A DNA stretch of 64,000 nucleotides from an uncultured Gaiellales bacterium (GCA_964399135.1 CAYNPL010000011.1:28539-92538), one strand, 5' to 3'; shown: positions 1 through 64,000, counted from the first letter of the stretch. Translations and numbers: made by a program. Notes: generated from the sequence alone by a model not told the origin.

Positions 1-126
1 ACCGATGAGGGTGGCCGATTTCGTGTAGCGATCGAGGATGACGGGCAGATACGTGGTCACCAAGGAGAGACCGGTGGCGAAGCCCAGAGTGGGGAGCGTC
101 AGCACCAGTATGGCGCGCACGCTCAT
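1..126 (-). CDS. partial CDS: N-terminal ~42 aa of a polytopic membrane (transporter-like) protein that continues beyond the window start
   Basis: Reverse complement of 1-126 reads MSVRAILVLTLPTLGFATGLSLVTTYLPVILDRYTKSATLIG with ATG at 124-126; hydrophobic TM-like N-terminus; no stop before window edge. Confidence 0.3.
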   Translation of the reverse strand, partial: MSVRAILVLTLPTLGFATGLSLVTTYLPVILDRYTKSATLIG

Positions 127-318
127 CTTCTGATCCGCGGTCACGCGGTGTTGTCCTCCCCCTCTGGTCGCTCCGAGCCTCTGCGGATTCTATCATTGGG
201 GGGCGGGGGGCGTGTGGGCCGCCGGTGCCTCTGGGGGGGCCGCCCTCGCTGGCGGCGGGGGGGGGGGCTGGGGGGCCCCGCCCCGGCCCCCGGGCCGGCT
301 CTCCCGGTCAGAGAACGG

Positions 319-906
319 TCACTTCGCCGCCGCGTAGTTGGCCGCCACGAAGTCCCAATCCACCAGCGAAGCCAAGAAGGTCTCGACGTACTTGGGACGC
401 AGGTTCCGGTAATCGATGTAGTAGGCGTGTTCCCACACATCGACGGTGAGAAGGGCGGTCTGGCCGTGCTTCAGGGGAAGGTCGGCGTTGCCCGTCTTAG
501 TGACCTTGAGGGCGTCCCCTTCCAGCACCAGCCAGGCCCAACCCGAGCCGAACTGGGTGACTGCGGCCTGGGTGAACTCGGTCTTGAAGGTGTCGAAGGA
601 ACCGAAAGCGGCCTCGATGGCGGCCGCCAGTTCTCCGGTGGGCTCGCCTCCGCCCCCCGGCTTCATGCAGTGCCAGTAGAACGTGTGGTTCCAAACCTGG
701 GCGGCGTTGTTGAAGAGACCGCCGTCGGCCACCATGATGATGTCTTCCAGGCTGCGGCCGGCGAGTTCGGTGCCCTCGATGAGGCCGTTCAGGTTATTGA
801 CGTATGCGTTGTGGTGCTTGCCGTGGTGGTATTCCAAGGTCTCCGCGCTCAGATAGGGAGCAAGAGCGTCCTTGGCATACGGCAGTTCTGGCAACGTGAA
901 GGCCAT
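319..906 (-). CDS. sodA: Fe/Mn superoxide dismutase
   Basis: 195 aa; MAFTLPELPYAKDALAPYLSAETLEYHHGKHH...DVWEHAYYIDYRN, canonical Fe/Mn-SOD metal-ligand motifs. Confidence 0.92.
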   Translation of the reverse strand: MAFTLPELPYAKDALAPYLSAETLEYHHGKHHNAYVNNLNGLIEGTELAGRSLEDIIMVADGGLFNNAAQVWNHTFYWHCMKPGGGGEPTGELAAAIEAAFGSFDTFKTEFTQAAVTQFGSGWAWLVLEGDALKVTKTGNADLPLKHGQTALLTVDVWEHAYYIDYRNLRPKYVETFLASLVDWDFVAANYAAAK

Positions 907-989
907 CTGCGTCTCCTTGGTCGGGCTGTCTGCGTTCTACCCGCCTCTACCCGGAAGACCTGACCGCCCAAACCCGACCGCCACCGGTC

Positions 990-2327
990 CTATCTGCCGG
1001 TGAGACCCTTCTCCCGCAGGAAGGCCCGGATCAAGTCCGACAGGCGCGGCTCTCCCCGCTCGGCCATCTCGTAACCCACCTGGACCATCGGCTTGGCGAT
1101 ATTGATGAGGCTCCCGATCGAGAAGGGAGTAGCACTCACCACCACATCGGCCGGGACGGCGTTGATGCTGGCTTCCAGATCGCGCAGCTGTTCTTCGTAG
1201 TAGCCCACGGCGGGGAGGATGGGCCCGAGGTGAGGGTAGGCCGCGTAGACGTCCACCAGCTTGCCCCGGGCGTACGGACGGGGATCGACCATCTCCGCGG
1301 CCCCGAACTGATGGGCCGCCTGCGCTCCCGCCCCGGTGGCCATGCCGCCGTGAGTCAAAGTCGGCCCGTCCTCCACCACCAGCACCCGCGCCCCTCTGAT
1401 CCGCTCGCCGTCGGCGGCGGTGATGACCGAATCCGCCTTGACCACCACCGCCCTCGGGTTGGTGGCCTGGATGTTGGCGAGCACCCGGGACACGTTCTCG
1501 AGGGGGGCGCTGCTGACTTTGTTTATCACGGCGACGTCGGCCCGGCGCAGATTGACCTCACCCGGGTGGTAGGCCAGTTCGTGGCCAGGGCGGAAGGGGT
1601 CGAGAACGACGATCTCGAGATCGGCGCGCAGGAAGGAGAAGTCGTTGTTGCCCCCGTCCCATACGATAAGGGACGCCTCCTTCTGCGCCTCCTCTACAAT
1701 AGCCTGGTAGTCGACCCCGGCCCACACGGGCAGCCCTCGGCGCACATGCGGCTCGTAATCTTCTCGCTCCTCAACCGTGGCCCCGTAACGGTCAAGATCG
1801 GCCAGGCTGGCGAACCGCTGCACCCGCTGCGCAGTGAGGTCACCATACGGCATGGGGTGGCGGATGATGGCCGGCCGCACCCCCTCCCGCACCAACACGT
1901 CGGCGATGAACCGGGAGACCGGGCTCTTGCCGGCTCCTGTGCGCACCGCCAGCACGGAGATGACCGGGACCGCGCACCGCAGGGCGGTGCTCCCCGGGCC
2001 CAGCAGCGAGAAATCGGCTCCGGCCGCGAGCACTCGGGAAGCCTGGTGCATGACGAACTCGTGGGAGACATCGCTGTACGCGAAGACGACCTCGTCGATG
2101 CCGTGATCACGGATAAGACCATCCAGTTCGCTCTCGGGGACGATCGGTATCCCGTCCGGGTACAAAGGCCCGGCCAGAGCCGGCGGGTAGGTGCGTCGAT
2201 CGATCCCCGGGATCTGGGTGGCGGTGAAGGCCACCACGCGGGTGTTGGGGTCGTCGCGGTAGACCACGTTGAAGTTGTGGAAATCGCGCCCGGCGGCGCC
2301 CATTATGACCACACGCGTATGCTTCAA
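990..2327 (-). CDS. P-loop protein of the cyclic 2,3-diphosphoglycerate synthetase-like family (paralog of the ORF at 53673-55073)
   Basis: 445 aa; TTG start at 2325-2327 with AGGAGG SD 6 nt upstream; Walker-A-like RTGAGKSP; shares conserved blocks with ORF 53673-55073 (GIPIV/GLPVV, EVVFAYSDVSHEF..GP vs EVVVDLSDEPVLGY..GP, VRTGAGKSPVS vs IGTGKRVGKTAVS); family assignment from memory, not searched. Confidence 0.5.
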   Translation of the reverse strand: MKHTRVVIMGAAGRDFHNFNVVYRDDPNTRVVAFTATQIPGIDRRTYPPALAGPLYPDGIPIVPESELDGLIRDHGIDEVVFAYSDVSHEFVMHQASRVLAAGADFSLLGPGSTALRCAVPVISVLAVRTGAGKSPVSRFIADVLVREGVRPAIIRHPMPYGDLTAQRVQRFASLADLDRYGATVEEREDYEPHVRRGLPVWAGVDYQAIVEEAQKEASLIVWDGGNNDFSFLRADLEIVVLDPFRPGHELAYHPGEVNLRRADVAVINKVSSAPLENVSRVLANIQATNPRAVVVKADSVITAADGERIRGARVLVVEDGPTLTHGGMATGAGAQAAHQFGAAEMVDPRPYARGKLVDVYAAYPHLGPILPAVGYYEEQLRDLEASINAVPADVVVSATPFSIGSLINIAKPMVQVGYEMAERGEPRLSDLIRAFLREKGLTGR

Positions 2328-2597
2328 CGTCCGCCTCCTGTATGCGCCGGCTGCCTCAGTCCTTCAGCAGGGTATCACTGCATTCTAGATGGCAGAGGCC
2401 CCTTCCGAAAGGAAGGAGCCTCGCTGTAGCAGCCCTGTAAGCCGGATTCTGTCCTACGAGCTGCTGGGGAGCAAACCCCGGCCGACATGACGCACTGGCC
2501 GGCGCGATACCGCGTCCTCGGTCACTCACGTAGCGCTGCTACGCTCGCCTCCCGAGTCCTTCTCTCGCGCGCGGCCATCACGCCCTGCCGGCGAGGC

Positions 2598-2948
2598 GTG
2601 TTCCCCAGCAGCCCGCGTGGGTAGCCATCTATCTGTGGCCGGCCGTTGCCGGACGGCTCTTGCGGCCAACCCGGAGACTCGGGCGAGCAACCCTCGGACG
2701 TCTCCATATTCGGCCTTGCACCGGGTGGGGCTTGCCTGGCCGTCGTGTCACCACGACGCCGGTGCGCTCTTACCGCACCATTTCACCTTCGCAGCCGGCA
2801 GCGCCGGTTCTGCTGTGTCATTTCTGTTGCGCTTTCCCTAGGGTTTCCCCCGCTGGACGTTATCCAGCACCCTGCTCTGCGGTGTCCGGACTTTCCTCGA
2901 AGACCCGCAAGGCGGATCCCCGCGGCTACCCGGGCTGCAGGAGAAGTA
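2598..2948 (-). ncRNA. rnpB: RNase P RNA, bacterial type A
   Basis: Minus-strand read contains GAGGAAAGUCCGGAC (P4), AGGGUGAAAUGGUGCGGUAAGAGCGCACC, ACAGAUAGAUGGCU near the 3' end, and P1 pairing CAGCCCG/CGGGCUG; no credible protein ORF; ends approximate +/-10 nt. Confidence 0.8.
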
Positions 2949-2997
2949 TAGCAACCCCAGTTCCGCGGGGCAGCCGGACGCCGGCCGCCCGTGCGGG

Positions 2998-4029
2998 CTA
3001 CAAGTCCTCCAGGGGCCCGGTCTGGTGACGCAGGTCCTCTGGGATGGGAAAAGACTTCGCGAAATGGCACGCCGCCTGGTGCCCGGAAGCCACCTCACGC
3101 AGGGGCGGCTCCTCCTCTTTGCAGAGCGGGAACTGGGCGATGGGGCAGCGGGTATGGAAGCGGCACCCGCTCGGGGGCTTGATGGGGCTGGGCACGTCGC
3201 CGCGCAGGATGATGCGGGTGCGCTGCCTCTGCTTCTCGGGGTCGGGCACGGGCGCAGCCGAGAGCAGCGACTGGGTGTAGGGGTGGTGCGGGTCGTTGTA
3301 GACCTCCCGCCAGCCCCCCAGTTCCACCACCTTGCCCAGGTACATCACGGCGACGCGGTCGCAGATGTGCCGCACGACGGCGAGATCGTGAGCGATGAAC
3401 AAATAAGTGAGCCCGAACTCTTCCTGCAGCTCTTCCAGCAGGTTGATGATCTGGGCTTGGATCGAGACGTCCAGGGCCGACACCGGCTCGTCGCAGATGA
3501 TCATCTTCGGCCGGAGCATCAGGGCTCTGGCGATGCCGCACCTCTGCCTCTGACCGCCGGAGAACTCGTGGGGATAGCGGTGGATATGCTCAGGGTTGAG
3601 GCCCACGATCTCCAGCATCTCCTTGCACCGCTGCTCCCGCTCCCGGCGGGTGCCGATACCGTGGATGACCAAGGGCTCGGACATGATCTCGCCGAAGGTC
3701 ATGCGGGGGTTGAGCGAAGCGTAGGGATCTTGGAAGATAAACTGGACGTCCCGGCGGAAGGCCTTGAGCTTGCGGCCCTTGAGACTGCCGACGTTGGTGC
3801 CTTCGAAATGGACAGAGCCGGCGGTGGGCTCGAGCAGCCGGATGATACAGCGGCCGGTGGTGGATTTCCCGCAGCCCGATTCGCCCACCAGGCCGAGGGT
3901 CTCCCCCTGCTCCACCGAGAAGGTGACGTCGTCGACCGCTTTGACACTGTCCCCCCACCGCGACAGGATGACCCCCTTGCTCACCGGGAAGTGCTTGGTC
4001 AGGCCTTCGACCTGCAGCAGCGGGCTCAT
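2998..4029 (-). CDS. oppF: oligopeptide/dipeptide ABC transporter ATP-binding protein (OppF-type)
   Basis: Start MSPLLQVEGLTKHF at 4029 overlapping upstream stop (ATGA); Walker A GESGCGKST, signature FSGGQRQR, C-terminal oligopeptide-transporter Cys-rich tail. Confidence 0.88.
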   Translation of the reverse strand: MSPLLQVEGLTKHFPVSKGVILSRWGDSVKAVDDVTFSVEQGETLGLVGESGCGKSTTGRCIIRLLEPTAGSVHFEGTNVGSLKGRKLKAFRRDVQFIFQDPYASLNPRMTFGEIMSEPLVIHGIGTRREREQRCKEMLEIVGLNPEHIHRYPHEFSGGQRQRCGIARALMLRPKMIICDEPVSALDVSIQAQIINLLEELQEEFGLTYLFIAHDLAVVRHICDRVAVMYLGKVVELGGWREVYNDPHHPYTQSLLSAAPVPDPEKQRQRTRIILRGDVPSPIKPPSGCRFHTRCPIAQFPLCKEEEPPLREVASGHQAACHFAKSFPIPEDLRHQTGPLEDL

Positions 4030-5066
4030 CGGCCGCCACCCCCGTCTGGAGTGCCCACGTAGCAGGAACGAGCGGCCAGCCGGGCGACGAACTCCGCGTC
4101 TCCGGCGAAATGGCAGGACGAGAAATGATCCGGCTTGAACTCCAAGAGGGGCGGTACGCTCGTACGGCACATGGGCTGAGCGAACTCACAGCGCGGGTTG
4201 AAGGCGCAGCCGGGTGGGAGATGGATGAGGCTGGGCGGCTGCCCCTTGATAGGGCAGAGGGCGCCTTTCTCGTCCACGTCGTGCCGGGGCAGGCTCTCCA
4301 GCAGGCCGAGGGTGTAGGGATGGAGCGGCCGGTAGAAGACTTCGTCGGCCTCGCCGAATTCCACCGCCTTCCCTCCGTACATGACCAGGATGTGGTCGGC
4401 CATGTCGGCCACCACCCCCAGATCGTGCGTGATCATGATGATGGCCGAGTCGGTGTTCTTCTGTATCTCCTGCATGAGCTCCAAGATCTGCGCCTGGATG
4501 GTGACGTCCAGCGCGGTGGTGGGCTCATCGGCGATGAGGATATCGGGGCCGCAGGCCAACGCCATGGCTATCATGGCCCGCTGGCGCATGCCCCCCGAGA
4601 ACTCGTGGGGGTACTGGCGCGCCCGCTCTTCAGCCTGGGGGATGCCCACCTGCTTGAGGAGCTCGACCGCCGCCGCCCAGGAGTCGTTCTTGCTCATGTT
4701 CTTGTGGATGCGCAGGGGTTCGGCTATCTGCTTGCCGATGCGCTGCACAGGGTTGAGTGAGGTCATCGGGTCCTGGAAGATCATGGCGATCCGGTTGCCT
4801 CGCAGAGCCCGCTGCTCCTTCTCCGGCATGGCCAGGATGCTCTCCCCCTTGAAGCGGATGTCGCCGCTGACCACTTTGCCCGGCGGCTCCGGGACCAGAC
4901 GCATGATGGAGAGGGCCGTGACCGACTTGCCGGACCCGGATTCTCCCACCACGCCGAGCGTCCGCCCGGCCTCAAGGGTGAAGGTGACCCCGTCGACGGC
5001 CTTGACCACGCCGTCGCGCGTGAAGAAGTGCATGTGGAGATCGTCGACTTCAAGCAGCGGGGCCAC
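4026..5066 (-). CDS. oppD: oligopeptide/dipeptide ABC transporter ATP-binding protein (OppD-type)
   Basis: 346 aa; GESGSGKSVT Walker A, FSGGMRQR signature, OppD C-terminal domain. Confidence 0.88.
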   Translation of the reverse strand: MAPLLEVDDLHMHFFTRDGVVKAVDGVTFTLEAGRTLGVVGESGSGKSVTALSIMRLVPEPPGKVVSGDIRFKGESILAMPEKEQRALRGNRIAMIFQDPMTSLNPVQRIGKQIAEPLRIHKNMSKNDSWAAAVELLKQVGIPQAEERARQYPHEFSGGMRQRAMIAMALACGPDILIADEPTTALDVTIQAQILELMQEIQKNTDSAIIMITHDLGVVADMADHILVMYGGKAVEFGEADEVFYRPLHPYTLGLLESLPRHDVDEKGALCPIKGQPPSLIHLPPGCAFNPRCEFAQPMCRTSVPPLLEFKPDHFSSCHFAGDAEFVARLAARSCYVGTPDGGGGR

Positions 5067-5069
5067 GTA

Positions 5070-6038
5070 CTACTCCTTCAGCTTCACGTCCATGGCGTCA
5101 CGCAATCCGTCACCGAGGAGGACGAAACCCAGCACTGTGGTGAGGATGGCGAGACCGGGATAGACCATGAGCCAGGGCGCGGTGAAGAGGTACGACCGGG
5201 CCTCCGACAGCATGAGTCCCCAAGACGGGGCGGGAGGCTGCACCCCCATCCCCAAGAAGCTCAAGGCGGCCTCGGTGAGGATCGCCCCTCCGATGCTCAT
5301 GGTCGCGTACACGATGATGGGCGAGATAGAGTTGGGCATGATGTGCCGCGAGAGCAGCCTGGAGGTGGACGCTCCCATGGCCCGGGCGGCATCGACGTAT
5401 TCGTTCTTCTTGATCCCCAGGATGGAGCTGCGAAAGACCCGGGCGATGCTCGGCCAGCCCAGAATACCGATGGCGATGAAGACGTTCTGGAAGCCCTTAC
5501 CCAGTACGGCGATCAGCGCTACGGCGAAGAGTATGTAGGGGAAGGCGAAGAACACGTCGGCAGTGCGCATGATCAGGCTGTCCCAAATGCCCCCATAGTA
5601 GGCGGCGATGGCCCCGAGGACGAGCCCGATGACAACCATGATGAAGACCGCCACGACACCCACGAGGAGGGAGACCCGGGCTCCGTAGATGATCCTGGAG
5701 GCGATGTCCCTGCCCAGCTTGTCGGTGCCGAAAGGATGCTCCGCCGAGGGGGGTTGCAGGCTCTCTTCCGCCACGGTGGCGGTGTCGATAGCGATAGGGT
5801 CGCCCAGGGTCTGCGGCACCCAAAGGTCGGCGGTGACGGCGATCAGCACCACGAAGATTATCCACACCAATCCGGCCATGGCCAGCTTGTTCTTGCGCAG
5901 CCGGCGGAAGGCATCGGCCCGCAGTGTGCGCCCTTTGCCCGCGAAGACCTGCTCTTCAACCGGCGGCAGGTCCGCCGGGCCGGCTTGAGCCGCGACTTCA
6001 GGGGGCGCGATGGGCTCTTTCTTCTTCTTCCTAAACAT
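5070..6038 (-). CDS. oppC: peptide ABC transporter permease (OppC/DppC-type)
   Basis: 322 aa, 6 TM, binding-protein-dependent transport systems inner membrane component (EAA loop region present), operon position. Confidence 0.85.
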   Translation of the reverse strand: MFRKKKKEPIAPPEVAAQAGPADLPPVEEQVFAGKGRTLRADAFRRLRKNKLAMAGLVWIIFVVLIAVTADLWVPQTLGDPIAIDTATVAEESLQPPSAEHPFGTDKLGRDIASRIIYGARVSLLVGVVAVFIMVVIGLVLGAIAAYYGGIWDSLIMRTADVFFAFPYILFAVALIAVLGKGFQNVFIAIGILGWPSIARVFRSSILGIKKNEYVDAARAMGASTSRLLSRHIMPNSISPIIVYATMSIGGAILTEAALSFLGMGVQPPAPSWGLMLSEARSYLFTAPWLMVYPGLAILTTVLGFVLLGDGLRDAMDVKLKE

Positions 6039-6046
6039 GACCCACC

Positions 6047-7018
6047 CTACGCCTCGTGCCGGCCGTAGCGGATACGCGGGTCGAGGAAGGCGTAACTGAT
6101 ATCGACAAGGAGGTTGATGATCATCACCAGTATGACGATGATGATGGTCCCTCCCATGACGATCGGCCAGTCACGCTGGCCGATGGCCAGGTACATCTCA
6201 TAACCGATGCCCGGCCAGTTGAACACCGTCTCGGTCAAGATGGTCCCCCCGATCATGGCACCCAAGTCGAGCCCAAGGAAGGTGACCACCGGGATGAGTG
6301 CGTTCTTCATGGCGTGCCGGCTGATCACCCGGCGATAAGAGAGACCTTTGGCCGAAGCGGTGCGGATGTAGTCCTGTCCTGTGACCTCCAGCAGCTGGCT
6401 GCGTTGGATGCGGGCCGCGTACGCAGTGGAGACCGCAGCCAGGGTGACGGCCGGGAGGATGAGATGCATGAAGTCGGGGAACCGGGCCGAGGACATGCCC
6501 GAGACAGGCAGGTAGGGCAGGCCCCATTCCCTGAACTTGACCCCGAAGATGACCTGCAGCATCATCCCCAGCCAGAAGACAGGGATGGACACCAACACCG
6601 ACGTGCTCAGCGTCACCAGGATGTCCCAAAACGAGTAGCGCTTGATGGCGGATATGACTCCCGCACTGATCCCGAAGACCATCTCGATGATGATCGCGGC
6701 CAAGGCGAGCTTGATGGTGTTGGGCAGCTTGTCCAAGAGGATGGAGGCGACCGACCGGCCCTTCTGATAGGAATCGCCCAGGTCGCCCTGCAGCAGGGCC
6801 TTCATGTAGTTTGCGTACTGGACGACCAAGGGCTCGTCGAGGCCGTACTTTTCGACGATCTGGTTATACAGGGTCTCGGAGATGGCCTTCTCGCCGGTGA
6901 TCATGCGGACCGGATCACCAGGCAGGATGCCGGGCGCCCGCAGGATGAAGAGGATGATGGTCACCCCGATGAACACCGGGATCATCTGGAGGATCCGGCG
7001 GATGATGTAACCGATCAT
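6047..7018 (-). CDS. oppB: peptide ABC transporter permease (OppB/DppB-type)
   Basis: 323 aa, MIGYIIRRILQMIPVF N-terminus typical of OppB/DppB permeases. Confidence 0.85.
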   Translation of the reverse strand: MIGYIIRRILQMIPVFIGVTIILFILRAPGILPGDPVRMITGEKAISETLYNQIVEKYGLDEPLVVQYANYMKALLQGDLGDSYQKGRSVASILLDKLPNTIKLALAAIIIEMVFGISAGVISAIKRYSFWDILVTLSTSVLVSIPVFWLGMMLQVIFGVKFREWGLPYLPVSGMSSARFPDFMHLILPAVTLAAVSTAYAARIQRSQLLEVTGQDYIRTASAKGLSYRRVISRHAMKNALIPVVTFLGLDLGAMIGGTILTETVFNWPGIGYEMYLAIGQRDWPIVMGGTIIIVILVMIINLLVDISYAFLDPRIRYGRHEA

Positions 7019-7124
7019 GCGGTGACCAAGGGGCAGGTATCAGCGGAGCCAAGGATGGGGCCCCCCGCGGGGGGCCCCATCCGAAACACACCTGACGTTG
7101 CTGGGAACACTAACGGCTGGGCCT

Positions 7125-8789
7125 CTATTGGGCGGCAGAGATCCAGACGACCGACAGGTTCGCAAGCCCCATGTTGTCGAACACGAAGCCATGGATGCGA
7201 TCCGATCCCACACGGCCGTGCCGGTAGACGTTGATGGGGATGACCGGGGCGTCGTCGCCGATCATCCGGTCGACTTCCTGATAGGCCTTGATACGGGAGT
7301 CGAGGTCGGGGTTGCTCCGCGCAGCCATCAAGGCTTCGTCGACCGCCGGATTGTTGTAGAAGGAATGGTTATCGGCGCTCGAGGAGTGGAAGAGCGGGAA
7401 CAGGAAGTTGTCCATGATCGGGTAGTCGGCCAGCCAGCCGAGACGGCCGACCTGGAACTCGCCCGCGTCCAGCTTGTCGAGGTACTGGGCCCACTCCACG
7501 CCGTCGAGCTTGCTCTTGACCCCGATGTCCAGGAAGTTGGCCTGCACCAGTGCCATCACGTCCTCATGGCCGCGGCCGCTGTTGAAACCGATGCTGATCT
7601 CGGGGAGGCCCTCTCCATTAGGATACCCGGCCTTGGCCAGCAGTTCTTTGGCCTGCTCGGGATCGTACTTGCAGTATGCCCACTGGTTGTCGAGATACCC
7701 GAGGATCCCGGAGGGGACGATGCCCGTGGCGGGAACCCGCATGCCTTCATAGACAGCGTCGCAGATGGCCTGGCGGTCGATGGCCAGCGAAAGGGCCCGG
7801 CGCAGGTCGACGTTCTTGATGATCTCGTCCTTGGTGTTCAACAGGAGGTAGTAGATGGAGACCTCAGGGCCCAGCAGCACCTGCTTGCCGGGTTCGACCG
7901 TATAGCCATCGGCGGACTCCCCGTACTCAGCCGCCACGGCTTTGACCTGGCCCGAAGGGATGACAGTGAAATCGAGGGTGCCGGCCTTGAACTCCAGGAA
8001 GGCGGTCTCGTCGTCCTTGAAGATCTTGAAGTCGACTCCGTCGAGGTAGGCCTCCTCGCCATAGAAGTCGTCGAAGCGGACCACCTTGATGTACTGGTCA
8101 TGCGCCCAGGGCTCGGCCATCATGAAGGGGCCGTTGCCGACCGGCTTCTCAGCGAACGCAGCCGCGTCCTTCTCCACCTCTTCCTTGGGCACCGGGCACA
8201 GAGACGGGTGGCTGACCACGAACTCGAAGTCGGCGAAGGGATACTCGAGAGTCACCTCGAGGGTGTAGTCGTCGACGACCTTGACCCCTTCCAACTCAGT
8301 GGCCGCACCGTCCTGCATGGCCTGGAAGCCCTTGACCGCGGACAGGTGGTAGGAGATCTCCGACTCGTTGACCGGGTTACAGATGCGCTCCCAGGCGTAC
8401 TTGAAGTCGGCTGCCGTCACCTTGCGCCCGTTATGGAACTTGCCGTCCTCGTTGAGCTTGAACGTCCACACGGTGGCGTCCGCGTTGGACTCCCAGCTCT
8501 CGGCGGCAGCGGGCACCAGCTTGCCGGCTTTGAAATCGAAAGCCAACAGGCTGTCGAACACGGAGTTGATGACCTGGATGCCCTCGGATTCCTGCCCGTT
8601 GACCGGGTCGATGAACGCGGGCTCACCGATGTAAAAGCTGAACGTGCCGCCCTTGACGGGCTTGCCACCGGCGCCTGTGGTGTCGGTAGTGCCCTCGTCA
8701 CCACAAGCGGTGAAGACCACCATCGTTCCGATCAGAGCCACCGCAAGGACGAGAGCAAGCCACACATGCTTTTTCCTCATCTGCTTCAA
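7125..8789 (-). CDS. oppA: peptide ABC transporter substrate-binding lipoprotein (family 5 SBP, OppA/DppA-like)
   Basis: 554 aa; signal peptide plus lipobox-like VFTAC, SBP_bac_5 architecture, first gene of the opp-type operon. Confidence 0.85.
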   Translation of the reverse strand: MKQMRKKHVWLALVLAVALIGTMVVFTACGDEGTTDTTGAGGKPVKGGTFSFYIGEPAFIDPVNGQESEGIQVINSVFDSLLAFDFKAGKLVPAAAESWESNADATVWTFKLNEDGKFHNGRKVTAADFKYAWERICNPVNESEISYHLSAVKGFQAMQDGAATELEGVKVVDDYTLEVTLEYPFADFEFVVSHPSLCPVPKEEVEKDAAAFAEKPVGNGPFMMAEPWAHDQYIKVVRFDDFYGEEAYLDGVDFKIFKDDETAFLEFKAGTLDFTVIPSGQVKAVAAEYGESADGYTVEPGKQVLLGPEVSIYYLLLNTKDEIIKNVDLRRALSLAIDRQAICDAVYEGMRVPATGIVPSGILGYLDNQWAYCKYDPEQAKELLAKAGYPNGEGLPEISIGFNSGRGHEDVMALVQANFLDIGVKSKLDGVEWAQYLDKLDAGEFQVGRLGWLADYPIMDNFLFPLFHSSSADNHSFYNNPAVDEALMAARSNPDLDSRIKAYQEVDRMIGDDAPVIPINVYRHGRVGSDRIHGFVFDNMGLANLSVVWISAAQ

Positions 8790-8896
8790 CCCTCCTTCGC
8801 TTCTGGATACCCCACGCCAACCTGCCGAACCTTCACTTCTGATTCACCACCTCCTCCGCACGATCGTGCGACACGGGTGCTGATCCCAGTTCACTC

Positions 8897-9115
8897 TCAC
8901 ACGATATAGGCGAGAGCGATGGACACGATGAAGAACGCGACGGAGCAGGCGACAGTGAGACGGTCCAGGTTCTTCTGGATGACACCGCTCCCCCCGAAAG
9001 CGCCCGACCCTCCGAACGTGGTGGCCAAACCGGCACCCTTGCCGGAATGGAGGAAGACCAAGAGGAGGACCCCCAGGCCCAGAATGGTGTCGAGGGCAAC
9101 CAAGACGTACAACAC
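8897..9115 (-). CDS. secG: preprotein translocase subunit SecG
   Basis: 72 aa; two TM helices flanking Gly-rich GKGAGLATTFGGSGAFGGSG loop; conserved position after tpiA. Confidence 0.85.
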   Translation of the reverse strand: MLYVLVALDTILGLGVLLLVFLHSGKGAGLATTFGGSGAFGGSGVIQKNLDRLTVACSVAFFIVSIALAYIV

Positions 9116-9224
9116 TTGCGCATTCCCTTTCTCTCGAGACCCGGGCTTGCCCGCGGGTGGCTTACGTCGCCGCTTTGTTACGGTAAGTTACCACTCCGGA
9201 TGCTCTTTTGCATACGCATTGGGT

Positions 9225-10808
9225 CTATTCAATGCCCTGCCTCCCCCCGGCGGCTTTCTCCTCGTCCGAGCAAAGAGCACTGCCCGTCATCTCCGGCGGG
9301 ACGGGAAGGCCCAGGAAGCACAGCACTGTGGGCGCGATGTCGGACAGCCCGGCACCTTCCCGCAGCGGCAGTCCTTCCTCCAAGACCACCAGGGGCACCC
9401 GCCCGTTGCTGTGGGCCGTGTCGGGGCCGCCGTCGGCCGCCAGCATGCATTCGGCGTTCCCGTGGTCGGCGGTGACCATGATCCTCGCCCCGTAGCCGCC
9501 AAGGATCTCGATCGCCCGTCCCAGGCAGCGATCCACGTGTTCGACCGCCTGCACTGTGGGCGGGATGCTGCCGGTATGGCCCACCATATCCGGGTTGGCG
9601 AAGTTCATGACCACGAGGTCCGCCGGGTCTTCCGCCATCTGCCCGCGCAGGCATTCGACCACCTCGTAGGCGCTCATCTCCGGCTTCTGGTCGTAGGTGC
9701 CCACCTCCTTCGGCGAGGGTACCAGGCACCTTCGCTCCCCGGGAAAGGGCTTCTCTCTGCCCCCGTTGAAGAAGAACGTCACATGAGCGTACTTCTCGGT
9801 CTCGGCCAGATGGAGCTGGGTGAGCCCGGCGTCGCTCACCACCTCCGCCAGCACGTTCCTCGGCTCCTCCTTGGGGAACGCCACCCCCAGACCCAGCTTG
9901 GGGTCGTACTCGGTCAGACCCACGACCTCCACCAGCGGCGGGTCGTCCCCTCTGGCGAAGCCGGCGAAGCCGGCCTGGCTGAGGGCCGCGCACATCTCCC
10001 GCGCCCGGTCGGGCCGGAAATTGAAGAACACCACCCCATCGCCGGGTCTCACCCGAGACCGAGGATCGTCGTCCACGACGGTGGGCTGGATGAACTCATC
10101 GGTCTCCCCGCGCGAATAGGCCTCGGCCACCGCGGCCACGGCGTCGGCGGCGTGGAGCCCCCGGCCCCAGACCAGCGCATCATAGGCCCGCTTCACTCGG
10201 TCCCAGCGCCGGTCGCGGTCCATCGCCCAGTATCTTCCGGCCACGGTAGCGAGGCTACCCACGCCCTGCTCGGCCAGGAACCGCCGCAACTCCTCCACGT
10301 AGCCCGCCCCTGCCGTGGGCGAGGTGTCCCGACCATCGGTGAACGCGTGGATGTACACCCGGGGCGTCCGCCGGGCGGCAGCCATGACCACCAGCGCCTT
10401 CAGGTGCTCGAGCGAGGAGTGCACGCCGGCGTCGGACAGCAGCCCCATCAGATGGAGAGAGCCCCCGCGCGCCCTCACGCGGTCGATGAGGCCGGTGAGC
10501 ACGGGGTTCTGGAAGAACGACCCGTCCGCGATGGCTCGATTGATGCGGGTGAGGTCCTGATAGATCACGCGTCCCGAGCCGATGGTGAGATGGCCCACCT
10601 CCGAGTTGCCCATCACCCCCGGGGGCAGACCCACCGCCTCACCGCCGGCTTCCAACAGCACATGAGGATAGCGGGAGAGCAGCGCGTCCCACACCGGGGT
10701 GCGGGCCAACGAAATGGCGTTTCCCGGGCCGGGAGGGGCCCAACCCCAGCCGTCGAGGATGATCAGCGCCGCCCGCCCTCTTGCCTCCGGGGATCGCGCC
10801 ACGTCCAT
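9225..10808 (-). CDS. gpmI: 2,3-bisphosphoglycerate-independent phosphoglycerate mutase
   Basis: Track ORF over-extended; real start MDVARSPEARGRAALIILDGWGW at 10808 sharing 1 nt with tpiA stop (TAATG); iPGM blocks GNSEVGHLTIGSGR, MVGHTG. Confidence 0.88.
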   Translation of the reverse strand: MDVARSPEARGRAALIILDGWGWAPPGPGNAISLARTPVWDALLSRYPHVLLEAGGEAVGLPPGVMGNSEVGHLTIGSGRVIYQDLTRINRAIADGSFFQNPVLTGLIDRVRARGGSLHLMGLLSDAGVHSSLEHLKALVVMAAARRTPRVYIHAFTDGRDTSPTAGAGYVEELRRFLAEQGVGSLATVAGRYWAMDRDRRWDRVKRAYDALVWGRGLHAADAVAAVAEAYSRGETDEFIQPTVVDDDPRSRVRPGDGVVFFNFRPDRAREMCAALSQAGFAGFARGDDPPLVEVVGLTEYDPKLGLGVAFPKEEPRNVLAEVVSDAGLTQLHLAETEKYAHVTFFFNGGREKPFPGERRCLVPSPKEVGTYDQKPEMSAYEVVECLRGQMAEDPADLVVMNFANPDMVGHTGSIPPTVQAVEHVDRCLGRAIEILGGYGARIMVTADHGNAECMLAADGGPDTAHSNGRVPLVVLEEGLPLREGAGLSDIAPTVLCFLGLPVPPEMTGSALCSDEEKAAGGRQGIE

Positions 10809-11593
10809 TATGATCTGCGAAAACCGGCGACGCGGGCGAAAGAATCGATCAGCAGACTGGCCCCGCCCACCAAAGCCCCGTCGATGTCGGGCTGGGCCAT
10901 CAGCTCGTCGATGTTGTCCGGCCGCACGCTGCCCCCGTAGAGGATGCGCACCGCCTGGGCGGCCTCCGCCCCCAGGTCCTCCGCCACCAGACGGCGGATG
11001 AAGGCCATGGCCGACTCGGCTATCTCGGGGGTGGCGGTCTTGCCGGTGCCGATGGCCCACACCGGCTCATAGGCGATGGCCACGCGAACCACCTCCTCCG
11101 GCCGCACCTGGGCCAGGCCGGCATCGACCTGCGCCTCGAGCACCTCTTCGGTCATGCCGCCTTCGCGCACCGGGCCGGTCTCCCCCACGCACATGATGGG
11201 CATGAGCCCGGCGTCGAGAACGGCCCGCACCTTCTTCTGCACCCCGCCGTCGGTCTCACCGAAGTACTGCCGGCGTTCGGAATGTCCGACGATGACGGCC
11301 CTCACCCCCAGGTCGGCCAGCATGGGGGCGGAAACCTCCCCCGTATAGGCTCCTTCCGCTTCCCAGAAGACATCTTGTGCGGCCACTCCGATCCCAGTAC
11401 CCCGAGCCGACTCCACCGCCCGGGCCAATCCGGTGAAGGATGGTGCCACCAGCACTTCCCGGTCCCGCTGTTCACCCAGAGCGGCGGCCAGTCCGCGCAC
11501 GAAGGCAGCGCCTTCCTCGGCCTTCTTGTGCATCTTCCAGTTGCCGGCGATGAGAGGCACGCGGCCGGCGGTCAAGCCGCTTCCGCCGGTCAC
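10808..11593 (-). CDS. tpiA: triosephosphate isomerase
   Basis: 261 aa; PLIAGNWKMHKK..., GHSERR, AYEPVWAIGTGKTAT. Confidence 0.92.
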   Translation of the reverse strand: MTGGSGLTAGRVPLIAGNWKMHKKAEEGAAFVRGLAAALGEQRDREVLVAPSFTGLARAVESARGTGIGVAAQDVFWEAEGAYTGEVSAPMLADLGVRAVIVGHSERRQYFGETDGGVQKKVRAVLDAGLMPIMCVGETGPVREGGMTEEVLEAQVDAGLAQVRPEEVVRVAIAYEPVWAIGTGKTATPEIAESAMAFIRRLVAEDLGAEAAQAVRILYGGSVRPDNIDELMAQPDIDGALVGGASLLIDSFARVAGFRRS

Positions 11594-12777
11594 GCGCTCT
11601 CCTTCTCGGCCAGGACGGCGATGCCGGGCAGCTGCGCCCCCTCGATGAACTCGAGTGACGCGCCGCCCCCCATGGACACGTGGTCCATGCGGTCGGCCAC
11701 CCCGAACTTGTTGACCGCGGCCACCGAGTCGCCCCCGCCCACCACGGTCAGGCCGGGGCAGCCCGCCATCGCCTCAGCAACAGCCCGGGTGCCCGCGGCG
11801 AACGGCTCCATCTCGAACACCCCCAGGGGACCGTTCCAGAAGACCTCGCCGGCACCGGCGATGGCAGCGGAGTAGGCCGCGGCCGTCTCCGGCCCGATAT
11901 CCAGTCCCATCCATCCCACCGGCACCGCTCCCGCCGGCACCGTCCGCGTCGTCGCCTCGGCGGAGAAGGCGTCGGCGACCACCAGGTCGACCGGCAGCAC
12001 CAGCCGGCACCGGCCGCCGCGGGCCTTGGTGAGCGCCTCCACGGCCGCCGGGATCCCCTCCTCCTCCACCTTGCTGGCGCCCACTTCCAGGCCTTGCGCC
12101 TTCAGGAACGTGAGGCCCATCGCCCCCCCGACAAGGAGGGTGTCGGCCAGATCGAGGAAGCGGTCGATGACCTTGATCTTGTCGGTCACCTTCGCGCCGC
12201 CCAGCACGACCACGAAGGGCCGGCGCGGCTCGGCCAGCAGCGTCTGCAGGGCCGAGATCTCCTTCTCCATCTGAAACCCGGCCACTGCGGGCAGCGCCAC
12301 CGCAAGCCCGGCGGTGGTGACATGCGCCCGGTGTGCCGCGCTGAAGGCATCGTTCACGAAGACGTCCCCCATCCTGGCCAGCTCCTCGACGAGGGTGGGA
12401 TCGTTCTTCTTCTCGCGAGGATCGAAGCGGGAGTTCTCCAGCAACAGGACGTCGCCCGGCCTCATCGCCGCCACGGCCGCCTCCACACCCGGCCCCGACA
12501 ACTCGTCCACCTTCCGCACCGGCGTCCCCAGCAGCCGGGCGAGATGTAGGGCGACCGGGTCGAGCCTCAAGGCCGGGTCGGGCGCGTCTTTGGGACGTCC
12601 CAGGTGGGACATGAGGATGACGCGGGCTCCTCGGTCGCGCAGATAGTCGATGGTCGGGAGCGCGGCACGGATCCTGCTGTCATCGGCGACTCTGCCGTCC
12701 TTCAAGGGCACGTTGAAGTCGACCCGCACGAGTACGCGCCTGCCGGCCACCTCGATGTCCCTGACGGTCTTCTTCAC
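11590..12777 (-). CDS. pgk: phosphoglycerate kinase
   Basis: 395 aa; RVDFNVP, ILMSHLGRP, GGGASLE motifs; 4-nt overlap with tpiA. Confidence 0.93.
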   Translation of the reverse strand: MKKTVRDIEVAGRRVLVRVDFNVPLKDGRVADDSRIRAALPTIDYLRDRGARVILMSHLGRPKDAPDPALRLDPVALHLARLLGTPVRKVDELSGPGVEAAVAAMRPGDVLLLENSRFDPREKKNDPTLVEELARMGDVFVNDAFSAAHRAHVTTAGLAVALPAVAGFQMEKEISALQTLLAEPRRPFVVVLGGAKVTDKIKVIDRFLDLADTLLVGGAMGLTFLKAQGLEVGASKVEEEGIPAAVEALTKARGGRCRLVLPVDLVVADAFSAEATTRTVPAGAVPVGWMGLDIGPETAAAYSAAIAGAGEVFWNGPLGVFEMEPFAAGTRAVAEAMAGCPGLTVVGGGDSVAAVNKFGVADRMDHVSMGGGASLEFIEGAQLPGIAVLAEKESA

Positions 12778-12804
12778 GGTTCACTTCCCTCCGAAGTCGG
12801 TTCC

Positions 12805-13815
<1,011 letters not shown>

Positions 13816-13846
13816 CTACCATGCGCGCCGGCCATGCCACTGCCGG

Positions 13847-14833
13847 CTATCGTCGACCTCGGTTGTCACTAGAATAGCCCTTTCCGCCACCGGCACCCTC
13901 AGCCGTCTCCACCAACCGCCGCAAACGGTGGTTGACGGCCGACCGGGTGAGTCCCTCGCCCCCGGCCTCGGCCAGCTCCCCCAGGTTGAGGTAGGGGAAC
14001 CGCAGCCGCAGAGCCGCCATCTCCCGCAGCGCCGGGGGCAGCCCCGCCAAACGCCCCGTTCTTTCGAGCCGGGCAATGGCCTCCAGTTGGCGGGCGGCCG
14101 CCTCGCCGGTCCGCCGCAGATTGGCCGAGTCGCAGTTGGCCAGCCGGTTGGCCCGGGAACGGACCTCTTTGACCACCGCATGCTCTTGCACCTGGAGGGC
14201 GGCGTCACTGGCGCCGGCGGCCGCCAACAGACCGGCCACTTCGTCTCGGCCCTTCAGGTACACCACGTAGCCGCTCCTGCGGGTACGCATGCCCGGGTGG
14301 AAGTCCATGTCTTTGAGCAGGCGCACCAGGTCGGCGGCGAAGGCCTGATGCTGCGTGGTGACCTCCAGGTGAGCCTCGCGCTGGGGTGCGTTGGCCGAAC
14401 CCGCGCCGATGAGGCACCCCCGCAGGAAGGCGCTGCGGCAGCAGCCTTTCTTCACCAGGCGTTTGACGATGCCGGGCCGGAGTTCGAAGTTGTCGCCCAG
14501 AACCCCCATCTCGTTGAGGGCCTGCAGCGCCGCCGGCGCTCCCTTCAGATGGACCTCATACACGAGACGGTGCTGGAAACGCGGCTCCCGGCGCGTCAGC
14601 AACTCCCCTTCCGCTCCATAGGCCTTGAAGATGGAATAGACCAGCTTGGCCCCGGCCTGCACCGTGGTGGCCAGCCGGATCTCGTACCGCTCGCTCTCCT
14701 CGGCCCCACCGCGGATCAGGAAGGTCCCGGCCGTGTGCACGAGGCCGGCCGCCGCCGCCAGCCGGCAACAACCGTTCTTATCCTCCACCCTGGCCAACTC
14801 CTCCCGGAACGCCCGGGTGAATCCGGAAGCCAC
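13847..14833 (-). CDS. whiA: DNA-binding sporulation/cell-division regulator WhiA
   Basis: 328 aa; WhiA N-terminal domain, LAGLIDADG-like middle domain (LRGCLIGAGSAN), C-terminal HTH; rapZ-whiA-gap synteny. Confidence 0.85.
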   Translation of the reverse strand: MASGFTRAFREELARVEDKNGCCRLAAAAGLVHTAGTFLIRGGAEESERYEIRLATTVQAGAKLVYSIFKAYGAEGELLTRREPRFQHRLVYEVHLKGAPAALQALNEMGVLGDNFELRPGIVKRLVKKGCCRSAFLRGCLIGAGSANAPQREAHLEVTTQHQAFAADLVRLLKDMDFHPGMRTRRSGYVVYLKGRDEVAGLLAAAGASDAALQVQEHAVVKEVRSRANRLANCDSANLRRTGEAAARQLEAIARLERTGRLAGLPPALREMAALRLRFPYLNLGELAEAGGEGLTRSAVNHRLRRLVETAEGAGGGKGYSSDNRGRR

Positions 14834-14834
14834 C

Positions 14835-15734
14835 TCATCCCTCCCGCGAGATATCCCTGTGGGAGATGCTGATCACAAGGCCCTTGTCTTTGCGCAACCG
14901 GCGGGCGAGATCCTCCACCAAGGCCACCGAGCGGTGCCTTCCCCCCGTGCACCCCACGGCCACAACCAGGCGCCGCTTCTGTTCCGACACGAACCCGGGC
15001 GCCAGCGAACGGACGAGCACCGCCACCTTGCGCAGGAAGGCCGCTGCCTCTTTGCGCCCCAGCACATAGTCCTTCACGGCTGCATCCAGACCGCTCTGCG
15101 GTCGCAGGTCCGGGATCCAGAAGGGATTGGGGAGGAACCTGGCATCGAGCACCATGTCGGCGTCATCGGGGAGACCATACTTGTATCCGAAGGATTTCAG
15201 GCTCACGAACAGCTGGTCGTTGAGCTGGTCGGCCAGAAGCGTCTCCTCCAGCCGCCGGCGCAACTCCCTGGGTGCCATCCCGGTGGTGTCGATGACCACG
15301 TCGGCCTGAGAACGCAGGGGGGAAAGCAGGCGTCGCTCCCGTTCGATGGCTTCGGGAAGACTCGGTCCGGATAGCGGGTGAGGGCGGCGCGACGTCTGGT
15401 AGCGCGCGACCAGGGCCTCGTCGGAGGCCTCCAGATAGAGAAGGCGGAAGGGAACGCCCGCCCGCCGCAGGTGGTCGAGCGCTTCGCCCACTTGCTCGAA
15501 GTAGGAGCCGCCCCGCACGTCGAACACCAGGGCCACCCGGTCCACCCGGCTGCCTTCCAAGGCGAACAGCTCGACGACCCGCGAGAGCATCTGCGGGGGC
15601 AGGTTGTCGATGCAGAAGTACCCCATGTCCTCGAAGGTGGCGACCGCCTCCGACTTGCCCGCGCCGGAGAGGCCGGTGATGACGGTGAGATGCAGCTGGG
15701 GGACCCGATCCCGAAGAAGGCGGTCGTCATCCAT
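14835..15734 (-). CDS. rapZ: RNase adapter protein RapZ (YvcJ family P-loop protein)
   Basis: 299 aa; LTVITGLSGAGKSEA Walker A, C-terminal CTGGRHRSVA motif. Confidence 0.88.
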   Translation of the reverse strand: MDDDRLLRDRVPQLHLTVITGLSGAGKSEAVATFEDMGYFCIDNLPPQMLSRVVELFALEGSRVDRVALVFDVRGGSYFEQVGEALDHLRRAGVPFRLLYLEASDEALVARYQTSRRPHPLSGPSLPEAIERERRLLSPLRSQADVVIDTTGMAPRELRRRLEETLLADQLNDQLFVSLKSFGYKYGLPDDADMVLDARFLPNPFWIPDLRPQSGLDAAVKDYVLGRKEAAAFLRKVAVLVRSLAPGFVSEQKRRLVVAVGCTGGRHRSVALVEDLARRLRKDKGLVISISHRDISREG

Positions 15735-16302
15735 CGCTTGGCTCCTTCCTCGTCCCGCTCCCGACCGCGTCCGCCGGAGCCACCGTCACATACGTACGCT
15801 CATGCTCCAGGAGCCTGGCCTTCCAAGCCGGGTCGTCCCCGTAGCGGCCGAGGCTGCCGTCGGCCCGGATCACCCGGTGGCAGGGGATGACGACCGGCAC
15901 CGGGTTGGCGGCCATAGCGTTGCCCACCGCGCGCGCAGCCCGGGGATAGCCGGCCATCTGGGCCAGTCCCCCGTAGCTGATGGTCTGCCCGGGGGGGATG
16001 CTCAGAAGGGCCAGGTAGACCGCCCGCTCGAACTCCCCATCGGCCAGGTTGTCCACCGCTATCTCCTCCGCCGTCCAGGCCAGACGCTCCCCACTGAAGT
16101 AGGCCTCAAGAGCAGCCGCCCAGGCTGCCAGAGCCGCCTCGTCGGTGTCCCCGGCCGCCTCCGGGCCGGCCACGTCCGGGCAAGCCGGAGGCAGGTCCAC
16201 GCCGACGAGCCGTCCGCCCGCCACGAAGACGCGACCTTCGCCCCAGGCGGTGGAGAACGGCGCGCTGACCACGGTCTCAACCCGTCTTGTGGACGTATGC
16301 AT
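15727..16302 (-). CDS. ogt: methylated-DNA--protein-cysteine methyltransferase (O6-alkylguanine-DNA alkyltransferase)
   Basis: 191 aa; GQTISYGGLA...NPVPVVIPCHRVIRADGSLG (PCHRV active site); N-terminal start uncertain. Confidence 0.8.
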   Translation of the reverse strand: MHTSTRRVETVVSAPFSTAWGEGRVFVAGGRLVGVDLPPACPDVAGPEAAGDTDEAALAAWAAALEAYFSGERLAWTAEEIAVDNLADGEFERAVYLALLSIPPGQTISYGGLAQMAGYPRAARAVGNAMAANPVPVVIPCHRVIRADGSLGRYGDDPAWKARLLEHERTYVTVAPADAVGSGTRKEPSDG

Positions 16303-18163
16303 ATATCCCCCTTGCCACCTTGCCCGGCAGACCGGGCACGGCCTCCAATTCCTCTCTTGTGGCCTGCAGGAACCTCTCGGGAGAACCGAAATGCCTGACT
16401 ATGGCCTGCTTCCGCTTCTCCCCGATGCCCGGCAGCTGGTCGAGCAGGGACGCGGTGGTCTCCGCAGCCCGCTTGCTCCGATGGTACCCGAGAGCGAACC
16501 GGTGCGCTTCGTCCCTCACCTGTTGCAGCAGCCCCAGTCCGGGGTCGTCGCGCGCCAGTCCCAACGCATGCGCCGACCAGGGGACGAAGACCTCCTCCTC
16601 CCTCTTGGCCAGCGATATCACCGTCACCGCTCCCTCCAGTCCGGCCCGCTCGAGCGCGTCCAGCGCCGCTCCCAGCTGGCCCTTGCCGCCGTCCACCAGC
16701 ACCAGGTCTGGTACCGCCTCGAACGAAGGGTCGTGCGTCCTGGCGGCAGGAGTGCCGCCCCCACCTCCCGCGACCTCACGGGTGAAGCGGCGGAAGAGGG
16801 CTTCTCTCAGCGCGCCGAAATCATCCTGTCCCGCGGTGGTGCGGATCGAGAACTTGCGGTAGTCGCTCTTCTTGGGGACCCCGCCCTCGAAGACCACCAT
16901 CGACGCCACGATATTCTCTCCGCCCAGGTTGGAGACGTCGTATCCTTCGATGCGCATGGGCGGCCCCTCCAAGCCCAGCGCCGCCTCCAGCGAGGCCAAA
17001 GCCATGATCCGCTTCTCCCGGGTCTTCTGGTCGCGCAGCCTCTCGTGGGCGAGGGCCAGGGCGGCGTTGCGGTCGGCCAGCTGCTGCAGGCGGCGTTTGT
17101 CACCACGCCCGGCCGACCGCACCTCGACCCGCGCCCCCCGCAGTCCTGCGAGGAACGAGGCAAGGGCGGTCCGCTCCCGTATGCGGGCCGGCACGATCAA
17201 CTCCGCGGGGACCGTGGGCGACGAGGAGTAGTACTCGGCCACGAAACGTTCGAACACCTCTTGTTCCTGTGCTCCCTCCACGTTGATGAGGGTGAGACTG
17301 CGGCGGTCGGCCAGGCGGCCGTCCCGGGTGACGAAGACCTGCACGTTTGCCCCCCAGTCGTCCACGGCCATCCCGGTGATGTCGGCCGAGGCCAGAGCAC
17401 CCGATTCCACCTGCTGCCGTTCGAGCACGTGCAGCAGGGCATCCAGGCGGTCGCGGTAAGCGGCCGCGGCCTCGAAATCCTGCTTGGCGGCCGCCTCCGC
17501 CATGGCCGAGCGCAGCCCGGCCACCACCTTGGTCTCGCGCCCGCTGAGGAAATCGACCACCTGGTTCACGACAGCGCGATAGGCGGCCGGGTCCACCGTC
17601 CCCAGACAGGGCGCCGGACAGCGGTCGATGTGGAACTGCAGACAGGGCGAGCCCGAGCTCCTGCCCGGGATCCGGCCCCTGCAGGCCCGCACCGGGAATA
17701 CCCGGCCCAGCACGTCCAGGGTCTCCCGGACCTTGGCGGCGCTGGCGAAGGGTCCGAAGTAGAGGTTGCCCTTCCGGTGCGGCTGCCGGGTGAACATCAC
17801 CCGGGGGAACTCGTCTTCCATGGTGACCATGATGTACGGGTAGGACTTGTCGTCACGCAGCCGGATGTTGAAGGGCGGCCGGTGCTGCTTGATCAGGTTG
17901 TGCTCGAGTAGGAGGGCCTCCACCTCGTTGGTGGTGACTATCCACTCCAAAGAGGCCGCCTTCCCCACCATATCCCGCACCTTGAGGGGGAGCCTGCCTC
18001 CCTCGGCGCCGCCTAAGGCAGAAAGGTAGCTGGCCAGACGGCGGCGCAGCGAGAGAGCCTTGCCGGCGTAGAGGACCGACCCGCCGGCGTCTTTGAAGAG
18101 GTAGACCCCGGGCAGGTCCGGAGCCTGCGTCATCTGGTGTCTGAGTTCGTCGGCCGCGCTCAT
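16277..18163 (-). CDS. uvrC: excinuclease ABC subunit C
   Basis: Probable start MSAADELRHQMTQAPDLPGVYLF at 18163 (track ORF over-extended to 18304); GIY-YIG, UvrBC-interaction, RNaseH-like and HhH domains. Confidence 0.9.
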   Translation of the reverse strand: MSAADELRHQMTQAPDLPGVYLFKDAGGSVLYAGKALSLRRRLASYLSALGGAEGGRLPLKVRDMVGKAASLEWIVTTNEVEALLLEHNLIKQHRPPFNIRLRDDKSYPYIMVTMEDEFPRVMFTRQPHRKGNLYFGPFASAAKVRETLDVLGRVFPVRACRGRIPGRSSGSPCLQFHIDRCPAPCLGTVDPAAYRAVVNQVVDFLSGRETKVVAGLRSAMAEAAAKQDFEAAAAYRDRLDALLHVLERQQVESGALASADITGMAVDDWGANVQVFVTRDGRLADRRSLTLINVEGAQEQEVFERFVAEYYSSSPTVPAELIVPARIRERTALASFLAGLRGARVEVRSAGRGDKRRLQQLADRNAALALAHERLRDQKTREKRIMALASLEAALGLEGPPMRIEGYDVSNLGGENIVASMVVFEGGVPKKSDYRKFSIRTTAGQDDFGALREALFRRFTREVAGGGGGTPAARTHDPSFEAVPDLVLVDGGKGQLGAALDALERAGLEGAVTVISLAKREEEVFVPWSAHALGLARDDPGLGLLQQVRDEAHRFALGYHRSKRAAETTASLLDQLPGIGEKRKQAIVRHFGSPERFLQATREELEAVPGLPGKVARGIYAYVHKTG

Positions 18164-18422
18164 CTTCGCTCCAAAGAGAACCGCCCGCCTGGCTGCAGGT
18201 GGTGCTTGGGCTGTCACCGCAAAGTGTACCTCAGCCCCCTCTCCCGTCCCGCCCGGGAGGGCCCCGCGATTCCGCCCCGGCAGCCGGGGGCAACCCGCGG
18301 ACACCCAACCCGGTCGCCCGGGCGGCTCTGTTCACCATGCTATACTTTCGCGCCTCCGGGACCGCGCTGCGGGCATTACCGGGCACGCCGATCAACGCCC
18401 TCCGGGGCCTCAAACTACGCCG

Positions 18423-20096
18423 ATGGAGGTTGAGGTGACACTGGCAGGACTTCCGATAGACGAACGGGAGATGGTCCTCGACCTCGTGGAGCAGATCCAC
18501 GAGCGCATGCTGCCCCCGGAGAAGCTCCGGGCCTGGGATCAGGACGAGGTTTTCCCCGAAGACGTCATCCGGGAGTTGCTCGGGCCCAAGATCGGCCTGC
18601 AGTTGCTCTTCATCCCCGAAGAGTACGGCGGCATGGGCGGCGGAGCCCGTGATGTGGCCGCCGTGTCTGAAGCCATGGCCCGCATCTGCCTGGGTGTCGG
18701 CACCGCCTTCCTCGCCATCCACCTGGGCACCGACCCCATCCTGGTGGGCGCCACCGCCGAGCAGAAGGCGAAGTGGCTGGGCCGTTTGGCCGCCGGGGAG
18801 GCCATCGTGGCGTACGCCGCCACCGAGCCGGAGGCCGGCAGCAACCTGGCCGCGCTGAAGACCACCGCCACGCCGGTCACCGACAGCGAGGGCAGGGTCA
18901 CAGCCTATCGCATCAACGGGAGCAAGCAGTTCATCTCCAACGGCAGCTACGCCGACTTCCTCACCGTTCTCGCGCAAACGCGGGAGGGACCGTCTTTCTT
19001 CATCGTCGAGAAAGGCATGCCCGGCTTCACTCCCGGCAGACCGGAAGAGAAGCACGGCATCCGTGCCTCCAACACGGCTGCTCTGGCCTTCGATGACGTG
19101 CTCGTCCCCGCCGAGAACCTGGTGGGCGGCGTGCCGGGCCGAGGTCTGGCTCAGGCCAACGAGGTGTTCGGCTACACCCGCCTCATGGTCGCGGCCTTCG
19201 GTTTGGGAGCGGCCTCTTCGGCCCTGGAGAAGGCCATCGCCTACGCCCACCAGCGCATCCAGTTCGGCTCACCCCTCATCGAGAAGCAGGGCTACACGCA
19301 CAAGCTTCTCCTGCCCTACGTGGCCAGGTTGGCGGCGGCCAGGGCCTACATCGAGGAAGTCGCCCTGCGCCTCGATTCGGGCGAGACCGACCTCGAGGTC
19401 GAAGGCTCGCTGGCCAAGCTTTTCACCACCGAGGTGGGCAACGCCTGCGCCGATGCGGCCATCCAGGCTCTGGGCGGCTACGGCTACACCCGCGAATACG
19501 ACGTGGAGAAGATCAAGCGAGACATCAAGATCCTCACCATCTACGAGGGCACCAGCGAGATCCAACAGCTCATCATCAGCACGTTCCGCTGGCGTTCTTC
19601 GATCCAATCCAAGGGCGGTTTCTACGAGGCCATGGCCGCCCGCATGGACGAGGTGGCCGCAGCCCGGCCGGATGTCAAAGCGGCGGTCTTCGCCGGGGTC
19701 CTCCGCCTGCTCAACCGGCTGTTCGTGGAGGCGCACCGCACCAAGGCCACCCGCCAGCAGCACGTGATGTTCAAGCTGGCCGCGCTCGCGGCGGTCGCCG
19801 AGACCGGCGCCGCTCTTGCCGAGAAGATCGCCCGCGGCGATGATCGTCCCGCCTCGCACGACGATTATCTCGCCTTGTGCGCGCGCGTTGACGCGGCGTA
19901 CGCCGCCCAGGAGGCGTGGGCGGCGGCAGCCGAGCTCCTCTACGGCACCGGTCTGTGGACCGGCGAAGAGGCCCAGGCGGCGCTCGCCTCCTCCGGTCTG
20001 GACCTTCCCGGGTCGCAGGCCGGCCTCGTGGCCGACCTGGACGCTCTGCGCGCCCTGATGGCCTCTCCCGGTTTTGCCGCCCTGCTCCGGGCCTAG
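18423..20096 (+). CDS. acyl-CoA dehydrogenase family protein with ~170-aa Ala-rich C-terminal extension
   Basis: 557 aa; ACAD N/middle/C domains (YGGMGG, TEPEAGSNLAALKTTA, GGYGYTREYDVEKIKRDIKILTIYEGTSEIQ) followed by extra domain after residue ~390. Confidence 0.8.
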   Translation: MEVEVTLAGLPIDEREMVLDLVEQIHERMLPPEKLRAWDQDEVFPEDVIRELLGPKIGLQLLFIPEEYGGMGGGARDVAAVSEAMARICLGVGTAFLAIHLGTDPILVGATAEQKAKWLGRLAAGEAIVAYAATEPEAGSNLAALKTTATPVTDSEGRVTAYRINGSKQFISNGSYADFLTVLAQTREGPSFFIVEKGMPGFTPGRPEEKHGIRASNTAALAFDDVLVPAENLVGGVPGRGLAQANEVFGYTRLMVAAFGLGAASSALEKAIAYAHQRIQFGSPLIEKQGYTHKLLLPYVARLAAARAYIEEVALRLDSGETDLEVEGSLAKLFTTEVGNACADAAIQALGGYGYTREYDVEKIKRDIKILTIYEGTSEIQQLIISTFRWRSSIQSKGGFYEAMAARMDEVAAARPDVKAAVFAGVLRLLNRLFVEAHRTKATRQQHVMFKLAALAAVAETGAALAEKIARGDDRPASHDDYLALCARVDAAYAAQEAWAAAAELLYGTGLWTGEEAQAALASSGLDLPGSQAGLVADLDALRALMASPGFAALLRA

Positions 20097-20114
20097 GGTA
20101 GAGGAGGACCAGCC

Positions 20115-21173
20115 GTGGACGACCTCGCCGCCCTGCTCCGCCTGTTCGCCGACGCCCACGGGCTGTCCGGCTATGAGGACGACGTGGCCGCCCTGCTCAA
20201 GCGGGAGATGGAACCGCTGGTGGACGAGGTGCGCATCGACGCCATGGGCAACGTCATCGGTGTTCGGGCCGGCACCGGCCCCGCGGTCATGGTGGCTGCG
20301 CACATGGACGAGATCGGCCTGATGGTTCGCCACGTGGACGAAGACGGCTACCTACGGGTGGTCTCGGTCGGAGGCTGGTTCGATCAGACCATCCTCAGCC
20401 AGCGCGTGATAATCCACGGCCGCGACGGCAAGAAGCTGGCCGGGGTGGTCGGATCCCGTCCTCCTCATCTGATGGATGCCGACGAGCGCAAGAAGATGGT
20501 CAAGCTCAAGGACATGTTCGTGGATTGCGGTGCCACCAGCGCCGCCGACGCCGCCGAGATGGGCGTGGAAGTCGGCTCTCCCATCACCATCGACCGTGAG
20601 CTGCGGCCGCTGGGCAACGACTTCGTCACCGGCAAGGCTTTGGACAACCGGGCCGGCGTGGTGATGATGCTCTCCGCGCTCCAGCGTCTGCAGGGTCGTG
20701 AGGTCAAGGCCACTATCCAGGCTGTCGGCACCGTGCAGGAGGAGGTGGGCCTGAAGGGGGCCCGTACCAGCGCGTACGGCCTCTCTCCCGATGTGGCCCT
20801 TGCCACCGACGTGACCATCCCCGGCGACCACCCAGGCGTCTCCAAGAACGAGGCCTCCGTGGTGGCGGGCAAGGGACCGTCCATCACCATTCTCGACGCT
20901 GCAGGCCGTGGGGTCATCGCTCCGCGACCGGTGGTGCGCTGGCTGCGGGAGACAGCTGAGGCAGAGCAGATACCCTACCAGCTCAACGTGGGGGACGGCG
21001 GCAACACCGACGCCACCGCCATCAGCATCAGCAAGGCCGGCATCCCCTGCAGCGTCATCAGCATACCCGCCCGCTACATCCACTCGCCGGTGGAAGTGCT
21101 GTCGCTGCGTGATCTCGAGCACGGCGCCGCCCTCATCGCCGCCGCCATCAGGTCGGCGCACAAGTACTTCTAG
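20115..21173 (+). CDS. M42 family metallopeptidase (glutamyl aminopeptidase/FrvX-like)
   Basis: 352 aa; M42 motifs HMDEIGLMV, GKALDNRAG, SPVEVLS. Confidence 0.85.
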   Translation: MDDLAALLRLFADAHGLSGYEDDVAALLKREMEPLVDEVRIDAMGNVIGVRAGTGPAVMVAAHMDEIGLMVRHVDEDGYLRVVSVGGWFDQTILSQRVIIHGRDGKKLAGVVGSRPPHLMDADERKKMVKLKDMFVDCGATSAADAAEMGVEVGSPITIDRELRPLGNDFVTGKALDNRAGVVMMLSALQRLQGREVKATIQAVGTVQEEVGLKGARTSAYGLSPDVALATDVTIPGDHPGVSKNEASVVAGKGPSITILDAAGRGVIAPRPVVRWLRETAEAEQIPYQLNVGDGGNTDATAISISKAGIPCSVISIPARYIHSPVEVLSLRDLEHGAALIAAAIRSAHKYF

Positions 21174-21189
21174 TCCGGGCCCGGACGCC

Positions 21190-22557
21190 CTACTCCCGGG
21201 CTCTCTGGGCCCGTCCCCAGGCGGCGGCGGCTCGCGCGATCTCGCCCGCCATCGAAGGAGGCACCCTGCCCTTCACGCGGACATCCTCGTCCCGGTATTC
21301 GAAGGCGACCGTACCCCGCTCCCGCACCCGGGCCAGCAGTTCGCCGGCTGAGTAGGGCACGTTCAGGTCCACCTCCAGCCACAGCTCTGCCAGCACCTCG
21401 GCCATGGCGCTCTTGAGGGCTTCGACCCCCTGGCCCCGCAGCGCCGACACGCGCACCACGTGCAGGTCGTCCCGCCTCAACACGCCGGCCGGCTGCAACG
21501 CGGATCCTGCCACCACATCGGTCTTGTTCAGGCACACCACCCGAGGCTTGTGACCGGCCCCCAGCTCGTCAAGCACGGTCTGAACGGTATGCCGGTGCTC
21601 GGCGACGTGGCGATCGGCCAGATCGACCACTTCGAGCAGGGCGTCGGCCCGGGACACCTCCTCTAGGGTGGCCTGGAACGCCTCTACCAGTTGGTGGGGC
21701 AGCTTGTGGATGAAGCCCACCGTGTCACTCACGATGACCGTCTGCCCGTCCCGCAGACGGACCCTGCGGGTGGTGGGGTCGAGGGTGGCGAACAGCATGT
21801 CCTCGGCATAGGCGGCATCCTCACCCACCAGAGCGTTCAGAAGAGTAGATTTGCCGGCATTGGTGTAGCCGACGATGGCGATGGTGGGCAGCAGCCGCCG
21901 GTCCCGGGCCCGGGCGGCGGTCTCCCGCCTGCGCCTGACCTCTTCCACCCGTTCCCGCGTCTTCTTGATGCGCTGGCGGATGACCCGGCGGTCGGTCTCG
22001 AGCTGGGTCTCCCCGGGGCCCCGGGTGCCGATGCCGCCGCCGGTGCGAGATAAGTGGGTCCACAGCCGGGTCAGCCGCGGCAGTTGATACTCCAGTTGGG
22101 CCAGTTCCACCTGGATGCGTCCCTCGTGGGTGTGGGCGCGCTGGGCGAAGATATCGAGGATGACCCCGCTGCGGTCGAGCACCTTCACGTCGAGCAGCTC
22201 TTCCAGGGACCTCTGCTGCTTGGGAGAGAGTTCGTCGTCGGCCACCAGCAGAGAGAAGCCGGTGGCGCTCTTGGCCGCCTTGAGCTCCTCCGCTTTCCCC
22301 TTACCCAGGTACCACACCGGGTGCATGGACTCCCGTTTCTGCTCCACGGTGCCCACCACCTCCGCCCCGGCCGTCTCCACCAGCGCCGCCAGCTCGCGCA
22401 GGGACTCAGCGGCCGTCCACCCGTCCGGGTCGCCGGCTTCCACGGCTATCAGGAAGGCCCGCTCCCGCCCTTCCGGGCGCGCCGGCCTCCGGCCGCCGGC
22501 TGGGGTCCCGCCTCCCCCGGTGGGATCCGCCGGTGGACGGGCGCCGTCGCCGCTCAT
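21190..22557 (-). CDS. hflX: GTPase HflX
   Basis: Start MSGDGARP at 22557 overlapping uvrA stop (ATGA); HflX N-domain, [16 protein letters not shown]1 [10 protein letters not shown]3 DTVGF, G4 NKTD. Confidence 0.88.
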
Positions 22558-25430
22558 CGAGCCCCCGCCCCGGCCAGAGACTCCGTCGGACCGCACACCG
22601 GCAAGACTCGTCTGAGCACCTTGCCCGTCTCACTGGCCGGGTTACCACAGATCTCTTCCGGGGTCCCGGCCGCGATCAGTTCGCCACCGGCGTCGCCCCC
22701 TTCCGGGCCCAGGTCAATCAGCCAGTCGGCGCACTTGATCACGTCGAGATTGTGCTCGATGACCAATACCGTGTTCCCGGAGTCCACCAGGCGCTGGAGC
22801 ACTTCCAGGAGCTTCTCCACGTCGGCGAAATGGAGCCCGGTGGTGGGCTCGTCCAGGATGTAGAGGGTGTTGCCGGTGGCGATCTTCGCCAGCTCCGTGG
22901 CCAGTTTGACCCTCTGGGCCTCGCCCCCCGACAACGTGGTAGAAGGCTGCCCCAGCTTGATGTAGTCCAGACCTACGTCGGCCAGAGTGCGCAGCCGCCG
23001 GCTGATCTTGGGCTGGTTGGCGAAGAACTCCACCGCCTCCTCCACGCTCATGTCCAGCACCTCAGCCACGTTCTTGCCCTTGAACCGCACCTCGAGGGTC
23101 TCCCGGTTGTAGCGCTTGCCTTGGCAGACCTCGCAGGGCACATAGACGTCGGGCAAGAAGTGCATCTCTATCTTGAGGGTGCCATCGCCCTTGCAGGCCT
23201 CGCACCGCCCCCCCTTGACGTTGAAGCTGAAGCGCCCCGGGCTGTAGCCGCGCACCCGCGACTCCTGGGTCTGCGAGAACAGCTCGCGGATGTGATCGAA
23301 CACTCCGGTGTAGGTGGCCGGATTGGAGCGGGGCGTCCTCCCTATGGGTGACTGGTCGATGTTGATGACTTTGTCCAGCTGCTCGATGCCGTCGATGCGG
23401 TCGTGGTCGCCCGGACGAACCGGCACCCGGTTGACCAGGTTGGACAGACTCCGGAAGATGATGTCGTTGACCAGGGTGGACTTGCCCGAGCCCGACACCC
23501 CGGTCACGCAGACGAATAGACCGGTGGGCACGGCCACGTCAAGGTTCTTGAGGTTGTGCTCGCGGGCCCCCCTCACCACGAACTCGCTGCGCGCCTGCCG
23601 CCGCCTCCCGGGTACGGCGATGGACCGTGCCCCGGAGAGGAACCGGCCGGTGACCGACCGCGGCTCCGCCAGGATGTCGGCCAGCGAACCGCTTGCCACC
23701 ACCTCCCCGCCGTGCTCGCCCGCGCCCGGCCCCATGTCGACGATGTGGTCGGCCGACCGCATGGTCTCTTCGTCATGCTCCACCACGATGACCGTGTTAC
23801 CCAGGTCCCGCAGCCGCAGCAGGGTGTCAATCAGTCGACGGTTGTCGCGCTGGTGCAGCCCTATGGAGGGCTCGTCCAGGATGTAGAGGACCCCCACCAG
23901 GCTGGAGCCGATCTGGGTGGCCAGGCGGATCCGCTGAGCCTCGCCCCCCGAGAGGGTACCCGCGCTCCGGTGTAGGCTGAGATAACCCACCCCGACCGCC
24001 TCCAAGAACGTGAGCCGTTCCCGGATCTCTTTCAGCACCCGGCTCCCGATCAGGCGTTCCCGCTCCGCCAGGCGGAGCTCGTCCAGGAAGCGGATGGCCT
24101 CAATCACCGAGAGGCGGCTCAACTCGTAGATATTGAGACCCCCGACGCGGACCGCGAGCGTCGGCGGCTTTAGCCGGGCTCCGTTGCAGGCGGGGCAGGG
24201 CCGGTCGGCCATGTATTCCTCGATCTTGTCGCGCATGTACTCGGAGTCGGTCTCCCGGTAGCGCCTCTCCAGATTGGGGATGAGCCCCTCGAAGGTGGTC
24301 ATGTAGCTGCGCTTGAGCCCCGCCCGGTTGACGTAGGAGACGTAGAGCCGATCACCTCGGGTGCCGTACAAGAATACGTCGCGGACCTCCTGGGGCAGGT
24401 CGCGCCAGGGAGTGGAGAGGTCGAATTGATAGCGCTCGGCCACGGCCTTGATGATCTGCTCGTAGTACCTGGAGCTGCTGCCGCTCCAGGGAAGAAGGAC
24501 GCCCTCCGCCAGAGACAGCGAAGGATCGCCCACCACCAGGGCCGGGTCGATCTCCCGCCTGGCCCCCAGGCCGCCGCAGGTCTCACAGGCGCCGTGAGGC
24601 GAGTTGAACGAGAAGATGCGGGGAGCCATCTCGGGAAGGGAGACGCCGTGCTCAGGGCAGGCCAGGTTCTCAGAGAAGAGCAGGCTGGTGGGCGGCCCTC
24701 CGTCTGCGGGGTACACGTCCACCAGCAGAAGCCCGTGGGCCTCGGACAGAGCGGTCTCGATGGAGTCAGACAGACGCCGGCGCACCCCTTCCTTCATCAC
24801 CAAGCGGTCCACCACCACGCTGACGTCGTGGCGGACGTTCTTATCGAGTTCGGGCAGTTCCTCGTCCAGGCTGTACTGGCGGCCGTCGATCTCCACCCGG
24901 GTGAAACCTTCCTGGCGGACGTGTTCGAGGATGTCCCTGTGCCAGCCCTTCTGCCCCCGCACCACCGGCGCTTTGACCGTGAAGCGGGTGTCGGGCTCGA
25001 GCCCCATGATCTGGTCGACGATCTGCTCCTTGCTCTGCCCCTCGATGGGGCGACCGCAGATCCAACAGTGGGGGTGGCCGATGCGGGCGTAGAGCAACCT
25101 CAGGTAGTCGTAGATCTCGGTCACCGTGCCCACTGTGGACCGCGGGTTGCGCGAGGTCGTCTTCTGGTCGATGGAGATGGCCGGAGAGAGTCCTTCGATG
25201 GAATCCACGTCAGGCTTGTTCATCTGACCCAGGAACTGGCGGGCGTAGGCCGACAGACTCTCCACGTAGCGGCGCTGCCCTTCGGCATAGATGGTGTCGA
25301 ACGCCAGGCTCGATTTCCCCGAGCCCGACAGCCCGGTGATGACTATGAACTTGTCCCGCGGCAGCGAAAGGGAGACGTCCTTGAGGTTATGCTCCCGGGC
25401 TCCCAGGATGACGATGCTGTCGGCTCCCAT
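22554..25430 (-). CDS. uvrA: excinuclease ABC subunit A
   Basis: 958 aa; two ABC ATPase modules ([20 protein letters not shown]), zinc-finger CxxC pairs. Confidence 0.95.
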
Positions 25431-25470
25431 TGCTATGCGGATTCTAGCAGTTGCCCGAGAGGGGGCGGCC

Positions 25471-26592
25471 TCAAGCGAAGGCGGCCAGTCTGGCCTTGAG
25501 CCGGCGTATCTCCTCCCGCTGCGCCTCGATGGCCGGGTGGTCGCCGCCCGGCACCTTGCTGTGATAGAGGGCCAGGTTCATCTGCGCCCTCTGCAGCCGT
25601 TTGAGCACAACGCGCGCTCCCGGGCCTTTCTGCCGCTTCATCGCGCGCAAAGCCTTCCGCCGCCTCCGGCCGCTTCGCAAGATGGCGAACTCCTCCGCCG
25701 TCACCACGTCGCCGCCCACCTCCTCCGCCATCAGGCGGGCGAAGGCCTGGCTCTCTCTGCGCCGGGCGAAGACACCGACCAGGATCAGGAGGAGCAGAAA
25801 GGGCAGACCCTTGACGATGAGGGCCAGGACGAACGACCCGCTGCTGCGGCCCATCCAGCCGTCCAACCAGGGGGAGTTCCAGACGAAGTGAGCCGCCCAG
25901 GCCAGCGCCGCGAACAGCGCCAGCACTGCCAGCCTGCGCCGCCGGGGAACGACGTCCCGGCGGGTGACGTAGTAGGCGAACCCGAAGCCCATCAGACCGG
26001 AGAACAGCATGTGGCTGTAGAGCCCGGCCAGCACCACCCGCACGAAGAACATGCCGGCGACCGCCCCCAGTTGGCTTCCGGAGGACTCGGCCGCGGCCAG
26101 GATGAAATACTGCACGTTCTCGACCACCTGAAAGCCCAGGCCGATCATGGCTCCGTACACCAGGCCGTCCATGAGGCTGTCGAACTCTGTGCGGCTGATG
26201 AGGTAGAGCATCACCAGTCCGGCGGCCTTGTAGAACTCCTCGTTGAGCGGAGCCACCAGAGCCGCGCCCCAGGCGTCGACGATCCCGCCCGGAAGGACGT
26301 TCTGCAGGAACGTCAGCAGGGCCGAGTTGGATACCGCCGAGAAGGTCAGCGCCACCACCCCGCCCCACAGCAGCGCGATGGCGATGAGCGACGTCGGTTC
26401 GGGCTCGAACTGGTCCATGCGGTAGATGATCAACCCAGCCGGGAGAGCGGTGGCCGCCAGCAGCAGGACGGAGAGCAGCCACGCCCCCGGGTAGGAGCCC
26501 ACGTAGGCGAGTTGCTCGACGCCAACGATGAGGGCGCCCGCTGCCATGAGCAGTAAGAAGAGCCAGTAGGCGGGCTGCCGGACCAGGTTCAT
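25471..26592 (-). CDS. PrsW-family intramembrane glutamic metalloprotease with cytoplasmic Arg/Lys-rich C-terminal tail
   Basis: 373 aa, ~8 TM; EEFYK (EExxK motif), FxxxH-like [16 protein letters not shown], typical PrsW topology; C-terminal ~100 aa charged tail. Confidence 0.7.
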
Positions 26593-27224
26593 CTTGGCAG
26601 CGTCAACCCGGCCAGCATGGCGTCGAGGTCCGCTTGCACCCGGGACAACTGCCCGAACGGGGCCACCGCGAGCATGAGGACCGCAGTGTCTCCGACCACC
26701 GCCGTGACCAGTTCACCCTCCAGCCGGGTGGACTCCGAGGTGCCGGAGAACAGCACGCTGCGGGCGGGCACCCCGTCCCCGATCGTCCGGTCGCCCGCCG
26801 GTAGCCCCCGGAACGACCCCAGCTCCTCCCGCAGGCTGTCGAGTTCGCGCTCCAACAGGTCCTCGCTGTCGCCCGGGTACTGCTCGGCCGCGAACGCCGC
26901 CAAGGCCCCTGACCGCTTGAACGAGACGGCGCCGGGCCCCACGTCCCAGACTGCGCCGGCGGGCGCCCATCCGGGCGCCGGCGTCACCGTCACTCCCCGG
27001 CCCAAATCCACCGGCGCTTGTTCGGACAGCGCCCCGCTGGAAGACAGGCCGGCGAGACCGGATGTGACCAGAAGCCAGACCACCATCAGAGCCGTCACCA
27101 GCAAGGGATACCGCCACCCCGAGCTCTGGGAGACAGGCCGGCCGCTCGGCGGGAAGGGACGGGGACGAGCCCCGCGCACGGTGTAGAGAGGAGACTGAAG
27201 ACCCGGGAGATCGTCCCCGGTCAT
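26589..27224 (-). CDS. hypothetical single-pass membrane-anchored protein (short cytoplasmic N-term, one TM, ~150-aa extracytoplasmic domain)
   Basis: 211 aa; ATG at 27224; TM LLVTALMVVWLLVTSGLAGL; 4-nt overlap with prsW-like gene. Confidence 0.55.
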   Translation of the reverse strand: MTGDDLPGLQSPLYTVRGARPRPFPPSGRPVSQSSGWRYPLLVTALMVVWLLVTSGLAGLSSSGALSEQAPVDLGRGVTVTPAPGWAPAGAVWDVGPGAVSFKRSGALAAFAAEQYPGDSEDLLERELDSLREELGSFRGLPAGDRTIGDGVPARSVLFSGTSESTRLEGELVTAVVGDTAVLMLAVAPFGQLSRVQADLDAMLAGLTLPR

Positions 27225-27255
27225 GCCGGCGTGCCCCGGTCGCCGTGAGCTGAGG

Positions 27256-27328
27256 TGGAGGTAAGGGGACTCGAACCCCTGGCCTCAACGCTGCCAGCGT
27301 CGCGCTCTCCCAGCTGAGCTATACCCCC
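27256..27328 (-). tRNA. tRNA-Ala (anticodon GGC)
   Basis: Minus-strand read GGGGGUAUAGCUCAGCUGGGAGAGCGCGACGCUGGCAGCGUUGAGGCCAGGGGUUCGAGUCCCCUUACCUCCA; G3:U70 Ala identity pair; anticodon loop CUGGCAG; CCA not encoded. Confidence 0.9.
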
Positions 27329-27414
27329 ACGAGCGGCCACGGATTATAACGGCTGCGGGTGGCCTATGCAACCGGACGACGCTGGGTCCGCTTTCCACCC
27401 CGGCGCCATCCCGC

Positions 27415-27852
27415 CTACTCCACTGTCTCGACCGGCGCCTGCTTCCACAGAACGTCGAGCCGGTAGAACTCCCGGGCTTCGGGGGTGAACACGTGGACTA
27501 TGAAATCCAGGTAATCGAGGAGGATCCAGTCGCCGCCCGCCGTGCCTTCCGAGCCGGCCGGCAACACGTGGAAGTCACGTTTGAGGCGAAAGCCCACCTC
27601 CTCCGCGATCCGCCGGGTGAGACGCACGTTTCGGCCGGTGCACACCACCAGATAGTCGGTGTAGCTGACCACTTCATGCATATCGAGCAGACGGACGTCC
27701 TCGGCCTTGACGTCGGCCGCCGCCCGCGCCGCCGCCAAGGCGCGCTGCTTCACCGTCTCCAGACCGCTGTCCCCGCTTGCAGCCGGGGGCCGGGGGCGTC
27801 TGGTCAGAGCCTCCAGGTCGGGGGCAGCCGCTGCCGCTTTAGAGCTCTCCAC
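27415..27852 (-). CDS. rsfS: ribosome silencing factor RsfS (Iojap family)
   Basis: 145 aa ORF; LDMHEVVSYTDYLVVCTGRN...ILLDYLDFIVHVF; real start may be internal. Confidence 0.8.
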   Translation of the reverse strand: MESSKAAAAAPDLEALTRRPRPPAASGDSGLETVKQRALAAARAAADVKAEDVRLLDMHEVVSYTDYLVVCTGRNVRLTRRIAEEVGFRLKRDFHVLPAGSEGTAGGDWILLDYLDFIVHVFTPEAREFYRLDVLWKQAPVETVE

Positions 27853-27855
27853 TTC

Positions 27856-29394
27856 TCACTCCCACTCGATGGTGGACGGGGGCTTGCTGGAGATGTCCAA
27901 CACCACCCGGTTGACGCCGGGTACCTCGTTGATGATGCGCTGGGATATCTGCTCCAGGAGGTCGTACGGCAGACGGGCCCAGTCGGCGGTCATGGCATCG
28001 TCGGAGGTGACGGCGCGGATGACGATGGGGTAGGCATAGGTGCGCTCATCGCCCATGACGCCCACACTGCGGATGGCCGGGAGCACGGCGAACGACTGCC
28101 AGAGCCGCCGGTAGTACCCACCCTTCTTGACCTCCTCCAGCAGGATGGCGTCGGCCTCGCGCAGGATGCGCAGGCGTTCCTCGGTGACGTCGCCGATGAT
28201 GCGGATGGCAAGACCGGGGCCGGGGAAGGGTTGGCGCCAGACCATGCTCTCGGGGAGCCCCAGCTCTTCGCCAACCACCCGCACCTCGTCCTTGAAGAGC
28301 ATGCGCAGCGGCTCCACCAGCTCGAAATCGATGTCCTCCGGCAAGCCCCCCACGTTGTGGTGCGACTTTATCTTGGCCGCCTCGCGGGTGCCCGATTCGA
28401 TGACGTCGGAATACAACGTCCCCTGGACCAGGAAGGCGGCCTTGCCCAGGGCGCGCGACTCCTCCTCGAAGGTGCGGATGAATTCCTCTCCGATGATCTT
28501 GCGCTTCTCCTCGGGGTCGGACACGCCCGCCAGCTTGCTCAGGAACCGTTCCTGCGCCCGCACGTGCACGAGGGGGACGTGGAAATGGCGACGGAAGGTG
28601 TCCTCCACTTCCTGGCCTTCGTCCTTGCGCATGAGACCGTGGTCGACGAAAATGCAGGTGAGCTGGTCTCCCACGGCCTTGTAGGTGAGCAGGGCGGCCA
28701 CCGCCGAGTCGACCCCGCCGGAGAGACCGCACACCACCCGTTCCCTGCCCACCTGCGCCCGGATGCGCTCGACCGCCTCCTCGATGATCGACACCGGGGT
28801 CCAGGTCGGGGCGATGTCGCACACCTTGTAGAGGAAGTTCTTAAGGATGTCCTGGCCGTATTCGGTATGCCGGACCTCGGGATGGAACTGTACGCCGTAC
28901 AACCGGGAGACCCGGTCCTCCATAGCCGCCACCGGCAGGTGCGGGCTGTGCGCCGTGGCCACGAAGCCCTCGGGCACCTGCAGCACCGAGTCGCCGTGAC
29001 TCATCCAGCAGGCCGTCTCCGCGGGAACGCCCGCGAACAGGTCTCCGGGCTCCACCACAGTCAGCGGCCTGCCCCCGTACTCGGCCAGGTCGGTCCTCGC
29101 CACCATCCCGCCCCTGAGCTTGGCGATCAGTTGCAGGCCGTAACAGATTCCCAAGACCGGTATTCCCAGCTCGAACAGGGCCGGGGCCGGCATGGGGGCG
29201 TCCGGGTCGTTCACGCTGCGGGGACCGCCCGACAAGATAAGGCCGGCAGGGCGTCTGGCTCGGATCTCCTCCAGCGGTGTGTCATAGGGGATGAGTTCGG
29301 AATACACCCGGCACTCCCTCACCCGCCGAGCGATCAGCTGGGCGTACTGCCCGCCGAAGTCGAGAACCAGCACCCGGCGCATGGCTTCGGACAC
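27856..29394 (-). CDS. guaA: glutamine-hydrolysing GMP synthase
   Basis: 512 aa; GATase1 N-domain (ICYGLQL), ATP-PPase SGGVDS motif, C-terminal dimerisation domain ending TIEWE. Confidence 0.95.
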
Positions 29395-29395
29395 G

Positions 29396-30343
29396 CTATC
29401 CAGCGGACACCTCCTCTATTTCCACCCGCTTGGCCAGCCGCTCCGCGTCGGAGGGAAGGAAAACCCCGGCCCCATAACGGATCAGATTGGCCGCGGCGCA
29501 ACCCAGACCGAAGCGCAGGCAGGCCTCCGGTGGGTCTCCCTCCATAAGCCGGACGGCGTACCCGCCCACCAAGGCGTCTCCCCAACCCAGCGGCGACACC
29601 ACCTCCACCTGAGGCATCCTGGCCAGGAAGACCCGGCTGCCCTCTCCGTAGGCCAGTTCGGCCACGCAGCCGAAGCGGAAGGTGATGGCCACCGACCCGG
29701 CGCCCATCTCCCTCATGCGCCTCGCGGCCGAGATCCGGTCTTCTAGGGAGGTGAACTCATACCCGATGACCTTCTCGGCCTCCACCAACTTGGGGAACAC
29801 ATAGTCGGGCCGGGCCTTGATCCCTAGCCGCAAGGGGTCGCCGTAGGTGTAGAAGAACACCTTGGGCCCCTGCCGCCGGACCTGCTGGATCATTCGCGCG
29901 TAGCAATCATCGTCCAAACCGGGGGGGACGCTGCCGGCGAACACCACCACGTCCACGGCTTTGCCAAGATAGTCCAACTTCTCGCTCAGGAACTCCATCT
30001 CCTCGGGCTGGATCTCAGGGCCCTGCTCGTTGATCTCCGTGATGGTGCCGGTCGCGGGGTCGACTACCGCCGTGGAGATCCTCGACTCTCCGGCCACGCG
30101 CACAAAGTCGCAGAGGATGCCCTCCCCGTTGAGGTCGGCGACGATCTGATCACCTTTGCGACCCCCCACGAAGCCGGTGGCGATGACCGGTCTCCCCAGG
30201 GCCTTGACGGAGCGAGCCACGTTGATGCCTTTTCCTCCCGGCAGGATGACGGTGTCGGTGGCCCGATGCCGAAAGCCGGCCTGGAAATTGGGCACCGTCA
30301 TTGTCCGGTCCAGAGCCGGGTTGAGAGTGACGGTCAGTATCAT
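29396..30343 (-). CDS. PfkB-family sugar kinase, 1-phosphofructokinase/tagatose-6-P kinase-like
   Basis: Likely start [14 protein letters not shown] at 30343; GGKGINVA and DTTGAGD-like GWGDAL motifs. Confidence 0.75.
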
Positions 30344-30363
30344 CGGTCGTGCGGTCTCACAGT

Positions 30364-31626
30364 CTAGAAGATGCCTCCGATCCACTCCCCCAGCCGGCCG
30401 AAGAAGTAGGCCAGCTTGGAGCCAAGGGTGGGCGCTCCGAAGGACCGAGTCGCCACCAGGTTGACGGTCTCCAGGGCGTCGCCGTTGACCATCACCACCA
30501 CCCGCCCGCAGGTCTGTCCGACTGTGACGGGCAGTCGCAGGGGACTGTCCACGGAGACATCGACCGTCACCTCGTCCCCCTCATAGATCTGCAGCGCCAC
30601 CCCGGAGCTTGCCACCAGGTCGATCCGGCCGTCCAAGCGGTAGGGCACATCGGCTTGAGCCAGCACCGCCCCCGGCTCCAGTACAGTGACGTCGCGGCAC
30701 TGGGTGAAACCGTACTGGAGCAGCTTCTTGCTCTCGTCGAAGCAGAGGTCGCTGACCGGTTGGCCGAGGACCACGCTGAGGACCTCGATGCCGTCGCGCC
30801 GGCCGGCCGCCACCAGGCACTGCTCGGCCTTGGGCGTCAAGCCGGTCTTGACCCCGATGACCCACGGATAGTCATGCAGCAGCTTGTTGGTGTTGGTGAG
30901 AAGGAGCGGCTCCCTGCGACCGGGCAGATCGAGTTCGTAGGTTCTTGTGGACACGTACTCACGGAACCTTTCGTCCTGCATGGCGTAGCGGCCGAGGATA
31001 GCCATGTCGGCGGCCGTCGAATAGTGGCCGTCCTCGTCGAGACCGTGGGGGTTTTCGAAATGCGTGGCCGTCATGCCCAACTCCGCCGCCTTCGTGTTCA
31101 TCTCCTCGACGAAGGCGGCCACCGTGCCCGAGCAGGTCTGGGCCAGGGCCACGGCCGCTGCGTTGGCGCTGCGCAGAAGGAGCGCGTAGAGAAGCTCGTC
31201 CACAGTGAGGACGTCGCCTTCCCGCACCCAGGACTTCGGCTCGTACGTGGCCGCCGCGCTTGGGGAGACTGTCACCTCCTGCTGAAGGTCCAACTTCTCG
31301 AGCACGAGCACGGCCGTCATGATCTTGGTGGTCGAGGCCATCCGCATGCGTTTGCCCGCGTGGTGGTCCAACAGGACCCGCCCGGTGTCCAGGCTGATGA
31401 GTACGGCCGCCGGCGACTTGATGTCGGGGGCCTGTCCGCCCAGGCCCCCCAGGTCGGCCGCGCTGAACGTGAAACTGCGGGCGACGGCTTCGTCCGCTTG
31501 GGCGGGGCCCACGGCCGGGTCCCCCCAAGCCACACCGGCCATAGCGGCGACTGCGACAACTGTTACCAGAAGAAAAAGAGATAGGGACGATCCGACCCGT
31601 CCCCGCTTGAGGAATGCGGGCATCAT
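30364..31626 (-). CDS. D-alanyl-D-alanine carboxypeptidase (S11 family, PBP5/DacB-like)
   Basis: Start MMPAFLKRG at 31626 with signal peptide; SxxK (ASTTKIMTA), SxN (RSANA), KTG motifs; PBP5 C-terminal beta-sandwich domain. Confidence 0.85.
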   Translation of the reverse strand: MMPAFLKRGRVGSSLSLFLLVTVVAVAAMAGVAWGDPAVGPAQADEAVARSFTFSAADLGGLGGQAPDIKSPAAVLISLDTGRVLLDHHAGKRMRMASTTKIMTAVLVLEKLDLQQEVTVSPSAAATYEPKSWVREGDVLTVDELLYALLLRSANAAAVALAQTCSGTVAAFVEEMNTKAAELGMTATHFENPHGLDEDGHYSTAADMAILGRYAMQDERFREYVSTRTYELDLPGRREPLLLTNTNKLLHDYPWVIGVKTGLTPKAEQCLVAAGRRDGIEVLSVVLGQPVSDLCFDESKKLLQYGFTQCRDVTVLEPGAVLAQADVPYRLDGRIDLVASSGVALQIYEGDEVTVDVSVDSPLRLPVTVGQTCGRVVVMVNGDALETVNLVATRSFGAPTLGSKLAYFFGRLGEWIGGIF

Positions 31627-32500
31627 GTCGCTGAGTATAGCATGGGCTCCAGCGGCCCCTTTCGGCCCGCCCGCCCGGCTGGTCCCCGGAAGACCCGATG
31701 CTATACTTCGCCCGCTGAGCGGAGACGAGGGAGGTGTGGCCATCGGCGAGGTGCTGCGCCAGGCCTGGGGCCGGCTGATCCACAAGCAGTGGCTCATATT
31801 CTATCCACTGGCCCTGGCTGTGATAGACACCCTCGCCTTTCTCGCCGTCTACACCGCCGGCGGGGAGCCTCTGCGCTGGAACGCCTTCTTTCTCGCTAAC
31901 TTCGAGCGCTGGTCGTACGTTCGCGAGCACTTCCTGGCCGGGTTCTCTTTCACACCCTCCTTGGCCATAGCCGTGTTCGCCGGGCTCGCCGTATGCGTGT
32001 TGAGCGCCATGGTCCGAGCCCCCTTCTTCCGCGCCATCGCCGCTCCCGGTTACCCCCTTGCCCCCCGCACTTGGGACGAGGTGGGCCGCCTCTCCCTCTT
32101 CTATCTGCTGGCGAACCTCGTCGTGTGGGTGATGCCTTTGGCGGCGCCCGCAGGCAGTCTGCTGGAGCAAGTCGCCCTGATGGCGGCCCTGGTGGTCGCC
32201 CTTCTGATCGTCTTCGCCGACTATGTGATCGTGTTCGAGGGTCTGGCCGTACCGGCCGCGCTACGTCGCAGCGTCCGCCTGCTGGCGCGCCGTTGGCCCA
32301 CCGTGCTCGTCATCTTCGTGATCGTCCAGTTGGTCCAACTCGGTCTGATCCGGCTCTACGACCTCTACTACAACAGCGCCTCCGGGGTCTTCGTCCTTCT
32401 GCCCTTGAGCCAACTGCTGGTGCAGTCCTTCATCGTCCTCGTGGTCGATCTGGTCCTCATCTACCTCTACGAGCAGATCAGGCGGCGCAGCCCCTCCTGA
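31625..32500 (+). CDS. hypothetical polytopic membrane protein
   Basis: ORF open from 31319; start uncertain (ATG 31625 or GTG ~31733); 6-7 TM segments (FYPLALAVIDTLAFLAVY..., LVVALLIVFADYVIVF...). Confidence 0.5.
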   Translation: MSLSIAWAPAAPFGPPARLVPGRPDAILRPLSGDEGGVAIGEVLRQAWGRLIHKQWLIFYPLALAVIDTLAFLAVYTAGGEPLRWNAFFLANFERWSYVREHFLAGFSFTPSLAIAVFAGLAVCVLSAMVRAPFFRAIAAPGYPLAPRTWDEVGRLSLFYLLANLVVWVMPLAAPAGSLLEQVALMAALVVALLIVFADYVIVFEGLAVPAALRRSVRLLARRWPTVLVIFVIVQLVQLGLIRLYDLYYNSASGVFVLLPLSQLLVQSFIVLVVDLVLIYLYEQIRRRSPS

Positions 32501-32513
32501 CCCGCTGCGCCGG

Positions 32514-32711
32514 CTACGGCACGATGATGACCGTCGACACGGTGGTGGGCGCTTCGCCGCTACTGTCACGCTCGGCCTGTCCCTGCACCGTCCCGCTCAG
32601 CACCAGCGCGCTGAGAACGACCGTCACCACCAGGAACACGGCGATCGGGACCAGGTAGGTCCGCACCCAGCCCCAGTCCCGCGAAGCGCCGGTGGTCATA
32701 TCCTCACGCAC
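32514..32711 (-). CDS. hypothetical small membrane protein (65 aa)
   Basis: Single TM LVPIAVFLVVTVVLSALVL; overlaps pyrF stop by 8 nt; no recognisable family. Confidence 0.3.
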   Translation of the reverse strand: MREDMTTGASRDWGWVRTYLVPIAVFLVVTVVLSALVLSGTVQGQAERDSSGEAPTTVSTVIIVP

Positions 32712-33612
32712 GGCCGGCCGCCTGCCACAAGGCCGCCTTCATGGCTTTTGTCTCGGCCAGGGCGGCGTCCATCCAGTGTAGGTCGGGCCGGTCTCGATAT
32801 GCGTACAGGATGGCTCGGGCCGAGTTGACCACGGCCCCGGTCCCGTCGGCGTCGAACATCCGCGCGAGATCCCCGGCTCGAGCTCCCTGGGCACCGTACC
32901 CGGGTATGAGGAGCGGCACGCCCGGCAAGGCGGCACGCAGCCCCGCCCCCTGCTCGGGATGAGTCCCTCCCACCACCGCGCCGACCGATCGATAGCCTCG
33001 TTCGCCCACCGTGTCGGCGCCCCAGCGGTCGACCAGAGCCGCTACCCGAGCGTAGAGCGGCTCCCCTGTGCCGAGGACAAGGTCTTGCAGCTCGCTCGAG
33101 CTGGGGTTGGACGTCTTGACCAGGACGAACACTCCTTTGCCTTCGGTCCGGGCCCTCTTGAAGAACGGCTCCAACCCGTCGGTGCCGAAGTAGGGGTTGA
33201 CCGTGACGGCGTCAGCGCCGGCCAGGTCCAGATGCGCGGCCGCGTACGCTTCCGCGGTGCTCCCGATGTCACCCCGCTTGACGTCGGAGATGACCGCATA
33301 GCCCAGGTCGCGGGAGAGACCCACCAGCTCCTCATAGAGCCGGTAGCCGACGTGGCCCAAGACCTCGAAATAGGCGATCTGGATCTTGACCGCCACCGCC
33401 TCGGCGGCAAGGGCGGGGAGCAGACGGGACAGAAAGTCCCGGTATGCCGCCGCCTTCATTTCCTCCTCGCTGCTGAAGTCGGCGCGGGGATGAGCCGCCA
33501 CCACTGCCGCCGGAAGCAGGCCGAAGTCGGGGTCGAGCCCCACCACAACGTGAGAGCGCTTCCTCTCGATGGCTTCCAGAAGCCTGTCAGCGAAACTGTC
33601 TGGGGTCTTCAT
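32704..33612 (-). CDS. pyrF: orotidine 5'-phosphate decarboxylase (type 2)
   Basis: Real start MKTPDSFADRLLEAIERKRSHVVVGLDPD at 33612 (track ORF over-extended by 91 aa of low-complexity sequence); type-2 OMPDC motifs. Confidence 0.85.
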   Translation of the reverse strand: MKTPDSFADRLLEAIERKRSHVVVGLDPDFGLLPAAVVAAHPRADFSSEEEMKAAAYRDFLSRLLPALAAEAVAVKIQIAYFEVLGHVGYRLYEELVGLSRDLGYAVISDVKRGDIGSTAEAYAAAHLDLAGADAVTVNPYFGTDGLEPFFKRARTEGKGVFVLVKTSNPSSSELQDLVLGTGEPLYARVAALVDRWGADTVGERGYRSVGAVVGGTHPEQGAGLRAALPGVPLLIPGYGAQGARAGDLARMFDADGTGAVVNSARAILYAYRDRPDLHWMDAALAETKAMKAALWQAAGRA

Positions 33613-33647
33613 CGCCCTTCTTTCGCCCCGGCCCTTAGCGCCCTCAA

Positions 33648-33675
33648 CGAAAAAGGGCCGCCCGAAGCGGCCCTT
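33648..33675 (-). terminator. intrinsic terminator downstream of hup
   Basis: Minus-strand read AAGGGCCGCUUCGGGCGGCCCUUUUUCG: 8-bp GC stem, UUCG loop, U5 tract. Confidence 0.7.
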
Positions 33676-33697
33676 GACGAGACTGTGCGATCGCGTA

Positions 33698-33970
33698 TCA
33701 CTTGACCGCGTTCTTGAGGGCCGCACCCGCGCTGAACTTGGGGACCGAACTGGCCGGGATGTGGATCTTCGCCTTAGTCTGCGGGTTGATGCCTTCCCTG
33801 GCTTCGCGTTTCTGCACGTAGAATTTGCCGAAGCCTGTGAACTGGACGTCCTCCCCCTTCTTGAGCGACTCAGTGACCACTTCAACGAAGGCGTCGACCA
33901 CGCTGGCCGCGTCCTTCTTCGTCAGACCACTCTTGGCTGCAAGCCTATCGACAAACTCGGCCTTGGTCAC
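33698..33970 (-). CDS. hup: DNA-binding protein HU
   Basis: 90 aa; MTKAEFVDRLAAKSGLTKKDA...GFGKFYVQKREAREGINPQT. Confidence 0.93.
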   Translation of the reverse strand: MTKAEFVDRLAAKSGLTKKDAASVVDAFVEVVTESLKKGEDVQFTGFGKFYVQKREAREGINPQTKAKIHIPASSVPKFSAGAALKNAVK

Positions 33971-34038
33971 GGTTACCTCCCTTTGTCCTCGCGGTACCGA
34001 CTCACCTTAGCAACTACCTGGGCGCCGCACAAGCGCAT

Positions 34039-34587
34039 TCACAGCGGCTTCTTGATGCCCAGGCCGCTGGAGGTGAACAGCGGCCGCAGCACCATCCCCG
34101 CCGCGGTCGCGGCTTCCACCCCTCCCTCCTCCCGGTCGACCACGCAGTAGAGATCAGGCACCGACAAGCCGGCCTCGCGCAGGGCTTCCGCCGCCGTGAT
34201 TGCCGCCCCTCCGGAAGTGACGATGTCCTCGATGAGGGCCACGTTCTCCCCCGCCTCGAAGCGTCCTTCGATGCGCTTGCCGGTGCCGTACTCCTTCGAG
34301 GCCTTGCGCACGATGAGTAGTGGGATCCCCAGTTCGAGTGACAGCCCCGCGCCCAGTACGACGCCCCCCAACTCGGGAGCGGCCAGGCGATGGTAGGTGA
34401 CCCCGATCGCCAGTTGGTTGCGGATCATCATGGCCATCTCATGCACGATGCCTCGCAACACCTGGGGGTCGGTCTCGAACAGATACTTGTCCAGATAGTA
34501 CTTGCTGCGCTTGCCGGACCGGAGGACGAAGTCCCCTTCCAGGTAGGCTACCTTGAGCAGCGCTTTTCCCACTGTCTCCCTGTCCAC
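34039..34587 (-). CDS. pyrE: orotate phosphoribosyltransferase
   Basis: 182 aa; PRPP-binding VALIEDIVTSGG motif. Confidence 0.9.
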   Translation of the reverse strand: MDRETVGKALLKVAYLEGDFVLRSGKRSKYYLDKYLFETDPQVLRGIVHEMAMMIRNQLAIGVTYHRLAAPELGGVVLGAGLSLELGIPLLIVRKASKEYGTGKRIEGRFEAGENVALIEDIVTSGGAAITAAEALREAGLSVPDLYCVVDREEGGVEAATAAGMVLRPLFTSSGLGIKKPL

Positions 34588-34633
34588 GCTACCTCCTGCT
34601 CACTCGTATGTCCCGCGCCGGTGCCCGCCGCCC

Positions 34634-36001
34634 CTAGGTGCCCGAGACCGCGACGCCGGCCACTGCGATCGAAGGGGTGCACACGCTGCCGTAGAAAGGC
34701 AGCCAGCGCTCGTCGGCGGCCAGGTCAGTCACCGACCCCAGGAGCCCATCGAAATCGGTGGCTATGGTGGCTTCGCGCACGGGTCGGCCCAGAGCGCCTG
34801 CCTCGATCAGCCTCCCCGTGATGCCCACAGAGATCTCCCCGCTGATCACGTTCACTCCGGAGTGCAGGCCGGAGACGCTGTCCACGTACAGGCCATCACC
34901 GACACGGGCCACGAGCTCGTTCAGGCTGCCCCGCCCCGCTTCCAGCACCAGGTTGGTGACCCCTACTCTCGGGGTGACTCGATAGGATGCTCGCGCCGCG
35001 TTGCCCGTAGAGCGAACGTCCCCACCCGCTTTACGCGCAGTATATGTGTTATGTAGATACGCTTGCAGGACGCCCTCAGAAATGAGCGTGGTCTTCTGGT
35101 GTGGCACCCCTTCCCCGTCGAACGGGTTGGAAGCCATGCCTTGCGGGGCCAGCCCATCGTCCACCAGCCGCACCAAAGACGAGGCCACGGCCTCTCCCAG
35201 CCGCCCTGCGAAGATCGACCTGCCTTTCTGCACGGCCTCGGCATTGAGGGCCTGCGCCAGGTACGACAGCAGGGCGCCGGTCACCTCTCGGTCCAGCACC
35301 ACCGTGTAGCGACCAGTGGGGCAAGGCCGCGCTCCCAGAAGAGCCCGCGCTTTGGCGGCCGCTTCAGCCCCCGCCGCGACCGGGTCCAGCGACTCCGGGT
35401 GACGGCCGGCGCAGAAGCCCAGACCGGACTGCCGTTCGCCATCCCGGCCGGCGTGCGCCATGACCCATACCACGCAGAACGACCGCTCCGCCTCCGCCTC
35501 GATCCCCGCGGTGGACGCAACCGCCACCCGGCTCTCCTCGTCCGAGTAGGCGCTCTCTTCCACAGTCTCCACCTCAGGTGCAGCGAGAGCGGCCTCCTCG
35601 GCCTTCAACGCAAGCCTCATCTTCTCCTCGAGGCTGGTGGAGCCCAGCCGTGGGCTCCACAATCCGGCGATGGTGGGATAGCCACTCCCGGCAGCGGAGG
35701 GAAGGCCGGTCCACTGGTCGGCGTCGACCACCGCCATGGCGGCCACAGCCTGCCGGAGGACCCGGTCGATGCCGCTGGGCGACAGGTCCGCGGTGAAGGC
35801 ATACCCCACCCGCCCCGCACGAAGAGCCCTGATCCCCAGCCCGCGCGGCTGGGCTACACTCACCGACTCCACCTGGCGCCCGAACACCTTGATCTCTACC
35901 GTGCGCCCGGACTCCGCGTACGCTTCCAGATCCACGCCCAGGCGCCGGCCCCGATCCAAGGCCGTGCGGACCACCTGTAGGGGCGAACCGAACTCCGCCA
36001 T
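34634..36001 (-). CDS. pmbA: TldD/PmbA family metalloprotease (PmbA/TldE-like)
   Basis: Probable start MAEFGSPLQ at 36001 overlapping tldD stop; PmbA_TldD domain. Confidence 0.8.
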   Translation of the reverse strand: MAEFGSPLQVVRTALDRGRRLGVDLEAYAESGRTVEIKVFGRQVESVSVAQPRGLGIRALRAGRVGYAFTADLSPSGIDRVLRQAVAAMAVVDADQWTGLPSAAGSGYPTIAGLWSPRLGSTSLEEKMRLALKAEEAALAAPEVETVEESAYSDEESRVAVASTAGIEAEAERSFCVVWVMAHAGRDGERQSGLGFCAGRHPESLDPVAAGAEAAAKARALLGARPCPTGRYTVVLDREVTGALLSYLAQALNAEAVQKGRSIFAGRLGEAVASSLVRLVDDGLAPQGMASNPFDGEGVPHQKTTLISEGVLQAYLHNTYTARKAGGDVRSTGNAARASYRVTPRVGVTNLVLEAGRGSLNELVARVGDGLYVDSVSGLHSGVNVISGEISVGITGRLIEAGALGRPVREATIATDFDGLLGSVTDLAADERWLPFYGSVCTPSIAVAGVAVSGT

Positions 36002-37449
36002 CAGGCCCCCGTCCCCCCCACGGTCAGCTCCCGGATGCGGATGGTGGGCTGGCCGCTTCCCACGGGGACCGCCTGCCCTTCTTTGCCACATGTTCCCGGC
36101 CTGACATCAAGATCGTCGGCGATGGCATCGATCCCCAGCAGCACCTCTGGACCGTTGCCTACCAAAGTGGCGCCGCGCACCGGCCCCGCGACCTTGCCGG
36201 ACTCGATGAGATAGCCCTCGGCCACTCCGAACACGAACTCGCCGGTGGCCGGGTTGACCTGGCCTCCGGACAGTGATTTGGCGTAGAGGGCACGCGGGGT
36301 GTCGGCGATGATCTGCTCGGCCGTCCATGCCCCCGGGCCGAAGTAGGTGTTGGTCATGCGCGGATAGGGAAGGTGACGGAAGTCCTGGCGGCGTCCGTTG
36401 CCGGTGAGCGGAAGACCAAGCCGCCCCCCACGCAGGCGGTCGGTCAGATAGCCGGTGAGCAATCCCGCCTCGATGACGGTGGTTTTGCTGCACGGGACGC
36501 CTTCGTCGTCGAAGCGCGCGCTGCCCCACAGGCCCAAGCCGATGCCATCGTCATAGGCGAAGACCTGCTCGCCGGCCACGCGCTGCCCGATCTTCCCCTC
36601 CCACACGCTGCTCTTCTTGAGGATGTAGTCGGCCTCGAGGCCGTGCCCACACGCCTCGTGGAACAGCACTCCTCCGAAGCCGTTGGCCAGTACCACCGCC
36701 ATCCGGCCACTGGGAGCAGGACGGGCGTCGAGCATCACCAAGGCCTTGGCGGCGGCCTCGGCGGCCAACGCCGCCACCGCCTCCTGGTCGAGATCCCCGA
36801 CCCCACCCTGGAAGGCCAGCGTCTCCCGGCCCACCTGGATGAGCCCGTCTCGCTGGGCCATCACGGTGACGGCCAGCATCTTGCGGGAACGGTGGTCGAA
36901 GGCCGTAGAACCATCCGAGTTGGTGATCCACACCCGCTGCCGGCCCTGGGCATAGACGGCCGCCACCTGGCGGACCTCACCCGAACAGGCCCGGGCCGCC
37001 TCGTCGGCCAGCCGCAGCCAAGCGGCCGCCCTGCGCACCTCCGCCGACACCTCATCCGTCTCCGCCGGCAGCGATGAGGGCGCCTCCGCGTTCGCCGACG
37101 CCCGCGACTCGGCGGTCACCGTGCGCCCCCCGGCCGCACCCGCAGGGGTCGGCTGGGCGCCGCCACCACCGCGAGCCAACTCCCCCGCCAGATCCAGGAG
37201 AGGGCCCTCCTCCACCGCATCGACGTAGCCGAACTCGGTGGAGGCACCGCGCACCACCCGCACCGAGCCGCCACGGTCGGTCCCGGCCACGGCCTCCTCC
37301 AGCCGCCCGTCTTCGAGGCGCAGCGAAAGCGACTCCCGCTCTTCGACGAACACCTCGGCCCAGTCCCCACCGCCGTCCAGGGCCCGCCGCACGACGGCCG
37401 AGAGCATGCCGAGGTCTGGGCCGGGATGGTCGGGATCCGCGTTGGGCAC
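36001..37449 (-). CDS. tldD: metalloprotease TldD
   Basis: 482 aa; HExxxH-like FHEACGHGLE, C-terminal GTCGKEGQ motif. Confidence 0.85.
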   Translation of the reverse strand: MPNADPDHPGPDLGMLSAVVRRALDGGGDWAEVFVEERESLSLRLEDGRLEEAVAGTDRGGSVRVVRGASTEFGYVDAVEEGPLLDLAGELARGGGGAQPTPAGAAGGRTVTAESRASANAEAPSSLPAETDEVSAEVRRAAAWLRLADEAARACSGEVRQVAAVYAQGRQRVWITNSDGSTAFDHRSRKMLAVTVMAQRDGLIQVGRETLAFQGGVGDLDQEAVAALAAEAAAKALVMLDARPAPSGRMAVVLANGFGGVLFHEACGHGLEADYILKKSSVWEGKIGQRVAGEQVFAYDDGIGLGLWGSARFDDEGVPCSKTTVIEAGLLTGYLTDRLRGGRLGLPLTGNGRRQDFRHLPYPRMTNTYFGPGAWTAEQIIADTPRALYAKSLSGGQVNPATGEFVFGVAEGYLIESGKVAGPVRGATLVGNGPEVLLGIDAIADDLDVRPGTCGKEGQAVPVGSGQPTIRIRELTVGGTGA

Positions 37450-37465
37450 GGTGGCGCTGAGCAGC

Positions 37466-37681
37466 CTAGCTGCAGATGGGGCTGGCTTCGAGTATCTCAG
37501 AGGCGGCCACTATGAAAGGAGCCGCTTCGGGAGCGTTGCCGGGGAGGGCAAGCATCGACCCATCGTCGAAGTACAACTCCACCTGGGGCTTGCGGGCACG
37601 GAACCGCAAGAAGAAATAGCCCCCGGCCGCGATGCTCCCCAGCAGCGTAAGGATACCGAAGTACTTGAGGATGCGCCTCAT
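37466..37681 (-). CDS. hypothetical small membrane protein (71 aa)
   Basis: N-terminal TM ILKYFGILTLLGSIAAGGYFFL; 2-nt gap to upstream roadblock gene. Confidence 0.35.
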   Translation of the reverse strand: MRRILKYFGILTLLGSIAAGGYFFLRFRARKPQVELYFDDGSMLALPGNAPEAAPFIVAASEILEASPICS

Positions 37682-37682
37682 G

Positions 37683-38078
37683 TCAAACCTCCCCTCCCTG
37701 GTCGGCCGGAGCGGCGTTCAAGGCCTCCCGCGCGTCACGCAGGCAGGTCTTGAGATCGTACAGCACCAGGCCCACTCGGCTGCCCCGTCTGCCCGTGGCA
37801 AGAGCCGTCATACCGCCCGGCACCGGCTCGCGCACCAGGAACACCAGCCCGGCCGCAGTCTCGACCACCAGCTGGGTCAACGGCTGGGAGCCCATCCGTG
37901 AGGCGCTCTGCTCGCCCAGCCTGGTGAGTTCCTCCGCTTCAGCCACCGCCACGGCCTGAACGGCTTCGCTCATGTTCGACACGATGACGCCCTCGGGGCC
38001 GAACACCACCGCCTTGTCGATATCGGTGGAGATGTCGAGCATCTCCGCGAATGCGGCTTCGACTTGTTGCAGCATCAA
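37683..38078 (-). CDS. Roadblock/LC7 domain protein (MglB-like)
   Basis: 131 aa; pattern VVFGPEGVIVS...AAGLVFLV...SRVGLVLYDLK matches roadblock/LC7 fold signature. Confidence 0.6.
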   Translation of the reverse strand: MMLQQVEAAFAEMLDISTDIDKAVVFGPEGVIVSNMSEAVQAVAVAEAEELTRLGEQSASRMGSQPLTQLVVETAAGLVFLVREPVPGGMTALATGRRGSRVGLVLYDLKTCLRDAREALNAAPADQGGEV

Positions 38079-38255
38079 CGCCTCCTTCGCCGGCGGCCAC
38101 TCAGATCCGGGTCTTCCGCCTCAGTGTACCACCGGCCACGGACGGCCAAACGAGAGAGCCGCCCGGCACAAAGAGAGGGGCCGCCGGGGCGCTGCGCGCC
38201 CCGGCGGCCCCGAACAGCCGGCGCCGTCACGGCGCCGCCGGTCGTCGTCTCTCTT

Positions 38256-39899
<1,644 letters not shown>

Positions 39900-39944
39900 T
39901 CAAATCAAGAACCGCTGTCAATAAGGCCTCTACTGGGGAGAGCC

Positions 39945-40241
39945 TCACTCTCCGGGGATCACGCCGATGATGTCGGTGAGCCCGCGCAGGACGAGGTACT
40001 CCTCGCCGTCGAGCTTGAGCTCCGTCCCCGCGTACTTTGCGAAGACAACCAGATCACCCACCTTCACCGGCATGGGGATGAGGTCGCCCTTTTCCGAGTA
40101 CTTACCGGGGCCGACCGCTTCCACCCGTCCCTTGGACGGCTTCTCCTTGGCCGTGTCGGGCAGAACGATGCCGGTGGGGGTCACCTGCTCCTGCTCGATG
40201 ATCTTGACGACGACCCTGTCCTCGAGTGGCACCAGTTTCAT
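39945..40241 (-). CDS. groS: co-chaperonin GroES
   Basis: Real start MKLVPLEDRVVVKIIEQEQ at 40241 (track ORF over-extended upstream across the CIRCE operator). Confidence 0.93.
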   Translation of the reverse strand: MKLVPLEDRVVVKIIEQEQVTPTGIVLPDTAKEKPSKGRVEAVGPGKYSEKGDLIPMPVKVGDLVVFAKYAGTELKLDGEEYLVLRGLTDIIGVIPGE

Positions 40242-40307
40242 GCACAACCCTCCTACTTCTCGCTTTTCTTCGCTACGGGCACGCCCACCGCGGGCGTTCA
40301 CTGCCTC

Positions 40308-40334
40308 CATCACGCAATTGGCACTCTCCAACCA
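40308..40334. promoter_or_regulatory. CIRCE operator (HrcA binding site) upstream of groES
   Basis: TTGGCACTC-N9-GAGTGCCAA inverted repeat (consensus TTAGCACTC-N9-GAGTGCTAA), ~70 nt upstream of groES start. Confidence 0.75.
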
Positions 40335-40378
40335 CGAGTGCCAACCGCTGCTAATGTTATGCGCAGACTCAGGATTTG

Positions 40379-41947
40379 TCAAACGCGAGAGGCAGATCCT
40401 GGTGCGATCATCCATCGCCCCAGGGGCAACGACGCCAAAGCGTCGATCTGGAGATACTGCGGGTAGGGCAGGGACGGTCCGGCCAGCGCGGCGGCGCCGA
40501 TCATGGCGGCGTTGTCGGTGCAGTATGCGAAGGGAGGCACTACCACGTGCAGGCCGGCGGCCTCCCCCCGCTCCCGCAAACGGGAGCGGAGCAGGGAGTT
40601 GGCCGCCACCCCGCCGGCCACAGCCAAGGTCCGCGCCCCCTCGCGGACGGCGCCGCGTACTGACTTCTGCACCAGCGCCTCCACGATGGCTTCCCGGTAC
40701 GAGGCGGCGACGTCGGCGGCCCGGGCCGCCCGTTCAGCAGCGGTCATCTGCCGGAGGAGGTAGTAGAGGGCGGTCTTGACCCCCGAGAACGAGAAGTCCG
40801 GCCGGGAGGACCTCTTCAGCCCTATGGGGAAGGTGAAGGCCCCCGGGTCGCCCCGCTCGGCGAGAAGGTCGAGTTCCTTGCCGCCCGGGTAGCCGAGGCC
40901 CAGAAGCCTCGCCCCTTTGTCAAACGCTTCACCCGCCGCGTCGTCCAGGGTCTGACCCAGCAGCTTGAAGGTAGTGCGGTCATCTGCCCGCACCAGCATC
41001 GTGTGCCCGCCGGATGCTACCAGGGTCACCGAGGGGAACGGCGCTTCCGGGTCGGCCAGCCACACAGCCGCCAGATGGCCGTGCAGATGATTCACGGGGT
41101 GCAGGGGAAGCCGCCGGCTCCAAGCGATGGCTTTGGCGGTCTGCACTCCCACCAGGAGAGCGCCGATGAGGCCGGGGCCGACCGTGACCGCCACCCCGCT
41201 CAGATCGCCTACGCCGCACCCGGCTTCCCGCAGGGCCTCGTTCACCACCAGGCTCATCCTCTCCACGTGGGCGCGGCTGGCCGCCTCGGGGACCACTCCG
41301 CCGTACCGCTCATGGATGATGTCCTGGGAATGCACCACCGAGGCCAGGACGGCACCACCGCGGGTGAGCACGGCCGCCGCGGAATCGTCGCACGACGACT
41401 CGATGGCGAGTAGCGGCGCCCCCCAGACATCCGCGGGCTCACGCGCCTGCACGCGTGCCTGCTCCTCGCCGGGGCCGGCGCCGACTTCGCCGGCCCGCCC
41501 CGGCCTCGCCGGGCGGGCCAGCACGAGCGCGTCTTCTCCCGTGTCGGGGTAGTAGCGCCGTCGCGCCCCCAGCCGGGCGAACCCCACAGAGGCGTAGAGA
41601 GCGAGAGCCGCCTCGTTCCCCGGCCGCACTTCCAGAAGGACGTCCCGGCTCGCTCTGTCGGCGGCTTGGAGGAACGCGGCGAGCAGACGCCTCCCCACCC
41701 CTTGCCGGCGAGCGGCGGGCGCCACAGCCAGATTCATCAGGTGCCAGACGTCCGGATACATCCGTCCGACCAGGTATCCGAGCACGGTGCCGTCCTCACC
41801 CTGGGCCACCGCTTTCCAGGCCAGCTCCTGCCGCAGCTCCTCGGCGAACATCTCCGGTGTCCAGGGGTCGGTAAACGACACGGCCTCGATTCCTGCCACC
41901 GCGTGCAGGTCCGTGGCCGCCATGGCTCTGATGACCACCCGCCCCAT
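40379..41947 (-). CDS. tsaD: in-frame fusion: ribosomal-protein-alanine N-acetyltransferase RimI (N-term ~150 aa) + tRNA t6A synthase TsaD/Gcp (C-term ~350 aa)
   Basis: GNAT motif RRQGVGRRLL (res ~80-90); ~35-aa Gly/Ala/Pro linker; TsaD begins PLLAIESSCDDSAAAV, HxxH motif HLHGHL, GGVAAN; single continuous frame. Confidence 0.8.
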   Translation of the reverse strand: MGRVVIRAMAATDLHAVAGIEAVSFTDPWTPEMFAEELRQELAWKAVAQGEDGTVLGYLVGRMYPDVWHLMNLAVAPAARRQGVGRRLLAAFLQAADRASRDVLLEVRPGNEAALALYASVGFARLGARRRYYPDTGEDALVLARPARPGRAGEVGAGPGEEQARVQAREPADVWGAPLLAIESSCDDSAAAVLTRGGAVLASVVHSQDIIHERYGGVVPEAASRAHVERMSLVVNEALREAGCGVGDLSGVAVTVGPGLIGALLVGVQTAKAIAWSRRLPLHPVNHLHGHLAAVWLADPEAPFPSVTLVASGGHTMLVRADDRTTFKLLGQTLDDAAGEAFDKGARLLGLGYPGGKELDLLAERGDPGAFTFPIGLKRSSRPDFSFSGVKTALYYLLRQMTAAERAARAADVAASYREAIVEALVQKSVRGAVREGARTLAVAGGVAANSLLRSRLRERGEAAGLHVVVPPFAYCTDNAAMIGAAALAGPSLPYPQYLQIDALASLPLGRWMIAPGSASRV

Positions 41948-41950
41948 ACC

Positions 41951-42847
41951 TTAGCCGCCCCCCGAGAGGCCGCCCCCCGAGAGGCCGCCCCAGGGATCCT
42001 TCATCTTGGTGATGTGTATGTCGGCGTCGGGGGCCCGTACGTAGATGGGCTTGACCGACTCCGGGGAGCCCACCGCCCCAGCCTCCACCGAGCGGCCGGC
42101 CCCCTCTGACTCCAGCACCCGCCGCAGCCAGGGTCCCAGCGCGCACCCGTGCGGTCCCCCCTCCGGCTCGTCCAGCCAAGCCTGACCCATGACCAGCCCC
42201 TCGGGCGACACCACCAGGGGAAGTGCGCTCCAGCCGGCGGAAATGCCGGCGGCGAGCGGAGCACAGTCGCCCACCAGCCACACAGGGTTCCTTTCCCCGG
42301 CGAGCGTGGCCACCAGCTCGGCGGGATCACACACACCAAAGGGACGACCGCGCCTCCAGCAAAGCCCGGGTTCCCAACCTCGCTTTCGCCCCCCGTCGCC
42401 CCCGCCGGCCACCGCTCTGTACAGGCCGTAGAAAAGCTGACCCCGGCGGGCATCGACCACCGGCACAAGGGTCTGGGGGAAAGCGGGCCCGCCGCTGTCT
42501 GAGACCGCAGCAGCAGACAGCGCACCGGCGGCCAGCGCGCTGAGGGTGCTCACGCCCACCACCGGAATGCCCAAGGCGAGGGCCAAAGCCCGGGCGGTGG
42601 CGACGGCCACGCGCACGCCGGTGAAGGTGCCCGGGCCGGTACCTACGACGATCGCCCCCACGGTGCCGGCGCATGCTCCGATCTCCTTGAGCGAGGCATC
42701 GATCGCCCCCAGCAGGAACCCGGCGGGGCCGGAACCGTCGACCTCGGTCCGCACGGACAGGAGCTCCCACTCCGGCGCAGCCGCGTCCGCTCCCGGTCCC
42801 TGCAGCCGCAGCAGCGCGACGCCGCACGCCCGGGTGGACGCGTCCAT
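41951..42847 (-). CDS. tsaB: tRNA t6A biosynthesis protein TsaB (YeaZ family)
   Basis: Probable start MDASTRACGVALL at 42847; inactive Kae1-fold; C-terminal GGLSGGGLSGGG from 15-bp tandem repeat. Confidence 0.75.
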   Translation of the reverse strand: MDASTRACGVALLRLQGPGADAAAPEWELLSVRTEVDGSGPAGFLLGAIDASLKEIGACAGTVGAIVVGTGPGTFTGVRVAVATARALALALGIPVVGVSTLSALAAGALSAAAVSDSGGPAFPQTLVPVVDARRGQLFYGLYRAVAGGGDGGRKRGWEPGLCWRRGRPFGVCDPAELVATLAGERNPVWLVGDCAPLAAGISAGWSALPLVVSPEGLVMGQAWLDEPEGGPHGCALGPWLRRVLESEGAGRSVEAGAVGSPESVKPIYVRAPDADIHITKMKDPWGGLSGGGLSGGG

Positions 42848-42863
42848 GGCCAGCAGCAGGCGC

Positions 42864-43325
42864 TCAGCCACGACCGCACACCGCCTCCCAGCGCCGGCGG
42901 GCATCGTCGGTGCCGGCGACGATCTCCAAGCTTCGCCGGTGCAGAGAGTGATGGTCCAGCCGCACCGTCCAGTCGGGCTCACCCAGCCTATCTTCCCCGG
43001 CCTGCGGCCACTCCACCAGCGTGGCGGCCTCACCGCCCACGTATTCTTCCAGCGCCAGGGCGTCATCCTCGTCAATATCTTCAAGCCGGTAGAGATCGAG
43101 ATGCTGGACGATCAGGTCGCCCGCGTAGATGTTGGCGAGAGTGAACGACGGACTGCGCACGGGGTCGGTGACGTGGAGCGCCTGTGCCACCGCCCGCACG
43201 AAGGTGGTCTTGCCGGCGCCCAGGGGCCCATACAGCAGCACGAGATCGCCCGGGCGCAGAGCCGCTGCCAGCCGGGCCGCGGCTTCCCGCAGGCCGCCGA
43301 GACCCACCACCCCCCGATACATCAT
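42864..43325 (-). CDS. tsaE: tRNA t6A biosynthesis ATPase TsaE
   Basis: Real start MMYRGVV at 43325; Walker A GPLGAGKTTF; VQHLDLYRL motif; track ORF over-extended. Confidence 0.82.
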   Translation of the reverse strand: MMYRGVVGLGGLREAAARLAAALRPGDLVLLYGPLGAGKTTFVRAVAQALHVTDPVRSPSFTLANIYAGDLIVQHLDLYRLEDIDEDDALALEEYVGGEAATLVEWPQAGEDRLGEPDWTVRLDHHSLHRRSLEIVAGTDDARRRWEAVCGRG

Positions 43326-43339
43326 CGCGTGCCCGGCTG

Positions 43340-44038
43340 CTACCACAGAGGCAACTGCTCCGCCCGCGGGGGCGCCGGCCGGGGAGGCACCGTCTCGACC
43401 GGTGGAGGCGTGGCTGCTTCCCGCCGTAGGGCGTCGGCGCCGTGCGCCAGCAAGAGCCGGAGCCGGCCGAAGTCCTCTTCCAAGACCTGCCTGTTCGCCG
43501 GGGTGTAGAGGGCCGCGGCTGGATGGAAGACCGGGAAGAGAAGGACGTTTCGTCCGCCCAGCTCCCGCTCCTTCGCCTTGCCGTGGATGGCGGTGATGCT
43601 CAACTCGGTGTCGGCCAGCAGCCTGGTGGCGAAGCGCCCCAACGTGCAGATGACCCGGGGCCGGATGATATCGATCTGCTGCATGAGCTTGGGACTGCAG
43701 GCCTCGATCTCCTCCGGAGCCGGGTCCCGGTTCTCTGGAGGACGACACTTGACCACGTTGGCGATGTAGACGTCACCGCGAGTAAGACCGATCAGGACTA
43801 ACAGTTCGGTGAGCAGCTTGCCCGCCTGGCCGACGAACGGCTCGCCCTGCCGGTCTTCGTGAAAGCCCGGTCCTTCTCCCACGAACATCAGAGCGGCCTG
43901 GGGGTCGCCGACCCCGAAGACCACCTGGGTACGGCTCCGGCACAGGCCGCAGTCCTGGCAGTCCCTCAGGGATTCATGAAAAGCCGCCAACGCCTGGGCG
44001 GCCGCTGCTCTGACTTGAGCTTGATCTTCCGCGCTCAT
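43340..44038 (-). CDS. udg: uracil-DNA glycosylase, family 4 (4Fe-4S type)
   Basis: 232 aa; CQDCGLC cluster motif, GEGPG, HPAAALY. Confidence 0.85.
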   Translation of the reverse strand: MSAEDQAQVRAAAAQALAAFHESLRDCQDCGLCRSRTQVVFGVGDPQAALMFVGEGPGFHEDRQGEPFVGQAGKLLTELLVLIGLTRGDVYIANVVKCRPPENRDPAPEEIEACSPKLMQQIDIIRPRVICTLGRFATRLLADTELSITAIHGKAKERELGGRNVLLFPVFHPAAALYTPANRQVLEEDFGRLRLLLAHGADALRREAATPPPVETVPPRPAPPRAEQLPLW

Positions 44039-44211
44039 GGTGCCCAGGTTAGCAGAACAGCGGCCGCCGCCGGGCGCGTCCCGTCAGTTGTCCGCTCTGC
44101 GACCGGCTGTTATGCTTCCCCGGCACCGAGCGCGCAGCGCGCCGCTCTCCGACCGGACCGCCTACCGAGCGGAGGCGTATCCAGCTGCCGGGAGAGGCTC
44201 CAGCGCGGGCG

Positions 44212-45237
44212 GTGAGAATGAAGAGCCGGGCCACGTCTGGTATCTCTGGCAGAACTGGAACAGGCAGGTATCTCATCGAGAGTGCTGACACATCTTTGCG
44301 TTTCGCGGTGATCGGCGCCGGCCGTTTGGGTGCGAGTCTGGCCATCGCTTTGCGCGATCGGGGTTCCACACTGACCGGGATCACGGCCCACACCCCGGCG
44401 GGGCGCGCCCGGGCACGGGCTTGGACCGGCGTGGAGGCGGCGCCCTCCATCGAGGGACTCGTCGTTTCCCGGCCTGACCTTTTCGTCATATCTGTTCCCG
44501 ACGACGCCGTCCGCCCTGTCGCTGCCGAGCTTGGGGCCCTACTGAAGGCAGAGCCAGGCCCCCGTCCCCCCGTGGTGTTGCACACGAGTGGAGCCACCTC
44601 GGTGTCGGCGCTGCTGCCCTGCGCCGAGGCGGGCTGCCTCACCCTTGTCTTCCACCCCTTGCAGACCTTCCCGGACCCCAGCGTCGGCGCCGGCCGATTC
44701 GCCGGCGCAGCGATAGCCGTCACCCCGGCCCCCTCTCCGGCGCAGCCGGCGGCGACCGCCTTCGGGCTGCGCCTGGCAGCCCTCTTGCAGGCCCGGCCCT
44801 TCCTGCTCCCCGACGAGAGAAGAGCCCTCTATCACGCGGCGGCCACGCTGGCCTGCAACTACCTGGTGACCCTTGAGGATCGGGCCCTGGCCCTTTTCAC
44901 AGAGGCCGGCCTGCCCGCTGCCGAGACGGCCTCCCTCGTCCTGCCGCTGGTCCGCTCCACTCTCGACAACATAGAGGCGGTGGGCACCGTGGCCGCCCTC
45001 ACCGGTCCCCTCAGCCGGGGAGACGCCACCACCATCGAGCGACATCTGGACGCCCTCGCCCAGGATTCCCCGGTCACGCTGCCGCTGTACATCTCCCTGG
45101 GTCTGGCCACTCTCGACCTGGTGGCCGCTCAGGGCACCCTCGATTGCACGCAGGTCGCCGGACTCAGACAGCTGCTCGCCCGCAGGATGCCCTCGCCGGC
45201 ACCCGTTCCCCAGGCGCCCTCCACTGCACTGGAATAG
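44212..45237 (+). CDS. Rossmann-fold NAD(P)-binding protein with DUF2520-type C-terminal domain (ProC/ApbA-like predicted oxidoreductase)
   Basis: FAVIGAGRLGASLAIAL dinucleotide-binding motif; start codon uncertain. Confidence 0.6.
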   Translation: MRMKSRATSGISGRTGTGRYLIESADTSLRFAVIGAGRLGASLAIALRDRGSTLTGITAHTPAGRARARAWTGVEAAPSIEGLVVSRPDLFVISVPDDAVRPVAAELGALLKAEPGPRPPVVLHTSGATSVSALLPCAEAGCLTLVFHPLQTFPDPSVGAGRFAGAAIAVTPAPSPAQPAATAFGLRLAALLQARPFLLPDERRALYHAAATLACNYLVTLEDRALALFTEAGLPAAETASLVLPLVRSTLDNIEAVGTVAALTGPLSRGDATTIERHLDALAQDSPVTLPLYISLGLATLDLVAAQGTLDCTQVAGLRQLLARRMPSPAPVPQAPSTALE

Positions 45238-45270
45238 AGACATAATGAGACTCAAGGAACGAGGGCCGAT

Positions 45271-45768
45271 ATGACAGCTGATGCCACCCCGCACGAGAAC
45301 AGGGAAGGAGCCCGCATGGCAACCGCATCCGAGTGCACCGGTCAGGTGACGGTGGCGACCGAGAGCCTGCGCTTCGATACGAAGGGCGACGCCGACATGG
45401 TCAACCTGACCGAACAGGTCCGCCTTGCGGTTAAACGGACGGGCCTGCGCGCGGGGACGGTGACGATCTTCGTCCCCGGAGCCACGGGCGCGGTCACCAC
45501 CCTGGAGTTCGAACCTGGGGTCGTCAAGGATTTTCGTGGGCTCTTCGACCGCATCGCCTCTGCCGGCGAGCACTATTACCACAACGATACCCATCCCGAC
45601 GTCAATGGACACGCCCACGTCCGTGCCGGTCTGCTGGGACCGTCGCTGGTGATACCCTTCGCGGAGGGCCGGCCTCTGTTGGGCCGCTGGCAGGAGATAG
45701 CCTTCGTGTGCTTCGACAACCGGCCGCGGGAGCGGACCGTGATCGTGCAGACCTTCGGTGTGCGCTAG
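45271..45768 (+). CDS. yjbQ: YjbQ/UPF0047 family protein (secondary thiamine-phosphate synthase enzyme family)
   Basis: 165 aa; TVTIFVPGATGAVTTLEFEPGVVKDF...NGHAHVRAGLLGPSLVIPF...GRWQEIAFVCFD signature. Confidence 0.75.
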   Translation: MTADATPHENREGARMATASECTGQVTVATESLRFDTKGDADMVNLTEQVRLAVKRTGLRAGTVTIFVPGATGAVTTLEFEPGVVKDFRGLFDRIASAGEHYYHNDTHPDVNGHAHVRAGLLGPSLVIPFAEGRPLLGRWQEIAFVCFDNRPRERTVIVQTFGVR

Positions 45769-45789
45769 CCTGCTGAGGAGGAGGGACCC

Positions 45790-47076
45790 ATGAGACCGGT
45801 GCTACAGCTCGCCCTCGACTTCGTCGACCTGCCCCGGGCCCTCAAGGTGGCCGAAGAGGCCGTCGCCGGGGGGGCCGACTGGCTGGAGGCAGGCACTCCT
45901 CTCATCAAGAGCGAGGGGCTGCAGTCTGTTCGTGAGCTCAAAGCCCGCTGGCCCCAACACACCATCGTGGCCGACATGAAGACCATGGACGCCGGCCGGG
46001 CCGAGGTCGAGTACGCCGCCAAAGCCGGAGCCCAGGTGGTGGGAGTGCTCGGCGCCGCTTCCGACGCCACTATCCGCGAGTGCGTCGAAGCAGCCCGGAA
46101 CTACGGGGCCGAGATCATCGTGGACATGATCCAGGTGCCGGACGTGGTGGAGCGGGCCAAAGCCGCCGAGGAGATGGGTGCCAGCTACGTCGGTATCCAC
46201 GTGGCCATCGATGAGCAGATGCAGGGCAAGACCCCCTTCGCCGTCCTGCGCAAGGTGGCCGAGGCCCTGTCGATACCGGTGGCGGTGGCCGGCGGTATCA
46301 ATTCCGAGACGGCCCCCCTCGCCCTCCAGGCGGGCGCCTCCATCGTCATCGTGGGCGGAGCCATCACCAAGGCCGCCGATGCCACGTCTGCCACCGCAGC
46401 CATCAAGCAGGCCATGGAGACCATGGTGCCGGTCCGGTCCGAGTTCTTCGTCCGGGCCACCGGGTCGGATGTGCGCGAGAAGTTGAGCCGGGTGTCCGCG
46501 GCCAACGTGTCCGATGCCTTGCACCGGAGTGGGGACATACCCGGCCTTCGCCCGCTCACTCCCGGCTCCAAGGTGGTAGGACCGGCCCTGACCGTCCGCA
46601 CCTACGCCGGGGACTGGGCCAAGCCGGTGGAAGCCATCGACAAGGCCAAGCCGGGTGACGTGATCGTGATCGACGCCGGGGGAGTCGGTCCTGCGGTCTG
46701 GGGCGAATTGGCGACCAACTCGGCCGTGCAGCGGGGCGTCGCCGGAGTCGTCATCTTCGGGGCCGCCCGGGACAGCGGCGATATCCGCTCGCTGGGCTTC
46801 CCTCTCTTCTGCACGCTGGTCACCCCCACCGCCGGCGAGCCCAAAGGCTTCGGAGAGATCGGCGTCCCCATCCGGGTCTCCGGCGTACGCATTTCACCCG
46901 GCGACTGGATCATCGCCGACGATGACGGGGTCTGTGTGATCCCCAAGGAGAAGGCGGTGGAATACACCAACCGGGCCATGGACGTTCTCGAACGGGAGAA
47001 CCGGCTGCGCAAAGAGATCCAGGCCGGCAGCACCCTCAGCCAGGTGGGATATCTACTGCGCTGGGAGAAGCGCTGA
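45790..47076 (+). CDS. fusion protein: 3-hexulose-6-phosphate synthase-like (OMP-decarboxylase fold) N-domain + RraA/MenG-family (class II aldolase/decarboxylase-like) C-domain
   Basis: 428 aa; N-half LQLALDFVDL...KTMDAG...VGVH; C-half (from ~220) RraA-like SDALHRSGDIPGLRPL...GDVIVIDAGG...AVWGELAT. Confidence 0.75.
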   Translation: MRPVLQLALDFVDLPRALKVAEEAVAGGADWLEAGTPLIKSEGLQSVRELKARWPQHTIVADMKTMDAGRAEVEYAAKAGAQVVGVLGAASDATIRECVEAARNYGAEIIVDMIQVPDVVERAKAAEEMGASYVGIHVAIDEQMQGKTPFAVLRKVAEALSIPVAVAGGINSETAPLALQAGASIVIVGGAITKAADATSATAAIKQAMETMVPVRSEFFVRATGSDVREKLSRVSAANVSDALHRSGDIPGLRPLTPGSKVVGPALTVRTYAGDWAKPVEAIDKAKPGDVIVIDAGGVGPAVWGELATNSAVQRGVAGVVIFGAARDSGDIRSLGFPLFCTLVTPTAGEPKGFGEIGVPIRVSGVRISPGDWIIADDDGVCVIPKEKAVEYTNRAMDVLERENRLRKEIQAGSTLSQVGYLLRWEKR

Positions 47077-47082
47077 GCTCCC

Positions 47083-47691
47083 ATGACGGTCTTCCGCTGG
47101 GTCGCCCCTGCCTTCAAGTGGAGTGGCCGGCGTTGGTCTGACGCCGATTTCCGCCTCCTGGCCGATCGTCTGCGCCCCCATGTCCCCCCGGGGGGCCTGC
47201 TTCTGGACCTGGGGGGCGGGACCGGCGAGCTCGGGGCCGGAGTGGCCGCGACTCTGGGCGCCCGGGTGGTGATAGTGGACACCACCGCCCAGATGCTCCG
47301 GCGGGTGGAACCCGGCCCCTCTCTGTCGGTCATGCTGGCACCCGCCGAAGCCCTGCCCTTTCCCGATGACCACTTCGACGCCCTTCTGTGTTCCGACGCC
47401 TTCCACCACTTCCGTGACCAGGCGGCGGCCGCCGCGGAGATGGCGCGGGTGGTGAGACCCGGCGGCGGCATCTTGCTGCTCGAGCCCGATGCCCAAGCGC
47501 GGGGCGCACGCATCCTGCGCTTGGGCGAACGGATGCTGGGCGAACCGGGAACCTTCAAATCCCCCCGAGAGATGGAGGCCTTCATGGCCGGCTTCGGCGT
47601 GGACGGGGTGAGCTCCCGCCTGCGGGGCCTCAGCTACATGTTTCTCGGTACCGTCTCCGCTCCCCCCGGCCAGGAGGGCGACCATGTCTAA
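47083..47691 (+). CDS. class I SAM-dependent methyltransferase (Methyltransf_11-like)
   Basis: 202 aa; motif I LLDLGGGTG, post-I VVIVD, motif II DALLCSDAFHH. Confidence 0.75.
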   Translation: MTVFRWVAPAFKWSGRRWSDADFRLLADRLRPHVPPGGLLLDLGGGTGELGAGVAATLGARVVIVDTTAQMLRRVEPGPSLSVMLAPAEALPFPDDHFDALLCSDAFHHFRDQAAAAAEMARVVRPGGGILLLEPDAQARGARILRLGERMLGEPGTFKSPREMEAFMAGFGVDGVSSRLRGLSYMFLGTVSAPPGQEGDHV

Positions 47692-48496
47692 GACCGTCCC
47701 CGCCTCGCGCTCCGCCTCCGGGCCGCCGGTCGCGCCGACGGCGGTCGTCACCGGCGCGGGGGATGCCCGTGGGATCGGCTTCGCCACCGCCCGCCGCCTG
47801 GGGCGGGCGGGTGCCGCGGTCGCGATCGTGTCCACTACCGACCGTATTCATGAGCGCGGGGAGGAACTGCGTCATGAGGGCATCGATGCCCTGTCTTGGG
47901 TGGCCGATCTGACCGAGCCCACCCAGGTGGCCGCTTTGGCCGGAGCGGTCCGCCGGTGGCGTCCCCGGGTGGACATCCTGGTGAACAACGCCGGCATGGT
48001 CTCTCTCAGCGCCGGTTGGGACGCCGACAAGCCGCTCGAAGAGCTCACCTTGGACGAGTGGGACCAGGCGTTGGCCCGCAATCTGCGCACAGCGTTCCTC
48101 GTCACCCGGGAGTTCCTCCCCGGCATGAAGGCCCAGGGTTACGGCCGCATCGTGTTCGTGTCCTCCACCACCGGGCCGGTGGTGGCCATGCCGTTCCAGT
48201 CAACCTATGCGGCTCCCAAGGCCGCCCTGGTGGGACTCACCCGAGCGCTGGCCTTGGAGGTGGCCCGTTCGGGGATCACCGTGAACGCCGTGGCTCCCGG
48301 TTGGATAGCGACGGGATCCACCCTGCCCGCCGAAGTCGAGGCGGCCCTTGCCTCCCCTATGGGACGGGCCGGCACCCCCGAAGAGGTGGCCGCGCTCATC
48401 ACGTTCCTGGCCTCACCGGAGGCCGCGTATATCAGCGGGCAGCTCCTGGTGATCGACGGGGGCAATTCGATCGTGGAGGACAAGGCCCACCCGTAG
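47684..48496 (+). CDS. SDR-family oxidoreductase (FabG-like)
   Basis: 270 aa; TGAGDARGIG, NNAG, catalytic Y-x3-K (YAAPKAA), C-terminal LVIDGG. Confidence 0.85.
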   Translation: MSKTVPASRSASGPPVAPTAVVTGAGDARGIGFATARRLGRAGAAVAIVSTTDRIHERGEELRHEGIDALSWVADLTEPTQVAALAGAVRRWRPRVDILVNNAGMVSLSAGWDADKPLEELTLDEWDQALARNLRTAFLVTREFLPGMKAQGYGRIVFVSSTTGPVVAMPFQSTYAAPKAALVGLTRALALEVARSGITVNAVAPGWIATGSTLPAEVEAALASPMGRAGTPEEVAALITFLASPEAAYISGQLLVIDGGNSIVEDKAHP

Positions 48497-48550
48497 AGCT
48501 GCCGCCGGACCTCGCTGCCGCCGGCTCGGGGGAGAAGGTGGCACCGTCTG

Positions 48551-49423
48551 CTAGGCTTCCACCACCATGTTGTCGATCAACCGCGTCTCGCCGAACCAGG
48601 CGGCCACCGCGACCAGGCACTTGCCCGAGATCTCTCGGACAGGCTTGAGGTCCTCCGCCCCCACGATCTCCGCATAGTCCACCCGGGCCAGCGGAGCCTC
48701 GGCGATCACGGCCAAGACGGCGGCACGAAGCGCACCCGCGTCCCGCTCCCCCCTCGCCACCAGCCGGCGCGCCTCCACGAGCGCGCGATGGAGCACGGGC
48801 GCCTGAGCCCGCTCCTCTCGCCCCAGCCGCACATTGCGCGAACTCAGAGCCAGCCCGTCGGCCTCCCGGACGGTGGGACAGGCCACCACCTCCACCGGCA
48901 GGTCAAGGTCGCGGACCATGCGCGTGACGACCGTCAGTTGCTGGAAATCCTTCTCCCCGAAGTAGACCCGGTCGGGGGTGCAGATGTTCAACAGCTTCAG
49001 CACCACCGTGCAGACCCCTCTGAAATGGCCGGGGCGCGAGGCCCCGCACAGCCCCTGGGTCAGCCCTTCCACCTCCACCCAGGTGGAGAATCCTTGCGGA
49101 TACATCTCCTCTACGCTGGGGCTGAAGACCAGGTCGGCGCCGGCCCGCTGGGCCAGATCCCGGTCCCGGTGCAGGTCACGCGGGTACGTCTCCAGGTCGG
49201 CGGCGACGCCGAACTGGGTGGGGTTCACGAACACAGACACCGCCACCAGTCCGTTCTCAGCCCGGGCCCGCCTGACAAGGGACAGATGGCCTTCGTGCAG
49301 CGCTCCCATGGTGGGGACCAGGCCCACGCTCCGCCCGCGCGCGCGGGCGGCACCCACTGCTGCCCTCAACTCGGCCACGGTGGCAAGACAGGGGATGAGG
49401 CGGGAAGGCACGGGCGCGCTCAT
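48551..49423 (-). CDS. panC: pantoate--beta-alanine ligase
   Basis: Real start MSAPVPSRLIPC at 49423 (track ORF over-extended); PTMGALHEGH, FGEKDFQQ. Confidence 0.88.
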   Translation of the reverse strand: MSAPVPSRLIPCLATVAELRAAVGAARARGRSVGLVPTMGALHEGHLSLVRRARAENGLVAVSVFVNPTQFGVAADLETYPRDLHRDRDLAQRAGADLVFSPSVEEMYPQGFSTWVEVEGLTQGLCGASRPGHFRGVCTVVLKLLNICTPDRVYFGEKDFQQLTVVTRMVRDLDLPVEVVACPTVREADGLALSSRNVRLGREERAQAPVLHRALVEARRLVARGERDAGALRAAVLAVIAEAPLARVDYAEIVGAEDLKPVREISGKCLVAVAAWFGETRLIDNMVVEA

Positions 49424-50418
49424 CGGCCCGCCTGTGACAGCGGGCCGGCAGGCGCCTCTGCCTCCGCGTCGGCCAGCCCGGGCACCCCGCCCAGGCCGCG
49501 GGCGAGCCTGACGGCCCGCCGCACACTCACTGCCACCGCCTCGGCGGCTCCCACCCCCACCTGGAACACGTTGCCCGCCACCCGCCCGGTCGCCAGCACA
49601 AAGACGCAATCGCCGTCCACGGGAGTGTGCACAGGGTCGATCGCCCGGGCGAAGCCATCGTGGCTCATCCGAGCCACGATGGCGCACTGCAGCTTGTCCA
49701 GACGGGCATCGGTGATGACCAGGCCCAGCGTGGTCGCCTCCACGGCGTTGAAGACCGGTGGGCTCGGCAGCGACAGCAGTAACCGCCTACTGTTCACAAA
49801 GGCACCGTCCCGCCGGGCCCCGGCCAGCACGGTGCCATCCTCGGCCAGCACGTCTCCCAATGCGTTGACGACCGTGAGGGCGGTGACGGTGATACCCGCA
49901 CCCACCTCGATGGTGGCCCACCCCACGCCGCCCTTCATGGCGTCGGCGATGCCGAGGATCTTGCCCACGGTGGCCCCTGTTCCCACTCCTACCGAACCTT
50001 CGGCAGGCGGGGAGGACCCCCCGTCCCATGCCGCAGCCGCCGCCGCGTAGGCGTCTTCGGGGCCCGGGCAGGCCGCAGCGTCCCCCAGGCCCAGATCGTA
50101 GATGACCGCCGCGGTCACCAGCGGGATCCGGGCATACATCGTCCGGTAGCCGCGGCCTTGCTCGCGCAAGAAGGTGGTCAGACCGACGGCCGCTCCCAGA
50201 CCGGGCGCACTTCCACCGGTGAGAAGGACCCCATGGAGCTCGCCCACCGAAGCGTACGGCGACAGCAGGGCCGTCTCCAGGGTACCGGGGGCACCCCCCC
50301 GGATGTCGACCGAAGCCGTCACCCCCTCGGGAGCAAGCACGGCCGTGCACCCGGTCAAACCCTCATAGTCCGAGCAGTGGCCGACAGAGACGCCTTCGAT
50401 CCCCAGTCCTGACGCCAC
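49420..50418 (-). CDS. P1/S58 family peptidase (DmpA/L-aminopeptidase D-Ala-esterase-like, Ntn hydrolase)
   Basis: 332 aa; DmpA_OAT fold pattern; 4-nt overlap with panC. Confidence 0.7.
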   Translation of the reverse strand: MASGLGIEGVSVGHCSDYEGLTGCTAVLAPEGVTASVDIRGGAPGTLETALLSPYASVGELHGVLLTGGSAPGLGAAVGLTTFLREQGRGYRTMYARIPLVTAAVIYDLGLGDAAACPGPEDAYAAAAAAWDGGSSPPAEGSVGVGTGATVGKILGIADAMKGGVGWATIEVGAGITVTALTVVNALGDVLAEDGTVLAGARRDGAFVNSRRLLLSLPSPPVFNAVEATTLGLVITDARLDKLQCAIVARMSHDGFARAIDPVHTPVDGDCVFVLATGRVAGNVFQVGVGAAEAVAVSVRRAVRLARGLGGVPGLADAEAEAPAGPLSQAGR

Positions 50419-50436
50419 TGGTGCCTTCCCTCTCCC

Positions 50437-51732
50437 CTAGCGGGAGTTCTTTCGCATCTGATCGAGGAACTCCGCGTTCGACTTGGTCTCTTTGAGCTTC
50501 TGGATGAGCAGCTCGATGGCGGCGTTGGGGTCGAGAGCGTGAAGGACCGACCGAAGCTTCCACACCATCTTCGCTTCCACCGGGTCCATGAGGAGTTCTT
50601 CTTTCCGGGTGCCCGAGTTCTCGATGTCGATGGCGGGGAAGACCCTCTTGTTGGCCAACTGCCGGGTGAGCCGCACCTCCCAGTTGCCCGTTCCCTTGAA
50701 CTCCTCGAAGATGACCTCGTCCATGCGCGAGCCGGTCTCCACCAGAGCGGTGGCCAGGATGGTGAGAGAGCCTCCCTCCTCGATGTTGCGCGCCGCCCCG
50801 AAGAACTTCTTGGGCGGATAGAGAGCGGTGGAGTCGACGCCGCCCGAGAGGATGCGGCCGCTGGCGGGGGCCTGCAGGTTGTAGGCGCGGGCCATGCGCG
50901 TGATGGAATCCAGCAGTACCACCACGTCCTTGCCCACCTCCACCAGGCGCTTGACCCGTTCCAACACCAACTCGGTCACCTGCACGTGGTTCTCACCCGG
51001 TTGGTCGAAGGTGGAGCTGACCACTTCTCCGGCCACCGTGCGCTCCATGTCGGTGACCTCCTCCGGGCGCTCGTCCACCAGCAACACCATCAGGTGCACC
51101 TCGGGGTTGTTCGCCGCGATGGCATGGGCGATGTCCTTGAGGATGGTGGTCTTGCCTGCTTTGGGGGGCGACACGATGAGCCCCCGCTGACCCTTACCCA
51201 GGGGACTTATGATATCCATCACCCGGGCGGAGATGCGATCGGGTGTGGTCTCCAGCCGCAGTCTCTCCTCAGGGAAGAGCGGGGTGAGCGACTCGAAGTT
51301 GGGCCGGTGCCGCGCCTGTTCAGGATCCATCCCGTTGACCGTCTGGATCTTGAGCAGCGCGTGGTACTTCTCGTTGTCGCGGGGCGTACGCACCTGGCCG
51401 GTGATCTCGTCTCCCCGGCGCAGCTTGAACCGCCTGATCTGCGACAGCGACACGTAGATGTCGGAATCCGACTGGGTGTAGCCCTGGGTTCGCAGGAAAC
51501 CGTAGCCGTCGGGCAGGATGTCGAGCAGGCCGGTGCGAAAATGCAGGCCCCTCTCCTGCGACTGTTCGTTCAGGATCTTCATGATGAGATCCTGCTTCGA
51601 GTACTTACGGAAGTTCTTGATGCCGAGCTCGCCGGCGACCATGTGCAGGTCGGACAGCAGCTTGGGCTCTATCTCCGTCGCCACAGCGGTCTTCGCCGAG
51701 GGCGCTTGCTGTTGTTCGTCGTGGTCGTTCAC
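50437..51732 (-). CDS. rho: transcription termination factor Rho
   Basis: 431 aa; OB-fold N-domain (GYGFLR), Walker A GLIVSPPKAGKT, Q and R loops; no long N-terminal insertion. Confidence 0.95.
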   Translation of the reverse strand: MNDHDEQQQAPSAKTAVATEIEPKLLSDLHMVAGELGIKNFRKYSKQDLIMKILNEQSQERGLHFRTGLLDILPDGYGFLRTQGYTQSDSDIYVSLSQIRRFKLRRGDEITGQVRTPRDNEKYHALLKIQTVNGMDPEQARHRPNFESLTPLFPEERLRLETTPDRISARVMDIISPLGKGQRGLIVSPPKAGKTTILKDIAHAIAANNPEVHLMVLLVDERPEEVTDMERTVAGEVVSSTFDQPGENHVQVTELVLERVKRLVEVGKDVVVLLDSITRMARAYNLQAPASGRILSGGVDSTALYPPKKFFGAARNIEEGGSLTILATALVETGSRMDEVIFEEFKGTGNWEVRLTRQLANKRVFPAIDIENSGTRKEELLMDPVEAKMVWKLRSVLHALDPNAAIELLIQKLKETKSNAEFLDQMRKNSR

Positions 51733-51774
51733 TTCAGATCTTCACTTCCTCCAGTGGTCGTTCTGTGTCGAGTC

Positions 51775-52761
51775 TTACCTGATACTGAGCGTCACCCGGT
51801 GGCCGGCGCTCTCCGCCCGATGCAGCGCGTTGATGGTGCGGATGGCGTGGCATCGTGAGCACATCACCATTGTCTCCGTGCGCACGCCGTCGTCGCGCAC
51901 TTCCACCCCCCGCAAGAACCTGCCGCGCGTGACGGCGGTAGCCACGAAGACCACGCCTTCGCCTGCCAGATCGGCGGCGGAGAGCTTGGCCTCTATGTCG
52001 TCGATCCCGGCGGCCCTCACCTGTTCCACCTGGTGACGCGACACCGGCCAGAACCGGGCTTGGAGCTCACCACCCAGGCAGCGCAGGGCCGCCGCCACGA
52101 TCACAGCCTCGATCGAACCGCCGATGCCGATGCACACGTCCGCGCCGGCATCACGTGAAGCCGCCGCGATCCCTGCCGAGATGTCCCCGTCGGGGATGAG
52201 CCGGAGGCGGGCCCCACACTGCTTGATCTGAGCCACCAGGTCCTCGTGCCGGGGCCGGTCCAGCACCACTGCGATAAGCTCCTCCACTGTGCGCCCCAAA
52301 GCCGCCGCGATGCCTTTGAGATTGGCCGCCACCGGAGCGTCCAGGTCTACCGCCGAAGCCGCCTTCCCCGCCACCATGATCTTCTGCATGTACATCTCCG
52401 GGACCGGCATGAGGCTGCCTGGCGGACCGGCTGCGAGCATGGATAGGGCGCCGTCGATACCCCGAGCCAGGGGCGCCATGCCCTCCAGCGGCAGGGGCAC
52501 GAGGTCCCAGACCTCCTGCGACTCAGGGTCTTCGCCGCCGAACTCCATGCCCGTCTGCAGAGGCCCGGCCTGCGCCCCTCCCTTGCAGGCCACAACACGA
52601 AGCCTCACCGGCATCTCCGCCAGAGCGCCGACCATGGCCGCGCGGGCGGCCGCTTCCCCGGCCGCGCCGTCTCCGCGCCCCATCCAGTCGGCCGCAGCGA
52701 GCGCCGCCGCGTCGGTGATATGCCCAAAGCGCCCACAGGTGCAGCGGCCCTCAGACGACAC
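51775..52761 (-). CDS. glpX: class II fructose-1,6-bisphosphatase
   Basis: 328 aa; GlpX N-terminus ITDAAALAAADWMGRGD, FIG-superfamily motifs. Confidence 0.85.
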   Translation of the reverse strand: MSSEGRCTCGRFGHITDAAALAAADWMGRGDGAAGEAAARAAMVGALAEMPVRLRVVACKGGAQAGPLQTGMEFGGEDPESQEVWDLVPLPLEGMAPLARGIDGALSMLAAGPPGSLMPVPEMYMQKIMVAGKAASAVDLDAPVAANLKGIAAALGRTVEELIAVVLDRPRHEDLVAQIKQCGARLRLIPDGDISAGIAAASRDAGADVCIGIGGSIEAVIVAAALRCLGGELQARFWPVSRHQVEQVRAAGIDDIEAKLSAADLAGEGVVFVATAVTRGRFLRGVEVRDDGVRTETMVMCSRCHAIRTINALHRAESAGHRVTLSIR

Positions 52762-53668
52762 GTTCCGCCTCCATTTCCTCTATGACCCCATACACGGCGT
52801 CCACTACCAGCCCCACTGTGTCATCGATGCTCACGTTGTCCACCACCAGGGTCCCTTCCTGCTCCGCCTGCTCCAAGATGAACTCCTGGATGCGCCGGAT
52901 CTCTGAGAACCCCCGTAGATAACGGGCCAGTACCCGTTTGCCCGCGGTCTCCTGCTCGCGCACCAGGAAGTGGCCGCGGTGCAGTTCTTCGTCCCGCACC
53001 GACACAACCAGAGACAGCAGCAGCACGTCGGGGTTGCGCTGCTTGGTCACCACCGAGGCCAACATGCCCGGCACCATGTGCACACCCTCCACCACCAGGC
53101 TGGTGTGCTCTTGGATGGCCCTGTCGATGATGGCCAGCACGCCCACGTTCACCATCTCCGCCTGCTCCATGAAGCCCAATATGTGCCGGTCGAGACTGGA
53201 GCCCACCGGGATGCGCACCGCTTGGTCCGCCTCATAGGAGGAGAAGTGGATGGACGGCATCAGACGCTTTGAGAAGAAGGCGCGCATCGCCTCCCTGATG
53301 GAGTCGGTGGAGATGATACGGACGATGCCGAACCGGTCGGCCACCCTGGCGGCGATGGTGCTCTTGCCCACCCCGGTGGCGCCGCCGATGAGGATGACCA
53401 CAGGCTTGTCCTCAGCCGCCAGCCGGTTCCACATCCGGTACCGCTGCAGGTACCGCTGTTCCTCCCTCTCGGCCAGGACAATCTCAACCATGGCCCGCAG
53501 GTGGTCCACGCCGATCTCGGCCTGACCGCCCTGCAGCAGCCGGTCCTCCACCTCTCTGGCCACTTCGTAGGATCGCTGCGGAACCAGGCCGGTGGAGGTC
53601 AGAGCCGTCGCCAGCAACCCCTTGGAAAAGGGGATCCTGTGTCCCTCGCTGACCAGTTGGATGATCAT
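52751..53668 (-). CDS. 2-phosphoglycerate kinase (ATP-cone + P-loop kinase)
   Basis: Probable start MIIQLVSEGHRIPFSKGLL (ATP-cone) at 53668; P-loop ILIGGATGVGKSTIA then ISTDSIREAMR; archaeal 2PGK-like. Confidence 0.65.
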   Translation of the reverse strand: MIIQLVSEGHRIPFSKGLLATALTSTGLVPQRSYEVAREVEDRLLQGGQAEIGVDHLRAMVEIVLAEREEQRYLQRYRMWNRLAAEDKPVVILIGGATGVGKSTIAARVADRFGIVRIISTDSIREAMRAFFSKRLMPSIHFSSYEADQAVRIPVGSSLDRHILGFMEQAEMVNVGVLAIIDRAIQEHTSLVVEGVHMVPGMLASVVTKQRNPDVLLLSLVVSVRDEELHRGHFLVREQETAGKRVLARYLRGFSEIRRIQEFILEQAEQEGTLVVDNVSIDDTVGLVVDAVYGVIEEMEAERVV

Positions 53669-53672
53669 GCCT

Positions 53673-55073
53673 TCATCGCCCGCGTCCGAACCTGTCTTTC
53701 GCCATGGCCGCCACCTGCTCCACGAGCTCCCGCAGCTCGCCTGCGTGCCCTGGAGCCGCCTCGACCGGCACATTGTCCACGAACACCACCGGCAACCCCC
53801 GCTTGACGGCTTCTTCCGCCACCAGGTCGATGGAGGCGGCCTTGATCTCGGTGAGCACTACTTCCACCCTTTCCATGGCTGGGTCGCCCAGGGCCCTCCT
53901 CAGAGCCACCCGGTCGGCAAGCTCAGTCGAGACCAGCTCCACCCGACACCCCCACCGCTCCTCCAGATGACCGGCCAGCGCGGGTCCTTGCCCCGCCGGG
54001 GCGGTCGAAAAGAAGGCCACCCGCCGGCCGCACACATCTTCCGCCGGCTCCGGCCTGAACACCACCGGCACCACCGGCAGTCCCGGCCTCACTTGCCGCA
54101 CCGCTTCCACGATGGCCCTCACCTTGCCCTGAGAAGCGAGCGGCTCCTCTGCCATCGTCAACACCATCGCGTCGCTCAGCAGCAGCCGGTATGTCCCCAG
54201 ACAACCGGCAATGTGGCCCACCGGCTGATGCGCCCCCGCCACCAGCAGCCTGGCGTCGGGCCGTACCGGAGGCTGGGCCGCACCGCTGCCTTCCAGGATG
54301 ATCAGGCCCGGTCTCAGCGCGTTCGCCAGCGACACCCCCGCGGCCACGTTCGACGAGAAGGGGACCCCGGCCATCCCCCCGCCGCAGCGCCTGCACCCCA
54401 CCGTGACCACCCGGCTGAGGACCGCGTCTTCGAAGTGGTCCGACGCGGCGTGCCGGCCTCGCCGGCTGAACTCCAGCAGGTCCTTGACCTGCAGCCGCGC
54501 CGTCGCGCCGTCGACGATCTCGGGCTCCGCTGGTCCGCCGCGCCCCATCGCTACCACGACGACGGCGGGGACACCCACCCCCGGACCTTCCCTTTGGCCC
54601 GCTGCCGCCTGCAGAGTCCGCGCTGCATAGCCGCTAACCGCCGTCTTGCCCACCCGCTTGCCGGTGCCTATCACGGCAAGTGAAGGACTGGTGCAGAGAC
54701 GGCTGAGATTCGCGGGGCTGAAGTGGAAATCGGGACCTACGTAGCCGACGTCGTGCGCCAGACTTTCACTGATGAGGCGGAAACGCTCCTCGTATCCTAG
54801 CACCGGTTCGTCGCTCAGGTCAACGACCACCTCCGGTTCAAACCGCTCGATGGCGGCCGCGAGTCCCCGCGCCCAATCCTTGTCGAACACCACCGGCAGG
54901 CCGTAGAGCTCCTCCGCGGCCGCTTCCAGCTCGGCGGCCTGGACCTTCTCGGTGCCGCCCAGGAACAAGGCCGCCCGGAATTCGAACCTGTCGGCGGCCT
55001 GCCGCAGCGCCTCCACGACCACGGGCGGGTAGTGCTCGCCGTCGATCAGAGCTACGGCGGAGGGTTTCATCAC
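53673..55073 (-). CDS. cyclic 2,3-diphosphoglycerate synthetase-like P-loop protein
   Basis: 466 aa; N-terminal LIDGEHYPPV block, IGTGKRVGKT P-loop; 4-nt gaps/overlaps with flanking genes; family call from memory. Confidence 0.5.
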   Translation of the reverse strand: MMKPSAVALIDGEHYPPVVVEALRQAADRFEFRAALFLGGTEKVQAAELEAAAEELYGLPVVFDKDWARGLAAAIERFEPEVVVDLSDEPVLGYEERFRLISESLAHDVGYVGPDFHFSPANLSRLCTSPSLAVIGTGKRVGKTAVSGYAARTLQAAAGQREGPGVGVPAVVVVAMGRGGPAEPEIVDGATARLQVKDLLEFSRRGRHAASDHFEDAVLSRVVTVGCRRCGGGMAGVPFSSNVAAGVSLANALRPGLIILEGSGAAQPPVRPDARLLVAGAHQPVGHIAGCLGTYRLLLSDAMVLTMAEEPLASQGKVRAIVEAVRQVRPGLPVVPVVFRPEPAEDVCGRRVAFFSTAPAGQGPALAGHLEERWGCRVELVSTELADRVALRRALGDPAMERVEVVLTEIKAASIDLVAEEAVKRGLPVVFVDNVPVEAAPGHAGELRELVEQVAAMAKDRFGRGR

Positions 55074-55825
55074 CCGGACGAGCGCTCGAACTCCACGATC
55101 GTCTCGCCCCCGTGGAACGGATACCGGCGAGAGACAGTGACGTGGCAGTCCCTGATCTCGACCACGTTGTAGCAGGGCTTGGTGTCTCCGCGTAGACGCA
55201 GGGTAGCCACCGTCCCCGCGTTCACCACATGCATGTTCTCCAGCCGCCAGGCGTACGGCACGTGCTTATGGCCCGACAGCACCAGTTCCACCCCGCATTC
55301 CAGCAGCACCTCCAGTACGTCACCGGCGTCGTTGACGATGTTCCGTTCGCGCCCGGTGCCGGGGATGGGCAGCAGGTGGTGGTGCAGAACGAAGACCTTG
55401 AAGTCGTCCGGCCCCTCCATGAAAGCCTCACGGATCCAGGGATAGCGATGACGGCCGATGCGACCGTAGTCCAAGTCGGGCTCGGTGGAGTCGACCCCGA
55501 CGATGGTGACCCCGTTCTTGCGGATGACCGTCTCGCGGGTGGCGAACAGCCGCTCGAAGTGGGCGTATCCCACGTTCCTGCTGTCATGATTGCCCGGCAC
55601 CACCAGCACGTCGGGGCAGTGGAGCCTGTCCAGATACTCCCGGGCCTCACGGAACTCTTGCCGGTAGCCCATGCTGGTGAGGTCCCCGGTGACCACCACC
55701 ACGTCCGGGGCCAGGTCGTTCACTTCCACCAGAGCCCGGTCCAACAGGTTGGAGACGAAGTACTGCGACCCTGTGTGAAGGTCGGACAGATGTGCGATCA
55801 CGCACGTGCAGGTTTGGTCTGGCAT
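55070..55825 (-). CDS. metallophosphoesterase (calcineurin-like)
   Basis: 251 aa; DxH (LSDLHTG), GDxxD (TGDLT), GNHD, HHH..GH motifs; 4-nt overlap with downstream gene. Confidence 0.8.
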   Translation of the reverse strand: MPDQTCTCVIAHLSDLHTGSQYFVSNLLDRALVEVNDLAPDVVVVTGDLTSMGYRQEFREAREYLDRLHCPDVLVVPGNHDSRNVGYAHFERLFATRETVIRKNGVTIVGVDSTEPDLDYGRIGRHRYPWIREAFMEGPDDFKVFVLHHHLLPIPGTGRERNIVNDAGDVLEVLLECGVELVLSGHKHVPYAWRLENMHVVNAGTVATLRLRGDTKPCYNVVEIRDCHVTVSRRYPFHGGETIVEFERSSG

Positions 55826-55829
55826 CGGG

Positions 55830-56936
55830 CTACTCCGCCGTCGCTATGATCTCCTCGACCGCGGCCAGGTCGGCCGGACAGTGGATGATAGGACGGGACT
55901 GGTCGATCGCAGTCTGGGGGTCCTTGAGGCCGTGTCCGGTGAGCACACATACCACAGTATCGCCCTTCGGCAGTCCGGAACCGCCGTACTTGAGCAGACC
56001 GGCCACGCTGGCGGCGGAAGCCGGTTCGCAGAACACCCCCTCTTTTTGGGCCAGAAGCCGCTGGGCGGCCAGGATCTCGGAGTCGGTGACGTCCCGGATG
56101 GCACCGCCAGACTCGCAGGCGGCAGCCAGAGCCTCCTCGCCTCGAGCCGGGTTGCCGATGCGGATTGCGGTGGCCACCGTCTCCGGCTGCTCTACCACGC
56201 AGCCCCGCACCAGGGGATTCGCGCCTTCGGCCTGGAACCCCCAGACCACCGGTGATCGCCCGGCCAATCCCCGCTCTTGGTACTCCCGGAAGCCCTTCCA
56301 ATAGGAGGTGATGTTGCCGGCATTGCCGACCGGGATGGACAGCAGGGCCGGAGCATCTCCCAGGGTGTCCACGATCTCGAAAGCGGCCGTCTTCTGGCCC
56401 TCGATACGGTACGGGTTGAGGGAGTTCACCAGGGTGATGGGCTGTCTCTGCGAGATCTCCCTGACGTACTCGAGAGCCAAGTCAAAGTTGCCCTCGACGG
56501 CTATGGCCACGGCTCCGTGCATGAGGGCCTGGGACAGCTTGCCCATGGCGATCTTGCCCTCAGGGATGAGGACCACGCAGCGCATGCCGGCCCGGGCCGC
56601 GTAGGCGGCAGCCGAAGCCGACGTGTTCCCGGTGGAAGCACAGATGACGGCCGTCGCCCCCTCCTCCAATGCCCGGGTGATGGCCACCGTCATACCCCGG
56701 TCTTTGAACGAGCCCGTGGGATTGGCCGCTTCGTATTTGAGGAAGACCCGGCAGCCCAACTCCCGGCTGAGCCAAAGCGCGGGCACCAAGGGCGTGCTGC
56801 CCTCGCCCAGAGTGGCAGGGGCGGTCTCCGGCTTGATGGGCAGGAACGCCCGGTACCTTTCGATGACGCCGAAGGGAAGCGCAGCCGCCCCGCCCCCCGA
56901 GCCGCCTTCACGACCGCGTGCCGATGCCGCCGCCAT
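55830..56936 (-). CDS. thrC: threonine synthase
   Basis: 368 aa; PLP lysine motif TGSFKDRG. Confidence 0.92.
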
Positions 56937-58214
56937 CTAGAGGACCCGCAGCGTCATGGGCCGGCTCTTGCAGCATGCGAGCGCCTCGGCCCGCTCGATG
57001 GCGGCGAAGAAGCCCTTCTCCTTAGTGGGATGGGTGATGATGACCAACTCCGCCTCCGCTCCCCTGCCCTTCTGTAGCATGCTGGCGATGGACACCGCAT
57101 GATCGCCGAAGACAGAGGCGATCTGAGCCAGGACCCCCGCCCGGTCTTCCACGTTCACCTTGACGAAGAAGGCCGACTCCACCTGCTCCGCAGGGTAGAA
57201 ACCTAGTTTGCGGTAGCAAGAGCAGCTCTGGAGGAAGCCCACATCCTTGGTGTTGGCGATGGACACGATGTCGCTCACCACTGCGGTCGCCGTCGGTCGG
57301 CCGCCCGCGCCCGGGCCCATGAGCATGATCTCGCCGATCTCGTCGCCCTGCAGGAAGACGGCGTTGTTCGACCCGCTGATAGAGGCCAACGGGTGCTCCT
57401 TCGGCACCAGAGCCGGGAAGACCCGCACGCTCACTCTGCCCTCGATGAGCCGGGCCGCGCCCACCAGCTTCACCACGAACCCCAGGTCCTTGGCGTAACG
57501 GACGTCGTCGAGGGTGATGTTCTGGATCCCCTCGTAAGCGACGTCGGCGAGAGTGACCCGGGAATGGAAGGCGATAGAGCCCAGGATGGCCATCTTGGCG
57601 GCGGGATCGGCCCCGCCTACATCCGCGGTGGGGTCGGCTTCGGCATAGCCCAGCTCCTGGGCCTTAGCCAGGATCTCGGCGTAGTCGCCCTCTTCTTCGT
57701 ACATGCGGGTGAGAATGTAGTTGGTGGTGCCGTTGACGATCCCATAGACGGTCTTGAGCCCGGCGGCGATCATGCTTTCCCGCATCACCTTGATGATGGG
57801 CACGGCCCCGGCCACCGAGGCCTCGAAGCGCAGGTGACGCCCTTCATCCCGGGCCAGAGTGAACAGCGCCTCCCCTCGAGCGGCCAGGAGCTGCTTGTTG
57901 GCGGTGACCACGTTCTTGCCCCTGCGCATGGCGGCATCCAAGAAGTCGAACGCCGCTCCCGTGCCGCCGATGACCTCCACCACGATATCGATGGAGGGAT
58001 CGTCGAGGATGTCGGTGAACTCGGTGGTGAACAGCCCGCCGGGGGCCTCCGCCGGGACCTTAGCGGGGTCGATCTCCAGGATCTTCGCCACCTGGAGGTC
58101 CACCCCGGTGCCCTCCAAGATCTGGTCGTGCTCCCCCTGGATGAGGCGATAGACGCTCGAACCGATGGTGCCGAACCCCAACAGTGCGAGCCGCACGACC
58201 CTTTCCCGGTTCAT
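56937..58214 (-). CDS. hom: homoserine dehydrogenase
   Basis: 425 aa; NAD-binding GFGTIG, catalytic domain, C-terminal ACT domain. Confidence 0.92.
   Translation of the reverse strand: MNRERVVRLALLGFGTIGSSVYRLIQGEHDQILEGTGVDLQVAKILEIDPAKVPAEAPGGLFTTEFTDILDDPSIDIVVEVIGGTGAAFDFLDAAMRRGKNVVTANKQLLAARGEALFTLARDEGRHLRFEASVAGAVPIIKVMRESMIAAGLKTVYGIVNGTTNYILTRMYEEEGDYAEILAKAQELGYAEADPTADVGGADPAAKMAILGSIAFHSRVTLADVAYEGIQNITLDDVRYAKDLGFVVKLVGAARLIEGRVSVRVFPALVPKEHPLASISGSNNAVFLQGDEIGEIMLMGPGAGGRPTATAVVSDIVSIANTKDVGFLQSCSCYRKLGFYPAEQVESAFFVKVNVEDRAGVLAQIASVFGDHAVSIASMLQKGRGAEAELVIITHPTKEKGFFAAIERAEALACCKSRPMTLRVL

Positions 58215-64000: not shown

Follow-up and report, generated by a model that had tools for sequence, protein, structure and literature searches.

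[quoted passage not shown] On balance, the evidence tilts towards the fusion and the adjoining yjbQ acting together as a ketopantoate synthase that works without PanB and is fed by formaldehyde from sugars, in which a variant YjbQ is perhaps the missing isomerase. Such a supply of ketopantoate is probably a previously undescribed route, and a literature search returned no paper tying HPS-RraA or YjbQ to pantothenate. The synthesis of pantothenate and coenzyme A is regarded as solved in bacteria. Nevertheless, roughly one in three genomes sampled from the two phyla has panC and lacks PanB. We favor a PanB substitute because the genes are linked, the fusion and PanB have complementary distributions, the catalytic residues are intact and no isomerase could be detected; each point is laid out below.

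The locus lies in a window of 64,000 nucleotides (the whole stretch of DNA analyzed) from an uncultured Gaiellales bacterium. The window ORF list shows five plus-strand genes separated by gaps of 33, 21, 6 and −8 nt. Gene 1 (44212..45237, 341 aa, Rossmann-like plus DUF2520) encodes a putative PanG-type ketopantoate reductase, gene 2 (45271..45768, 165 aa) a specialized YjbQ/UPF0047 paralogue that is the constant partner of the fusion, and gene 3 (45790..47076, 428 aa, OMPdecase/HUMPS plus RraA-like) the HPS-RraA fusion itself. They are followed by two variable passengers, a small class I SAM methyltransferase (gene 4, 47083..47691, 202 aa) and a FabG-like SDR (gene 5, 47684..48496, 270 aa). 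On the minus strand, panC (pantoate-beta-alanine ligase, 48551..49687) is convergent with the plus-strand unit. Domains were called by Pfam and NCBIfam profile searches of the window proteins, and these searches and the ORF list bear out the genes, folds and close spacing (21, 6 and −8 nt) given in a preliminary description of this DNA. A promoter and terminator scan of 43900-48800 gave nothing exceeding shuffled expectation.

The same description had treated the DUF2520 gene as a mere neighbor and left panC unmentioned; both turn out to be the key context, that of a pantothenate locus in genomes without PanB. The product of gene 1 matches PF10728 (DUF2520, 106.9 bits) and PF10727 (53.4 bits), both above the Pfam cut-offs, and Francisella FTT1388/PanG is a homologue of DUF2520 proteins (PMC4572677). 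A true PanE/ApbA is absent from the window's genome, the best match there (33 bits) being a generic Rossmann stretch. Because of its family, its adjacency to panC and the missing PanE, gene 1 is read as a putative PanG-type ketopantoate reductase. Genes of this type adjoin yjbQ-fusion and panC in 51 Thermoleophilia loci, and the position of panC next to the yjbQ-fusion module is likewise conserved in Thermoleophilia. Residues 101-375 of the PanC ORF match PF02569 with 360.8 bits; its N-terminus, as taken from the longest ORF, is probably about 100 codons too long.

The HPS-RraA fusion is real and widespread, and is not an assembly artefact. It aligns end to end with NF005442 (residues 2-428 to model positions 3-429 of 430, E = 2e-175), and its 583.5 bits fall 10 bits short of the curated cut-off of 593, which twelve Thermoleophilia relatives pass with up to 602 bits. 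Each of the 8000 database candidates scored was significant, and the best 120 of them are full-length proteins of 428-437 aa with 80-100% identity. Relatives are encoded at a further 421 genome loci, and 19 diverse bacterial and archaeal members are collinear over both domains in an alignment. The earlier worry that the fusion could be an artefact of two separate genes is dismissed by the 120 best full-length relatives and the 19 collinear members. For the NF005442/PRK07028 family we know of no published physiological role. That such fusions lack an established role, as noted before, agrees with Kono et al. 2017 on the MenG/RraA-like domain, whose function they stated to be unknown (PMC5241800).

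The N-terminal domain (45790..46410, plus strand, fusion residues ~1-207) scores as a true HPS. Pfam places the OMPdecase/HUMPS match at residues 4-204, and TIGR03128 (RuMP_HxlA) gives 225.3 bits over residues 5-209, above its equivalog-domain cut-off of 200; against the HPS half of PDB 9LJ9 the domain scores 223 bits. The catalytic set of the OMPDC suprafamily (Asp, Glu, D-x-K-x-x-D and His) is present in the fusion, and D10, E33, D62, K64, D67, D112, H137 and D141 are invariant among the 19 diverse members. Work of the Gerlt laboratory is reportedly the basis for which positions define HPS versus KGPDC specificity. D112, I140 and A167 align with the HPS-enhanced KGPDC variant 1XBX, and positions 112/139/169 are of the HPS type rather than the KGPDC type. 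HPS activity (0.21 U/mg) has been measured for Mhun0647 of Methanospirillum hungatei, an 'HPS-MenG' protein (Kono et al. 2017; PMC5241800).

The C-terminal domain (46462..47076, plus strand, residues ~225-428) is RraA-like, of the metal-dependent 2-oxo-acid aldolase type, with 159 bits to PF03737 over residues 238-383 (Pfam), and is the only RraA-like sequence in the window's genome. R123-D124 of the HMG/CHA aldolase 3NOJ, its catalytic Arg and the adjoining Asp that binds the metal, correspond to R327-D328 of the fusion, which are invariant in the 19 members. G305 is also invariant, and the upstream Gly at the Gly101 position of 3NOJ is kept. D102 and E199 of 3NOJ correspond to E306 and E401, both conserved in most bacterial members. 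The score to the LigK/PcmE 4-carboxy-4-hydroxy-2-oxoadipate aldolase model TIGR02798 (102.3 bits) lies far below the cut-off of 304.5. The NCBIfam product name of NF005442 would make this domain an RraA-type RNase E regulator without aldolase activity; that name is hardly credible, as the RraA models NF006875 and TIGR02998 yield 67 and 39 bits against equivalog cut-offs of 136 and 241, and the domain keeps the Arg-Asp aldolase pair. E. coli RraA reportedly lacks this pair, a finding attributed to Mazurkewich and Seah in 2014. The product class of HMG/CHA-type aldolases is 4-hydroxy-2-oxo acids, and ketopantoate is such an acid; the previous suggestion of 4-hydroxy-2-oxo acids as substrates was thus near the mark.

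The window YjbQ belongs clearly to its family (PF01894, 103.2 bits against a cut-off of 27; TIGR00149, 81.9 against 67.75) and matches the structural-genomics entries 1VE0 and 1VPH. Its true start may be an internal Met about 21 codons downstream. The canonical motifs of the family (H-T-T-A and N-x-D-x-H) are not found in this copy, which reads VPGATG, NGHAH and FDNRPR against the generic VPHTTA, NSDAH and FDGPR; the generic form is present as a second copy in the same genome (VPHTTA, NSDAH). In a quick IQ-TREE tree, the fusion-adjacent YjbQ copies from four phyla cluster together. Moreover, the specialized YjbQ occurs in 18 of the 21 fusion genomes lacking 6-phospho-3-hexuloisomerase (PHI) and in none of the three genomes with PHI; the three PHI-less fusion genomes in which it was not found are G151, G157 and G170. 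At one locus (L082), a SIS/PHI-like gene stands in place of yjbQ. A predicted complex of the fusion with YjbQ scored 0.00 in both runs, which says nothing for or against an association.

Co-conservation is limited to yjbQ and the HPS-RraA fusion, a pair that persists in no fewer than four phyla. Of 30 close loci, 16 have the methyltransferase downstream of the fusion, and among 80 loci it is absent after the fusion in the second Thermoleophilia clade and in other phyla; the SDR occurs near the fusion at just 4 of these 80 loci (L001, L011, L016 and L048). The methyltransferase has only generic Methyltransf_11/25 matches, with no NCBIfam model at cut-off, and a protein-atlas search with it returned generic class I methyltransferase clusters only. 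Similarly, all matches of the SDR are generic and under the equivalog cut-offs. These two genes are lineage-specific passengers outside the conserved core. The preliminary description had joined yjbQ, the fusion, the methyltransferase and the SDR into one pathway whose starting material, a sugar phosphate or a 2-oxo acid, ends up methylated and reduced as a precursor of a cofactor or solute. The spacing of 21, 6 and −8 nt on one strand in the window and the recurrence of the same order at L048 speak for such a pathway, but the methyltransferase is found nowhere beyond the 16 close loci, both passengers match generic families only, and panC directly follows the fusion in several relatives. Gene neighborhoods thus uphold the yjbQ and fusion part of the proposal and not the methyltransferase and SDR part; because the latter two are poorly co-conserved, a methylated, reduced product is unsupported, and the four-gene pathway is very unlikely. 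What had been seen as a four-gene cryptic pathway shrinks to a two-gene core with passengers.

The window's genome, with a completeness of 100% and a contamination of 0.12%, gave no match anywhere to PanB (PF02548) or to PHI; PanD was not found either. Among 151 Thermoleophilia genomes, 55 have the fusion only, 82 PanB only, 13 both and 1 neither, and among 101 genomes of the Planctomycetota, an independent phylum, the corresponding numbers are 34, 65, 1 and 1; these are raw genome counts without phylogenetic correction, and the pattern is partly clade-structured. All five fusion-less genomes in the fusion-bearing families f1 and f3 have PanB. PanB is missing from 19 of 24 other, hand-picked fusion genomes, and PanC is present in 17 of those 19. 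The Methanosarcina acetivorans control genome also has the fusion and no PanB match. One genome (G016), of the same genus as three fusion-bearing, PanB-less genomes of the sample, has PanB elsewhere, and its locus reads UDG, panG, panC and rho with the yjbQ-to-SDR block absent. PanB and the fusion occur together in 14 sampled genomes (13 Thermoleophilia and 1 Planctomycetota) and in 5 of the 24 hand-picked ones; therefore, the fusion is not always a simple replacement. Two further ideas were rejected. PanB is not located between panG and panC in fusion-less relatives, as it lies elsewhere in G016, G040, G050, G094, G110 and G014, and YjbQ or the fusion is not a PanD substitute, as the presence of PanD does not follow that of the fusion (both occur in family f6 and neither in f4).

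The co-occurring genomes would fit a reverse ribulose-monophosphate route, in which HPS makes ribulose-5-phosphate from hexulose-6-phosphate as in archaea, the aldolase only captures toxic formaldehyde on a plentiful 2-oxo acid (such as pyruvate, giving 4-hydroxy-2-oxobutanoate), and the link to pantothenate is incidental. The HPS domain is indeed closest to the archaeal HPS-PHI type, and archaeal Fae-HPS fusions are read likewise (PMC5241800). However, the window's genome has G6PD and transketolase and therefore does not need this route for pentoses, PHI is found in none of the 151 Thermoleophilia genomes, separate lineages link the module to panG, panC, panD or panE, and the near mutual exclusion with PanB recurs in two phyla. 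We consider the reverse route unlikely.

The linkage to pantothenate genes takes several forms. In the window, panG-yjbQ-fusion faces panC, and a second Thermoleophilia clade has the order panG-panC-yjbQ-fusion. In all 20 PanD-bearing genomes of family f6, panD lies 0.55-0.9 kb upstream of yjbQ-fusion on the same strand, and panE/ApbA is beside the fusion in L076 (Armatimonadota) and in L082, a 55%-identical homologue. The neighborhoods of archaeal homologues gave no informative gene context. It is also evident that folate genes accompany the module in places: folD immediately adjoins yjbQ-fusion in Planctomycetota and one unclassified bacterium, it is a module neighbor (L031, L035 and L041) or likely neighbor (L045) in four of the five hand-picked genomes with both PanB and the fusion, and pterin-binding, PTPS or FTHFS genes adjoin the fusion at other loci. 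These folD and pterin-type neighbors hint at a link to folate C1 metabolism. They could be explained by a C1 shuttle, a bacterial counterpart of Fae-HPS in which YjbQ, the RraA-like domain or both carry formaldehyde between hexulose-6-phosphate and methylene-tetrahydrofolate. Against this, the RraA domain has a 2-oxo-acid aldolase active site and not a pterin-binding fold, the neighbors in Thermoleophilia are pan genes and not folate genes, and the complementarity with PanB would be left unexplained unless PanB were still needed, and PanB was not found. A shuttle of this kind appears improbable.

For the PanB-substitute reading, the following steps can be proposed. The variant YjbQ would supply hexulose-6-phosphate as a stand-in for 6-phospho-3-hexuloisomerase, an assignment of pure inference. 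The HPS domain would then convert D-arabino-3-hexulose-6-phosphate into ribulose-5-phosphate and formaldehyde, and the RraA-type, Mg/Mn-dependent aldolase domain would enolize an acceptor, presumed to be 2-oxoisovalerate, and add the formaldehyde, giving 4-hydroxy-3,3-dimethyl-2-oxobutanoate (ketopantoate). The DUF2520/PanG reductase and then PanC would complete pantothenate. Because the HPS equilibrium favors condensation, the release of formaldehyde, the presumed direction here, must be pulled by downstream steps. In its fullest version, which we put forward tentatively, yjbQ and HPS-RraA may form a complete folate-independent system, with YjbQ as a non-homologous 6-phospho-3-hexuloisomerase, HPS freeing formaldehyde and the aldolase adding it to 2-oxoisovalerate.

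If this is true, a UPF0047 subfamily and the half of NF005442 named 'ribonuclease regulator' would each gain a first physiological function, and a widespread misannotation under that name would be corrected. In Thermoleophilia, many Planctomycetota, Firestonebacteria, Omnitrophota and some methanogens, the PanB gap would be filled, and auxotrophy predictions would change for methanogens and for uncultured bacteria of soil and sediment. Metabolic engineers would gain a compact aldolase that channels formaldehyde into the formation of C-C bonds.

Several known systems resemble parts of this module. The two-domain architecture is identical to that of NF005442/PRK07028, named 'bifunctional hexulose-6-phosphate synthase/ribonuclease regulator', whereas the RNase E regulator role in that name is unsupported by the residues of the fusion. 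With the archaeal Fae-HPS and HPS-PHI proteins it shares a common logic, HPS being fused to an enzyme that handles its product or substrate, and a shared purpose, formaldehyde capture or channelling or the supply of hexulose-6-phosphate. However, the partner here is an RraA-type aldolase and not Fae (tetrahydromethanopterin-dependent) or PHI, and the module is linked to vitamin B5 genes rather than to methanogenesis or pentose supply. The C-terminal domain has the fold of the HMG/CHA aldolase (LigK/ProA; PDB 3NOJ), an RraA-like class II pyruvate aldolase, and keeps its Arg123-Asp124 pair and Gly101 position, with acids aligned to Asp102 and Glu199; it differs in being fused to HPS and in its own invariant GDWAKPVEAID and AGEPKG motifs, and its substrates are expected to differ. 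To our knowledge, the generic YjbQ/UPF0047 family ('secondary thiamine-phosphate synthase') has no established physiological function. The window copy is a clear member of it, but represents a subfamily in which the His of HTTA is replaced by Gly and the Asp of N-x-D-x-H by His, and which is tied genomically to the HPS-RraA fusion. Compared with PanB (EC 2.1.2.11, PF02548), the fusion would likewise turn 2-oxoisovalerate into ketopantoate through metal-assisted enolate chemistry and would hold the equivalent pathway position, the two being nearly mutually exclusive across genomes. The proposed likeness is one of function only and not of membership, as the fusion has no sequence or fold kinship with PanB; it consists of two domains and is partnered by YjbQ, and its proposed C1 donor is formaldehyde from a sugar phosphate instead of 5,10-methylene-THF.

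Five plus-strand genes follow one another closely in the window, namely a 341-aa Rossmann-like protein with a DUF2520 domain (44212-45237), a 165-aa UPF0047/YjbQ protein (45271-45768), a 428-aa fusion of an OMPdecase/HUMPS (residues 4-204) and an RraA-like domain (238-383) at 45790-47076, a 202-aa generic class I methyltransferase (47083-47691) and a 270-aa FabG-like SDR (47684-48496). The ORF list gives intergenic gaps of 33, 21, 6 and -8 nt; the last three values and all five folds (DUF2520 Rossmann, YjbQ, HPS-RraA, methyltransferase, SDR; Pfam/NCBIfam domains) agree with the preliminary description, whose observation is thereby confirmed. [quoted passage not shown] All 8000 scored database candidates are significant, and the best 120 of them are full-length proteins of 428-437 aa with 80-100% identity; the top named relatives come from Thermoleophilia/Gaiellales metagenome-assembled genomes, which places the window in this actinomycetotal group. 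With relatives encoded at 421 genome loci and 19 diverse bacterial and archaeal members aligning collinearly, the fusion is genuine and not an artefact.

The earlier reading of the last four genes as one cryptic sugar- or keto-acid-modifying pathway is supported only in part. In a tblastn comparison of the window's proteins with 80 loci of species-representative genomes, followed by unbiased ORF clustering, almost every Thermoleophilia locus has yjbQ immediately 5' of the fusion, and this adjacency recurs in Planctomycetota, Omnitrophota and Firestonebacteria. Of 30 close loci, 16 have the methyltransferase 3' of the fusion, an arrangement found at no other locus; the SDR lies near the fusion in 4 of the 80, and panC directly follows it in several close relatives (e.g., L003, L005 and L012). 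Co-conservation is thus limited to yjbQ and the fusion, which form the core, the other two of the four genes being variable passengers at the convergent junction. At one locus (L048:6377-7185), the fusion-adjacent yjbQ is broken into overlapping ORFs (6377-6856 and 6757-7185), probably through a frameshift or a misassembly of that MAG.

Upstream of the cluster, uracil-DNA glycosylase, tsaE, tsaB and a rimI-tsaD fusion lie on the minus strand, the last being a single 522-aa ORF (40379-41947) that joins a GNAT (RimI-like) domain to TsaD. On the other side, panC (48551-49687, minus strand) is convergent with the SDR gene, with rho and then glpX beyond. Because Francisella PanG, an alternative ketopantoate reductase, belongs to the DUF2520 family (PMC4572677), the cluster is flanked by two pantothenate genes, panC and a putative panG; a true PanE was not found in the window's genome, where the top ApbA match (33 bits) covers a generic Rossmann stretch. 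About 100 residues precede the Pfam match in the longest panC ORF, so its true start is probably further downstream, and that of yjbQ may likewise be (internal Met at residue 22). Only three Rfam matches reach the gathering score in the window: a bacterial class A RNase P RNA (2601-2941, minus strand) and two tRNA genes (27256-27328; 61870-61942, minus strand).

The linkage to pantothenate genes recurs in varied arrangements. The window's family has the order panG-yjbQ-fusion with panC facing, a second Thermoleophilia clade has panG-panC-yjbQ-fusion on a single strand, and in a third family (f6) all 20 PanD-bearing genomes carry a same-strand panD 0.55-0.9 kb 5' of the fusion. A PanE/ApbA reductase gene lies immediately 3' of the fusion at an Armatimonadota locus, and two genes 5' of it at L082, which encodes a 55%-identical homologue (GCA_030622955.1). 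PanB, the usual ketopantoate-forming enzyme, is the sole pan product whose gene was never found beside the fusion at the loci compared.

PanB (PF02548) has no match anywhere in the window's genome (100% complete, 0.12% contamination). In raw genome tallies irrespective of kinship, 151 Thermoleophilia divide into 55 with the fusion only (including one fragment at a contig end), 82 with PanB only, 13 with both and 1 with neither, and 101 Planctomycetota into 34, 65, 1 and 1, respectively. Families f1 and f3, which bear the fusion, include five genomes without it, and all five have PanB. G016, from the same genus as fusion-bearing genomes, encodes PanB elsewhere, and its locus reads tsaE, UDG, panG, panC, rho, glpX and lacks the yjbQ-to-SDR block. 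PanB is absent from 19 of 24 hand-picked fusion-bearing genomes of other lineages, 17 of these 19 having PanC; among the control genomes, the fusion exceeds the cut-off only in Methanosarcina acetivorans, one of three that lack PanB. The two occur together in 14 genomes of the two samples and in 5 of the 24. Among the 252 sampled genomes, only G066 (Thermoleophilia) and G219 (Planctomycetota) lack both; each may be incompletely assembled, auxotrophic or dependent on a third route. PanD was rejected as the function replaced, since its presence does not track that of the fusion; it is patchy in Thermoleophilia (0/24 in family f4, 20/21 in f6). The window's genome has panC and no PanD match (PF02261).

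The window's genome has two YjbQ copies, a generic one (VPHTTA / NSDAH / FDGPR) and the fusion-adjacent one (VPGATG / NGHAH / FDNRPR). In a quick maximum-likelihood tree, a branch with SH-aLRT 98 sets fusion-adjacent YjbQ proteins of four phyla apart from 11 of 15 non-adjacent paralogues. True 6-phospho-3-hexuloisomerase (PHI) was not found in the window's genome (TIGR03127, top score 26.7 bits), in any of the 151 Thermoleophilia genomes, or in 21 of the 24 other fusion-bearing genomes. The Gly-type YjbQ, the form that adjoins the fusion in the window, was found in 18 of the 21 genomes without PHI and in none of the three PHI-bearing ones, and at L082 a SIS/PHI-like gene takes the usual place of yjbQ; this pattern fits a putative role of the variant as hexulose-6-phosphate supplier. 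Pentose supply is an unlikely role for the module in the window's genome, which has G6PD and transketolase.

There are also hints that the module is tied to folate C1 metabolism. folD adjoins it in four of the five hand-picked genomes with both PanB and the fusion (L031, L035 and L041 confirmed, L045 likely), and pterin-binding, PTPS and FTHFS genes neighbour the fusion at other loci, which makes such a link possible. In two Planctomycetota (L031:6054-7409 and L035:7558-8979), the FolD directly 3' of the fusion carries a response-regulator receiver domain at its N-terminus. This architecture is unusual and suggests that phosphorylation controls the interconversion of C1-folates. On the L082 contig (2550-9896, one strand), genes for a B12-binding protein, an S-methyl transferase, a pterin-binding protein and PanE/ApbA precede formate-THF ligase, the fusion and the SIS/PHI-like gene, so that the module lies within a set of methyl-branch/folate genes that also includes a ketopantoate reductase.

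On balance, and with moderate confidence, we favour yjbQ and the fusion as the core of a probable PanB-independent ketopantoate module. A putative formaldehyde-releasing domain joined to a predicted 2-oxo-acid aldolase in a PanB-less pantothenate locus makes a simple mechanism available: the YjbQ variant might furnish hexulose-6-phosphate, the HPS domain would free formaldehyde from it, and the RraA-type aldolase would add formaldehyde to 2-oxoisovalerate, yielding ketopantoate. Our literature search found no paper connecting the HPS-RraA fusion or YjbQ with pantothenate.

Compared with the HPS half of PDB 9LJ9, the HPS domain scores 223 bits; it carries HPS-type residues where HPS and 3-keto-L-gulonate-6-phosphate decarboxylase differ, and the Asp, Glu, Lys and His of its catalytic set are invariant in the 19-member alignment. 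HPS activity was measured for the Methanospirillum homologue, whose MenG/RraA-like half was described as of unknown role (Kono et al. 2017; PMC5241800), in line with the earlier remark that such fusions have no known biochemical role. The family is already catalogued, but its product name, 'bifunctional hexulose-6-phosphate synthase/ribonuclease regulator', claims a function that its residues do not support, and the RraA-like domain scores far under the cut-offs of the RNase E-regulator models. HMG/CHA-type aldolases form and cleave 4-hydroxy-2-oxo acids, the class to which ketopantoate belongs. The RraA-like domain aligns with HMG/CHA aldolase (3NOJ), keeping the essential pair Arg123-Asp124 as the invariant R327-D328 and having acidic residues at the positions of Asp102 and Glu199.

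Follow-up and report, generated by a model that had tools for sequence, protein, structure and literature searches.

The window (the whole 64,000-nt stretch of DNA analyzed) comes from an uncultured, soil-type, Thermoleophilia/Gaiellales-like actinobacterium, and the region under study makes up the distal portion of a long array of co-directional genes, lysA-hom-thrC-MPE-cpgS-pgk2-glpX-(rho) (Table 1). Four of its genes, which encode a metallophosphoesterase (MPE), homologues of cyclic 2,3-diphosphoglycerate (cDPG) synthetase (cDPGS) and 2-phosphoglycerate kinase (2PGK), and a class II fructose-1,6-bisphosphatase (GlpX), had been singled out in an earlier reading made without database searches (the sequence-only reading). 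On rereading, the four minus-strand open reading frames (ORFs), their coordinates and junctions, and the quoted motifs (LIDGEHYPPV and ILIGGATGVGKSTIA...ISTDSIRE, found in the translated ORFs) matched exactly. Independently, a gene caller run on an identical metagenome contig (L081) predicted the same four genes, and E values of 4e-18 to 4e-107 (Pfam, NCBIfam, and PDB) indicate real genes rather than chance ORFs. The longest ORF for 2PGK extends to 53773; the start giving 305 aa is favored by profile alignment and by an independent JGI gene call.

Table 1. Genes of the co-directional array and its downstream neighbor
Feature	Position	Strand	Remarks
Metallophosphoesterase (MPE)	55070-55825	minus	251 aa; class-III-phosphodiesterase-like; first gene of the MPE-cDPGS-2PGK module
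Cyclic 2,3-diphosphoglycerate synthetase homologue (cpgS, cDPGS)	53673-55073	minus	466 aa from GTG 55073 or 465 aa from ATG 55070
2-Phosphoglycerate kinase homologue (2PGK, pgk2)	52751-53668	minus	305 aa from ATG; N-terminal ATP-cone and P-loop kinase
Class II fructose-1,6-bisphosphatase (GlpX)	51775-52761	minus	328 aa
thrC	55830-56936	minus	Upstream co-directional context; ORF and Pfam families on identical contig
hom	56937-58214	minus	Upstream co-directional context; ORF and Pfam families on identical contig
lysA	58211-59644	minus	Upstream co-directional context; JGI calls a shorter lysA, 455 aa
Transcription termination factor rho	50437-51732	minus	Downstream; Rho_N, Rho_RNA_bind, ATP-synt_ab

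At the MPE/cDPGS junction (GTGATGA), the MPE stop codon TGA overlaps the cDPGS start by 4 nt or 1 nt. The cDPGS stop and the 2PGK ATG are separated by 4 nt (AGGC), and glpX, which has a GTG start with GGAGG ahead of it, overlaps 2PGK by 11 nt. Packing is equally tight upstream (a 4-nt gap between thrC and MPE, no gap between hom and thrC, and a 4-nt overlap of lysA and hom), so coupling does not mark off a four-gene unit. Only 42 nt lie between glpX and rho, and a scan for promoter and terminator signals inside the array found none above background.

Judged by its sequence, the 466-aa protein is a bona fide member of the cDPGS family. It aligned over its full length (residues 6 to 464 of 466, with residues 7 to 458 of the chain) to the crystallized cDPGS of Methanothermus fervidus (PDB 8ORK/8ORU; phmmer E value, 4.2e-107; 362 bits), to which it is 42% identical. 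The family-specific N-terminal domain CpgS_N (PF27272) is recorded as a precomputed match for the identical L081 gene and for each of the 120 homologues listed, and the Walker A motif GxxGxGK[T/S] is kept. In an alignment of M. fervidus cDPGS with ten bacterial sequences, the published contacts to 2,3-diphosphoglycerate (2,3-DPG), Mg, and ATP (PMC10690619, section 8) were invariant across all 11 sequences: E42, K43, K139, R140, K143, T144, D212, E309, T357, E409, and K411 in the window protein (E45, K46, K145, R146, K149, T150, D208, E305, T353, E404, and K406, respectively, in M. fervidus). Long blocks, including MGRGGP, HAASDH.EDA, GCRRCGGG, and EGSGA, were also invariant. The sequence search and the conservation of every published ligand and catalytic residue thus bear out the assignment of the ~460-aa protein to cDPGS, which the sequence-only reading had proposed from its size and N-terminal block.

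Gene order was tallied in GTDB species genomes. In 48 of 50 Actinomycetota loci (36 of 38 plus 12 of 12), the gene immediately upstream of cDPGS is MPE, the exceptions without an adjoining MPE being L019 and L054. In 24 archaeal and 3 Bacillota loci, cDPGS had no MPE beside it, and no MPE orthologue lay closer than 6 kb to an archaeal cDPGS. The 2PGK gene is directly downstream of cDPGS in all 37 non-Rubrobacter actinobacterial loci; the Rubrobacteraceae loci keep the MPE-cDPGS pair with 2PGK not adjacent, which ties MPE to cDPGS itself. Junctions within the triad are mostly 4-nt overlaps or gaps of <30 nt. Downstream, rho serves as a conserved anchor after the module in almost every actinobacterial locus, and the genes upstream of MPE vary (argS in Rubrobacteraceae, thrC in the window, and in other loci an S49 peptidase or GDE-type glycosidase). 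We take the MPE-cDPGS-2PGK triad to be the conserved functional unit. What is new here is the position of MPE directly upstream of cDPGS across Actinomycetota, an arrangement not shared by the archaeal and Bacillota loci. The genes themselves, whose novelty the sequence-only reading had implied, are not new, because JGI/IMG already lists these very proteins as cDPG synthetase and 2-phosphoglycerate kinase and relatives are encoded in at least 533 species genomes; thousands of bacterial homologues already carry the name cDPG synthetase.

MPE matched PF00149 (E value, 3.6e-18) and has the motifs (DxH, GD, GNH[DE], H, and GHxH) and the alpha/beta sandwich fold of the calcineurin-like superfamily. 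The closest folds to its AF2 model (pLDDT, 84.5) in a Foldseek search were Rv0805 and GpdQ (18 to 24% identity; E values, 5e-14 to 5e-13; TM score, ~0.7). Across 31 homologues, there is no variation at the metal ligands D15, H17, D48, N79, H80, H148-150, H186, and H188, which correspond in alignment to those of GpdQ; the arginines R83, R125, R159, R161, R210, and R212 are likewise invariant and family specific, and are missing in GpdQ. Transmembrane or hydrophobic segments were sought in MPE, and none were found. MPE is the most conserved protein of the triad (median identity, 59% versus 50% and 43% for the other two). Against the CpdA/Icc cyclic AMP phosphodiesterase equivalog (NF008359), MPE scored 45.5 bits, below the cutoff of 225, and it has only the generic fold and ligands in common with that family.

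The most serious alternative to a role in cDPG metabolism is that MPE is a generic cyclic-nucleotide or phosphodiester hydrolase of the CpdA/Icc type, unrelated to cDPG and held in position by ancestral gene order. Public annotation does name it CpdA/Icc, its closest folds are of this kind, and synteny across Actinomycetota extends over the entire stretch from lysA to rho, so that gene order by itself can be inherited. Moreover, its archaeal relatives, ~500-aa tandem proteins found in Thermococcales, Theionarchaea, Bathyarchaeota, and others, adjoin a CBS-domain gene rather than cDPGS, which indicates that the MPE family is not intrinsically cDPG specific. However, besides the low CpdA score, the pairing with cDPGS has outlasted both the rearrangements upstream and the changes downstream (2PGK lost, GlpX and transaldolase swapped), the junctions mostly overlap, and MPE is conserved above the level of cDPGS itself. 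We therefore consider this alternative unlikely, although it retains appreciable weight. Because of its near-constant position in the actinobacterial loci and its absence from that position in the archaeal and Bacillota loci, MPE is a candidate cDPG- or 2,3-bisphosphoglycerate (2,3-BPG)-hydrolyzing partner. The proposal of the sequence-only reading that MPE is the cDPG hydrolase thus gained a conserved partnership with cDPGS; what counts against it are the archaeal cDPGS loci without MPE, the archaeal relatives away from cDPGS, and the nature of the only cDPG hydrolase activity described. That activity, from Methanothermobacter thermautotrophicus, is membrane bound and inhibited by K+ and Pi (PMC1224877), whereas MPE is predicted to be soluble; we found no paper assigning a gene to it.

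In the 2PGK homologue, an ATP-cone (PF03477; E value, 7e-8) covers residues 8 to 82, and P-loop kinase families match from residue 85 onward. Its best NCBIfam match is 2PGK (NF003259; 290.2 bits; profile positions 9 to 298 of 306), a full-length match that nevertheless falls below the equivalog cutoff of 343 bits; the score for NF008994 was 278 (cutoff, 603), and the sister subfamilies PRK12338 (136 bits) and mevalonate-3-phosphate 5-kinase (79 bits) scored lower. By these profiles, the protein is a member of the 2PGK family (COG2074) whose equivalog status is short of the curated cutoff, so the earlier reading of the ATP-cone kinase as grouping with 2PGK holds for the family and stops short of the equivalog. 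The 2PGK family includes kinases that act on other substrates.

The substrates could have diverged, such that the kinase and an ATP-dependent ligase act on another phosphorylated acid or the route stops at 2,3-BPG (e.g., to provide dPGM with its cofactor) without forming cDPG. Consistent with this are the subthreshold kinase score, the presence among COG2074 relatives of mevalonate-3-phosphate 5-kinase and plant LPA1, the occurrence of COG2074 members in Thermus and Deinococcus as well (PMC1274311), and the Rubrobacteraceae loci without an adjacent 2PGK. In addition, the literature searched contained no report of cDPG in a bacterium; papers from 2023 and 2025 (including PMC10690619) still term cDPG exclusive to methanogens, in agreement with the sequence-only reading that the pathway had not been demonstrated in bacteria. 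Nevertheless, divergence seems improbable to us in view of the invariant substrate, Mg, and ATP contacts and long blocks of cDPGS, the wide margin by which 2PGK is the best match of the kinase, and the unbroken adjacency of 2PGK and cDPGS outside Rubrobacter.

GlpX matched PF03320 (E value, 6e-91; 305 bits; profile positions 9 to 307 of 307) and the M. tuberculosis GlpX 6AYY (E value, 1.3e-52), and it scored 213 bits for TIGR00330, below the 259-bit cutoff. The slot before rho is held by TAL_FSA (transaldolase/FSA) in most lineages (at least 26 loci), and by GlpX in only ~7 loci, those of the window's clade (L001-L006 and L062), plus ~10 Rubrobacteraceae loci lacking 2PGK, where GlpX directly follows cDPGS; in several loci it is empty. 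GlpX, which the sequence-only reading took for a specific fourth component, is instead a variable neighbor that is translationally coupled to 2PGK here. Presumably glpX and tal adjoin rho in Bacillus as well, an arrangement that would point to inherited synteny. Relatives come from peat (palsa and fen), soil, groundwater, and gut/rumen metagenomes, and for this reason the thermoprotective role once suggested for cDPG at this locus is unlikely. A point against cDPG synthesis itself is that solute surveys of cultured Rubrobacter, as far as they are cited in PMC6741124, name mannosylglycerate, trehalose, and DIP rather than cDPG, in strains that may or may not carry the genes. A dedicated four-gene operon, in which GlpX would feed the C3 unit that is set free into gluconeogenesis and cDPG would be thermoprotective, has little probability given the variable slot, the equal packing through lysA, hom, and thrC, and these nonthermal sources, even though glpX overlaps 2PGK and has its own GGAGG, recurs after the module or cDPGS in two groups, is replaced by another sugar-phosphate enzyme that is often as tightly coupled, and would fit the cDPG-gluconeogenesis link proposed for methanogens (PMC1224877).

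The reading that we favor, and consider probable when its parts are taken jointly, is that the MPE-cDPGS-2PGK triad makes cDPG and that MPE acts on the products, with GlpX or transaldolase being incidental. 2PGK would convert 2-phosphoglycerate and ATP to 2,3-BPG, a step plausibly gated by the adenylate level through the ATP-cone. In the next step, cDPGS would use another ATP to join the 2- and 3-phosphates in a ring, giving the cyclic pyrophosphate cDPG, by means of the Walker A, Mg2+, and Lys/Arg elements that also serve the M. fervidus enzyme. MPE, a putative co-translated, soluble, binuclear-metal hydrolase with family-specific Arg-rich loops flanking its metal motifs, would most likely act on polyanionic pathway products, either opening the cDPG anhydride to give 2,3-BPG or dephosphorylating 2,3-BPG. 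GlpX (transaldolase in other lineages) would be co-expressed through its inherited position beside rho and have no dedicated step. If MPE so acts, cDPG would be a mobilizable reserve of phosphate, energy, and C3 units as well as a stress solute, for which M. thermautotrophicus, with cDPG as a phosphate and carbon store and a dedicated hydrolase activity, provides a precedent (PMC1224877). The genomic data suggest that many bacteria, too, make and recycle the "archaea-only" compound cDPG.

Among known systems, the closest is the cDPG pathway of M. fervidus (PMC10690619), by which heat-loving methanogens produce this protective phosphate compound and both enzymes of which are present here as full-length homologues; the kinase has the same ATP-cone and P-loop layout, and the window cDPGS shares every ligand and catalytic residue as well as the unique N-terminal domain. 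The window differs in that the host is a high-GC actinobacterium from a nonthermal metagenome, the product is predicted from genes alone, the cDPGS and 2PGK genes are adjacent and translationally coupled, and a conserved MPE, not found beside archaeal cDPGS, is attached. In Pyrococcus yayanosii, neighboring cDPGS and 2PGK genes (PYCH_14390-14400) are pressure regulated and have been discussed in terms of energy supply or stress and not of thermal protection alone (PMC4890121). This locus, in contrast, is archaeal and lies in a region that also contains CRISPR-cas and an integrated element, and a tandem MPE relative is located probably some kilobases away, beside a CBS gene and outside the cDPG operon. 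The M. thermautotrophicus hydrolase activity carries out the reaction proposed for MPE (cDPG to 2,3-DPG). The class III phosphodiesterases Rv0805 (M. tuberculosis) and GpdQ (Enterobacter aerogenes) have the fold and seven or eight metal-ligand positions in common with MPE at only 18 to 24% identity, and the MPE motifs GNHDxRNVG, DSTxPDLDxGR, PxPGTGRERN, and RLRGxTKP are without counterpart in GpdQ. The ppk-ppx polyphosphate operon combines the genes for making and for hydrolyzing a phosphoanhydride store. The pairing of cDPGS with MPE resembles this logic as a functional analogy that rests on the putative MPE substrate; the proteins are unrelated, and the store is polymeric in the one case and a cyclic monomer in the other.

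The four minus-strand genes that a sequence-only reading had described as a candidate bacterial operon for cyclic 2,3-diphosphoglycerate (cDPG) were confirmed by direct reading of the open reading frames (ORFs) and their junctions. They encode a metallophosphoesterase (MPE), a cDPG synthetase-like protein (cDPGS; gene cpgS), an ATP-cone kinase resembling 2-phosphoglycerate kinase (2PGK; gene pgk2), and GlpX. The cDPGS start is overlapped by the MPE stop (GTGATGA), the kinase ATG follows cDPGS at a spacing of 4 nt, and the GTG of glpX, with GGAGG upstream, lies in an 11-nt overlap with the kinase gene. The same genes were called independently on an identical metagenome contig from JGI.

Positions and strands of the genes and RNAs in the window
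Feature	Position	Strand	Description
MPE	55070-55825	minus	ORF, 251 aa
cDPGS-like gene	53673-55073	minus	ORF, 466 aa
ATP-cone kinase (2PGK-like)	52751-53668	minus	ORF, 305 aa
GlpX	51775-52761	minus	ORF, 328 aa
RNase P RNA, class A	2601-2941	minus	Rfam scan, 243 bits
tRNA-Ala(GGC)	27254-27328	minus	
tRNA-Gly(CCC)	61868-61942	minus	

Packing is as tight upstream (a 4-nt overlap between lysA and hom, no gap between hom and thrC, and 4 nt between thrC and the MPE gene) and is therefore not peculiar to these four genes; glpX and rho are 42 nt apart. A promoter and terminator scan of the array interior yielded no signal exceeding background, and an Rfam scan of the array yielded no match. Given this continuity and the lack of internal signals, lysA-hom-thrC-MPE-cpgS-pgk2-glpX(-rho) is likely a single transcription unit. 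In the window (55826 to 59644), thrB is missing from the canonical actinobacterial order lysA-hom-thrC-thrB-rho, and no GHMP-type homoserine kinase was detectable across the 64 kb; thrB is retained upstream of the module in related lineages. Replacement of thrB by the 2PGK-like kinase was rejected because other lineages possess both genes. Elsewhere in the window, a typical actinobacterial uvrC-rapZ-(yvcK)-whiA-gap-pgk block (11590 to 18304, minus strand), judged by N-terminal sequence resemblance alone, fits an ordinary chromosomal context.

The cDPGS assignment is well supported. The 466-aa protein had no match in the Pfam and NCBIfam copies searched; PF27272 (CpgS_N), a more recent Pfam family absent from that Pfam copy, is recorded on a gene identical to the window cDPGS. 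It matched the crystallized Methanothermus fervidus cDPGS (8ORK/8ORU) over its full length (residues 6 to 464; E value, 4e-107) and a second deposited cDPGS, PDB 9SXB (E value, 3e-93; 317 bits). The latter entry ("cDPG synthetase") is a Lys/Ile/Glu-rich protein of 436 aa. The M. fervidus enzyme contacts 2,3-DPG, Mg2+, and ADP through E45, K46, K145, R146, K149, T150, D208, E305, T353, E404, and K406, with E45 and K46 contributed by the partner subunit (PMC10690619). All of these residues, together with long blocks, are invariant in an alignment of the window protein, the M. fervidus enzyme, and nine bacterial homologs. The 2PGK assignment is likewise well supported: in the 305-aa protein an ATP-cone (PF03477) precedes the P-loop kinase domain, and its top NCBIfam match, over the full length, was NF003259 (2-phosphoglycerate kinase) at 290 bits, versus 136 and 79 bits for sister subfamilies, although this score is below the 343-bit equivalog cutoff.

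Bacterial cDPGS homologs as such are not a discovery, because public collections already name the exact proteins and many relatives. JGI/IMG lists the window proteins as "cyclic 2,3-diphosphoglycerate synthetase," "2-phosphoglycerate kinase," "fructose-1,6-bisphosphatase II," and "CpdA." A homolog search returned at least about 8,000 cDPGS matches at an E value of ≤1e-10; the best 120 of these each shared ≥63% identity with the window protein, many carried the JGI name cDPG synthetase, and the few with organism labels were Thermoleophilia or Actinobacteria MAGs. What is new here is a conserved bacterial three-gene module (MPE-cDPGS-2PGK), its breadth in mesophilic Actinomycetota, and a candidate degradative enzyme.

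When each GTDB species was represented by one genome, at least 533 genomes had a relative, and gene neighbors were counted by tblastn of the window proteins against the 80 best loci, those with the highest similarity to the query. The MPE gene lay directly upstream of cDPGS in 36 of 38 loci of non-Rubrobacter Actinomycetota and in 12 of 12 Rubrobacteraceae-like loci, compared with 0 of 24 in Methanobacteriales and 0 of 3 in Bacillota. The corresponding counts for 2PGK directly downstream were 37/37, 0/13, 0/21, and 0/3. Actinobacterial module junctions were mostly 4-nt overlaps or gaps of <30 nt. The MPE-cDPGS pair was kept despite a full change of upstream neighbor across actinobacterial lineages, this neighbor being thrC in the window, argS in Rubrobacteraceae, and in other lineages either an S49 peptidase or a GDE/MGH1-like glycosidase. 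MPE was the best conserved component: relative to the window proteins, identity had a median of 59% for MPE, 50% for cDPGS, and 43% for 2PGK. In thirteen Rubrobacteraceae-type loci, the order is MPE-cDPGS-(GlpX)-rho, and 2PGK does not occur within 6 kb (L018, L020, L021, L023, L026, L030, L033, L038, L041, L042, L050, L058, and L075). Three Bacillota MAG loci (L022, L032, and L036) carry cDPGS without MPE and 2PGK, flanked by a GntR/UTRA regulator and a solute-binding-protein ABC transporter. At eight actinobacterial loci (L010, L014, L015, L017, L025, L027, L037, and L057), a GDE_N_bis plus MGH1-like (mannosylglycerate-hydrolase-like) glycosidase of ~740 aa, located at about 2 to 5 kb in each locus, immediately precedes MPE and hints at a neighborhood of glycerate-derived solute metabolism.

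GlpX, which had been proposed to link the pathway to gluconeogenesis, found no support as a pathway component. It is an ordinary class II fructose-1,6-bisphosphatase (PF03320, 305 bits; Mycobacterium tuberculosis GlpX, E value of 1e-52), and the gene between 2PGK and rho differs by lineage: GlpX occurs there only in the clade of the window (loci L001 to L006) and in L062, a TAL_FSA transaldolase/F6P aldolase of ~218 aa occupies the slot in at least 26 loci, and in several loci it is empty. In Rubrobacteraceae, GlpX directly follows cDPGS. GlpX is thus a variable neighbor of the module. Presumably glpX and tal also adjoin rho in Bacillus, in which case their position would be inherited gene order. 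Since both occupants are sugar-phosphate enzymes, often tightly coupled to the module, a loose tie to gluconeogenesis or pentose-phosphate metabolism is conceivable.

The thermoprotective role suggested for cDPG fared no better. Among the best 80 loci were Actinomycetota (Thermoleophilia, Gaiellales, Rubrobacteraceae, MAGs labeled "Coriobacteriia," and "Candidatus Aquicultor"), a few Bacillota, and many Methanobacteriales, among them Methanobrevibacter and Methanosphaera from gut and rumen. Sample names such as palsa, fen, rumen, and groundwater show many of the hosts to be nonthermophilic. The IVYWREL-based optimal growth temperature was ~53 to 63°C, an unreliable estimate given the few proteins and a genome of 67% GC. 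In a rough neighbor-joining tree, built from the biased sample of 80 loci nearest the query, Methanobacteriales formed one clade beside Bacillota, nested within deeper actinobacterial diversity, a placement that argues against recent transfer from methanogens.

The MPE retains every metallophosphoesterase metal ligand. Its AF2 model (pLDDT, 84.5) was closest in fold to the class III phosphodiesterases Rv0805 and GpdQ, at only 18 to 24% identity, and its score was far under the CpdA equivalog threshold. Searched exhaustively, 1.84 billion representatives yielded a compact family of 226 clusters (E value, ≤1e-30), composed of single-domain actinobacterial proteins and tandem proteins of ~500 aa with 31 to 37% identity. 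The tandem proteins are archaeal (Thermococcus, Pyrococcus, Palaeococcus, Theionarchaea, Methanofastidiosia, Bathyarchaeota, and Thermoplasmatota); their N-terminal halves share the family Arg-rich motifs GNHDxRNVG, DSxxPDxxxGR, PxPxxGRERN, and RxxRxG with the single-domain MPEs, and their C-terminal halves have lost the catalytic residues. The invariant arginines of the family, next to the metal-binding motifs in the sequence, suggest a small polyanion as substrate. Archaeal tandem MPE genes were always preceded by a CBS-domain gene of 132 to 136 aa (loci L084/L087 and L086), with no cDPGS within 10 kb; taken as a whole, the MPE family is therefore not specific to cDPG. In P. yayanosii (L084/L087; CP002779.1, 1268674 to 1290185), a type I cas cluster immediately precedes the tandem MPE, and PMC4890121 places that cluster just downstream of the cDPGS and 2PGK genes; a single cas cluster appears to separate the tandem MPE from the cDPG genes. 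Use of the archaeal ortholog as backing for a hydrolase function was set aside, as a tandem MPE beside a CBS gene, with no cDPGS within 10 kb, speaks neither for nor against that function. Apparent Rosetta-stone MPE-cDPGS fusions among 450- to 700-aa representatives (protein clusters P0258, P0287, P0373, and P0378) were rejected as assembly frameshifts because they hold out-of-frame Arg/Ala/Pro-rich stretches; such pseudofusions would mislead automated domain-fusion analyses.

In the proposed pathway, 2PGK would convert 2-phosphoglycerate to 2,3-bisphosphoglycerate (2,3-BPG), cDPGS would close the ring to form cDPG with the expenditure of a second ATP, and MPE would hydrolyze a product of the pathway by opening the cDPG ring or dephosphorylating 2,3-BPG. 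The triad would then be a synthesis and mobilization pair for a phosphoanhydride store, consistent with the storage of phosphate, carbon, and energy as cDPG and the hydrolase activity described in methanogens (PMC1224877). The analysis establishes gene structure, homology, active-site conservation, and synteny; the formation of the product, the compound on which MPE acts, and the physiological role are inferred. For MPE as the cDPG-hydrolyzing enzyme, comparative support comes from its position upstream of cDPGS in 48 of 50 actinobacterial loci, and retention of this pair where 2PGK is not adjacent ties MPE to cDPGS and not to the kinase. Against this role, the hydrolase activity of methanogens is membrane-bound, but the window MPE lacks any hydrophobic segment; MPE does not adjoin archaeal cDPGS; and two actinobacterial loci lack MPE.

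cDPG has been presented as an extremolyte of hyperthermophilic methanogens only, including in papers from 2023 and 2025, and is under development as a biotechnological stabilizer. Our literature search found no paper on cDPG or on cDPGS/2PGK genes in bacteria, nor one assigning a gene to cDPG degradation, for which the conserved MPE is a concrete candidate. If the triad is active, the range of cDPG would be much wider, extending to at least 533 species genomes, of which many come from mesophilic habitats; its presumed role would move from thermoprotection toward phosphate/energy storage or desiccation/oxidative protection, and new, possibly mesophilic, enzymes for cDPG production would become available. 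It is a tentative proposition, less probable than not, that deep-branching Actinomycetota of soil, peat, and sediment (Thermoleophilia/Gaiellales, Rubrobacteria, and Aquicultor-like and related lineages) make cDPG, that MPE is the long-sought ring-opening gene, and that the triad, gated by the ATP-cone, is a phosphate, energy, and C3 buffer comparable to ppk/ppx.
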